DNA from: Geosiphon pyriformis uo1
Lineage: Eukaryota; Fungi; Glomeromycota
DNA length: 64,000 nt
Direction of reading: 5' to 3'
NCBI GenBank assembly: GCA_016748015.1
Contig: JAAOMT010000595.1
Location: 4,282 to 68,281 of the forward strand
A model generated the notes under the pieces. It ran no database searches. It had not been told where the DNA came from and was given only the letters and a program-made list of their open reading frames with translations. A program made the position numbers and the translations under genes. Below are positions 1 through 64,000 of the stretch, in pieces. Numbering within the stretch: position 1 is the stretch's first letter; each line of letters begins with the position of its first letter.

Positions 1-6
1 TTATTA

Positions 7-98
<92 letters not shown>

Positions 99-120
99 GT
101 TGTTGTTGTTGTTATTGTTA
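1..120. repeat. (TTA)n microsatellite grading into (TTG)n
   Basis: Direct inspection: TTA run to ~97, then TTG units. Confidence 0.95.
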
Positions 121-969
121 TGTGTAAATATACTGAAAAGACAAAAATTTTCTCTTTTTCTAAAAAAAATCAAAATGTGAATGTGAGAATTGGTTTTGAA
201 AATAAATAAATAAGTGAGGTTAAAGAAAAGAAAAAGAAAAAGAAAAAAAATTATATTTTACTTGAATAAACCGATTTTCTATTGTTTCTTTGGATTTTAT
301 CGAATAAAAAGTTATCATAGAAAATCATTAAATTGTGCAACTTATTAAAATTTTTAAACCTTTCAAAAATCCTTATCTATCATATTCCATTCCATTATAT
401 TTAATATCTTCAAAGGATAATACTAATAATTAATTAATTTATTATGTAAATTTTTTTTATCTATTATTTTATACAGCAGAAATGGAAAATAATTTCTTTT
501 TCTTTTCTTTTTTTCTTTTTTTTTTTAAAGGATATCTACTTCTCTTTTATAAATGGACATTCTTTTTGACGTTATTTTAATGCTTAATTTTCGTTATAAA
601 GATCATTAAAAACAGACACAATGAGCGTCATTGTGCTTTTGAAATGCTCCCATATAGGTGTAAAAAAAACTTTGGGACTTTTTGATCATTGAAAAGTGTG
701 GAATGACCTAATTGAATTTCAATACGATTCAAATGATTTCGATGACAAGTTAATAGAAATTCAATTGAAAAAAAGGAATGATATTTATTTGGGCAAAACT
801 GTGGTGAAACCAGGATTATAGATCACAAACCGTCTTGTGAAACAAACATAAAAACCCAAGTTACCTATTAGAACACCTTTTTTCGATAAATAGAATATTC
901 TCAAAATCATTGGAACTTTTTGACCCCTGGACTCATTTATTCAAAAAAGACGAAAATAAATTATCATCT

Positions 970-1776
970 ATGGATCAAATAGATGTCTCCGGGAACGACT
1001 TACTTCAAATAAATGAAGAGTCCCAAAAACTTTCCGCCCTTCTCATACTTTTTCGTGACCTAAATAATCAATGGACAAAAGATGCCACAATAGCTCAACA
1101 AATCGAAATTTTCCTCTCACAGCAATCCTTCCCCCCTCAAAGATTGATCTCACTTTTAAAAATACGAACCCACGATCCAGAATGTGCATGCTTACTAGCT
1201 CTCTTATATTGTCAAGGTATCGGTACCGAAGAAAAACATGAACTTGCTTTCGACTTGTACAAAAAAACCGCACAAGCAGGCGACTTTCTCGCTCAAATTG
1301 AACTAGGATTATGTTATGAAAATGGTACAGGAACTAAAGTTGACAACATAGCCGCCTTTGACTGGTACCAAAAAGCTAGTGATGCTGGTTTCGGAGGTGG
1401 TCATTGGTTCTTGGGAGTTAGTTATGAGGCCGCAATAGGTGTCTACAAAAATGATGAAAAAGCTTTCGAATTATATCAAAAAGCTATTCAATGTGGATGT
1501 AAACCAGCCGCATTATATATTGCTGGATATTATTTCCGTGGCATTTGGCCAGCGAAAAAAGATAGGCGAAAAGCGTTTCAGTTGGTAAAAATGTCGGCTG
1601 ATTTTGGCTATTCTGATTCATTTACCGTTTTAGGGAGATATTATCATCAAGGATTTTGTGATACCAAGGATATTCATGAGGCGTTGAAAATGTATCGAAA
1701 AGGGTTTGATCGTGCTAACGATCACAATGCCCATCATTTTGTGAGAATGATATTTAAGCAAAACAAGTTCAAATAG
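970..1776 (+). CDS. Sel1-like repeat (SLR/TPR-type) protein, single exon
   Basis: About 5 Sel1 repeats, e.g. AQIELGLCYENGTGTKVDNIAAFDWYQKAS and LGVSYEAAIGVYKNDEKAFELYQKA. First ATG is at 970; the ORF track starts at a TTG at 910. Confidence 0.9.
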   Translation: MDQIDVSGNDLLQINEESQKLSALLILFRDLNNQWTKDATIAQQIEIFLSQQSFPPQRLISLLKIRTHDPECACLLALLYCQGIGTEEKHELAFDLYKKTAQAGDFLAQIELGLCYENGTGTKVDNIAAFDWYQKASDAGFGGGHWFLGVSYEAAIGVYKNDEKAFELYQKAIQCGCKPAALYIAGYYFRGIWPAKKDRRKAFQLVKMSADFGYSDSFTVLGRYYHQGFCDTKDIHEALKMYRKGFDRANDHNAHHFVRMIFKQNKFK

Positions 1777-2713
1777 GAAGTTTTCCTATTACTATTTTTG
1801 AAATGGATTGAAAATTTAGAATATTTTAAATTATAAAGAGGGGGAATAGTTCTTTTAAATATTTTTTTTATATATGTCAACAAGAAAAAGATGATGAAAT
1901 ACCCATCATTTTCAAATTTATATATAATATTATTACAAAAAAATATTTCGTTTATCGATGGCCTCGTGCATAATTGCTGCTTAGGGAGCCATAGAATTGA
2001 AGGTACATACATGTATCTCATATAAAATTGTAAGATTTAGAAATTTATTTTTAATTGATCACGAAAAAAAACCAAATCCGGGAATAGAAATGAATTCAAA
2101 ACTCCTTAAACACTAAGCTAACTAAAAATAAAAATAAAAATAAAATAAAAAGTAATCGTTAATAATTAAAAAAAGATGAAAATAATTTTTCCCCATTTCA
2201 AGAATTTATAACTTTACATTCATTTAACAACATAAATTTTTGGGAAATTTCGAAAAACTTTTGGGCCCCTATACTTTTTTTTTTTTTACTGACTCTTCTC
2301 TAATCAAGTGAGTCCGTATCAAATATTAGACTCTCAATTAATAAAAGATTTTCAATTCTACGATTTTTTGTCTCAACTATTTCCTGAATTCCCCAGTGTT
2401 TTTTATTAATGCTCCGAGCCTTTTATGAAAAAAAGCATCAGAAAGTCTTGGCTATTTTTATTATATTCTTTCTCGAGATTTCATGTTATTTTTAATAATA
2501 TCTCACTTTAATGACCGTAAAAAGTGCTTTCTTTCTAAATACAGAAAATTTAAAGGGTTCAAATTACAAATACAACTTTTTTACCACTCACCTTTCTTAG
2601 CCTATTTAATATTTTAAAAAAATTCAAATATTTCCTCATAAGTAATGGCCATGAGTCTATTTTTGCCCGATAAAAATTAAAAGTACTCCCCTTTTCAAAT
2701 ATTTTCTGAGCCA

Positions 2714-4268
2714 TCATTCACTTTCCATAAATCTTTTTGCCGTTTCGTAAGCAAAAAATGTAGCAGCATTTGCTGGAGCTGCTCGTGCCATTGTTGGACC
2801 AAATCCTTTAAAAAATGTTCGTATTGTTGTTTTTCCCGAATACTTGGCTTGATTAATTAAATCTCGTATACAATCAAGTGTGGAGTTAAACCTGAGTGAT
2901 CAAAAGTTTTTAAAATGAAGAAAGAAAAGTAAAATTATTGTAAATAGAAGCAAGTTTACTTGAGGTTACTTTGCATTCTACTCTTGATAACGTCCTGTGG
3001 ATAACAAGGTATCCAACAAGCAGCTCCTGCAGCTCCACCTGCAAATAACAATTCCCCATTAGAAAGTTGACGGGTAACCCCATCATTATTTTGACTACCT
3101 AGAATTCTTTTGGTTCCTTCGTATACAACTGGGCATTAAAAAAGAAAAATAATAAAAACTGAACTTGTGATAAATAAATTTTCGATAATTGTGTATCAAA
3201 GTTTAAACTCACAGAAGTATGCTGCAAAACTAGGCGTATCTCTTAATACGGTTATCGTAAAGCCGCGATACATTCCAATTATCCCTTTTTTCCTGTAAAT
3301 TTTGATTCCGGCATCTATTACTCCTTTATATTCTGGCTGATATTTAAAAAAAATATATTTCGAATCACATTTGGGATTAATATTTCAAAAGTAAAAAAGC
3401 GATGTTCAGAAAAATTTACTGGTTTTTGGAGTATTTGTTTAGAACTTCCAATCAACATTTTTTGATTTTGAGTTTGCATTTTAACTTTCAGTAATTCTTG
3501 TGGGCAGCTAAAAAAAGCTATTATTGCACCGGTCAATGCACCAGCTGTTGCGATTTCGGCTGAGACAAATTGAATATAGACAAGATATTATTGAACTGAA
3601 TTCGAATGAAAAAATATATTCATAATGTTTAGATAATTTTTTTAAAGATAGCTTACTTAAACTCAAAATACGCATCCTATCCTCGCCTTGTATCAATCGA
3701 CGAAAAAACCCATTGGTACTAAAGAGAACTGCATTACTGGTTGAGAAAAATGCATGATTAGTTTAACAGTTCAAAAGCAAAAGCCTTTAAAAATTTTTTA
3801 GAATAACCAACCAAAACCCTATTCCCATCAAAGGAGACGTGGCTCCTTTATAAAGTCCTCGAAGCTTCATTCAAATATTGAGGAATCTCATCATTCAGAT
3901 CTGACAATAAAATATTCAAATAGTAAATCTTTGCGAGACAAATTTCTCACCCCTTCCTCTCTAACTATGGTTTTGAAAGCGTGCATGGCGTTACGATATT
4001 TTGGAGGCTCTGGTTGAGTTTGCAGATGAACTTTAATTGTATCGAATGGGAAACCTGGGCAGGAATCATGTTGAGCATTTTCAAAAGTTTAGCCAAGCAA
4101 GATATTATTCAAATTTTTTTGACATTATAAAATCATTTGGACCAGCAACTCACCTACAGCTACTTGCGCCACACCACCCATGGTACCTGCCATCATCTCC
4201 TGTAAATATGGGGAAATTTTGATAATCTTTGTTGCGGTTGTTGGCCTTTGAGTTGTAAGTTCGGACAT
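2714..4268 (-). CDS. Mitochondrial carrier family protein (SLC25; carnitine/acylcarnitine or amino-acid carrier-like), multi-exon
   Basis: ATG at 4268 (MSELTTQRP...AGTMGGVAQVAVG). Three Px[DE]xx[KR] signatures lie across GT-AG introns: PFDTIKV, CPQELLKV, YPQDVIKSR. Also GLYKG and FFKGFGPTMARAAPANAATFFAYE. Stop at 2716-2714. Confidence 0.9.
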
Positions 4269-4610
4269 GTTGGTTAAAGCTATCATTAAGGATGTCGCAA
4301 TTAAAAAACGCTTTTCGTGAGTCTAGAAATATCTTGAAATTAATTATTTGAGAAAGAATGTCTCCGATGTATATCATTCATTGTCCAACGAAGGCCATGG
4401 TCATTGATGCACTCAAAGAAGAAAATAATGAAACAAATCCTGAATGGGCAACCATCAATGTTTTTGGCATTATGTATATCGACATTTATGGAATATCATG
4501 GTTTCGAATCTGTCCCCTAATTGCTCTGATCAATCAAATAACAAACCTCAAAAGAGGATGATCGTGTTTATGATTGGGATCACTCGTTCCCTTTGTTTGA
4601 AGAATAAATG

Positions 4611-4662
4611 ATTTCTTAAAAGAGAAAGAATAAATAATTTCTTAAAAGAGAAAGAATAAATA
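4611..4662. repeat. Perfect 26-bp tandem duplication
   Basis: atttcttaaaagagaaagaataaata x2. Confidence 0.85.
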
Positions 4663-7600
4663 ATTTAGGAAATCTCAAAGTTTTTTATATTCTCATTACA
4701 TAAATTTACGCTGCAAAGGATCTTAACTAGTTATAACTTTATGAAACTAGGTATAAATAAATTAAATCCTATTATTTTGTCATTTCTTAATAAAGACTTT
4801 GAACAACTTGAAATGTTTTTATTTGTAACACGATTTTTTTTCGTGGTCAGGTTCTTCGAGTATTTTTCATAACATAAATAGGTGTGCTGCATTTTAAACC
4901 ATTTAACCCGTACAAGTATAAAGTATTGTGTTTTAAAATAATATTTCTTGAAAAGAAATATTATTGGAAACAAGATCTTTATATCCATATAATATTTTAT
5001 TGTAATTAAATTATGTGTTTTCGTTCATATTTACATTTTTTCAGACTAAACCCCACCAACTTCCACTAAAACTTTTCATAGTATAAATGACCTTCCTATT
5101 GGTTTCCAATAGAATTGTCCAAAAATTTCAAAATCTCACTGCAATGAGGCGCCCACACGGAAACCTTTAGTAAAAGGCGAAAGGTTTATACGCATGCGAG
5201 CACCTCGTGAGAAAGGTAAGGATCTCAATAGGGAACCATGGTTGATATTTATAGATAATCGAATCCTTGAGACCGTATTTGGCAAATTGTGGGATACTGG
5301 AATTTCGCAGAAAATTGATTGGGTAGGAATTAAGATCAGATTTTTAGCCAGAGTTACGTACTAACAATTAATAGCGCTGGTGGCATTAATACTAAAAAAC
5401 ATCACAACTGCGATTTATTATATTAAAACCTGTTTTTTGTATTTATAAAAAATATCAATATTTAAATAATAGTTATATAATATAAAAGTAATATTAAATT
5501 TATTTATTGATAAAAATTAATTATAAAATAAATAAAGTATTGTATTAAATATATATTTTAATAGTTTTTTAAAACTAAAATAAATTTTTTTTTTAAATTA
5601 ATGTTTCTTACAATAATTAAATTATTATTAAATATTAATAGGTATAATTTAACTATAATATATTTTTATAATAAAAAATAAAATATAATAAAAACAATAT
5701 TTATTATATATTATAAACAGATTTTTTATCTTATTAATAATATATTTTAAATTTGTACTATATTTAACAATTTTATTTAATTAAATTTTGGTTTTTTTTT
5801 ATATATTTTATATTTTAATTTTGAAATTTTTATAAATTACAAATAAATTAACAAATAATGTTTAATAAAAATTAAAATTATTTTTTATATTTTTATTTAA
5901 ATATAAATTATTTAATTTATTTTTAAAATTATCCAAATTTTTTTATAAAAAACTAAAAATTTTAACCAAATTTTTAATTTAAATAATAATTAAATTTATA
6001 TTTATAAATTTTTTATATTTTATTAATAATTATTATTAATAAATTTAAAAAAAATAATATTTTAAACTTTATTTTTTATTTTTTTCTCTATTTTTTTTAT
6101 TTTTACTATTTTATAAAACACAAATTTTTTGGTTATTTTTTTAGCAGTCATTATTAGTAGTACAATATCTAAAAAAAATTAACTAAAAATATTATCTTGA
6201 ATTTAATAAATAGAAGTTTAATACAAAAATTTAAAATATTAATTGGCAAAATAAACCATTTAAGTAATAAAGCAAATTTAAAATTCAAATTATCTTTGTA
6301 TAATATTGATCAGTTTAAAAACATGAATATTTTTTTAATAACATAATAAAAAACTTAATTATATATAATATTAACTATAATATTAATAATAAAAGTAATA
6401 ATTTCTTATACTTTAATTCTAAGAAAATAGTAATTTTTTTTTAAGTTATGTAATTTTAATTTTAATAATAATAGTAATATTATAAACTTTTTTTTTCTTT
6501 TATTAATTAATTCTATTTTGTATTTATATTTTAAAAAAAAAGTTTTAATTTAATAAAGTTATATATATTAGACATTAACTTCTTGGTTATATTTAATAAG
6601 ATTTTAAATAACAAATTAAAATATATAAAAAACTTTTTTATAATATTAATAGTTTTAAAAATGTATTAACTTTTTCAAAATTTTAAGAAATTATTAAGAA
6701 ATTATTTATATTTAAATCTAATTTTGAAATTATAAAACAATTAATTGTAAAAAAAAATTTTAGTTAATACTAATTTAAAAAAATTAACAATAGATCAAAT
6801 TAAAAAATAATAATTAAGAAAATTTTAGTAAATTTTTTTAAATTAATGATTAAATTAACATTAGTTAAATTTAGCAAAATAGTTTTTATTAAAATATAGC
6901 TTATTAATTTTAGGCAAAAAGTCTTGATTAAGTTTAAAAATTTTGAAGTTATTGATCTAATTACAGTTAAATAGTTAATCTTACTAAGTAAAAATTTGAT
7001 GTAAATTATTAAAGCCAATACTAATAAATATATCTGAAATTTAAAGAACTATTATTGTGTTTTTTTATATATTCTACTAATAGACATAACTGTCCATAAC
7101 TTTTCAAACTTAATTTAATTATATAGTAAGAAAATATGCTTTATTTTTTATAACTTTGTTTTTTATATATAAATATATTATGTAATTATATATTTTAAGT
7201 CTATTATAGTCAAAAATAATACTATTTATTTAATTTCTGTTTTTAAAGATATTAATCTAATTTAGGCTGGTTTAACTTTTTTTAAGTATATTAAACATAA
7301 AAAATTTGATTATATTTTAACTATTTATAATAGTAATTTTAAACTATTTGGTCAAAGTTTAAAATTTTTTTTTCAAAATTAAATAAAAAACATTTTACTT
7401 TTATTTATATTAAAAAATAGACTTTTGTGTTTTATTTAGTTTCTTTTGATAAACTAACATAAATTTTAGTAATAAATAATAGTTTAAAATATATTTTTTT
7501 AAGTTATTTACTGGTGTCTTTTTGGTAAATTTATTGATTGACAGTCCTAAAAAAGTTCTTATTACTTTAAATTTGGCTTTCAAATTAAATATTTTTAAAT

Positions 7601-8038
7601 ATTTTTTAAAGCTTTTGTCTAATTATATTATTAATATTTCTTATAAATTAAATATATATATTTTCTATTATTTTTGAATTATATTGTAAAAATACTTGTT
7701 TTTAATACTATTTTAATATTGAACATAGCTGTTAATAAGCCATTATCTATTTTTTGGTTTTATGTATAATTTTTAATATTTTTTAAAATATGTTTCCTAG
7801 TAAATTCAAAGTTTTAACCATTAAAATTAGTAGTTTAAAAACTAACATGATGGTTTTAAGAAGTTTAATTAAAATTATTATGAATAAACTAAAATTTTTT
7901 AGTTTAGATAATAATATAATATCTTTTTTTTATTCTTAATAAATAGCTTAACTTAAAAAATAACTATATATAATATTAAAAAAATAAATATTTTTATCAA
8001 ACAGAATAATATTATTAGGTAGTATAATAAATTAAATA

Positions 8039-10772
8039 CAGTTAAATTTAAAATAATTCATACTTTTGGTAGATATAAATTATTATAAGTTATTATAAGT
8101 TATGAATTTTTTTAGATTTAAATATATATAGTATATATATAATAAAAATAAATATAATATTATTAAAAAATAAAGTTATTTACATAATTTTATAAGAATT
8201 TTTAAATAGTTTATGTAATATTAAAAAAATTTGTAAGAGTTATTTGTTTTTGTTTATCTTGTATTTTTTTATAAAATATATATTTAATATAAATAAGTTT
8301 ATTAATTATATTATAAAATTTTTTGCTATTTTTAAGTCTTATAAACTGTTTAAAATTTGTAATAATAGTTAATATATTTTTAATACATATTACTTTTTGT
8401 ATTTGTTGTTTTTTATTAGAGTTATTATGCTTTGTTTTACAATTTATTATAATATAATTTGTAATTTTATTATTATTCAGATATTTTAAACTAATTATAT
8501 TGTTTTTTTTAGATAAATTTACCAATTTTTTAATTGATAAATATATATAATTTGGTTATATATAATTGAATTTTTTATAGCAATTTTTAATCTTTTCTAA
8601 TACTAATATTTTCAAGTTTGTAGTTTTATTCTAAAAGTTGTCATTTGTATTGATTAAAAAAATATCAATTCTGTGTTAACAATAAATAATTATTTTATTT
8701 AAAACATTTTTTTATGTTCTATAAATTAAACATATTGCTTAAAGTTAGTTAATTACATAAATTTTATTAGTATTATCATTAAAAAAATTCAATATATGAT
8801 AAAAAATAGTAATAATAATATGTTTTAAAACAATAAATAATTCTAATATTCATAAACTAAATATGTATTATTAAGTTAGATGCAAACTATTTTACATAAA
8901 TATTCGTAATAAATTTTGTATTATAGTTATAATCAGCAAAATTGTTTACTAATAACAATATGTTTTGGTTTTTTTTATGCAGTTAATAATCCCAATTAAC
9001 AAACTACTGTCAATAAATATTACCAATTATTTAAATACAAGTGTTTAAATAATACTAAAAACCAAGTTGCTATTTTGTTTTCTTTTAAAAACAGTTTAAA
9101 TATTTAATATAACCAATAATAAGTAATAGTAAATACTTAGTTTTATTAGTATTAATTATAAAAGCAAGTACTAATAACACTTTTGATTATTTAATATTAT
9201 AATATGATATTATAACAAGATTCTAATTTGGTAATATGACATAAAATAGTATAATTTTATTTATGTTGAAAATATTATATAATTTTTAATTAGCAAAAAA
9301 TATTATTATATGTACTTATTTATCTTTAATATATTTAATATTGACTGATAATATATTACTATAAAAATAAAGTAAATACAATTCAATATAGTCTTTAAAA
9401 CTTTTAAGTTAGTTATTAAATAGTTTTTAATACTTATTTTTTAAAATATTTAATTGATCATAAAACTTTATATTAACAGTTCAAATTATATCTTTAATAA
9501 GTATTATTTTATATAACTTTGTTTTTTAAACAAAAATAATAAATGCTTTATTAAAGTCAAAATTACATATTATGTATATATATTTGTTAATTAAATTATG
9601 TATTATATTTGCTTATGAATAAAAATTTGGTTTATTTTTAATTCAAGCCAAAACTAAAGGCTGTTTTATATATAGAAAACCGTTTTTTAAAGTACATTGC
9701 AGTTTTTAATTGGTTTTTATTATTTGTATAATATTAATTAAACACTATAAACTTATTATAAAGTATAATATTTTCATAATTTTGTAGAATACAAGCTAAA
9801 AAATAGTATGTTTTTTGCTATTAAATATAGTAAAATTAAAAAACAAAAGAAAAGTACAATTAAAACTTTGATTAAATAGAGCTAATCTAAAAATTTGACT
9901 TGATTATTTACACAATTAATAATAATTTAAAACTTAAAACAATTCAAAATTTTGATTTAATTATTCATACAATTAATAATAATTTAGAACTTAAAACAAT
10001 TTAAAACTCCAATTTAATTATTTATACAATTAATAATAATTTAAAACTTGGAACAATTCAAAACTTCAACTTGATTACTTATACAATTAATAATAATTTA
10101 AAACTTAGAATAATTTGAAACTCTGATTTAATTATTCACAAAATTAGTAATAATTTAAAACTTAAGACAATTTAAAACTCTAACTTAATTATTTATATAA
10201 TTAATAATAATTTAGAAATTGGGATAATTTAAAACTTTAACTTAATTATTTACAAGATTAATAATAATTTAAAACTTGAAACAATTTAAAACTCTAACTT
10301 AATTATTAATACAATTAATAATAATTTAAAACTTAAAATAATTTAAAACTATAACTTAATTACTTACAAAATTAGTAATAATTTAAAACTTAAAACAATT
10401 CAAAACTTTAACTTGATTATTTATATATTTGATAATAATTTAAAACTTGAAACAATTTAAAACTCTAACTTAATTACTTATATAATTAATAATTATTTTG
10501 TTGAATAAATAATATTATATTATCATATAGCATTTTTAATTATGAAAATATTAGTTTGTTTTACTGTAATTTTACCAGAATTAACAAAATTTAAACTAAA
10601 TTTAGCACTTAAAATAATCTATATTAATAGTAAAAAGTTATAAATTATTAAGTATTACAAATATAAGTTATAAATATAAAAATTTTTTAACTACCAAATT
10701 AGTAAATTCAAAATATTATAGCTAATTATAAATTATAGATTATTTTAATATTAATTATCTTAAATTTAACTG
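8039..10772 (-). mobile_element. Decayed pogo/Tigger-type (Tc1/mariner) DNA transposon nested in the LINE endonuclease
   Basis: TIRs cagttaaatttaaaataatt (from 8039) and aattatcttaaatttaactg (to 10772) with 1 mismatch in 20. TA flanks both sides. DDE_1-like remnants on the minus strand ~8700-8970 (ILLLVNNF...; QPMD..II..FK-like) and a C-terminal PIP-box-like QKQITLTNFF near 8220-8250. Confidence 0.8.
9890..10495. repeat. 57-bp minisatellite, ~10.5 degenerate copies
   Basis: Anchor caattaataataattt recurs at 9913, 9970, 10027, 10084 and onward, giving a period of 57. Confidence 0.9.
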
Positions 10773-13700
10773 TAATATTTTTTCAATTATTATTAAAATT
10801 AAACTTTGTTTTAACATCAAATCTTAAATTGTGAACAAATTTTCAAATATAAAAGTGTTTATTTTTGGTTTGAATTCTGGATATTTAAGTGCTAATATTG
10901 TTTTAATTGTGAATAAACATTTAATTAAACATGTTTTAAAAATCTTGGAAATTTTTGGTAGATTTTTAATGATCTATTTATTGTTTAAAAACAAATAATC
11001 AGTTTTAGTATTAAAGTTATATATAAATATATCTTTAAAAAAATGTTTGAATCAAGCTATTATTGTTAATTTTTTTATAATTTATGTATACAATAAAAAT
11101 ATTTTTATTATTTAAGAGGTGATTTTAATAAAAATAATATTAAGTATAGTCTTAACTTCAAAAGATATATAAATTTAAATTTAATTAATTTGTTAATTAA
11201 TAGTTTATTTGTTAAGTTTTCTACTTGTAAAAACTCTAAAAACATTAAAAAAACTATTAATTTTATTTTTGTTTTATCTAACTTGGTAAATGTTTTAATA
11301 AACAAAAAAATTACAAATATGAATAAATTTTTTAATATTAATTACAATGTTATTCATATTACTATTAATTTTAATAGTTTTTTAGACTTAATTTTAAGAA
11401 TTTTATACATACAAGTTAATAAAAATTAATGAAATTTTAATTTAAAAAATGTTAATAATGTAAAATAAAAATTATTTAAGATCTTAATACTTAATATTGT
11501 TACTATATTTATTAGTAAAAAAATTATTGGATAGAGATAAATTATAAAATATTGTTTACAAAATAGTTTGTTTTTTAATGAATAAAATATTTTCCAAATT
11601 ATAATTCAAAAAATATAATAATGTTTTCATAAAGTTGTTATCTTATTTTTACAAATTAGAAATTTTGATTTCTAAACTAATTAAGACATTTTACTTAATT
11701 TTAAGTAATATATTTAACTTATTTTTAAAACTTTGGTTTTTATTTAATATTATTAATGCTTTTAATATAAAATATTTATTAATTTAAGTATTTGTTTTAA
11801 TATTATTCAATTTGTTCTGTTAAATACTAGAAAATTATACAGAGTTTTTAAAATAATAGAGTTTTTATATACTAAAAATTACATATTAAATTTGTTATTA
11901 ACAGAAAAATAGAAAGTTTTAAATTAAATAAAGGCTATATTATTTAGAATATTTTAAAGCATCTTTTTTATAAAATAGTATTGAACTATTTAATAATAAT
12001 AAAAATTAGTATTAAAATCTAAGTTGATTAAATCTAAAGTAGATACTATTATAAAAGATTGAACAAAAAAATACAAAATATTAAAAAATATATCCAAAAT
12101 ATGATATTATTAGTATTTTTTGCTTGATTATATTGCTAATAATGCTTTTTTTAATATTATATGTTCTATTAATTTTGATAAATTATTAAATATAATAAAA
12201 AATTTATCTAAAAGAAAAACAACTAGTATTTTAAACAAATTATAAAAGTATTATAATAAAATAGTATTAAATATGTTTTTAAAGCTTTTAAATTTTTGTT
12301 TAGTATATAAATCTAATTTTCAATCTTAAAAAGAGGTTTAAGTTTTAATAATCTCCAAATTATATAAGTAAAAAAGTATTTTAACAAATACTTAATTTAT
12401 TGCTTTGATTAAAACAGCTTGAAAAATTCTTTCTAAGATTTTTTCTAATAAGATTTTTTTAATATATAATAAGTTTAATGTTTTTACAAAGATAATTTTT
12501 TAATATTTAAAAGTATGATAACACAATTTTTCATTTTTATAATTGAATTAGTAGTTAAAAATGCTTTAAAAAAAATTATAAACTTTGGCTAGTTTTGTAA
12601 AATATCCACAAAGCATATAATTTTATAAATTAAAAACATTTAAAATATAGTTTAAATAAAATAAAAATATATAATAAGCTTGTCAAATTTTTTGAAAGTA
12701 TTTATAATAATCATATTAACCAAATTATAATTAATTTTGGCTTAATAAATAGATACTATATTTATAATAAGCTGAATTAGGATAAAATTTTCTGATTTTT
12801 TTTTAATATATTTTTTATAATTTTTTTTTGTATAAAGTTAAAAAATAAAAAAATGTATGTAATTACAAAATTAATTATAAGTTTGTTGCTAAGACTGGTT
12901 AAATTAAAATCTAGGCTGGTTTAATATTATTTTTGGCTATTAGTGTCTTTATTAATAATACAATTTGGATTGAATATAATCAAGCAGTAATTTAATATAT
13001 TTTAAATATAGCAAGTAAATTTTTTTAAATTAATAATATTTTAATTAATAATAACAAAACAGTAGTTATTTTGATAAATTACAAAGTTTTAAATTTTTTT
13101 TGTTAACTAATAGTTTGCTAATTTTTATTACAAAAAAAAGAAATTTTACAAATACTTAAGCATTTTTTGTTAACAAAAAATTTATTAAAGCCTAATTTAG
13201 CAAAAACTTATTTGAATATTAAATTTTTAACTAGTATTATATTAAAAAATCTATCTTTGATAAACAGTTTTTATATTTGGTTTTAATAATATTTTATTTT
13301 ATTGTCAATTATAGAATTCAATTTAATTTTGTTTTTAAAAATATATATAGCAAATAAAACATTATAATTTATAAAAATTTAAAATTAAAATTTTTGTTTT
13401 TAGATTTTTTATGTAATACAATTTATTATTTTTCTTTGTATAGCTTAAAAACTTTTGAACAGATGCAAGCTAAGGGCAAGTTAACTTTTATATTGTATTT
13501 TTCTAATATATATAATATTTTGGATTGCTTATTTAAACATAAATTTTTTAACTTATAAATTTTAAGTTGGTCTTTTTACTATACTTTATGCTTTTTAATT
13601 TGTGTTAAAGTTAGCTTATCTAATAATTTCCAAACAAATGTGGTTTATATTTTTTATAAATATGATTTATTTTTGGTTAATTTTTTATGTTTAGTATTTT

Positions 13701-15599
13701 ATTTTTAAAATAAAACTCTAATATTAATAATTTTGGATAGATTTGTCTTTTTTAAGATTTTTTATTTATTTAAATAGTTTGATATTGCTTTTATTAAACA
13801 GTTGTATAATAAAAATAGTAAAGTTTTTGATTAAAAAATTTTCAAACATTAAAAAAAATTAGACTTTTATGGTCTTGTTTTTGGTTAATTTATTTTTTCT
13901 ATTAAGTTTTTAACTAAATTGAATTTTTATTTTAATAATTTATTTTTAGTTATTGGATTTTAATCTTTAGATATTCTTAGTTCTTATAAATATAATATAA
14001 TTTATAAATAATTGCTTAGTACTAATATAACTTGTTTTTTTATTTATATTAACAGCTTTTTAAGCAATTTGAATACTACTATATAAAAACTGGTATTATG
14101 GCTTTTTTCGAAGATATAAACTTAGATTTAAATATTAAAGTATCTAAATTAGTTTTTTTACTATGGCTAAGTTACAAGCTATTGTACTTATTTTAAAGTA
14201 TGTTTTTTTTATATGATTAAGTTATTTTTTGACAGCCAAATAACTTTAGATATATGTAAATTAAAGTTGAATTTGGTTTTATCAGATTTTTATAATTATT
14301 GTTAAATTAAGTATGACATATTATAAATATTATTAGGAAAATAAATTTAAGAGTTAATTAACATAAGATTAAGAATTACTCAATTGTTTTAGACAATAAA
14401 AAGACTAGCATATTGGCTAATACTACTTTATTTTCATATTTAGTGCTTTTAATTTATATATAAAAGTATTTTATTAAGACTAATGATAAAATGGTTTCAA
14501 AAAATACAAGACATTTTATTTGTAAAATTTTTTAGACTGTTTATTGTATCTGTTAAAAAATCAAATTTAGGTCTAAAATTTTGAAAAATAATTTACTTGA
14601 AAATATAGATTAAATTAAATTATTATTAATATAACACTTTAATTTTCACATAGCTACTGAATTCATAAGCAAAACTATAGTTAAAGTGCATTTTTATTTT
14701 ATAAAAATTATATAATACTATCTATTAATAACTGTTTGTAAACATTTATATGATAAACATTATTATAGTATAGTATATTTGTTTTATAAAAACATTAAGT
14801 TTTTGGATTATGTTTTTTTTGTAAAATGAATAATAAAGCTTGTAAAAAACTGTTAAATATTTATATAGCTATTTGAATAGTATTTTTTGGTCAATTTAAA
14901 TTGTTCTCATATGTTTTTTAATTATTGTTCTTGTGTTTTTCTAATATTAATATATATATAATTTTATATAATAAGTTTGTTTTTAAGAACTGGTTTTAAG
15001 AAGCTTTTTTAATTTTTAAGAATATTAAAATTACTGGTTGTAAGATTATAAACTTTGTGTATAGTTTTAAGTTGGCTTATAAAAATAATATCTGGCTTAT
15101 TTACTTTAAACACCAAAATTTTATAAAAAAAAGTGGTCTGATTTTATACAATAAAATTATTTCTGTAGATATTTTTGATTTGTTGTCTGTTTTATTTAGT
15201 GGTATAATTAAACTGCTTAGAGTTATTAAAGCTTTTAGTATAAGTTTTAGCATATATAGGTTGTATTTATTTTTTTTAATATTAAAAACATAATTTCTGT
15301 TCATATAAATATATAATATTGTTTTAATTAATTTGAGTGGCTGGTTATATATAATTAAATACATAATTTACACTTAGTTTAAATTGTTTAATTTGATGTA
15401 TTATATTAAATAATATTTGAATAAATATTAAAATAAAAATATTTTTTAATTATTAAATTTTACAATAAATTTAATATGTTTTAAAATTATAAAATTTTTT
15501 TTAATAGTATATATAACCAAAAATAAAAAACCTATTTTTATAATTATCAAGTTTTCTAAAATAAAAAGTTTTTATTTTTATTTTTTATTATGTTTAATA

Positions 15600-17800
15600 A
15601 ATAATATCTAAACATAATTTAGTATAATATATTAAATTAAATAATCTAAACTAGATATAAAATCATGTACTTTTATATGTAACTAATTATTCAAATCAAT
15701 TAAAATTATATTATATTAAAACAAAAAAAGCTGAAAATAAACTTAATTTATAAATTTTTTTAATAATATTATATAAATCTCTAGAATTAAAAATAAACTT
15801 ACTAAAAAATAATTTAATTGTCTTTATACTATCATAAGTTTTAATACTTAATATGTATTATAAAGTAATAATTCACTTAATAATGTTTTTACTTAAAAAA
15901 AAACTTTGCAGCCAATATTTTATTATAGTTTATTCTACTAAAATTGATTTTAGACTTAAAACATATAATATCTTTGAAAACATTAATTAAAAAATTATAA
16001 AAAGTATTAGCAGTATATTTTATAATAAGCTGGTTTTTTTTATTTATAGAATCTTATTAGTATACTTATTCAAAAAAACAGTAATCAAAATAATCAAAAA
16101 ACCAATAAACTTAATAATAAATTTTACTAAAGCAGTCAAACTTAAGATTTGAGTTTTCAAAAAATTCAATTTAAACTTAACAATAAAATTAACAACAAAA
16201 ATAATTAAAAAGACAGCAAAAAAAAAGTTAAAAGAATAAAAGCTTTAATATAAAACTTTTTATTAATAAAAAAAGATATAAATAACTTAAAGTCAATAAT
16301 AAATCTAAAAAACAATTTAGAAAAAATAAATAAAAACATCTTATATTCAATAAATTAATAGTTCAAATTTTAATATCTATAATAGTGATAGCACTCAGAA
16401 GTTTTTTATTAAATATAATATTTATACAAAGTACCAGTTTTTGTTATAATAAGATTTAGTATTTTACAAAATTTAAAAATAACAATAGCAAAATATTAAT
16501 AATAATACAAATCAAAAAAACAGAAAATAAAACAAGTATAACTACTAATCTAAAAAATCATATTATTGATTTTAAAAACAATATAACCAAAAAAAAAGAT
16601 TAATTAATTTGGTCTTAAAAAAAATTTTTAAGATAATAATTTTTTTTTGGTTAAGAAAAAAAAAATTCAAATACTGTTTTTTTTATTAATATAGACCAGT
16701 TACCAAAAGTATTTTTAATTTTATTAGAAAATATGCTAAAAAAATATTATAAAGTACAATAAAAGTAAAAAAAAAAAAGAATCAAAAGCCATCATAAAAA
16801 TTTTTGCAATTTTATGTGTGATTAAAAAAAACCATTAATAAAAACTTTAATAGCAACAACTAAAGAAGTTTTAAAAGTAAAATTTATACAGAATAACTTA
16901 ATATTATCATTAAAAACCAACTTAAATCCAATAAAACCAAACAACAGATAAAACAAAAAATTAATTAAAGACAACTTAATTTTAAAAATAAAGTCAAACA
17001 TTAAGAGTAAAAACTACCTATTTAGAAAATTTTTGATGATTAGAGATTATTTTTCAAGCATTATTAGAAACAGTATCAGATAAAAAAAAAGCAAAGAATA
17101 ATTCAATATCAATTTAATCAGTTCAATTCTTAAAATTAAGTAATTTAATAGATTGTTTTGCTTTTAAAATTGACAATAATCCGCCAAAAGACACCATATT
17201 TAACAATACAATCAGTAGTTAATTTTGGTTCATCTTAAAAAATATGTTATTATTTTTATTGCTTATATTAAAAAGAAGACTGGTTGCTGCTAAAAAAATC
17301 TTATTTAAGGTCTTATTTAAAATTACAAAAAAATTTAGTATAATAATAGCAAATACAAATAATTGTTGCCGTTTTTTAACTCTGACTTTTTTGGCCATTT
17401 GCGAAGTAATAATAATAATATTGGTAAAAAGAACAAAAAGATTAGCTTGTTAACTGGCCTGTTGTTAAAAACTTTTAAGCTTTTGAAGAAGATGGAAACA
17501 ACACTAAAACTGATCCATGTGTGTTTTTTAAACAGAACTTTGATTAAAGAAAAACCACTAACTAAAGATAAAAAAAATGTTTTAGAAGCTGCCAAAGACA
17601 GCTTTTTATTATTAATATTTAAAAAAAAACATTACCAAAACATTCTGCTTAACTGCTTTAACAATAGAAAGACCCTTTTTTGTTGAAACTTTATTAGTTA
17701 CTATAAAGAAAATAATATTTGAAACTTTTTTACTCTTTGCTCTGGTCATGGTCATAAAAATAAAAGAAAGAAAGAGTGTTTCTTATTTTCGAATCTTTCA
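15600..17800 (-). mobile_element. Decayed, internally deleted LINE of a second subfamily (ORF1 remnant plus 3' UTR), tail-to-tail with the preceding copy
   Basis: The reverse complement of 15610-15720 matches the LINE 3' UTR pattern. An ORF1-like start MTMTRAKSKK lies at ~17755, followed by a stop-riddled frame. The ORF1 identity rests on recall, not on an in-window match. Confidence 0.55.
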
Positions 17801-18284
17801 CTTATATAATAATACAGAAAAAATATCTCTTATTTACTTTTTCTATTTTTTTTATATATTATTTCAGATGTATTTTAACGAATTAAACAGAAATAATTAA
17901 ATTATAGATATAATAAATTTAAATATTAAAGATAATAAGCAAAATAATATATCAAAAAAAAATAAAGATATTATTTCCATATTAATAAATTATAAAAATA
18001 TTATTTTTCAAACTTATTATTATTATTTTTCTAAAACTAAAAGTTTCTTATTTTCGAGAATTATTTATTTTCGATCATATACCGAAATAATCTCAAATTA
18101 TTAAAATTATTATTATTATTATACAGACTAGACAATTCAATTATTAATTATTTTTGCATATTATTAAATAAATATATAAATTTAAATTGTAACATTGTTT
18201 TTATTTTGTTTTTAATAACTATTATAAATTAATTTCATTTTTTCAATTTTTTCAAGTTAATTTTTATTTAAAATACAATTTATT

Positions 18285-18333
<49 letters not shown>

Positions 18334-18822
18334 GTAAAATAATAATAAGTTTAAATTTTTTTATTAATTAAAATAATTATTTCATTTATTATGTATTAGC
18401 CACTTATATTATATTAATTATTTAAATTAATTGTTAATTTAATAAAATATTTTTTTTTATTTCTAATTATAAAAATTCTTAAGACCAAATTTTGATACAA
18501 ATGAATTCTCTTTAACATTGCCATATGATAAAAACAAAAAGAAAATTTAGAAAAAACATAGTTTAATGTAATAAAAAATAACAATTCCTTAAATATTTCA
18601 AAAGAGTTATTGTATATTATGACAATTTTAATCTATTAGCTTATGAAACAAATTGGTAAAATATATCAGCATTATCAAATTTAATATTGTAATTTGATAT
18701 CGTGATTAAAAATATGACGATGCCTAATCAATAATGTGGTTACACAATTCATAATTAAATTATATCTTCCTTTTGAAGAGGTTTATCATATTCTTCATAT
18801 TTTCTACAAATTTGTTTAAAAA

Positions 18823-18903
18823 ATGCCTCCAAAATACACGAAACGAAAAACTCTTGCAAAATCTGACGATGAGGGTTTTAACAGTCCCGAACAAGATGGG
18901 TAA

Positions 18904-18946
<43 letters not shown>

Positions 18947-19783
18947 TAGATAATAAAAATAATTTTGAAATTTTCTTCACAATTTTTTCCTAGAGAAGAT
19001 ATTGTTAAAATATTTGCTGCGGTTCATAGTAAGTAATTCAAAGACCAAAAGATTGTTTATTCTCAATTTTAATTAATCTATTAATTTTTTTTAATATTAA
19101 AAAGGTCGAATGGAGAAAAAGGCAAAATACAAGCAAAAAAAACTCTCCTTGGAATGTGATACAACAATAAAATGTATATCTGACCTGGCCCATGAACTAG
19201 CTATTCGGCATAAACAAGACTTGTATGTCCCTACCAAGAAGTTTCTTTAAAATATTCGTCTATTAAATTTTGATTTCTAATTATTACTCTTTTTTAGAGA
19301 ATCGAAAATCAAGCAATACAGTGCCAAGCAGGAAGAATTGGAAGAAGAACGATTATCTATTGTCAAAAAATTGAGATCGGAAGAAGCACAATATTTGGTA
19401 TTTTTCACTCAATGTTTCTGAGATTTCGTATATTTGATTAATTACTCCGAGTTTTTCAGAATCCTTTGTCTGAATGATTTTTAAAAAAATCTTCATTCTT
19501 CCCTCAATTTTAGCAAATTCACGATTCAATTGTCAATGAATTGATAAAATTCGAAGTATCACAATTAAAGGCCAATCAAGCTTTCGAAAGAAAGTATGGC
19601 TCTTTCATTGAAGGTGAACTTTATACAATACGAGTTTCTTCGGCCCGATTCTTCCTTACCATTTTAATTCCTATTCTAGATACACACAATCAATTCAAAA
19701 GTCCTATCGTGAGAAAAACTCCTTTCGAAAATCCTTTCATTGATTCTACAACTGCCTCAAATACTAAGAATATGAAGCAATAA
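18823..19783 (+). CDS. Small 6-exon coiled-coil hypothetical protein
   Basis: In-frame GT-AG spliced exons: MPPKYTKRKTLAKSDDEGFNSPEQDG / EDIVKIFAAVH / RMEKKAKYKQKKLSLECDTTIKCISDLAHELAIRHKQDL / ESKIKQYSAKQEELEEERLSIVKKLRSEEAQYL / QIHDSIVNELIKFEVSQLKANQAFERKYGSFIE / DTHNQFKSP...NMKQ*. Confidence 0.75.
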
Positions 19784-20049
19784 TGCTCAATATTTATTAC
19801 TTCACATATACCAAGTTTTTTATATATGATTTTATTACTTAAACCTTTCAAGTGTATTAAAACAGTACTTTCTGATGATTTGTTCAAATAATTTTATAAA
19901 TTAATGAACAGTTACGTTTTAAAAAGATCATTTCAATTTTAATACATAGATTTGGACATTCCTCTATTTCATAATTTAAAATTGCCGTTTTTATTTTGAA
20001 TATATTCTAATTTGATTTTAAAAACCAATCCACTTTATTGTTTACTAAA

Positions 20050-22400
20050 AAAAAACTGGATAAAAGATGTTATTCACTAATTTTTTCTACTTTGAATCTT
20101 TTTTTAAATGCTTATTAAAAAACAGTTGTAAAAAAACAATTATTTTATCATTTGTAAAAAAAATTACTTTAATATTTATAAAATAAATTTTATTATTAAT
20201 TTTAATATTATTTAATTATTTTTTTAACCACATATTTTATATATTTTATAATTAACTTTTTCATATAAGTTAATTGTTTGGATGACTGGTCCACATCTAA
20301 TTTATGATACAAGAATAGTTAGTGGTTGTACTAAAAAAATTAATTGTCAATTAAGTTTTTGATTTGGTTGTTAATCTTTTTAAACATATAATATTAACTA
20401 TTATTTTATATTTTCATAATAAATTTTTAAATAGTTTATATATTGTTTTATTATTATTATTATTATTATTATTTATTTCTTAATTGGGTTTAAATTGTTA
20501 TTAATAGAAATAATTAGGCTTTAATTCTCTTTTTTTTATGTATTTTTATACTACAATTAAAGCAAAAAATAAGAAAAAAGCAATTTTTGTTTTTTATTGG
20601 TTTTTAATAATATTATTACCAAAAAACTTTCTAATTTATAAAAACATTATTTTTTAAGTAATATAGAAACAAAACAGCTTTTGTTTCAAGTTTTTTTAAA
20701 TTTGTTATTAAATATAAACTTATTAGTTATATATTAAATTATATAAGCTATATTAATTATAAAAGTTTAATTTTACATATATAAATAACAATAAGATTAT
20801 ATTTTGTAATAATATTAAAACAATAAAAATATTTTTATTTAAATATTTATTTTTTAACTTGAATTTTTATTTTATTTAAAACTTTAATATATATAATTAT
20901 AATTTGAATTAAAAAATCTGTAAGAAATTACAAATAACTATTAATAAAAAAAAATTTTATATTTTTATAATTATATTTAAAACAAAAAATTAAATACTAT
21001 CTTTTTTATTGTTTTAATAATTTTAATACTTAAAAAGTTTTTTTTTAAATTTAAAACAAATAGATAATATTTTTTTGGCTTTTAATAAAAGTTTTTATTT
21101 ATTTAAAATTTTTTTTAAACAACTAATTAAAAAATATATTTCTTTTAATGTTTTTAAAACATTATTTTTATTTTAAAATCTGTTTTTTTATAAAAATAGA
21201 ATATTACTTTTATTTTAAAATCTGTTTTTTTATAAAAAATAAAACATTAATTTTATTGTAATTATTTTAATTATAATATTAATTTTAATTTGGTTGTAAA
21301 TAATAATTTTTATTTATTTATATAATAGCAGTAACTAAAACTAGTTTTAATAAATATATAATTAAATTATTTAATATATTAATTTTTAATTAATTATTAT
21401 TAAATTTAAAAACAAAACAAGTTATATTTTTATATATAGCTTTAATTAATTAACTCATTAAATTATTTAATTTTAAAGATTAAATTAATTAAATAAAAAT
21501 TAAAGTACTTTTTTTTGTTTTTTAATAATATTGTTTATTTTAATAATATCTAGAAGATATTTATTAATTGTTAAAGCTTTTTTAAATAGATAATTTTTTT
21601 TTAATACTTAATAAAATTAATAAGATTAAAATAATATATATTAAAGTATTTTTGGTTAAATTTTCAATATTAAGCTAAAACTTATTGGTTAATAGCAATA
21701 GAATATTTATTTTAAGTTTTATGTATTTTTAAATATTTTTTTGGCTTGTTAATTAGTTTTTGTAAAAAAATATTATTTTAAAAAATACGTTTAAAATTAA
21801 GTTAATAAATTTTTATTTGGTTTATTATTTTAAAATTAGTAAATTAGTTTTTTAAGTATGTAATTATATTTGTTTATTTTTTAGTTTTCTGATTTTATGT
21901 TGTAGTTGAAATATTTTATTATTATTTTTGGTTTTTAAAAAGATTTAAATATTATTATTATTATTATTAAGATTAATATTTTAAAAAAATCGTATTTAAT
22001 AAAAAATCTTTAATTATTAATATTGTTTTAAATATTAGAATTAAATTATTTGGTTTTTAATTATAAAGTTTTTTATTTTATTTTCTAAAAAGTTTATTAA
22101 AATCTGTAATTAGTCTTAAAATTTTAAGAATTTTGTTTTTTTGTTATTATTATTATTATTAATTTTGTAATTAGTTTCAATTTGGCTTTTTTAAAATCTG
22201 AATTGGCCAAATTGGCTTTGTTAATTAGATTTATTGTTAAGTTTATTGGTTTTTTAATTGCTTTAATTATAAAATAATAAATTTTTTTTTTATTAAATGC
22301 TAAAATAAAAAAATTGCTATAATTGAAAAAATATTAATAATTTATAATTAATCTTAAAGTAAAATAATTTACTTAATAATAATATATTTAATAATAATTT
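20050..22400. mobile_element. Unclassified AT-eroded repeat fossil
   Basis: Same composition and near-absence of CpG as the neighbouring decodable fossils. No domain confidently read. Confidence 0.35.
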
Positions 22401-22414
22401 AGGTTTTTTTGTTA

Positions 22415-22528
22415 ATAAATTTAATTAGTTTAAATAACTAATTATATGTAAAAAGTACATGATTTATATTTAATTTATAATATTTATTGTTATATTGTAT
22501 TAGATAACAATTAGACCACATTTTTTTA

Positions 22529-22614
<86 letters not shown>
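22415..22614 (+). mobile_element. LINE 3'-end fragment followed by (AAT)n microsatellite (22529-22614)
   Basis: 22420-22520 resembles the young LINE 3' UTR (ttaatt...atatgta...atttaatt...ttgtattagata) and runs directly into a long AAT array. Confidence 0.6.
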
Positions 22615-22615
<1 letters not shown>

Positions 22616-23396
22616 CATTAATATTTTAAAAATAAAATATTTATGTTAAATTTAATTATATAATTTTTATATTTTTACAAATAAATAATTTGATAATTTG
22701 TAATATTAAATACTGTTTTAATTTGAAATATATTGTAATAAATTTAATTAATACAGTTTTAATTATTAAAATTTGAAATTATGATAATTGCTCTTAAAAT
22801 TAAAGCTTTTCAAAAAATAATTATTAACAAATACTGTTACAAGTTGAAGCAAAACACTTAAAATCGATGTTCAACAATTTATTGCAAGTGACATGTGAAC
22901 TGGGAAAATAATCTTAACAAGCCTAAAAGATATTTCTCAGAATTTCATGTCGACCAGATGACCCATCTTACATCTTTCCTAAAAGGAATTTTGGATATTT
23001 TTATAATAGAACGAATTCTCAATGAGATAGATTTTAAACATATTAAGAAAGCATCAGCTAAATATGGGAACACAACGTTTTGAAATACTGTGTCTTGATA
23101 GCCAAAGGCTAAAGATTTCCAAATTCCCTATTATCTTTATAGAATATATTCAAAAAGGGGAATTTTCTTTATAAATTAAAAAAGCTAATGGGATATTAAA
23201 AAGGAAATTGGAGTTGTTTGATTATATTATACAGAAAAGCAGAATGCTACTCGATTACAATAATTAAATTTCAAAAAAGGATACAAGAATTGTTCCCATG
23301 ATTCTTAGTCAATCCAACAGCATCAAGTGATTCGGGATCCTAATCGATTTTATTCAACCATCGAGGTTGGTTATCATGAATCCTGTACAAACTTGA

Positions 23397-24377
23397 TTAT
23401 TCGTTGTCTACCCATAGACTGGCCACAGGACCAAAGAATGGCACTTCGTAACGATGTAGAGTTGGAGCATTAACGTACGCCTGATAGCTGAAGAAATTAA
23501 AATATATTATTAGTTACTCATTTTTATTTATATCAATAATGAAGAATTTTCCCTAACCTAAGAAAGCCAATGAGGCCTATTTCGATTAAAAATAAAACCC
23601 AGCTCAGGAATGATGATATGAAGATTATGATGAAATGGAAAAACTTTTCGATCAAATCAAAAAACAAAAATATGTTAGAGCTTCTTTCATCCTTTTCAAA
23701 ATAAAGTGCTAACTAGTAATAAATGATTTGACTTACGAACAATATGCCAAATACTATAGAGGACTGGAATCCGTTCGTTAAAAGGAAGATTTTCAAGATT
23801 CAGTTCAGATTTTGAAACATTCTTTAGAATAGGGTTTAAAATATTCTATATACTATACCTGCCATGCATGAAAACGAACGTAGTCATTCTTTTGTTCCAA
23901 TATCAAAAATAGCACACCTAAATAAAGACAATCTCTCGAATTCAATCAAGTATAGATTCCATCAGGAGTGAATGGTGTTACCCCTACCAGTAATGCAGCC
24001 AAACAAGTAAGTTAAAGATGCTGCAATATCAACTCTAAGTCAAATGAAATTGGATGTTAGAATTTTGTAAAACCTGATGTAAACATTAAAGAAACCTGTT
24101 GAATTAAAGAAGGGTACCTAAGAGGCAGATCTGTCTCATACGTGTTGATCTTTATTTGATTTGGAGGTATTTGTCCTGAATTTTGATAAACGCCTGCAAA
24201 AGGGTTTGCGGAGGCGGTAGGTTTTGCTGCGGAAGCCGAGGTAGACGCGGCAGCAGATCCACCCTGGCTGCGGCTACTACTTGACGGAGGAATATAACGA
24301 GTTGAATTTCTAAATGATTTTGTTTCATCCGGTGGTGGTGAATAGGGAGCAAAGGTTGCGGGATTTTGATAAGACAT
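23397..24377 (-). CDS. UPF0132/DUF4870-like small integral membrane protein, multi-exon
   Basis: MSYQNPATFAPYSPPP...TYETDLPLR / VDIAASLTYLFGCITG / VLFLILEQKNDYVRFHAWQ / SSIVF... / WVLFLIEIGLIGFLG / YQAYVNAPTLHRYEVPFFGPVASLWVDNE*. The VRFHAWQS motif is characteristic. Confidence 0.8.
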
Positions 24378-24625
24378 ATTGTCTTTGCATAAAGTACAGA
24401 ACGTGTATCGGAGGATTATTCGATCTTCGATTCCTTTAAACCTATTGCCAAATAAAGATCATATGATTAGATGATGTATGAACATCTTCAACCTGCAGGA
24501 AATTATGAAATTTCATATGATGAGGATGTCATTATTATCATATAACGAAACTGTTCTGTTCAAAACTCCAACACTTTGTATAAAGCAATAGAAAAAGTGG
24601 TGTATCTAAAACTTACAACAAAGCA

Positions 24626-26667
24626 ATGCTTCTCGAGGTATCTTCTCAAGATAAATGCCAAATCGATACCTTTTAAAGTAGTCTTAATTAACTCCTTTGC
24701 CTTTTTTATAGGCTGTTCAATTCTTTTTTTCTCCCTTTTTTAATGTCTTCGAGCCTTATGTCAGTCGCTTCACTCATGCACTTACTTCACCAAAGACACA
24801 GCGTGTTGCTGTCAAGTCAATCTTTGTCGCCATTGTCGCGGTGACCTTAGTGAGCGTAGCATTCATATCTTATCTAGGTTTTTATTGGTTATACGTCCCG
24901 AAGATATATCATGTTAAACCCGTTTACCTACAATATCAGTTAAGTTTCCAATGGTAACACCTTAGTGCCTATTTGCGCTTATATAACCCTTCATTTTATT
25001 ATTCTGTTATTCAGCCAGGATACCCTACCCACTGCAATGATCAATTTTACCACTTCCGGATCTCGGGTAAGCACTTTAATAAAAAGTTGAAATATTCGTT
25101 TTAAAGATCACTTATTAAAATTATCAATTTTTTCTTAGTTTTTAACTGCTGGACAAGCTTATGATGTGACAGTTGATCTTTACGTACCTACGTCGCAAAA
25201 GAATATAGAATTGGGTTTGTAGTCAAGCTGGAGAATAAGCACATTCACTCAATGTGCTGGGTTAATAAGCGAAAATTTTCACAATAGGAAATTTTATGAT
25301 TAGATTACAGCTCAATTCCGAGCAAGCGAACAATGAAACTGTTCAAAATGAGCGTCGGCCGGTAATATTTCAATTTACTTTTAGCTTTCGTGATAACTGT
25401 TTAAGACTCTTGATTATTCTTTTTAGTGCATCCTCACATATCAATCTCCTTTACTTCGCGTATTTTACACTCTATGGCGCCTAATTCCCCTAATATTGGG
25501 ATACGCTAAAGAGGATCAATTGCTCGTTGTGAAAATGGTGGAAAATATGATTGAGGATCCTGTAAGTAAATGCTTTGGTCAAATTTGGTTGTTTTCACAG
25601 ATCCGTTGGAATGTGAAAATTTGTGTTTGATTATTTAATCAGAATAAACGTGTTTCCCACGGGTATATAACTTTATCTGATCCTCGTCTTGAAACTTATG
25701 ACGTTAAAATTCGATTTGATGCTCATTTCAGAGGCTTACGGTAGGTAGCAATTTAAACAGATTATTTTTGCTGCCAAAAAATCGAGTTCTTGCTTTATTT
25801 CGATGGTATCAATTTATTCATTCATGAATTTTAACGAAACCATGTTTTCTACAGCTATTTCATGTACTACTACCCAGTCGCTACAGCCACAACATTTATC
25901 TCCCTCTTCTTATTCTGGGAACTATTATTCTCGTTTGTGGCATGGAGGAATCTGGTAGCCTTGTGGCAAAATCAACTTCCATCACCTATTCCAGAACAAT
26001 TTCAAGATGACACGCCAAAAGTCGCAACTGGTGAAGATGACGAAAGTCAAAACGGTGAAGTCGCTGACGCCGAAGATGAGGGTTTGGGAGGGACATGGGA
26101 GACGATTCGCCATGAAAGTGAAATAAGGGGAGCTGATGGTGGTAGTACAACTGGCGCGGATAGCGAATTTGAAGGGGTAATCCTTTCATTTGATTTGATT
26201 CTTTCGTTTCCCAAATTCTTATAAAATTTTCTATTTTAAAATAGTCACGCCATGGGTCTGTCATTAGTGATCCTAATCCTCAACGTGATATCCCTCGTTC
26301 GCGGCAATCTTCAGAACCAGCTGAAGCAATTTATACAACTGAATCTTATGTGAGTGAAGATGATATACAAAGTGTAAGATCGAGACGTACTCAGGACGAT
26401 CTTGCTTCTATTGCGGCGGAAACCAACAGTGAAGATGACAACCTTGGTTCAGATGATGGTAGTCCCACCCCAACAACTATGCGAAGCCGAAGAACCTCGG
26501 CTTCAGCTGCATCTCTAACAACTGATGAAGAATATGAAGGTGAAGCAGGGCTTACTGCTGCAACTTCATCTTCTAGGGCAATTGCAAGTGGCTCACGACC
26601 ATATTCTAGACGAGTTGGAAAAGGTGACGATAGCGATTCCCACGTTGATGATTCCAATCGATATTAA
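24626..26667 (+). CDS. SEI1: Seipin (lipid droplet biogenesis; BSCL2/Fld1 family), multi-exon
   Basis: TM1 then FYWLYVPKIYHVKPVYLQY. Lumenal domain FLTAGQAYDVTVDLYVPTSQKNIELGNFMIRL and ILTYQSPLLR. Then FDAHFRGLRYFMYYYP, TM2 and an acidic disordered tail. The start exon (MLLE at 24626) is less certain. Confidence 0.9.
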
Positions 26668-27188
26668 TTCACCTAATACCTAAATTAGGAGAAATATTAG
26701 GCAAAAACTAGTTTCAAAACTCTTCCTATTGCAAATTTCTCAAAAAATATTTAGCCTACATTTTTTCTTGATGTTTCACAATTCCACTCTCTTAATTCAG
26801 ATGTTACCTATTGGACATGGTTTGATTTTTAATTCATTGCTTTTGAAACACAGATCCAAGCCTTTCTTTTTGGATATATATCACTTTTGTTTAGTATATT
26901 GGACATTTAGTTTTTATTGAATGAACATTATTATTGACCATTTATTATAGGAAAAGCCTAAATTTTTGGTCAACAAACAGGTTAAAACTCACATGAATCA
27001 ATCAATATAAAGAAAAATTCTAAGGTATATCGTCATATGGTAACTTAACTGGTCTAATGAAAGTTTCATTATCCCATCCGATCATCTTTGATTTCTCATT
27101 TATGATTAGTAATCACCAGATTATTAAGCTTTTCGAAACTCCTTGAATTTTGTGGTGAATGATTTATTCCTAGAGTCCAAAATTGTAA

Positions 27189-28551
<1,363 letters not shown>

Positions 28552-28923
28552 CTTCAATAAAAATAAAATTTCCTCAAATTTTAAAGCAGAACTTGTTAAA
28601 TTCGAATTGTCTTTTTCTGCTTTCATAAATTTAAAAGTTTGATCCATTCATAATAAATCTGTAACTCAAAATTGAGTTGTAAGCCTATCCTAATATTAGA
28701 GTTACTTATCAAATTTTGCTTAAATCAACAATCTTTGTCCAGATTATTCAATTTTTAGAAAATAAGGTTGAATCTGATGTAAATTATTAATTAGCAAAAG
28801 GAAACACTTCAAGAAATGTAATTTAAATCATTTAATGTTTATAAAGGACTTAAAAAGGGAACAAATATGTTTTCGTATAAAGTTATAGGTCAAAATATTC
28901 GGGATTATTTATCATATAATGAT

Positions 28924-31206
28924 TTAAAAAACTCTTCCCCCAGCCAGCTCCATAATTTTCCCATCATCTCGACGTCTCTCCAAGATTTCTCTCAATCTTT
29001 GAGCCAGTTCTCGTTTTTGCCCTGTGATACAGATTTTAGGATTGACTTCATAATGAAATGCTAATTGGATTTTGAGAGCTGCTAGCGATAATAAAGTCAC
29101 GCGCCTGGGATCAATGATGAAGGGAACACTCTGTTTATGATCTATAGGGTGTTTGGAATTTTTTGTCATACGCGGATCAATACAGTAAAGAAGATGCCTT
29201 TGATTCAAATAATTGCGGCAGTCTTCAGGAATGGTGAGTTGCATTAAAGACTTGCTTCTGCTCTCGTTAACGAAAGTACGAAGGCCATCCATTGTTATGC
29301 TAGTTCCATCTAAAGCCAATATTTCAAGTTCTCCAAAAAAGCGAAGGTTGGCGAATGCATAATCAGTAACGCGTCTGTTGTCTGTTAGAGTCAAAGTGTT
29401 TAAACTGCTCTTGAGGGCAACTAAATGGGCAATCCCTTCATCGCCTATGAGGGTGTTGTCAAGGTACAGTTGTTCCAAGGATTCAAGCGAGCGCAAATTT
29501 ATCAAATAAGAATCGGAAATTGAAATATTCGACAATCGCAAAGAGTTTATGGACTTGAAGCTGTTTGGCTGAGATAATATCGAGAGCATGGCAGCCGCTT
29601 TTTGTTTTTTACGATTATCAAGATCAATAGTTATGTCTTTCTCGGGGTTTTCTGAATGAAGTTTTTGTTCAATTTCTTTGCTGGCCCTTTCAAATGTGTT
29701 TGTAAGGTTCACAGAAGTCACAAATTGAGCAGCACGGAATTCTGGAAGAGTATATTGATCGAGATAACCTAAAGAAAATAAATACAGCGTGATAATTGAT
29801 GTTAGGAATGGGAATTAGTTATATTTTAAGAGAATGGAAAATCAAGAGACAAGAGTATTACCATTCTTTTCTAACCACAAATAGATCATTTCTATGCTTT
29901 CGGGTAATCCAGTTTCTTCATCGCCTTCCTCCATTAATAACGCAGCTGTTACATTATTTGATTTGTACTTTGCAACTTTACTCATTAGTTTTCTAATTGA
30001 ATGTGGTTCATCAGTGTAAGCTGGTCCATGAAATAATTGTCTATAATGCAAAGCGGCATCTATATAAAAGTGGTAAAAGTCAAATTTACGACCTCTATTA
30101 AAAAGGAATTGTTAACAACATTGTGGTTTTCCTATGGAAATCTTATTCTTACATTTAGCTTGTTGTGCATCTTTTTCTAATTGACGGGCCTTTTTTTGGT
30201 AATAATCAACTTCATCAGACACTCTCATCCTTTTGGAAGGAGTGGATCTTGTGGTGACTAGGGGAATAAACGGAACGATAGTACCTTTTACTGTGGGTGG
30301 AGTTGTTGGTGTACAATTAAGTTTCTCAGCCTTAGGGGTCGTTTCTGAAGAGGCGTCTTGAATGGTATCAGATATCAAGGCTATAGGAGTTTCAGGATCT
30401 TTTAAAATGTCTGGAATGTCTTCTATTTTAATTTCCGCTGATTGCTTAAGGTCGGCTGAGAAGGGTGACATTTCTTGAATGTAAGATGAATTGGATGATT
30501 GTCGTTTTGAATCTTGGGTTTTATCGATCTCATAAATGGTGGAAAAGAGAGTATTGCCCTTGTCCAACATTGGTGTTCGACCTTTAGATGGGATCTCCTT
30601 TTTTTTTGAAGGTGTATTAGGACTAGCCGGTTTTGATTTGCGTGGTGTGCAATCTTTCGAAGGAGAATGAAGACTAAAAATCGGATTAAAATCTTTAATA
30701 TTTTCATTATCATACGCAATTGAATTAACAGATTTTTGATTTTTGTGTGGGGCCTTGTGAGGCTGCAAAATAAATTGTTCCGAGTCTGGTGAAATGTTTT
30801 CCTCATTTCCTTCGAACTCCATCTTCTCTTTTACAGTTAGATGTTTCTCTTTTTTCATGATCATAGTGCTCATTTTATTGTCTAATTGTTGATTTTCTTG
30901 GAAAAACATTTTTTCCTCAAGTGCAACCTCTTTTTGGCTTCTTCGTTGACCAGGTTTACGTATTTTGGTTTTCAACACTTCAGCATTACCAAGCGTAACT
31001 CTTCGTTGGCCTTTACGTCTAGACTCAGAATTAGCTTCAAGGTTTTCTTCATTGTTTTCCAAGGAGTCAGTCAGATAAGGGATCATATTGGATGGACGGA
31101 TCATTGCTGGACGTCCAGTTCGCTCTAAATCAACATTCGAGTTCGTTAAGAGCGGACGTAGTTCATATCCGTCTAGTTGTTGAGGAGTCACAATGTTAGA
31201 ATCCAT
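28924..31206 (-). CDS. Hypothetical protein with disordered N-terminus and RNI-like leucine-rich repeats (3 coding exons)
   Basis: ORFs 30112-31206, 29842-30051 and 28924-29721 can be joined by GT-AG introns. LRRs: LEQLYLDNTLIGDEGIAHL, LNTLTLTDNRRVTD, LEILALDGTSITMDGL. Confidence 0.8.
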
Positions 31207-31328
31207 TATAATAGGTAGTAAGATAACTTCTATAATTTGATTCCTCGCAAAGTAACCTATAAAACAAAAGGATGAGTATTAAAGAAAAAAAGGGAATTTG
31301 AGTGTTTAGTTGATCTTTATATTCATTT

Positions 31329-31378
31329 ACGCGTTTTAAAGTTTTTGTTGTTTATAATTGGGAGAAAATCAGACGCGT
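31329..31378. promoter_or_regulatory. Two ACGCGT (MCB-like) sites in the divergent LRR/ARO7 intergenic region
   Basis: ACGCGT at 31329-31334 and 31373-31378 in an AT-rich spacer. Function is inferred only. Confidence 0.35.
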
Positions 31379-31473
31379 AATTAGCAATTACTAAATTTGG
31401 GATAGCCATTCAACACAAAGTGATGAGATTTTCATAAATCAAAGATCGCCTGTATCTCGCTTGGAGCAAAGAA

Positions 31474-32583
31474 ATGAATTTTGTAGGGCAATCCAATGAT
31501 GCGCTTTCTCTAGAAAAACTTCGTGATACGCTTATTCGATTAGAAGACACCATTATATTTGGTGAGCTTTCAATTAATTTGAAATTTGGTGTCATTTTAA
31601 ATAAATTTCTAACGTCTTATATTTGACTTTGGTGTGAAGCCCTGATTGAAAGAGCTCAATTTGCCCACAATGAAGCAATTTACAAACCTGGGATTTACAA
31701 ATATAAAGGAAGTGATGATTTCAATGGAAGTTTCTTGGAATTTTTCTTGGGTGAAGTAGAAAGAGTGCATGGTATGTATGTGCATCAAAGAAACATCACA
31801 ATAATTTTGATCGAGATTTTTTCATTTCTTCTTGATTAGCAAAAGTAAGGCGCTATCAGAGGTAGATCTTGATCTTATCAACTATCAAATGACTTTTATG
31901 ATTCAATGATTACTTTCTAATAAAGCATCCTTCTTTCTCAAATAGCCCTGATGAATATCCATTTACAAGTCCCCTTCCAGAACCTATCATTCCTCCTTTG
32001 GAATATCCTCAACATCTCAAACCTAACAATATTAATGTCAATCCGAAAGTCATTCAATTTTATCTGGAGCACATTGTGCCCTCAATTTGTCCCAAGGGAG
32101 ATGATCAAAATTATGGATCAGCAGCTACCAGAGATGTTGATTGTCTCCAGGCTTTATCCAAAAGAATTCATTATGGTAAACCGAAAATTCTCATATCTTT
32201 TTTTTTTACTAACTAAAACCAAGAACTTGGTTAAATACATCTTTTGAATTCAATTAGGGAAATTTGTCGCCGAAGCCAAATTTCTTGACCCAGTATTACA
32301 GCCAAAATATATCAAAGCTATTCACTATGGTGATATTGAGGCCATTAAGGCTCTCCTGATCAATAAAAAAGTCGAGGATTCTTTGTTAAAACGTCTTAGA
32401 CAAAAAGCGTTAACCTATGGACAAGATATTACAGAGATTGGTGCTCTAAACCTTGAAAATAGCCAATTATTAAAAGGATCAAAAATTAATGTCAACGTTG
32501 TCGTCGAGCTTTATGAAAAATGGGTGATCCCTTTGACGATAGCTGTTGAGGTGGAATATCTTTTGAACAGACTGGATGAATAA
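31474..32583 (+). CDS. ARO7: Chorismate mutase (eukaryotic AroQ type), 5 exons
   Basis: [27 protein letters not shown]...EVERVH/AKVRRYQ/SPDEYPF...[34 protein letters not shown]...[19 protein letters not shown]. Confidence 0.96.
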
Positions 32584-33641
32584 TTAATAGAGTTTCCAAA
32601 AGCTTTCATTTATCTTTGTATTTGCTTCTGTTCAAAATATTTTATAAATTATATTATTTAAATATTATATTGTATAATATAAGTTTATATAAAGCGTGTA
32701 AATTTTATAATTATTTTTAAATTCAAATATGTATATATATATACGGGTGGCTGCTCACATGTAGAAAATGCGTGAGCTTCTTCCACCATGTAATAATTCC
32801 TGTTGCATGCGCGTAAACAGTAGTTGGATCACACTTAGAGCATTTAAATAAAAAGATCTTGGTCATGTTAATTCCACTAACAGAAGTATTTTCAAAAAAT
32901 ATATTGTAAAAAGTTGTGTTACATTCAACTTTTTTCTTATTTAAAAATATAATAAAATAGAAAAAAATAGAACACAATTTTCCAAGTAATAAAAACAGTT
33001 TATAATGCTTTAATTCTGAATGGTTGAATTAGTTAAAAAATTGACATCTTTTATGTTCATTTGTTTAATTAAAAAATAAAAATTATTACAAATAAAAATT
33101 ACTGTATTTGCAATAATAAGTTAATAGATTAAAAAAAGTCTCAAATGTAAATATGACAATAAATTATAACAGTTTTTTGATTTTAATACTGGTTGTATAT
33201 AGACATAAAATATTATTGTTGTTTAATATATTAAAAAAAATCTTAAGCATAAGTATTATAAGTTATAATAATTATTTTTACAGTTTTTTCAATTTTAAAT
33301 ATTGATTAAAAAACTAGTTATACAAAATATAATTGAAATTTAAAAATATAAAAAAAATTTTTTAAAAATGTATTTTATAACAAAATATTTTAAATTTATA
33401 AAAACTTTTTATTAAATTTATAATATTTACTAAAAACACAAATTATATAATTTAAAATCAATCTCAAATAAAATTTTTACACAAACATAATTTTAAAAAT
33501 TTAATTAAATAAAAAAATTAAACTATTACAATAATTTAAAAACAAAAATGGATTATTTTTTTAAAAACAATAATTAAAAAAATAAAATTAATATTTTTGT
33601 AATTAATATTAATAAGTAAAAACAAAAAAAAATTAGTTACC

Positions 33642-35333
33642 AAAAATTAATAAAAAAAACTTTTAAATAATTAATAAAAATATTATAACAGAATAAAATC
33701 TAAGATAACAAATAGTAAAACCTGTAATAATCAGCCATATAATATAAAATCTATAATAGATTGATAAAACCTGTAATAGATTGAATAAATTGGATAAAAT
33801 CTGTAATAAATTAGTAAAATCTGCAATAAGATAAAAATTTATAAATTTTATAATTGTATTAAGTAAAATCTGTAATAAATAGACATTTTTTAAGAGCAAT
33901 GATCTCTTTTAAAAACAAATCCAATTAAAAATACTGTAAAGTTGACCAAACTAAGTGGCACAACTTTGAATAAAAAATTCAAATAAGTAATATTATTATT
34001 ATTAAGACAAATAAACTTAAAAATAGAGGTTTTTTTTTATTATATAGCAATTAGTTTTTAAAAACAATAATATTATTTAAGAGCAAATCCAATTAAAAAT
34101 ACTGTAAAGTTAATCAAACTAAGTAACACAATTTTAAATAAAAAATTCAAACAAATAATCTTATTATTATTAAAATATATAAGCTTAAAAATAGAAATTT
34201 ATTATTATTATATATAATAATCAGTTTTTATTGCAAAAACTTAAATCTTTCCATAAATAACAAAATCCATTATATAATCACTTTTGAAAAAAGAACATAA
34301 ATTTCTAATTATTATTACTTTTGTTTTATAAGTTTTTTGCAACCTATTATATTGATACCAACCAGAAATTTTAACATTTTTAAAATGAACATCAATAATA
34401 TAATGGATATTATTATAAAAAAAATTTTTATCAAACAATATTTATATTAATAAATTAATAAATAAATACAGTAAGTAATAAATTTAATTCAGATTTATTT
34501 TTGTTTTGTAATTTGATTTCTTTTAAAAAAATTGATTTTTTCTGGTAAATTTTTGTTCTAAAAATATGTTTTTTTATTAATAATATTAATTTTTGTAATA
34601 TTAATGACAAGAATCAAAGACAGTTATTGGTTAATTTGTTTTTTTGATATAGTATTACTTATTTTATAAATAAATATAAAGTTAATACTTTTTTATTTTA
34701 TATTTTATTAGAATATTCAAGATATTCTATGTATAACAAATTTAAATTTAAATTTTTGTTTGCATTTTTATTTACAAATATAATGGTTTTTATATTTCTT
34801 TTATGTATCTTAATATTCAATAAAATACTATTGTATAGAAGTATAATTCATATAAATAATAATCTTTTATCCACTTTTTATGTATACAGTTATGATTTAG
34901 AATTTTATAGCCATTATTAAAACTATTACTTTTTAAAAATATTATATTAGATATATATAAATCTAATACTAAGAGTACTTATATAAGTAGCACTTGTATA
35001 CATCAAATAGTTGGCAATAATAAACATTAAATAGTCTTTTTTGTATTAATAAAACTAGTAAACAAATCATAATCATCTATTAGTAATAATATTATAGTAG
35101 TAAAAATAATGTACTTTTATCTTTACATATTTTATATATTTTATTTTTTTACTTGATACAATTACGAGATTTACTGATTTTTACTCTATTGTTGATTATA
35201 CTAATTTATTTTATTTATTACAGATTTTATATTACATGACTAATTATCACAGGTTTTACTATTTGTTATTTTAGATTTTATCTTGTTATAATATTTTTAT
35301 TAATTATTTAAAAGTTTTTTTTATTAAATTTTT
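33642..35333. mobile_element. Non-autonomous TIR element (MITE/foldback-like), ~1.7 kb
   Basis: ~115-bp inverted repeats at 33642-33758 and 35217-35333. Subterminal ~20-bp taaaatctgtaata repeats at 33690-33880. Internal direct duplication with period 168 (33916 and 34084). Confidence 0.75.
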
Positions 35334-37396
35334 AATATTATTAAAATTAATTAAAAAATAATTTAACTTTAAAAAACAAATTAAATTGGTAAAAATTTAA
35401 TATATAAGATTAATTTTATAAATATCTTAATCATTATTTTTTTAAAAAAATAATAAAAAATTAAAAAAATAGTTTGTATTATTAACAAAAAATAATATAT
35501 TAATATAATTTTATATTTTATATTAACACTTTTAAATTTTAATATTAAATATTAATTGTATTTTTAATAAATATTTATTTAATAGTTTTTAAGATTAATA
35601 ATTATACAGATCAGAAAAAAATAAGATATGTAAATATTAACAAGTAATTTTTTATTTACAGATGTTTAAATACTTAAAAAATCAAAAAAATAATATAAAA
35701 TAATTAAATATTTAGAAGTAATTTTTATTTTTTTGATTTCTTACATGTTTTTTATAGCTAAAAAACTTATTGCTTATATAATTATTCAAAATTATTAATA
35801 ACTAAATTAATAATTATTATCTAAAAATAAAATAGTTAATTATATAATATTAATAATTAATATATATAATAATTAATAAAAATTATGATTTTTAATTGTA
35901 ATAATATAAATATTTATATTAATTATTATTATTTTGTTTTTAATTTTTTAATTTTACTTATATTTTTAAATAAATAGTTGTTTATTATTGGGTTAAGTTT
36001 TAGTTAAATTTAAATTTAACTTGAAAATTTTTCATTTTTAATAAATTAAATTAAGTTTAATAGCCTATAATTTAATCCAATTTATTATTTATTATGTATA
36101 GAAATTTTATTGATAAAATTTTTATTTCTATTAATAGATAATATTAAATTTATTTTATTTTATATTTTAGCTATTAAAAACTTATTAATAAACAAGTTAA
36201 ATAAATAACAATCAATTAATAAAAGCATATTTTTATAATTAAAAAATACTTATTTACAAAAATTATATTTAATTTTTTATTGTTAAATTGTTTATAAAAA
36301 TTCCAAATTCATGTTTTTTTCTTTTTTTTTAATTATAGTAACCATAGTATTTATTTTAGTATTACTATTAAACATATTGTTTTTAATATCAAATATATTA
36401 TTTTAATTATTTGTTATCTTTTAAGTTAAAAAAAACCAAATTAGAATTTAATTTATATATATATAGAACTTGATAAATTAAGTTAAATCATGAAATTTTA
36501 ACTCATATCAATTTTCAATCAACTTTTATGAGTCAAGTATCAAGTTAAAGAAAGTTAATTCAATTCTTTTAAAGATTTAACAAATTTATTTTTTATATCT
36601 TAAAATTTATTTTTAATTTTTAAATTAAAATTTGTTGTTATTACTGCTAAAAAAAGTTAAAAAAAGCAAAATTAAATTTTAAAATTAGATGTTTAACTGT
36701 TAATTAACTAAACAAATATCTATTATATAATAATTATAAAATAAGATAAATTTTTATAACAAGATTTTGAAAAATATGTAATAATTAAATATTATATTAA
36801 TATATATTAATTTATTTTAGAAAAAAATTTTCTAATAATTTAATTTTAAAAATATAAGATGTAGAAAATATTTTGATAAATAGAAATATTTTGACAAAAA
36901 TAATAATTTGTAATAGATTGTTAATAAAAATACTGTTTGTTTAAGTAAAAAAATGGTATAAATTCACGTGTTTTATTTTCGCACATTAATTTATTTTGCT
37001 AACTTTGCCATAATACTCCATTCACTAAAATACTTTTTTTTACAGTTTAGTATAAGTTTATTTAAGAGTATTTATTATAATGTTTTAAAATAATATCAAA
37101 AAATTAATAACAATATTTTATATGTATTAAAATTTTAAATTTAAGATTTTCAAATTACATTTCTATTATTTGTAAAATCAGAAAATTAATGATATATTAT
37201 AAGAATATAATAGATAAGTTGATTTAAACTGATTTTATATTTTTGCATTTTCTAAACCTTGTAAAAAATAATTTGAATTTGAAAAATAAAAAAATATATT
37301 AATTTATGCAAGTATACTAAGCATTAAAAATATTTGCTTAATAATGCTTATCAATAAAATGCTTATCAGTTTCAAAGTCGCCGCACTAACTTTTCT

Positions 37397-37500
37397 ACTA
37401 AGAAAGGTTACCTCTACGCCCATGTATCTGGTCAAAGCAAAAAGAGGATCCTAATCGACACAAAACCTCTCACCCGATTCCCGAGAGTTTTTCGCTACTG
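37397..37500 (+). pseudogene. tnpA: IS607-type serine recombinase TnpA remnant
   Basis: KGYLYAHVS, then a frameshift, then SKQKEDPNRH. This matches the resolvase catalytic motif YARVSSxKQKxDLxRQ. The rest is deleted. Confidence 0.7.
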
Positions 37501-37559
37501 AACGTAGGAACAAAAAGTGCAAGGGAAAGGCAATAGTAGCCCAGAAGACAGAAGGTATC

Positions 37560-39250
37560 CTCAACTGCACGTTACTAGTCAAGATTTATTTCAACCACCT
37601 TCAGAAGCAGCTGTTGAAACAATGAATGGGCTTGGCAAGATTTGCCTGCGCATGAACTTCTTGATGCGAAAAAAAGAATTTTTGTTGAAATGTAAATAGG
37701 AAATAAGTGGCGCGGCCGGATTTCGTTGAGCCACAAAACCAGTACTAGGGCTCAGGGGACTCTTCTTACCTGTGTTAAAGTCTTTTCGCTGACCTGATGG
37801 GATGAAAACTAGATGGAAATATTGTAGATATACCAGTTAAAAATATAACTAATTTCTCAAATCTTCTATGTTAGAGATCATATCCTGATTATCATGTAGC
37901 ATGAAATGGTGGAAGGAGTGTAAATCTGTCAGTGGACCTTCAGTTCACTTCCACCACATTACAGATAGTTCAGTAGTCGGGGTCAATCTTAGAGCCTGAA
38001 GGAAAAAGGAAAGAAAGGGCTAATACTGTAATGGGATGGAGCGAAAGACATCACATCATTATGTATCACGTAAAAGAATGAATAATACCTATGACATTTC
38101 AACAAAAAGTCTTCTTTTTGATGATGTTTCGGCTATCTGGGGTGAAAGAAAGATTTGCAGAGCCATCATCCGTCTTGGCACGCTCTTAAAGCTTATTTGG
38201 GCTCAGCTCCTTCCAAAGTCACAGACGAAGCGATTGGTTGCGCAGAAGGAAGTTATTAAACGTAATGCACAGTGACAACAAGATGCATCACATCATCTTT
38301 CTTTTCAATCTCGTAAGGCACTGCATCACACCATGACAATTCGTGCTCAGAATTTTGCCGAGTTACCTTGGATCCTTCTATATATCTTACCTTCACACTC
38401 CAACAATATATGCATATGCACATCGACACAAGGTAAGGATAATAAATTTTTACGTTTTTGTTGTTTTTTAAATTGTTTTATATGTCGTTCTTATCCCATT
38501 TTTTATTCTTTATTTTTAACGATAAACATGTACTATGGCCTCTCCAGTTCGAGAAAAAAAACGTAAAAATAGTGAGTGGCCCAATTCATCCAAGATCACA
38601 TCTGATGGCAAGTTCACTTATCGCAAAACTAATGAATTGAAGTTGCCTGGGTATACGAGACGCAAAAACAGCTCCGCGAAACCCAAGTGGATGGCTCTGT
38701 TCATGCAGTCTCCATAGATCGCGGAATTCGCACTCCCCAACAAAAGGTGTAGGCAAATTTATGGATGACCTTTGCTTAACGAAAGATAAATTAAATACCT
38801 CTTCAAAATGTAAGAAAGCTAAAGCCAGAAGATTAGAAAAGGCGATTAGGTGCATGCATCAAAAGATCTTAGACTTGCAGACAGAAATACACATAAAGGC
38901 TGTTGCATTTTTCCCTCGCAAATTTGATGTTATTGTCATTCTCCCTTTGAGGTATCGGACATGGTGAATCGAAAAACGAGAAAAATCACACGAAAAACAG
39001 AAAGATACTATGCTGGGGGCACTATCGATTTCGTCAACGTCTAATCACCAAGGTAGAAGTCCGAGTTATCCAAAATGAGGCCTATACCTCTAAAATTTGT
39101 AGCAGATGTAGAAATATTTAAAGAACGGTGGATCTGAGGTATACCACTGCCTGATTGTAAGCTTGTTATGGATAGATAAAAACTGCGCTCGGGGATCTTC
39201 CTCCGGGCTTTGCTTGATGTGGAACAGGAAATAACAGGCGTCACATAGCA
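37560..39250 (+). pseudogene. tnpB: Fanzor2/TnpB RNA-guided nuclease pseudogene
   Basis: N-term LVKIYFNHLQKQLLKQ*MGLARFA (37575-37646) and LSFQSRK (~38300). RuvC-I HAVSIDRGIRTP (38702-38737) and the helix RLEKAIRCMHQKILDLQTEIH. FDVIVI(P)PFEVSDMVNRKTRKI and WGHYRFRQRL. QNEAYTSKICSRC (39071-39109), a second CxxC, then MDR..NCARGIFLRALLD. Several frameshifts and stops. Confidence 0.9.
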
Positions 39251-39673
39251 ATGCTTAGTATTGCCTATTATTAATATAATCTCATGTGATTGGAACTCAG
39301 ACCACCTCAAATTGTAACTTGAAGCAGATGTAACCTTTGCGCCTGATGTGAAAATTAAAGCCTAACTAGAATTAAATTTCCTAAAAAACTTTGAAGCCGA
39401 AAAGGTGTTTTTATGCTTCGAATTTTGTAGCTAAATAATAAATGCCTAAAATTTCCAAATAAAAATTATCTATGTACTCACTTCTGGCTAGAGATTAAAA
39501 ATTATTGCAAAGAATTAATGACCGTCTTTGATTTTTGAACTTTCTATAATAGAAATAGATATATATTATATACTAATAATATATATATATATGATATACA
39601 AGAGTGGTTAGTATGTCTGACTAGCACATATATATAATGTCACTTTTGAAGTAGGATATTAATGCTTTTTCTT

Positions 39674-42600
39674 TTATGGTATACCAAAGTCTCTGGCACC
39701 TATTGCCCTTCTTTGATTATTAGAGGTAGTTGATGTTGTAGGGGCATTTGAAGTATTAGCGATAACAGTTGTCTGAGAAGCAATGATGCTACTCATTCCA
39801 TCCTGATACCATAAAGACTGTCCGGAATTATTGATACTACTCAATCTCCAAAGATCACCAGGAGTATTAACATTGTTACTTTCATTAGGGCTCGATGTAA
39901 CACTATTGCTCGTTATTCCGACCGCCGAATTTTCATTGATGGTTTCGGTGGTTGGTCTTCGTATTGGCGGCCAATCTTGATCACTGACTGTATGTCGATG
40001 TGAAGAACGTGAAGAAGAAATTGGAGGAACCTGTGTTGACGGATTTTGTTTTACTTGTTGACATGTGTCGCGACCTGCTTTCGTTTTGTTTTATTGCGTT
40101 ACTTTAACATAAATTCACGCATATTAAGATACAAAAGTGCACACTCAGTGACTCACAATACCATGAGATAGGGGTCATTGAAGTATAAAAGTACTAACCG
40201 GCTGGTAATGGTGGGAATAAAGAACTCGAAAAATATGAATCAGGTTCCAAAGGTGAAACAAGACTTTGTCTTCGAGTTGTAATTGATATCGGTTCATCAT
40301 CTCCGTGTAATATATTGGGAAATCCGGGTGGTGGTGATTTTTTACCTTCAAGTATATTCGTGGCATTGGAAGCAGATCCTCTTCGTGGTCTTTGTATAGG
40401 AGCGGGTCGTTGTATTGCTTTTGAAGTAACATTATTAGGCGCTTGAATTAAATGTGAATCATCATGATGTGTAGACATGCGACGAGAATGACCGATAGGA
40501 GCTAAAGGCGGATTTGATACAATATTATTTGGTACAGTTTGCCCAATTACTTGGGTCCCTAGATTAAATGTTTGTACACCCAAAGTTCCTGGTGCTCCAC
40601 TTAAAGGTAAGCCACCATATACATTAGGTGGATTAGTACCTATTGTTGATACACCAGAACCAATATTTCCATTACCACCCAAAACAGGCTCATTAAGAAT
40701 TGACAAGTTCGATGAAGCAACAGACGTGGGCACACCTGTAGGTGGTACAGGTAAATGTGGATTGTTAGACATAGCATTATAGCCACGAGGTGGCATAGCT
40801 TGTCTCATTTGATGATGTGGGTGCATCACTGGAGGACCGTGATGTTGTACACCCATACCAATCGTTCCCAACCCTGTTGCAAACAAAGATGATGTAGAAT
40901 TTATTCCAGGAATAGTGTTCGTTTGTGTTGTTGGTGGATTAACTACTTTTTTATTGTTTGTATAGATATCACTTAAAATGTCATTGGGAATACCTGCTGC
41001 TTGTCCACCATATTGTAATGGTTGATTGGCACCAGATGCTCCAAATAAATGATGTGTTTGATGTGAAGGGGGAAGATGGGGAAGAGTGGGATTAACTGGA
41101 AGTTGTGGGGGTAAATTTTGAGGTCCATCAATTGTTTGATAATTTATCCAACTGATTGAACCACCATTAGCCATAGAACCAACAACTTTGGATAAGGTTC
41201 CTGCTTGATGTTGTGGTTGCGTTTGTATCGGTGGTTGAGCAATAGGAGCAACTTGTCTTTGATGCTGATGTTTCCTTTCATATTGTTGCTTGGGAGGCGG
41301 TAATGTAGCAATCCTTTGTTTTTCCTCCCTTTCTCGTCGTTCTTTTTCTTCCCGCTCTTCCCTTTCCTTACGTTCTTTTTCTTCTTTCTCTTTTCGTAAT
41401 TTTTCTTCCCGTTCACGTTTCTCACGCTCTTCACGTTCTTTTCGTTCTTTCTCTCGTGCCTTGAGCTCTTTCTCTTGCCGTTCTTTCCTTTCGCGTTCTT
41501 CACGCTGTTTTCGCTCCATTATTTCTTGCTCTTTTCGAGCGCGTTCCTCTTTTTCTTTTCGCTCTCTTTCTTCTCTTTCTTTACGCTCTTTTGCCTCTTG
41601 TTCTTTTCGCCGGCGCTCCTCTCTTTCCTTTTCTTCCCTTGCTTTTCTTCGTTTTTCCTCTTCCTTTTTTAGCCTTTCTTCCTCCTTTGCACGTCTCTCT
41701 GCCTCCTTACGAAGTCTCTCTTCCTCACGGCGCTTACGCTCTTCCTCCGCCTTTTTCTCTCGCTCAGCACGTATTGCCGCTTCTTCGGCTAATCTTTCTG
41801 CCTCCTTCCTTGCGCGTTCTTCCTCTTTTTGTTGTTTTTGAGCGCTAGAGATGATCAAATCAGAAAGGTATTAATTCTCGTTGATTTAAAATTGGGTGAT
41901 GGAAAATGACTTGAAAATTACCGCTTCTTAGCGTTCTTTTTTTCTTTTTCTTTCAACTTTTTCTGTTCACGTTCCTCTTTGAGGCGATTCTCCTCCTCTA
42001 ATTCCTCCAAAAACTTCTTTTGCCGTTCTTGGGCAACCTTTGGTAATTAATTTCGGATCAGTATTTCATATATGTATGAGCTAAATTTAAGAGTCAAACC
42101 GATTTGACCAACCTTTTCTTTGTACGCATTAAGAACTCTCTGCTCAAACATTTTTGCGGCGAAAATTTGAAACATTTGTTTACTGTCTTTCATCCGCTGC
42201 TCTTGAGTTACATGGTCCTATATGAATGAAAAATTTAATTATATATTATCAAAAAGAAGTCATATTTCAAAAAGAAATCTAACCTCATCAGCTTCATCTT
42301 CGTACTCATCATCGTATTCCTCATCTTCTTCTTCGAATTCACGTTGTTCCATAGTAGCAGCTTCTTCCTCTCGCTGCATTCGACGTTCTGCAAGTCGCTC
42401 CATCATTTCGAGGAATTTTTTTCCGTCATTTTTCATTAGATCATCAGCTACAGTTAAAATGCCACCTGAGCCAATAAACCATTTTTGTTACAAAATCAGA
42501 AAATTCGCTTATCTATTCTTTTAAGTCGTACTTTCGCCATCTCTTTCTAGGCGAAGTGGCTATGACGCACCTTTCACAGTCAATGGGTTTCCAAACTGGA

Positions 42601-43733
42601 AAATTTCTCTCCTTGTATCACTACCGTTTTCACTGCCTTCATAATCGTCGTCATCGTCATCATCGTCATCATCGTATTCATCATCTTCCTCGTCATCCTC
42701 ATATTCTCCATTTTCATCTGGGAAATCGATCGGGGACGAACCGTATTGTTCTTGTTGATTTGCATATTGTTCTAGCTCTTCATAATATGCATCATATAAT
42801 TGTTCTAGCTCTTCTTCAATAGCAGTTCTAAATTTAATAGAGATTTGCCAATAAGATCTCTACTTATTTTAAAATTGCTTTATGCGAGAAGAGAACTTCA
42901 ATAAAAAAAGAGGTAAATTTAAAAATTCCATGTAGGGTCACGAACCTTTTCTTTCCGCAAACAGAACAGGAACAAGGTGACTTTTGTTGTTCTTTCATTT
43001 TTTTTAGCACCATTTCTTTTTCCACCTTCACCAAACTTCGCCTTTCTTCTTCACCCAATTGGAGCCAAAATTCCCTTATCCGCTGGCGCTCTTCGTTGTT
43101 ATTGGTATTCCAGATACCGTCTTTCCGAGATTTATGAGAGTGATTTTGTTGGGTATTTGGATGAATATCAGCGGAGATTTGATTAATGGGAATGGTCGTT
43201 TTATTTTTCTTCTTCTTTTTCTTTTTTTTTGCCGGAGCGGTGGCACTGAGATGGTTTTCATCGATTTCAAAGTTCCCTGTGGAGTTCTTACGAGGAAATG
43301 GAATTTCAGGGGCTTCTGGATCATATCCATCATCGTCTGAGAAAAACTCATCCTGGTCTTCGTCGATTTCGTCAGGTAGCTCCTCTTCGATCATATAATT
43401 ACCCGAAGAATTAGTGTTCTGTGAGACAGTGCCATTTTCAGGTACGTCGCTTTCTTCGTTGTTCCCAACACCAGGTTTTCTCTTTCCTTTCTTTTTCTTC
43501 TTCTTTTTAGCAATACCGTTTTGAGAAATATGGGATAGGGAAGCATCAAGTTCTTGACCAGCGGGTGAAGAAAGGGGTGACTGATTTGGTGGTGAGAGCT
43601 CTTTAACAATGTTCATGCATTTAGTGCCTTTCTTATTATAAATCACTGCTTGCTTAGCGTTTTGAGGTTGGAAATTTATTGGTGGATGAGGCAAACTTTC
43701 GTCAGGTGGGAAAGTGTGCGAGGTCGCCATCAT
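39674..43733 (-). CDS. NST1: Stress response protein NST1, multi-exon
   Basis: [57 protein letters not shown] / [23 protein letters not shown] / FGNPLTVKG / [28 protein letters not shown] / [16 protein letters not shown] long E/R/K charged helix and a P/Q/N-rich tail follow. Confidence 0.93.
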
Positions 43734-45359
43734 TATTGCGTTTTAGTCAAATAGGGCCCCCTGAATCTTTTTATCAGATCTATCGCAAACTAATAGCGCG
43801 AATAAAAAGGATTAAGAAAACCCACAATTTGAACGAGTTTTTTTGATGTTGGAACCAGATTGTTCTTCAAAACGCGGTGAAATTACTTACGATTAGCGAA
43901 GATAGGCTCGGTCTTAGATATTTTGAAAAGAAACCTTTAAGAAAGTAAACTTCGAGAAACTCTACGTGGACTTATAGGTGATTCTAATGATTTTTATATT
44001 TATCCCTTTTGGCAAACTAGCTCACGGAAAGTCCTTTCACAATTATCAGATTATTGACGAATCTTTTACTACGTCATTAGTGTAAGTCATGCCTGAGATC
44101 TCCGTGGTTTAAAAAAAAGTATTATACATGATACATGAACATGATTTGTATTATTACTCATGTGGCTGGGCTCAAATTAGTTGCTCTCAATTGTCAATTT
44201 GTCTTTAGCACAGGTATATTAAAAGTTTATCAAAATTTTGAAGTTTCACGTTACATTTTTACATTATGATCCCCATTTTTCTATTTTCTATTGTAATAAG
44301 CGATATCAACTGGAACATTAGGATCGAACTAAAAACTTATAGAATGAGATGATAATCATTTGATTTAACCTAAAAAATACTTGATGAAATATTATTTCTT
44401 TTTTTAGAAAAAAAAATGCCAAACTTCGTATATAAAATTAGCTTGAAAATGGTATTCTTTATCGCATCATAAATCACAAAAACTGATCGATATCCTTAAG
44501 TCATTTATATTATAATGTTTAGAGAACAAATTCCAATATTTATTTACGAATTAACATTAAATAATAAAAAAATCTTAAATCATAAATATTTTAAATAAAA
44601 ATTTAAGAAAAATTTAACATGAAATTTAAACGAATTTTTACCAAGCAAATATGTATTTTGTATATGTTATTTTTATATACTTATCTATTACTACCAAAAA
44701 AATATATTTGGAAAATTATTAATAATTGAACAACTCATATATTTATAATATAAATTAAGAAGTTTTCTTTCATATATTAATTATTATTAAAGATTGAAAA
44801 TTATTAATTTACAAACATTAATTTTTACATATTATTATATTAATTTTTTAATACAAACTTCTTAGTCAAAATTATATAAAACTGCTTTGTAAAATTTATT
44901 TTAATTGATTAATTAAAAAATAACAAATTAACAAAATTTTCATAATTTTAAAGTTATTAATGATATTATTTAATTATTTAAATTATAATTTATTATATTT
45001 GTAAATAATATTTATTCTAATAGTTGCATTAATAATATAAATAAATATATAATCTAATAATTTGGTTTTTTATACTTAATATAAACAATACTTAAATACT
45101 TAAATTATTAATTTTTTATTTAATAACAAATAATTTATAAAACAAAGTATTTAAAATATAAATATATAAATTGGCTATTTTAATAAACATATATAATAGT
45201 ATTATAAATAAATAAAACAGCTTTTTAAATAAAAAATTACAATACATATTATAATATTAAAATTAAAATTAAATAAAAAAGAATTTATATTATTAAATTT
45301 AATTTAATAATATTAACTATAATTACAATTTTTTTTATTTCTTTAATAAGTATGACTTA

Positions 45360-47850
45360 ATTATTATCTAATACACAAAAACAAACTAAATAAGTCTAAC
45401 TAAATGTGGTTTATGCACTTTTTACATGTGACTGGCCACTTGGGCCAATTAAAACAATACTATATACTTATATATATTCTTACATTATTACAAACACTTA
45501 AAAAAAAAAAAAAACTTTACATAAACTAAAACTAATAGTAAATAACTTGACAATACCAAACAAATAAACAAAATTCACTAATAAACAACTAAACACAACA
45601 CAAAAAGCAGTATAAACTACTCTTAAATTATTAAATAGGTTACTTTTTTTTATGTCTATTCTAAATTTTGTTTTGAATAATTATAACTTACTTTAATATT
45701 TTTTAGTCAAACAGCAAGCAAAATCAACTATTATTAACACAGTTTTCTTTTTTTCCAAAAACTAAAATCATTTTATTAGTCTATTATTTGAAAACAAAAT
45801 TCTTGTATAAAATTTTATAAACACCAATATCTAACATTTCTAAAAAAAAAGTATGCAAAACTAAAAATAATAATAAAAAACATCTATTCACCAGAGATTT
45901 TCACAACTTAACATGACTTAACAAGATCTTAAAATATATCATAGTGTTTTTTAGACAAGTAAAAACATAATTAAGCAATTCAATATTGTCATATATCAAA
46001 TACAATACTTTTAAATAACTCTTATTATAGAATCTTTTTCTAATAACAACTAACAATTTTTTATGGACTATTTTTATTAGATATATGCAAAGAATTGCCA
46101 AAATTTTGTTCATAAATTCTAAAAACATATGGAAATTTAGATGCCAAACTATTATAATATTAATTCAATCAATGACTCCAATTAATATTTTATCCATAAC
46201 TTCTGTACCAAAACCAGTCTTCTATTAAGTTCTATAAACTGTTCCATAAATATTTTGAACAAAGTAATAAGCATTTTTTGATACAAATTGGCTATTAATT
46301 ATAATGAATTTTTTATGAAATCTAACAGAAATAACAAAGTTAAAGATTACTGTATTACATGTAAAAATGTCAGCTCTGTTATTATTAATGTTTTCTAGGT
46401 GATCTTTGATCTTTATCTACTTAACAAAAATATTCTTAGACTTGATTAAATTAACTATATAATGTTTTTCTACTTAGTATTTGTTTCAAAAATCTGGCAA
46501 AAAAAGCTCAAATTCCGAAATGTACATATTTAGAGCTGTTTAATTGTTTATATACACTACTATCAAATACAATAAAGAAATACATTTCAATACTAAAGCA
46601 ACTGTCTAAAGTTTTGACATTGTAAAAAATAGTATTCTATGTATTTTTATGCTTATATTTATCTTAACATTAGGAAAATAAGCCATTATCTCACTAGTTA
46701 TTTTTATAGTATCTAATTGTTTTAATAATTCATTTGTGTAAACATTAAATATATTAGTTTACAATCTATGTAAATAATTACAAATGTTTAAGAAAGCAGA
46801 TAAATAAAAAAAATTTGAACAACCAAAAGCAAATATAGTCTTATTAAATTCCATACAACAACTAATTATATAAGTTAAAGCTTTTTTAAATTACAATAGC
46901 ATTAGACTTTTGAAACTTAGTCTTTTCTATTGATTAAAAGTTTTTCAACTCATAACCAACTTTTATTTATTCAACAATTTATTACCAAAAACAATACCAA
47001 AGTGCTTTAAAGAATAAATTACATTGAAATAAAAAGAATCTTTTAAAATTTTTAATATTAAAAAATGTTCTAAACCATAAAAAGCATTGAACAAGCTATT
47101 AGTCATAGAAATTTTGTTATTCAAAAAAAGCTTCACAATACCTACCAAAAAGTTATTTACAAAACTAACTTTTAATTTGACAGAGTATTACAAAAAATTT
47201 ATTAATGCCTATTTCAAAACTTGTAAATCTAAAAAATAATACTTAAACAATTATTCAAAAATCCTTGACATATTAGAAAACATAACCAAAAAAACAACCT
47301 TGTCTTCTATCTGAATCTGTTTAAAGGTTTTCAATTCATAAAAAAATGGATAATACAAAGTCTTATTAAAAAAATTCTTTGGCAGATTGGCCTTAAACTT
47401 AAATTTTTTTCTCAATATAATGTTTTATTTTTGGCACATATTTTTAAATATAAAACTAAACTGTATTTAGTAGTTAATAATAAACTATAAAATTACTAAA
47501 ACCAGATAAAAAAATTGTTTATTTGACAATGTTTTTCTAAGAATTAAATTAGAAAAAAACTTAATATCTAAATATGCTCTGACAAGATTGGACTTAGATA
47601 TGCTTTCTGTTAACAAAAATATTCTTAAGTATCTATAAAATTCATCATATTTGATTATAAATATTGGCTAATTACTAATGTTTAAAGACATATTTACAAC
47701 TTTTTGATTAATAAAAATTGCCAGTCTTGTTATTGTTAATAGAAATATCATTAATTTCAAAAAACTTACTAGTTATATTCAAAATATATTGCATTAAAGT
47801 CTAATTATTCCTTATCCAAATTGTGTTATTAAAAAATACATCTGCTGCAA
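45360..47850 (-). mobile_element. 5'-truncated decayed LINE copy (RT C-terminus, RNase H, zinc finger, 3' UTR)
   Basis: 45420-45452 matches the 3' UTR at 48428-48458. 47381-47400 (ggcagattggccttaaactt) matches 50392-50412 of the young copy. Confidence 0.85.
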
Positions 47851-48465
47851 AAAAAAAATCTATCTTTACTTATTTTTATTTTGTTTATTGTTATATGAAT
47901 TTTTTTTTCTTTTAATAATTATACTATGATTAATTTTTACAGTTTTTTAGATCAAATAATAATATAGTAAATTATCTAATTTTAACATGAGAATAAGTAT
48001 ATTAGTCTTGATTAGTATCATTTTTAATTTATGTTAAATTCTTATTTAATATATTATTACTATTCTCTTATTTAAGAATTTAAAGATTAGCTTGATAAGT
48101 TTTCTTAATTTTCTAGCAGATATTGGATAATTTTATTTAATTAATGTTTTTATTATTGAATTTGGTGTATGATATAATATTTTTATTGAAATTGTTGTTG
48201 GTATCTACTATTATACTAGTTTTTTAAGAAGAATTTCTGTCATATTTTTATATTTTTAATTGTGTTTTTTCTTAAGGCTTTTGTGGAGATACTTTTTTTA
48301 TTTTATCCTAATATCAAACATCTGTATTTTTTTTTTTTTTTTTTTTAAGTTTAACGAGTGAAGCCCAATCACTATCTAATACAATACAACTATCTAAAGT
48401 TCTAAATTAAATGTGATTCACACTCTTGCTACATGTGACTAGCCACTCGGCCAATTAAGGCTACA

Positions 48466-51400
48466 CTACACAACTATATTTACCATAACTTCACCAGCAG
48501 CACTAGTGAAAAACAAATGGCTACTACTCAAGCCAAAGCTGACCACATGACCCCTATCTACTCCCAGTAAATAAGCGACACCACCTGAAATTCTAGCGGG
48601 GAAACCCTGGACAATGTTACATAAAGATCCATCCGCACCCAACAATCCATGCTGCTCCATTTCCACTCGAAGTTTCGAATTGGGTATCTAAATCTGCTCC
48701 CTATGGCCAACAACCAGACTCTGAATAAACTCGACCAGCCTCAACATCGCAAGCTTAGAATCCACAAAGAATGTTTTAGCCTCTGTTAGCCAATTATCCA
48801 ACACTAAATTCTTGCACAAAGCTGTATACAGATCACTATCGGAAACAGAAGAAGCCAGAGACTGCAGAACTGCAGACGATGACAAAGTAGCCCCAGTAAA
48901 AGATTTCCAAAGAGAGGAGTGCTCACACAAGATGCCCTGACACATCAAAAAATCCAAGTGACAAGTAAAACTATGATCAGAAAATTCCACCTCCCCGCAA
49001 CATATACATGATACACTAGGATAATTCCGATTATACAAATGCTTCCTAACAGCCACTGGCAGCCTTCTGTGTAAAGTCTTCATCAAATATGTGTGCAAAC
49101 TGGCAGTGGTTCTGCTTGTATATCCAGCTGACATGTGAGAATCAGGATGCCAGACCAATACAGTACAAAACCAATTTATGTCCCCAATCCATGAAGAATC
49201 CACAACACTCAAACCAGATCTAAATTCCCATTGGAAATGCCTAACAGTATTATTTGCTATCCTAATAAAGTGGTGTGCCTTGCCGGAAATCACCTTACCA
49301 TCTGCCAATAAGAAATTCTCTTTGATGTTTGCTGGGAGAAAAAGTCCCGATGACGTGGCTGTATCAGTCAAACAATCAGCGTGCTCATTACTTAACACAC
49401 CAGAGTGACCCTTTACCTTCACCCAGACAACAGAAATGTTTTTACATTTGACCAAATTGGCGATATGATGGCACTCAACCCAGCATTTGTTGTGGAAATC
49501 CAGAGCCACCAAACTCAATTCAGTCTAACAAGCATCCAAGGAGGCCTGGCTGTTAGAAAGAACTATAACATCCAAAAAAGCCAGAACACACTCAAGCACC
49601 AATGCAATAGCCTGCATCTCAGCTAGGGTAGATGACAACAGACCATGAACCTCCACACCTACATGCAAACCCAGATCAGAAAAATATGTGGCAGCTCCTT
49701 CGACAGCATCAGAAGTACCAAAGTTTTTAATAGAACTATTAATATAAACTGAAATCACCGGCAAAGAAGCATCTTTCAGACTAGAATAAACAAAACTGAA
49801 GTGGTCCATATCCAAAATGTCCAATTTAAGAGGAGACTCAACAGCAGGAGATGCACCCTTAACCAAACCACTATTCTTGACAAAACCTGAAACCAGTGTA
49901 AACCACAAGGGAACTGAGCCTCTGAGATCCAAATGCTTTCAACAGCGAAAATTTTTCCAATCAAAACATTCCCCATGACTGTCTAGCAATTGGTCTGCAA
50001 ACATGATCCTGAAACACTTCAGCAATCTGCAAACCTGGAGATACATTGTCTGGTCCAAAATATCCAGAACAGAAAAACCTCTCTTGAGATGAAAAGCATT
50101 GGGTAAACTATTAGTTAGGGAAACTTCATTACGTAGAAAAATTTTTGTGACACCAGCCAGAAAATTGTTTGTTGGGTTGACCATCAACTTTACAGGAGAT
50201 CGAAGAGGGTTTCAAAGAACCCAGCCTAAAACCTGCAAGTCCATCGACCTATGTCTAAACAGTCGGCCCAACATTCCACCATCATTAGCAAACTGTAACA
50301 CTGATGAGACTTTTGCTTCTGCCTAAACTTGCTCAAAGAGCTTCAAATTGTACAAGAAAGGATGGTGTACTGCCTCGTTAAGAAAGTCTCTAGGCAGACT
50401 GGCCTTAAACTTCAAACCCTTTCTAATTACACAGTTCCATTTCTCGCATGTGCTCCTACTGACAAAGCTGAATTGAGTCCTATATTTTACTATAGGCTGT
50501 AAAACAGCTGACACCAAATAAAAGAACTGCTTGTCTGTGATAGCTTTGCGCAAAACCATGGACGAGAAAAACTTGACATCTAAATTTGTCTTCTTCAGAC
50601 TTGGACCAGAAAGACCCTTGGTTGACAGAAAGATACCTAAATACCAATGAGTTTCGCCAGCCTTTGCAATTAAAATTGGAGACCTGCTCACTTTTAAGGA
50701 GATATTGCTAGACCTTGGATTAATAGGAATGGCAATTGTCTTCTTAGTATTAATTGATATATCCATTAACCCAAAAAATTCACTAGCAATGTTCAAAATA
50801 TTCTGCGTTGCTGTAAGACAATTGCCAACCCAAATGGTATCATCCACGAAAGCACCAGCAGACAAATAGAAAGTCAAATCAGCATTTGATTCAATTCTGC
50901 CCGTCCTGACTACAAATTTGGAATCAACTCGATATCCAAAAACCAACTCATGTTTCTTCATTTTGCACAAAAGAGGATCATAAAAAATCCTCCACAAAAA
51001 AGGAGAAAAAACTTCATTCTGGTCCAGACCGTTATGTACTTTGTAGCCCTCAGACAGACCAAAGTCTGTCATAACTCTGTTCATGTGACCATTGTAAATA
51101 CTACCAAAAAACCTGATGAATTTTTTACACATCTTAATTCTCTTCAGACTACCTTTCAAATGTAATCAACTCACCGAGTTGTAAGCTTTGTGCATGTCCT
51201 GAAGTACCAATTAAAGTTCCCTACTCTTTTCCAAAGTGTCTTCTATAACAGATCCAACAACAAAGATAAGGGGCTGAGTGGAAGTGCCTTTCAGCACTGA
51301 AAAATTGTCTCCACGTAGAACGTTGTGTGTGCTGCAGGCTTTCGAAATGTGATCAGATAGAATTTTTGAAAGAATCTTCCTAGAGGTCTCAATGAGAGCA

Positions 51401-53154
51401 ATTGGCTTGGTGTTCGTCAGAACTCCATCCCACTCATAAGATTTTGGAATCATGGATACCCAGGCCTCTCTCCAGGCATCTGGAATGGATTCATACACCA
51501 AGCATAAGTTGAGCAGATGCAAAAGAAGGACCAGAACAGACTTATCACAGTGTTTTCACATTTCATTAGAGATACCAGACAAACCTGCAGCTTTGCCATC
51601 TGGAAGATTTTTTACTACCAACAAAAATTTACCAAAATCAATATGCTTCATCATGCCAGAGAACGCACCATCATTAACATGATTAAAAGGAGAAAATTGT
51701 TCTTGCCATCGGAAAGGCATTGAAAGTTTAACTGCACATTTCCTGGTCCAATTCTCTATAATCAAATCCACCCTGCTTTTAACCAAATCAGGCTCCAATA
51801 TCAAATCTCTATTATCAACCAGATGGTCCAGTGTAACTTTTCTGAAAGGTTTCTCTAACACACTCCTAATCATTTGACCTTTGTTGTCCACAAAAGCTTC
51901 CATATACTTTTCAATAGCTGTCTGAATTTGTGAGTCCTCGAAAGCCTTAGATTCCAAAAACTTGCAAGACCTATACAATTTCCTAAACCTTGCTAGTGAT
52001 TGTTCAACCAATACTCTGTCATGACCATTGCTCAAGGAACTCTTGAATATTACAGTCTGGTCAAAGTCCAAATCGATTCTCTTATTAACCAAAAACTGAA
52101 ATTTAACCATATTGCCTGTTTTGTAAGCATCCAAAATTTTTGCAACCAAAATTTCCAACCTGTGAAACTTAGAAGATATAGCTGTCTTGACCGACCCAAT
52201 GTCCCTGAACCATGTTTTCACGAAAGTGGCCTCTGCTGCAGAGCACACTATTAAACAAAGAAGTGTCCACATTCCATTGATATCATCATTAGAGCCATGG
52301 AGTTCAAAATCACCAGCAGCCTTTGAAGCAGCAGCTAATGACGCGTCCCCAAACTTTTTCTAGATCTTGCCACTAACATTACTAACTCTGTATTTCCATT
52401 TTTTTCTCGCGGCCTGCCTGCATATTGAATTAAGCTGAGAACTGAGAAAGCTCTCTAAACCAATGTTTACCGACATGGCCAAGTGGTCAGAATCAAAAAA
52501 TTCGGCCGGACATGACACACTCTGGTTAAAAGAAGAACTGCGAAGACCATTACTAATTAATATAAAGTCTATGCACTTATGAACACTCCTTGAATTGGAC
52601 CACATGGGAAGCCTGTGTGAAGAAATACCATGTAAAGAATCAAACAAACCCAAATTCAGACATTTCTTGAAGCTTGTACTGTGGCCAGAATCATTTTCAT
52701 TAAAGTCGCCACCAAGAACAACAAAAGTACTGCTATTTAAAGCCTCAGCCACCATTGAATTGACAACGTAAGAGTGAGCCAGTCTCTTTTCCAAGGTGGC
52801 ACCTGCATATAAGCCCAAAACTATCACTAAAAGTTTATTTTTGAAAAGCAATTTCACAGAGATGAGCTGGCCTGGCACCTCAGAAATCTTGCACACATGC
52901 TTTGCCAGAGAAACATCTATAATTATGGTAACTCCTGCATCCAAATAACCAGATTCCAAACCAGAGGTAAACACCCAAACATCATCAAATTTGTTTATAA
53001 TCCAAGGACAAACCTTTCCTTTCAACTTTGTTTCAATAACCATAAAAATCATGTTATCCACATTTTTGTGCCATTAAACAATATCTTCCTGCTTGGCAAG
53101 ATTGTTCATGCCCCTCATATTGCACATAGCCACTTTTCAAACCAGGTCAATCAT
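48466..53154 (-). pseudogene. LINE ORF2 (APE endonuclease, reverse transcriptase, RNase H, zinc finger)
   Basis: APE: ETKL, LGGDFNE, IDFILIS, SDH. RT: KPIALIETSRKILSK, QDMHKAYNS, AFVDDTIW, YLGIF. RNase H: STLAEMQAI, SNSQASL, WVKVKGHSGVLSNEHAD. Zinc finger CICCGEVEFSDHSFTC. All pieces lie in one frame broken by stops. Confidence 0.92.
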
Positions 53155-55028
53155 TGGGAAGAAGAAGATGTCTGAAAACCCGAACTAGTGCACAACTGAT
53201 CTAACTTCCCCAGAATCACACCAACAGAAATATTGAGAGCCACCAACTTGAATTCCAGAGAACCCACCTTAGAGGTCAAAACTTTTGAACTACTCGAACC
53301 CAAATCCAAACCAATGAGAGGAAGTGAAAGTGCCACCACAGGATCATGTGAGGTATCATCCAAAATCATATCAAAACTGGTAGCTGCCGGAATGTCTAAA
53401 ATACTCAAAGAAGAAGGAGGGGAGGTCAAAGGCACCAGATTCATACTGCTGAGTCTGCACACAATACCAGAGATCTGATCAAGTAAGAGCTCCAAGGAAT
53501 GTTCTAAGGACGCCAAATAGGTATTCAAAGAGGAGTTGTCATTCGTCAACAGAGGAGGACCACCACCCAAATCAGAAACGCCAAGAGAAAAAACACCAGA
53601 ACCAAAACTAGAACCAGAAAAAGAACCACCAGAAGAGGATGCAAGAGACACCACTTGGGCTCATGACTTGTCACCAAAAGCAGCAGGGCGAGAGATAGAA
53701 ACATTCTTTTTCACGTACAGCCTGACCAGCTGAAGACAATTGGCATTGAAGGCAGGTTTTCTAGACAAAGACGGAAACTCGGGAGGTGACACATTTGAAG
53801 TGTTACATTCAAAAGCTGAATGACCAAGACGCTCACACTTCCCGCAACAAACCAAATCAAACCTGGTCCATGAAAGCCAAACACCACCAAGAATAGGCTC
53901 AGTAAGAAAAACCGAATTCAAATTATCAGCGGATTCAAAGCACATTACAGTACAATGAAACCTATTGCCAGTTTCCAATAAGCGATTAATAACACAAGTT
54001 TTCCCACCAACTTTATCCAAAAGAGTACCAAGATCATGCGCAGTTGTCCCCATTGGCAAAGTAAACAAAAGCGCTCTATAGTGATTCCTTGATGCCCAGA
54101 CATCACGATCTTCCACAGTTCTGGCAACACGCACTGAGTCTTTCCTGATTAGGAATGACCACTTTGAAGCTAACTGATCAGCTTGACTAGATTTGGCAAA
54201 CTCTACTACAGCCTTCTGCCACATTCCAATCAACTGAATTCTGATTGACTTAATTTCTCCAAATTCGGATACTGCGGTGACGATCATGTCCTTTGGTGTG
54301 TCCATGGGAATTTCCTTTAACACCACAGCCCAATCTGAATGCATTCCTTGTTTCTTGAGATTGGTGTTTACAACAATCCCTTTTTCTCTGGCCAATGATG
54401 CGGCCATTTCTATGCTCTCTTCTGAAGTAAATGTTGATCGGATAATCCCTTCAAATTTTGAGGAGGTAGTGGCCCCCCCAAAACCATTGATCTTTGAAAA
54501 AATCTTCCTGATTAATTGAGTTTTCGCCATCGCCGATTTGTCTTCAACAGCTGAAAGATTGATATCCAAGGCAAAAGATTTTTTAACTGTCACCTCTATA
54601 GGAGTTTTGATGATTTTGGGATCAATTCAGATCTTATCCAAAGGAACCTTTTTTATAAGGGGGGGCAGAAGGGGCTTCACCTCTTCATCCATCTCAAAGT
54701 CAGGAGAACCAATAAAAGAACCAAAATTCGCACCAGTATTCACACGTTTAGCCTTAAGAATGTTAACAGCTGAGTCCAAAAGAGAACCATCAAAACCACC
54801 AGACATACTGACATCTTTATCATCACCAGAAAGACTTTTTACATCAGAGTATATACTAGCACTAGAACCAGACTTCAAAAAAATATTCTTTTTATCACCA
54901 GAGTATTTAACATTACCAAGAGAAGTCTTCTTTTTTTGTGAAAAAAAACCACTGGCAGGACTATGAAACATGTCCTTAGAAGCCTTTTTACTAGACATGC
55001 TGTCACTAAGAGCAGCCTTTGAATCCAT
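53151..55028 (-). pseudogene. LINE ORF1 (RRM-like domains, CCHC knuckle, coiled coil)
   Basis: VVLKEIPMDTPKDMIVTAVSEFGEIKSIRI (RRM-like) and CGKCERLGHSAFEC (CX2CX4HX4C). Split by in-frame TGA codons. Confidence 0.85.
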
Positions 55029-57299
55029 GACAAAAGGGTTATTAGTTAAAGAAATATTGATATAATACTAATAAGAGAAAAACAAAAACTTCTTTTTCAG
55101 AAAATAACTCGTTGAGGTTTTTTTGGGAGTAAGAGAGAAAGAAGTTTTTTTTTGTTTTTTTTTATTTTTATTTTTTTTATTTTTATTTTTATTTTTTACT
55201 TGTAGTAAAGTAGTATACTATTTTTAATAAATTCAAAGAAAAATAAAAATAAAAATAGAATTCAACAAAAATTAATATTTGTAAAATAATCTTTATTAGA
55301 GATTATTTTTCCAAAAATATGAAAAGCTTATTTCAGATTTTTAAGTTGACTATTAATTTTGGCCAATATATTATAAATATTTTCTAAGTGATTTTATGTA
55401 TTTAATATTCTTTTAATATGTTTTTAATCTTGTTAAACTTGGGTCTTGTTTGTGTTTTTGTTGACATATTAAATATTTTGACTATTGTTTTTCCTCAACA
55501 GAAAAGTAATAATGGAAAAAAAATAGTGACTCTTTCAATTATTTATAGAGAACCAGATTATAAAGATGAAAGATTTCCAATTCTATTGATCTTAGTATTA
55601 GTAGATATTATAATACAAAGCTTAAAGAGCATATTGTTTAGCTTTTCTTGGAATAACAATTTAATTTTTTATCTTTTCTTCATTTTTATTTTATTTAATT
55701 GACTTTTTGTTCTTTATTATTTTTTTTTCTTTTTTTTGTTCTTTTTTTTTTAATTAAAAAACTATCATATATATACATATTTTGAGTTATACATAATTGT
55801 ACTTATTCTAATTGATTAGTAAGTAATTGCTAAGTTTTTGGGTCTTCTATTTGATTGTGAATACTTTTTGGCTTATTTGTTTATGATTATATTAAATTGA
55901 GCATATTTGTACATGATTTGTATATTATTGTATATACATCATGTTTTCTAATTTTATTCATAAATCTGTGCTATTTATACTATTATTTAATAATTAATTA
56001 ATATATTATGATATTATTACTTTTGATTTTTGTTAATTTCTATTGAATAATATTATTTTTTTCTTAAAATTGAGCTTTATTAAAATTGATGTGTATTTTT
56101 TTAATATTGATGTTTAACATAAAGTTCTGTATACTTGTTTAGATTATTTATTCTTGTAAGTTCTGAAATTTATTGTTGATAAGTTTTTTAATTCCATTAA
56201 GAGTGAATATGTTTATTTTATTTTTTAATAATACTTCTAAGCAATGTTAAAACAGAACATAGAGTTAGTATGCTGTCCTAAAATAGTGTTTAGAATTGCT
56301 TTTTTCAATTAGTTTTTCAAACTTCTAAAGTTTTGTTTTGTTGATTTCCTTGTTATTTTTTCTGATGTAGATTGTTTGAAAATTTAATTGTATAGCTATT
56401 ATAAAATATATATAGCAAGAAAAAACAATTAAGTTTATTTCTTCTTTAAATATTGTATTTCTTAAAAGCTAGAATTTTTTTATGATTTTATTAATTAATG
56501 TGTTAGCATTTTTTTGTTTTTTATAGTAAAAATTAAAATAATTTGTGTTTGGCTCATTTTTTTATATGACTGAATTTTTTTTTTTATAATATTTTAAAAT
56601 TATTAAAAGTAATTTCTAATAAGAAATTATTTTTTTGTAATAGCCAAAATAAAAATTGGAAAGTATTTATAATATCTTTAAATATATTTATAATAAAAAT
56701 AAATATTAAATAAATATTAAAATAAATTATTTTTATATTTTAAAATTTTAAAAAAATTTCTTTAATAGTTTAATGTTTCTGATTTTTTTAACTATTTTTA
56801 AGATTGTTTTAATTTTTTTTATATATTAATGAAAATATGGTTGATCAAATTAATTGTTTTTTAGATAATATTTAATGATTATTATTGTCTTTAAGTTTCA
56901 TAGAATTTAGTCAGAAAACATAATTGGTATATGTATTCCTAATTTAGACATTAACAGATCAGATAATTATTATTAATAATAAATTTTTAATTAATTACTA
57001 TGTGCAACTTTCTTTAAAATTTTATTACCTAAATGTAACTTATATGTTCTATTATCTAAAATATTGTAAATATAAAAGAATCTATCTTATTTGTTGTTAA
57101 ATTTTTCACTCTATTGTTTTTCTGCTTTTGTTTGATGTAATAAAACTTTGTTTTCTATTTTGTAGACAATAAATTATTTTGGAAGTTTGCTATTATATTA
57201 AACTTTTTGTTGTTTTTAGAAGTACTTGATATTATTAATTGTGTATTAGTAATTGTTTTTTAGTTTTTTTAGCAGTTTATAAGCCCATCTTTTAATAGT

Positions 57300-60200
57300 T
57301 TTTTGTAAGTTGTTTTTATTTATTGGTTCTGTTGAATAAATATTTATTATTAGTTCTATAGGTTATATAGCATTTTTTTTATATGTTAATTTGAATGATA
57401 TGAATTTTGTAGTATTATGTTTTAGTGTTCAATAAGCCAATAAAACTAAAAAAATAAATAAATTTTATTCTAGTTCTATTTTATTACTTATTTTTGCTAA
57501 TAATTCACATAATGTTCTATTAAAATATTCTATCAATCTATTTGTTTATAAATGATAAGATAACAAAAGAAATCATTTTATCTCAAAGTATTGACTGATT
57601 TTAGCAAGTAAATTGTTTACAGAATGAGTTTTTTGATCTAAAAATAGCTTTTTTGAACAACTATGTCTATAGATTAAATTTTTATACACAAAATCAGCAA
57701 CTGTTTTAATATCTGTGGTTTTAATAGTTCTTGCTTCTGGCCATTTTGTTAAATAATTTATAGTAACTGCAATATATTGGTTCCCTTTGGTAGTAATAAT
57801 TAGTGATTCTACTAAATTAATTTCTACTCTGTTAAATAGTTCTCCTATTTTAATGGATTATAATAGTTTAATTGCTTTTGATTCTTTCTTTTTTGACATA
57901 TATTGCAATTGTGAACATATTAAATAATATCAATATACATTTTTGGCCAGTAATACTAACTAATTATCTACTAAATTGTGGCTTTTTTTGCAAAATATTC
58001 TGTATTTAAATCTGAATATATGTTGTAAAAAATAATTTTCTTTTTAGTTTTGGTAATCACTCAAAATAGATTATATTAATAATATTAATATAGTTTATTG
58101 TTTTTAATCAAATAATATTTAGCTTGTTTCTGAATTTTTATTTGTTCTTTTAATGATAATTTTATTAGTAATTAAAAAATTATAAAGTAATATATCAAGT
58201 ATTAATATGCTTTGGTATTTATTTTGATCAGATAGTAAATAATTTTTGGTAATTATATATGTTTTATTTAGGATAAACAGTCTGTGTTTGTGTTTTTGGT
58301 TTTTTTTTTATAAATAATATTATATGTATAGAGTTGTAAGATAGTAACTTATTTGGTATAATATTCTTCCAAAAAATATTTATTTATTAACCAAATAAGT
58401 TTTTTGTAATCTGTGATAATATTGAATAGGTTATATAGCAAATATTGTCTGAAATATTTTACAGCTTATATAATTACAAGACATTCTACTTTATAAGTTG
58501 TGTAATTTTTTTTAACTATGCTTAAATCTTTGCTAACATATATAACTATGTATTTTTTTCTTTTTTTTTTTTATTGTAATAATACAATACTTAGATTTGT
58601 TCCAGAAACATTAATTGTAAATACAAATTTCTTGATAAAGTCGAAGTATACTAAAATAAAAGCTTTAATAAGTCTTTGCTTCAAGTAGTTAAATGTTTAT
58701 TTTTGATTTTTACTCTATTTTTGTTGTTATTAGTAGAATTTTAATCATTAATTAGCATGAAATTATCTTATAATCCTTATTATTAATTAGCATATATTAT
58801 TATTATTTAAATTATTACTTATTATTTAATTAATAATCTAACTGTACAATAAAAATTAGGATAATTAAATTACACAATATAGCAAATCATGTAATATTTA
58901 AAAATTTGCCAAAATTTGCCAAAATTTGCTAAAATAATGAATAATTTACCAAAAAAGTTAATAACTTAACAAAATAACTTGTAGTTTGTTAAAATATATC
59001 TTTTAGTTTATTAAAATTATAACAAAAAAAAAAGTTCAAATTTACAAACTAGTACTATAACAAGTTGTATAAAAAAAGAGCTTTTCTCTTTAAAAAAATA
59101 TATCTTATAAGAAAATAACAATCTTATTTTAGATTTATCTTTATTAGTACAATTTAAAATAAAAATATACTTTAAAAACTAATTTTTGAAATTAATTATA
59201 CTTAACATTTTTCGAAATTCAACTAATATTTTAAAATTGATTAGTTACTAATTTTAGTAAATTGTTAATGACCTCAAGTCTAAATAAAAAACGATTTTTT
59301 TAACAAAATTTTATATTTTTTATATTTTTTTATATTTTTTTTATTATAATTATTAGAGTAATTTACAGATAAAATTTCTGTAAAAGAGTTGATTTTTACA
59401 AAAAAATAACTACATATTTTTTAGTAAGCTTCCAGATAAATAATTTTTAAGAAAGAATTAATATTTACTATAATATAACTATACAAAGTAACTGGCACAA
59501 AATTGGCTATTTTACTTATAAGCCCAGTAGTTTAAATTATAGGAAATAATTTGAAGATAAATTCAGTTATTAGAGATTTAACAATTTTTAAAAAACATAA
59601 ATTCACAGCAAACAGACATTAATAATATTTAAGAAAAGACCAAAAATCTTTAGTAATATTGTGTTGTATTTTTAGCTAATAATTAATTTAATGGTTGAGC
59701 CACTATTAAGAAGTTTTTGACAAATATTTAGTATTATGAGGCAAATTCTAAAAATTTACAAAGTTCAATCAGATTTTAAATTTTTGACTTTCTTAATTTC
59801 AATAATATACTCTAGAAAAATAAGTTGTGATTTTCTAAAGAAGTATTTTTTGGAATTAAGTTTCAGTTTAATGGCCTAAAGTTTTTTAAAGACTTGCTAT
59901 AGATGTTTAAGATGCTTCTTAAATATTAGTAAAAATATATTTGTATTGTTTAAGTAGACCATTATAGATTTCCACAGAATTTTAAAATAGATAATATCTA
60001 TTAGCTATTGAAATATTATAAGAACATTAATTAATTCAAATAGTATTACATTAAATTTGTAATTGCTATTTTGAATTGTAAAGATAGTTTTTTTCTGGTT
60101 ATTAAAATTTATAGGTACTTGTCAATATTTATTAGTAAGATTTAAGATCAAAAACCATTTAAATTTTCTTAGAGTATTCAAGATTTTATTAATTTGTAAT

Positions 60201-63200
60201 TAAAGATAAAAATCTTTCTTGGTAATGTTATTGAGTTTTTTATAATTAATACAAAATTGGTTTTTTTTATTTTTTTTTCTATACTAAAACAACAGTTGAA
60301 TATTAGAGATTTATAGAAAGTTATATAAGTTTATTTTTTAATATTTAATTGATTTTTTCTTTTATAAAATTATTTTCAAATAGTAGTATTTAATAGATAT
60401 ATTGCTTAATAGATAATACATTTTTTATATGAATTTGATAATAAACCAAGTTGGTTTGTCTAAATTCATTTTTTTTGGTAAAAATGTCTAAGTATTTTAA
60501 AATAAATGCTTTTAATTATTTTTGTTGTAAAAAATTTAGTAATTCAAGATTAAACTTAATTAATTTTTCACTAGTCATTTGGTAATATTCAGTATTTGGT
60601 CTTAATAGAATTGGTTTAGTTTCACAATATAACACCAACTAAAAGAAGTCAAAGATTTTTTGAAATTCATATTAATGAGTAATATCTGTGTTCAAATATC
60701 CTAAAACTATATTTTCAGGTAAGTATATAATTTTTTTAAATAAGTTGTGAATAAATATTTCTATTTGCAAGTAGCTATAGTGTAATATATACAGATTGAT
60801 AAGACCAATTGAAAATTGTTCATAAAGGAAAATATGCCATTTGAATAAAAAATCTTCTTTTATTGTCTTCTTATATGTATTAAATAAGTATGTTCCAAAT
60901 AGTAAAATTGTAATTATTCTATCAATTCAGATTATGTTTAAATTTTTCTGTATTGTTTTTATATAGTTAATAAGTAATATAATTGTTTTTATGAAACCAA
61001 GATTTTGGGTTTTATGTTTGATCTTTTTTGGCTCTTTTTAGGTCTTAATAGTAATTAATCTGATAATTTGGAGTAAAAATAAGAAAATTGCATGTGTAAT
61101 TTTTTCTTTTGGTTTAATCATATATAATTAGTTTGATTTGTTATGTAATAAAACTATAAAATTTTTTGTATATTTAGAGTCTATAATTTTTTCTTTAATA
61201 TTAATTTTTTTCTTGGCTAAATTAAATCAAAAAACTATTTGTATTATGATTCTAATTGGTATTTTGAACACTAATTTTAGATCAATTATAATAACAGCAA
61301 ATGATTTCAACATTAGTGTTTGGTTTCTGGGATATCAAAAATCAAATTTAATATTAATTGAATATGATTATTTTGAAAGAATTTTTTAGTTATTATTAAT
61401 AAAGTATTTGATGTTCAATTTTTGTTGAAAATCAATAGAGATATACAAGTTGTCTGATAGCATTTTTATTTAGAGCTTTATTATAAGTAATATCAAAGAA
61501 AGTTTCTTTTTTATTTAGTTAATAATAAGAATAGTATAATAACAAGTAAGATCACATATGGCTTTTCTAAATTGCATATTAATTCAGTTGTATTCATTAA
61601 ATAAGATTTTTCTATATACAATATAAAAAGTTTCATTCTATTTTTTCAATTATTTTAAATATCTGTATGCTTTTTTGTAATATTAATAACAATAATAGTA
61701 AATGACTTGTTGGTTATCTTTATGTAAAATAATACAAGCCATTATAAAAAATAGATTTTTTTGGCAAATTAAATATTGTAATCTTAGTCAATAACTTTGA
61801 TAATATTAGAAACAAAGAAAGTGTAATAATATAAAGTTGAAAATTTGTTAGTTCATCCAAAAACAGATAATAGTTTTTTACAGTTATTTTCATTTTACTT
61901 AACCTGATATATTTTAATAGTTTTTATTTCCAAAATTTCTTTAAATTCAAATTAAAATGAATTGTTTGTGTAGAAATTTCTTTTAAAATATTAATACATA
62001 ACAGATATTTATGTGTATTGTTTTTGATATATTAGTTATAACTCTTAAATTAACCAATTTAAAGTGGTATTTGTTTTTTCTAACCAATTATTTTTGACTA
62101 GTGCTTGGTATTGAGTTGTATTTATAACTAATACTTTAATGAAGATGATTATTCTATTTATATTAAAAGAAAAGAAATTAATTTTTTCAATTATTATTTT
62201 TTTGGCTTTATCAGTAGTAATAATAAAAATACTGGTGTTCTTGTTAATTTGATGACCTAATTGGTTTATTAATTAAAAGGTAATAATACTTTTTGTTAAT
62301 CTGCTATTTAAGACCAGTTTGATAAATTTATTATCTGCTTTCACTTCAGTATACATGATAGTAATTGGTTTATTTTTAATTAAAGTGGTTTTATTAAACA
62401 AGATAAAAATGGATTTTTTTTCTTTAAGTTCAAAAGGAAATATGATAGCTAATATTTTATTATTAGTAATAATTGTAAGGAAAATTATACTGGTACTTTT
62501 ATTAATATTAATAGTAAGGCTTTTAATAGTGTTGATATTTTAATCTTTGTGAAATGTCATATTATAAAAATCCTGTGGTTTAGATAAATTAAAAAACACT
62601 TATTGATAATGTATAAATGCATTGTATTGTCTATTATTATTTGGATTTGGGTTTCATGATATCATTGTATTTGTTGCTAGTTAATTTAAGAAGTTTGAAT
62701 TTAAGAGTAAATAATTTTCTCTTTAACTTAAGTTCTAAGAATGTGGTCTAAGAGTTGGTACTTATTATGATTGTTGTAATAGAGCTAAGCATTATGGCTG
62801 GGCCAAACTTTGTTGTCATGATGGCTATTGCTAAGAATATTATTAAATTGGTACTGAGTATTAATTCTGAAATATTATGTATTGATTGTTAAAAAGTAAG
62901 TTCTATAAATTGTTTTTTTGCAAATTTTAATGAGACTGTAGTAATTGATATTCAGCTTTAATATGTTTGTACTTTTGACAATAATAACATATTAGTTTAT
63001 TCTGTTAATTCTTATTTAGATTTTAATAGCCATAATCTTGAAAGAATATTTGGTTTTGTTGTTATAGTGGTTGATTTTAGTTTGGTATTTAAGACCTAGT
63101 ATTAATAAGATAACTTTCTATTTTTTAAAATAATTTTTCTTCAAGTTGAGTAATCTTGTCTTTCAGTTTTTTGGTATTGTTATGATTTAAAAATTTAGCA

Positions 63201-63240
63201 AAAAGAATCATAAAATAATATAAATTATCCAATTATAATA
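57300..63240 (-). mobile_element. Decayed Ty3/Gypsy LTR retrotransposon internal region (gag, PR, dUTPase, RT, RNase H, IN)
   Basis: Minus-strand remnants: protease KLVLNSRLTKSII (~62300; cf. LILDSGS.GSII), dUTPase (61130-61370), RT MVYLNN (~59950; cf. VYLDD), RNase H start AFILVYFDFIKKFVFTINVSG (~58600-58670), integrase KGNQYIAVTINYLTKWPEAR (~57730-57790). LTRs were not identified. Confidence 0.85.
58720..59665. mobile_element. ~0.95-kb insertion interrupting Gypsy pol between RT thumb and RNase H
   Basis: pol reads ...VAQPLN*LLAKN at ~59670-59705 and resumes at FNYLKQRLIKA near 58700. The insert includes (aaaatttgcc)x3 at 58901-58930. Confidence 0.55.
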
Positions 63241-64000
63241 TAGCACAGTAATAATCCTAAAAAAGTAATGATTAACATAGTGGTAAGCATCATTTCACAA
63301 TAGTGGCAAACACCAGTTTACAATAGTGGCCAACACCAACTGGTAATAGCAGCAAACATCAAGTTAAGATACAAAAAAGAAAGTATTATAATGTGTTTTC
63401 TTGTAAAACTACAAACATGTATATATATAGTAGCTTTAATATTAAAAAAAACAATATCATCTAACATGTTATAAAACAAATCATAAAAACAATTTATCAA
63501 ACAATTCATTCAACAGTTTTACTTTAATTATCTTCTAGTCTTTATTTTTAAAATAAATATTCACAAAAATCTTTAATCAAAAAAAAATAAAAAAGAAAAT
63601 TGAAAACTAAATAATTACAACTCAAAGTGTTAAGAAACTTACTTGTATTATTTATTGAATGAAACTATTATTTATCAGCTAAATCTCTTGGAAGAATAAT
63701 TCTTGATCAAGATTATTTATATTATTACTAATTGATAAAACCTTTATTGTAAGAATTAAGAAAAGTATTAAAAGCTATTAATATTCTGTGTTTCTAGATT
63801 AGAAAAACACATTAGACAATTGCAAAAATAGCCTCAGAAAAGACTCCAAACAGTGGATAGATTTCAGTTCAGTCTTTGAAAAGGAGTATATAAACATATA
63901 CAACAATCAGAAATTGAGAAATAACTTACATTATGATATTAAAAAAAAAGTCTTTAATATAACAATAACATTATCAGACAAATAGAATTAAGGAACTCAC

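Follow-up and report, generated by a model that had tools for sequence, protein, structure and literature searches.

What is left of a mobile element in a run of short, frameshifted motifs resembling a serine recombinase and a TnpB-like nuclease, and does it belong to a family that still works? The question is raised by a locus in a 64,000-nucleotide stretch of Geosiphon pyriformis DNA (contig JAAOMT010000595.1), which is referred to below as the window. Positions 37322-39288 (+) very probably hold the remains of a eukaryotic DNA transposon of the IS607 type with TnpA and Fanzor2, a copy that is dead and non-autonomous; it is a fresh example of an already known element type.

Organization and state of the element

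An earlier note had read the locus as an IS607-type TnpA plus Fanzor2 element at 37314-39270. This identification is upheld by TnpA relics in sibling copies, by mimivirus L79 as the closest solved protein and by the RuvC signature. Its bounds needed adjustment, to approximately 37322 at the 5' side and, with a slight extension, to 39288 at the 3' side; the element ends were placed where sibling similarity stops. The motifs named at the time were all found in their places by three-frame translation, and are homologous to siblings or relatives. The features are as follows.

37322..37369, +, left end; seven sibling 5' ends align from here, with unrelated DNA upstream
37335-37353, +, subterminal repeat TGCTTAATAATGCTTATCA of the left end; the left-end motif was located in 12 loci
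37358..37463, +, N-terminal relic of TnpA (IS607-type serine recombinase), by DNA identity to sibling loci L051-L053
37360-37369, +, second subterminal repeat of the left end, a half-deleted copy of TGCTTAATAATGCTTATCA
37455..37583, +, overlap zone, with the TnpA tail and a K/R-rich stretch before the Fanzor start; compared with P0151 and the TnpA of L077
37480..37490, +, TnpA deletion junction; at least 225 bp of the catalytic core absent relative to siblings
37584..37647, +, Fanzor2 N-terminus, start of the HTH_OrfB_IS605 region (tblastn with P0003 residues 3-22)
37648..38020, no strand assigned, private 373-bp insertion, interrupting the Fanzor gene at about codon 24
38021..38432, +, rest of Fanzor2 exon 1, before the nuclease domain; aligns to P0003 residues 73-171
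38433..38520, +, spliceosomal intron relic, 88 nt; 22 siblings have GTAAAG...TTTTTAAG at the equivalent place
38521..39221, +, Fanzor2 exon 2, with RuvC-I, the RuvC-II site, the shifted Glu, the zinc ribbon and RuvC-III
38717-38719, +, Asp of RuvC-I (SIDRG), from three-frame translation
38923-38949, +, canonical RuvC-II site, FDVIVILPL, non-acidic
39077-39079, +, shifted Glu in NEAYTSK, which is followed by Cys
39098-39158, +, C4 zinc ribbon; CSRC at 39098-39109, second Cys pair at 39148-39158
39171-39173, +, Asp of RuvC-III, in MDR followed by a stop codon
39190..39288, +, right end, presumed 3' part of the omega-RNA scaffold, from 25 sibling 3' ends
39230-39239 and 39263-39272, +, arms of the right-end hairpin, recurring in folds with modest z-scores
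39276-39288, +, degenerate terminal motif of the right end, ACAATCCATCCG in siblings

The copy is dead, as had been supposed, and has no present function. Its Fanzor gene is broken by at least 12 frameshifts and several stop codons, most of tnpA is gone, a 373-bp insertion has been gained and the 3' splice site of the intron is lost. P0003, an intact relative from public data, aligns to the Fanzor part over its full length (E 4e-11 and 1e-11), and 38644-38910 is matched by an open stretch of 143 aa from a sibling (E 6e-11, 52% identity). The ORF track indeed shows just a 68-aa scrap of the element, 38761-38967. An Rfam scan of 36500-40000 gave no relevant match.

The family in the Geosiphon genome

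The element sits in a host chromosome, flanked by 10%-GC intergenic DNA on one side and on the other by a gene with a fungal NST1 domain. At least 130 relics of the family are spread over many contigs of the genome; as lower bounds, at least 118 TNB, at least 133 Fanzor-piece and at least 131 TnpA matches were counted. The predicted nuclease/transposon family in this fungus is real, with at least 130 relics, and all copies found are dead. The accompanying expectation of intact siblings was not borne out: none was found in the scored part of the assembly, and the intact relatives are known just from public metagenomes and another assembly. The Pfam model OrfB_IS605 (PF01385) gave no match in the whole genome, in keeping with the divergent RuvC domain of the Geosiphon Fanzor2 family.

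Between sibling DNA and the window, identity is 68-81%. The MAFFT consensus of a 16-copy subfamily keeps its exon frames open; the source (master) copies of this subfamily were therefore intact and working. Relative to this consensus the window copy carries 8.1% substitutions, 40 of 96 being C>T or G>A, plus indels. Frameshifts that had appeared common to the copies were an artefact of a window-anchored consensus and are gone from the 16-copy MAFFT consensus. RIP as the cause of death is unsupported, C>T and G>A being just about 2.8 times as frequent as the reverse transitions.

Fanzor2 is enriched in giant viruses according to the literature, and the nearest Atlas clusters of the family are giant-virus (Nucleocytoviricota) TnpB-like proteins. 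The locus might accordingly be an endogenised giant-virus fragment carrying a Fanzor2 element, rather than the product of transposition within the fungal genome. We consider this very unlikely. Sibling homology ends sharply at the element ends, and the flanks are unrelated each time; moreover, the large window ORFs scanned with Pfam (NST1, LRR, RRM, reverse transcriptase) include no family that points to a virus, the LRR, RRM and reverse-transcriptase matches lying 8 to 15 kb from the element. The founder of the family may have come from a virus in the distant past.

The nuclease domain and its relation to known nucleases

The catalytic site of the transposon's nuclease is rearranged, in agreement with the earlier reading: the canonical RuvC-II position is non-acidic, and a Glu stands at 39077, six residues before the zinc finger. 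RuvC-I is SIDPG in siblings and in the family alignment; the window's SIDRG keeps the Asp and has a mutated Pro. At RuvC-II the family reads IVIPPF and the window IVILPL, where a 1-nt deletion masks the ancestral IVIPPFE. The ancestral stop codon has been removed by a deletion of approximately 20 nt. The Pfam model Cas12f1-like_TNB (PF07282) scores a 56-aa piece of the window at 23.5 bits (E 6.5e-5), just below its cut-off of 26.3; among siblings, TNB scores reach 72.9 bits.

DPG at RuvC-I together with a Glu six residues before the zinc finger is the signature of Fanzors and pro-Fanzors (bioRxiv 10.1101/2023.08.09.552727), and the family alignment carries it. Thirty-one stop-free stretches of sibling copies, all in frame, were combined into a profile (A1) for comparison with the PDB; single window pieces gave just noise or weak Cas12f matches, so that a sibling profile was needed. 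The best match is 9b0l, the L79 Fanzor2 of Acanthamoeba polyphaga mimivirus (2.1e-27, spanning RuvC-I to RuvC-III), while Cas12f and TnpB match at 1e-13 or weaker; with P0003 as query the ranking is unchanged. By this ranking the nearest known nucleases of the family appear to be Fanzor2 proteins, ahead of Fanzor1, TnpB and Cas12.

L79, itself carried by an IS607-type element, resembles the Geosiphon family in its DPG, its non-acidic canonical RuvC-II, its NE..T.KTC before the zinc ribbon and its DRDEN at RuvC-III, and in being linked to a serine-recombinase TnpA. In contrast to L79, the Geosiphon family resides in a fungal chromosome, has a spliceosomal intron and is dead in all copies found. 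ISDra2 TnpB (IS200/IS605; PDB 8bf8, 8exa) shares the fold family and the TNB zinc ribbon, with E 2e-3 against profile A1, but has its canonical RuvC-II Glu approximately 50 residues before the zinc finger and is partnered by a tyrosine (HUH) transposase rather than by a serine recombinase.

The same signature, RNA-guided nuclease activity and an occurrence in fungi are features of Fanzor1 as well (such as the Spizellomyces punctatus protein), which has DPG and the shifted Glu and is, according to the literature, the commoner type in early-diverging fungi. That the locus is a Fanzor1 relic carried by a non-IS607 transposon is nonetheless improbable in the extreme: the best solved match is a Fanzor2, and no chain named Fanzor1 is among the PDB matches listed at E<=1 for either A1 or P0003. 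Fanzor1 proteins are of greater size, have no detectable HTH_OrfB_IS605 and travel on other transposon types, whereas the intact relatives of the family carry this domain and are approximately 463 aa long, as is typical of Fanzor2, P0003 having TNB in addition. Moreover, the transposase linked to the family's Fanzor is a serine recombinase of the IS607 type.

The Fanzor2 N-terminus, the insertion and the intron

The Fanzor2 gene of the element opens with KIYFNHLQKQLLKQ-TGA-MGLARF at 37581-37643, in which the codon for a Trp is now the TGA stop at 37623-37625. P0003 residues 3-22 are 55% identical to this motif (tblastn), and its residues 3-37 match PF12323 (HTH_OrfB_IS605); the window's own piece matches no model, and the remainder is cut by the insertion.

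Neither the insertion nor the intron relic is mentioned in the earlier note. In approximately 25 siblings the matches to window positions 37647 and 38021 adjoin, and the 373 bp between them are thus private to this copy. The insert has just two weak matches elsewhere in the genome, and short parts of it recur in inverted orientation at 38026-38040 and 38094-38118 (repeats I1 and I7). It is not a tRNA-derived element or a known repeat, as it contains no tRNA and has only those two matches. Downstream of it, the rest of exon 1 carries frameshifts and a TGA at 38273.

The AT-rich intron relic begins with GTAAGG, and a mutation has turned the AG at its 3' end into AC. The consensus of the 16 copies has an intron of 86 nt and 13% GC, whose excision joins both exon frames. 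An alternative end at 38547 was rejected: 38521-38547 encodes DKHVLWPLQ as in relatives, and the sibling AG corresponds to window 38519-38520. The intron is missing from the intact relatives P0003 and P0151. Gain of a spliceosomal intron by the family indicates a long residence in a eukaryote.

The intron also weighs against reading the locus as bacterial IS607 DNA, whether contamination or a very recent horizontal transfer. Bacterial IS607 has this pair of genes in the same order, tnpA then tnpB, and the intact relatives are intronless. The probability of such an origin is, however, negligible: the family has a GT..AG intron, the copy lies between the 10%-GC intergenic DNA and the fungal NST1-domain gene, and at least 130 decayed copies occur on many contigs. 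With the pro-Fanzors, IS607-family TnpBs of bacteria such as ISXfa1 that bear the Fanzor signature, the Geosiphon family has the gene order, DPG and the shifted Glu in common, but it is eukaryotic and intron-bearing, and its copy number greatly exceeds what is usual for an insertion sequence.

The left end and the TnpA relic

Most of the TnpA upstream of the Fanzor2 gene is deleted, with approximately 23 N-terminal codons and the C-terminal tail remaining. The Ser motif GYLYAHVSG is encoded by 37406-37432 (Ser codon 37427-37429), and KQKED follows one frame over, after a frameshift. In siblings, the sequences matching window 37484 and 37541 are separated by 225-900 additional bases, and clear TnpA relics sit between the left end and the Fanzor gene in these copies.

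The TnpA of L077 gave no match to the window by tblastn at E<1, so that a TnpA is assigned to this copy through the DNA homology it shows to siblings; the window's own TnpA and HTH pieces matched no Pfam model. Window 37395-37463 is 81-89% identical to sibling loci L051-L053, whose translations pass the Pfam Resolvase model (31.8-40.2 bits); L053 matches the intact TnpA of L077 with E 1e-33. Siblings read YGRVSS..QKEDLERQ, followed by GSGINFKR and DRLCRF motifs. A chance origin of the motif at 37406-37432, leaving a Fanzor-only element, would be in keeping with its shortness, its alterations (R to H, second S to G) and its want of a profile match, but can practically be dismissed given the 81-89% DNA identity to siblings with these three motifs and the 1e-33 match to an intact TnpA.

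In the intact relatives, the TnpA adjacent to Fanzor carries MerR and Resolvase domains. In the window copy and in L053, where the left end is recognisable and the Ser motif readable, the two lie 84-152 nt apart, which leaves no room for a MerR HTH in these copies; HTH-bearing TnpA relics are present elsewhere in the genome.

As in the IS607 family, the left end has direct subterminal repeats, and a motif related to them occurs at the right end. There is no sign of a target-site duplication, the 10 bases flanking the element on each side being different, nor of terminal inverted repeats, the sole 12-nt inverted match (I8) lying mostly in the flank and not being common to siblings. Bacterial pro-Fanzors are alike in being without terminal inverted repeats and without target duplications.

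The right end and a putative guide RNA

The 3' ends of 25 siblings can be aligned up to the terminal motif and diverge beyond it. RNAalifold on the right end gave no consensus RNA structure. The right end may be the source of a guide RNA (omega-RNA). The non-coding DNA 3' of the gene measures approximately 75 nt in the Geosiphon family as against approximately 200 nt in the mimivirus element. The tip, ...ATCCATCCG, is also present in the intact relative L077.

Proposed history of the family

In the ancestral element, a left end bearing two direct subterminal repeats would have been followed by tnpA, the Fanzor2 gene and a right end that carried a hairpin and a conserved tip. Its Fanzor2 probably combined an N-terminal HTH with a RuvC domain in which RuvC-I held DPG, the Glu had shifted to six residues ahead of a C4 zinc ribbon, and RuvC-III read DRD; one spliceosomal intron would have interrupted the gene. 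By analogy with known IS607 and Fanzor2 systems, TnpA would have excised and reinserted the element without target duplications, a guide RNA made from the right end and flanking DNA would have directed Fanzor2 to the emptied donor sites, and repair of the cut donor would have restored the element. Masters whose genes were open spread the family to at least 130 places, after which it decayed.

As far as the assembly shows, a large Fanzor2/IS607 family in a fungal genome is wholly extinct, and it is nearly invisible in the ORF track. It shows, as a natural record, how an RNA-guided nuclease transposon rose and then died. For those hunting for tools, no intact gene was found in the Geosiphon assembly; the metagenome relatives P0003, P0151, P0004, P0128 and P0074 merit testing.

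Overlap of the tnpA and fanzor2 reading frames

In the intact relatives, a long Fanzor frame, +1 relative to tnpA, extends over almost the entire tnpA gene. Its start lies 4-124 nt downstream of that of tnpA, and it passes through the recombinase catalytic domain for approximately 180-230 codons. This +1 frame is stop-free far beyond chance, so tnpA and fanzor2 may share coding DNA. It is conceivable, at a little short of an even chance, that the Fanzor2 of this clade has a K/R-rich, NLS-like N-terminal extension drawn from the +1 frame of tnpA. If the +1 frame is translated, one eukaryotic mRNA could give both proteins by leaky scanning, from DNA coding in two frames; this would be a new answer to the problem of expressing a two-gene bacterial element in a eukaryote.

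In the window's overlap zone the TnpA tail is in the frame of 37508-37696, and the K/R-rich stretch is in the open frame of 37455-37622. The latter comprises the last 43 codons of the long Fanzor frame, still open and continuous with the Fanzor start.

Identification of the element

The element at about 37322-39288 (+) is real but unremarkable, the dead relic of an element type already known, and its interpretation in the earlier note as an IS607-type TnpA with a Fanzor2 nuclease was correct. All motifs described there were recovered in place by three-frame translation of 37250-39330, and the 68-aa scrap, all that the ORF track shows of the element, is the piece 38761-38967. The main features are:

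37406-37432 (+): TnpA motif GYLYAHVSG, with KQKED one frame away
37623-37625 (+): TGA stop within the Fanzor N-terminus, preceded by KIYFNHLQKQLLKQ and followed by MGLARF
37648-38020: private 373-bp insertion in the Fanzor N-terminus
38433 onward (+): AT-rich intron-like segment, beginning GTAAGG
38717-38719 (+): Asp of RuvC-I SIDRG
38923-38949 (+): FDVIVILPL at the canonical RuvC-II place
39077-39079 (+): Glu of the shifted-Glu motif IQNEAYTSKICSRC
39148-39158 (+): second Cys pair
39171-39173 (+): Asp of RuvC-III MDR, followed by a stop

At the RuvC-II place a 1-nt deletion splits the family's IVIPPFEVSDMV across two frames. Judged on sequence, this motif set is more than chance. The element forms an island of 32-44% GC, with 8-17% GC in the DNA on both sides. 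P0003, an intact public relative of 463 aa, can be aligned along the entire Fanzor part: residues 3-22 fall on 37584-37643, residues 73 onward on 38126 onward, and residues 265-349 on 38731-38940 (41% identity). A 143-aa open piece of the sibling locus L053 matches 38644-38910 (E 6e-11, 52% identity). The 56-aa piece 38951-39118, a place also recovered by the whole-genome scan, scores 23.5 bits against the zinc-ribbon domain TNB (Pfam Cas12f1-like_TNB, PF07282; cut-off 26.3), and the TnpA DNA at 37395-37463 is 81-89% identical to three loci that pass Pfam Resolvase in translation.

Nuclease class

The catalytic signature of the family was read from A1, an alignment of 31 stop-free in-frame pieces from the siblings and the window. 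RuvC-I reads SIDPGIRTPF in it, and the canonical RuvC-II place reads FDAIVIPPFE; IIQNEAYTSKTCSQCG, CRNC and DRDENGARGI follow. The pairing of DPG at RuvC-I with a Glu placed six residues ahead of the zinc finger has been published as the Fanzor/pro-Fanzor signature (10.1101/2023.08.09.552727), and the Fanzor type found in IS607-like elements is Fanzor2 (PMC3627910; PMC10530073). The best solved match of the A1 profile, from RuvC-I through RuvC-III, is the mimivirus TnpB-like protein L79, a Fanzor2 (PDB 9b0l, 2.1e-27); Cas12f and TnpB chains do no better than 1e-13, and the PDB matches listed include none named as a Fanzor1. P0003, which contains HTH_OrfB_IS605 and TNB domains, gives the same ranking as query. 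Among 1.8 billion representative proteins the profile matches 1028 at E<=1e-30, and the Atlas neighbours are clusters of giant-virus TnpB-like proteins.

The TnpA relic

In intact relatives TnpA has 243-248 aa, with MerR HTH and Resolvase domains, and lies immediately upstream of the Fanzor gene. TnpA relics are clear in the genome siblings, L053 matching residues 41-204 at E 1e-33. The window retains about 23 N-terminal codons, which include the catalytic Ser, and the C-terminal tail; a deletion near 37484 has removed at least 225 bp between the two. Where both the left end and the Ser motif can still be made out (the window and L053), only 84-152 nt separate them, so there is no room for the MerR HTH. 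The window/L053 subfamily was probably moved in trans. In both copies (37322-37432; L053:1355-1510) the TnpA frame apparently lacks the HTH and begins at an ATG that lies within the second repeat of the left end. HTH-bearing relics elsewhere in the genome include C667:97832-98344 and C658:236321-236668, among a few.

Element ends and proposed mechanism

On the left, the siblings become alike at the point corresponding to 37322, with unrelated DNA upstream; a 19-nt motif occurs at this end twice in direct orientation, and half of its second copy is missing from the window. On the right, they are alike through a hairpin and the tip ACAATCCATCCG and diverge beyond it. The degenerate tip in the window stops at 39288, and L077, a public relative, carries the same ...ATCCATCCG. 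The siblings share no terminal inverted repeat and no target duplication was found, which fits IS607. A perfect 12-nt inverted match between 37314-37325, outside the left end, and 39250-39261, in the right-end hairpin loop, is not common to the siblings and may be chance. RNAalifold gives no consensus fold of the right end; single folds yield the hairpin, with z-scores of +0.7 to -2.9.

The analysis shows which genes the element carried, its catalytic signature, its ends and intron, how many copies there are and that they decayed. By analogy with known IS607/Fanzor2 biology, TnpA would excise and insert the element, and Fanzor2, with a guide putatively derived from the right end, would cut emptied donor sites, favouring retention. 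The window copy is incapable of excision, insertion or guided cutting.

Insertion and intron

The 373-bp insertion is near-unique in the genome and absent from about 25 siblings, in which the flanking matches abut. It contains 25 nt (37669-37693) with 92% complementarity to 38094-38118, as well as 15 nt complementary to 38026-38040.

Where the window reads GTAAGG, 22 siblings read GTAAAG...TTTTTAAG; the intron 3' end in the window is AC, not AG, at 38519-38520. Against P0003, the consensus exons are in two different frames either side of the AT-rich segment. In a local frame check, removal of this segment (86 nt) from the consensus leaves one 414-codon open frame, which aligns to P0003 73-417 (48% identity). 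Intact relatives have no intron at the corresponding place.

Family and decay

The searched assembly comprises 128 Mb in 792 contigs. Matches number at least 118 for the TNB domain, 133 for the L053 piece, 131 for an intact TnpA and 89 for P0003 (E<=1e-10). The intact siblings hoped for in the earlier note were not found by these searches, whose counts are lower bounds: matches of any length contain stops, and stop-free ones span at most about 141 query residues. DNA identity of siblings to the window is 68-81%. In a consensus of 16 near-full copies (MAFFT) both exon frames are open, matching P0003 73-171 and 191-417 without stops; reconstructed in this way, the copies derive from working masters, with lesions private to each. 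The window copy is dead, as had been claimed: besides stops, at least 12 indels that shift the frame and five in-frame deletions set it apart from the consensus, together with 8.1% substitutions (40/96 C>T or G>A).

L052 (C649:448676-450857) and L053 (C783:1107-4412) represent one element copy on two contigs, which agree exactly in ORF translations, coordinates and search scores over the stretch they share. Duplication in the assembly, a haplotig or a recent segmental duplication could account for the pair.

Overlapping frames in intact relatives

The longest Fanzor2 frame in intact public relatives covers nearly the whole of tnpA in the +1 frame, an overlap of which we found no description in the literature. 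The frames (tnpA, then Fanzor2) are:

L077: 2078-2818 and 2202-4148
L086: 85-816 and 173-2062
L088: 90-758 and 94-1881
L089: 878-1624 and 1002-2954
L090: also overlapping

The underlying tnpA is intact in these five loci; L078 shows the overlap too, with a stop interrupting the HTH-coding part of its tnpA frame. When tnpA was recoded synonymously 5000 times with the codon usage of each locus, 5-7.6 stops were expected in the +1 frame and none is observed (probability of zero stops <0.0002, 0.0002 and 0.0016 in three lineages); the remaining frame has 4-10. Since constraint on TnpA could by itself conserve the sequence of the extension, frame openness is the only independent evidence. The extension terminates in K/R-rich, NLS-like stretches, and dual coding may add an NLS-like N-terminal extension to Fanzor2. 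Gene calls for several intact relatives give proteins of 590-650 aa, with the first 180-230 codons in the tnpA +1 frame.

Surroundings

The gene adjoining the element has a fungal NST1 domain. A sub-threshold Rfam match at 39450-39510 (-) to the C/D-box snoRNA SNORD78 (25 bits, cut-off 38) is probably chance. The ORF at 50323-51156 (-) has a weak reverse-transcriptase (RVT_1) match, pointing to a second mobile-element relic in the window.
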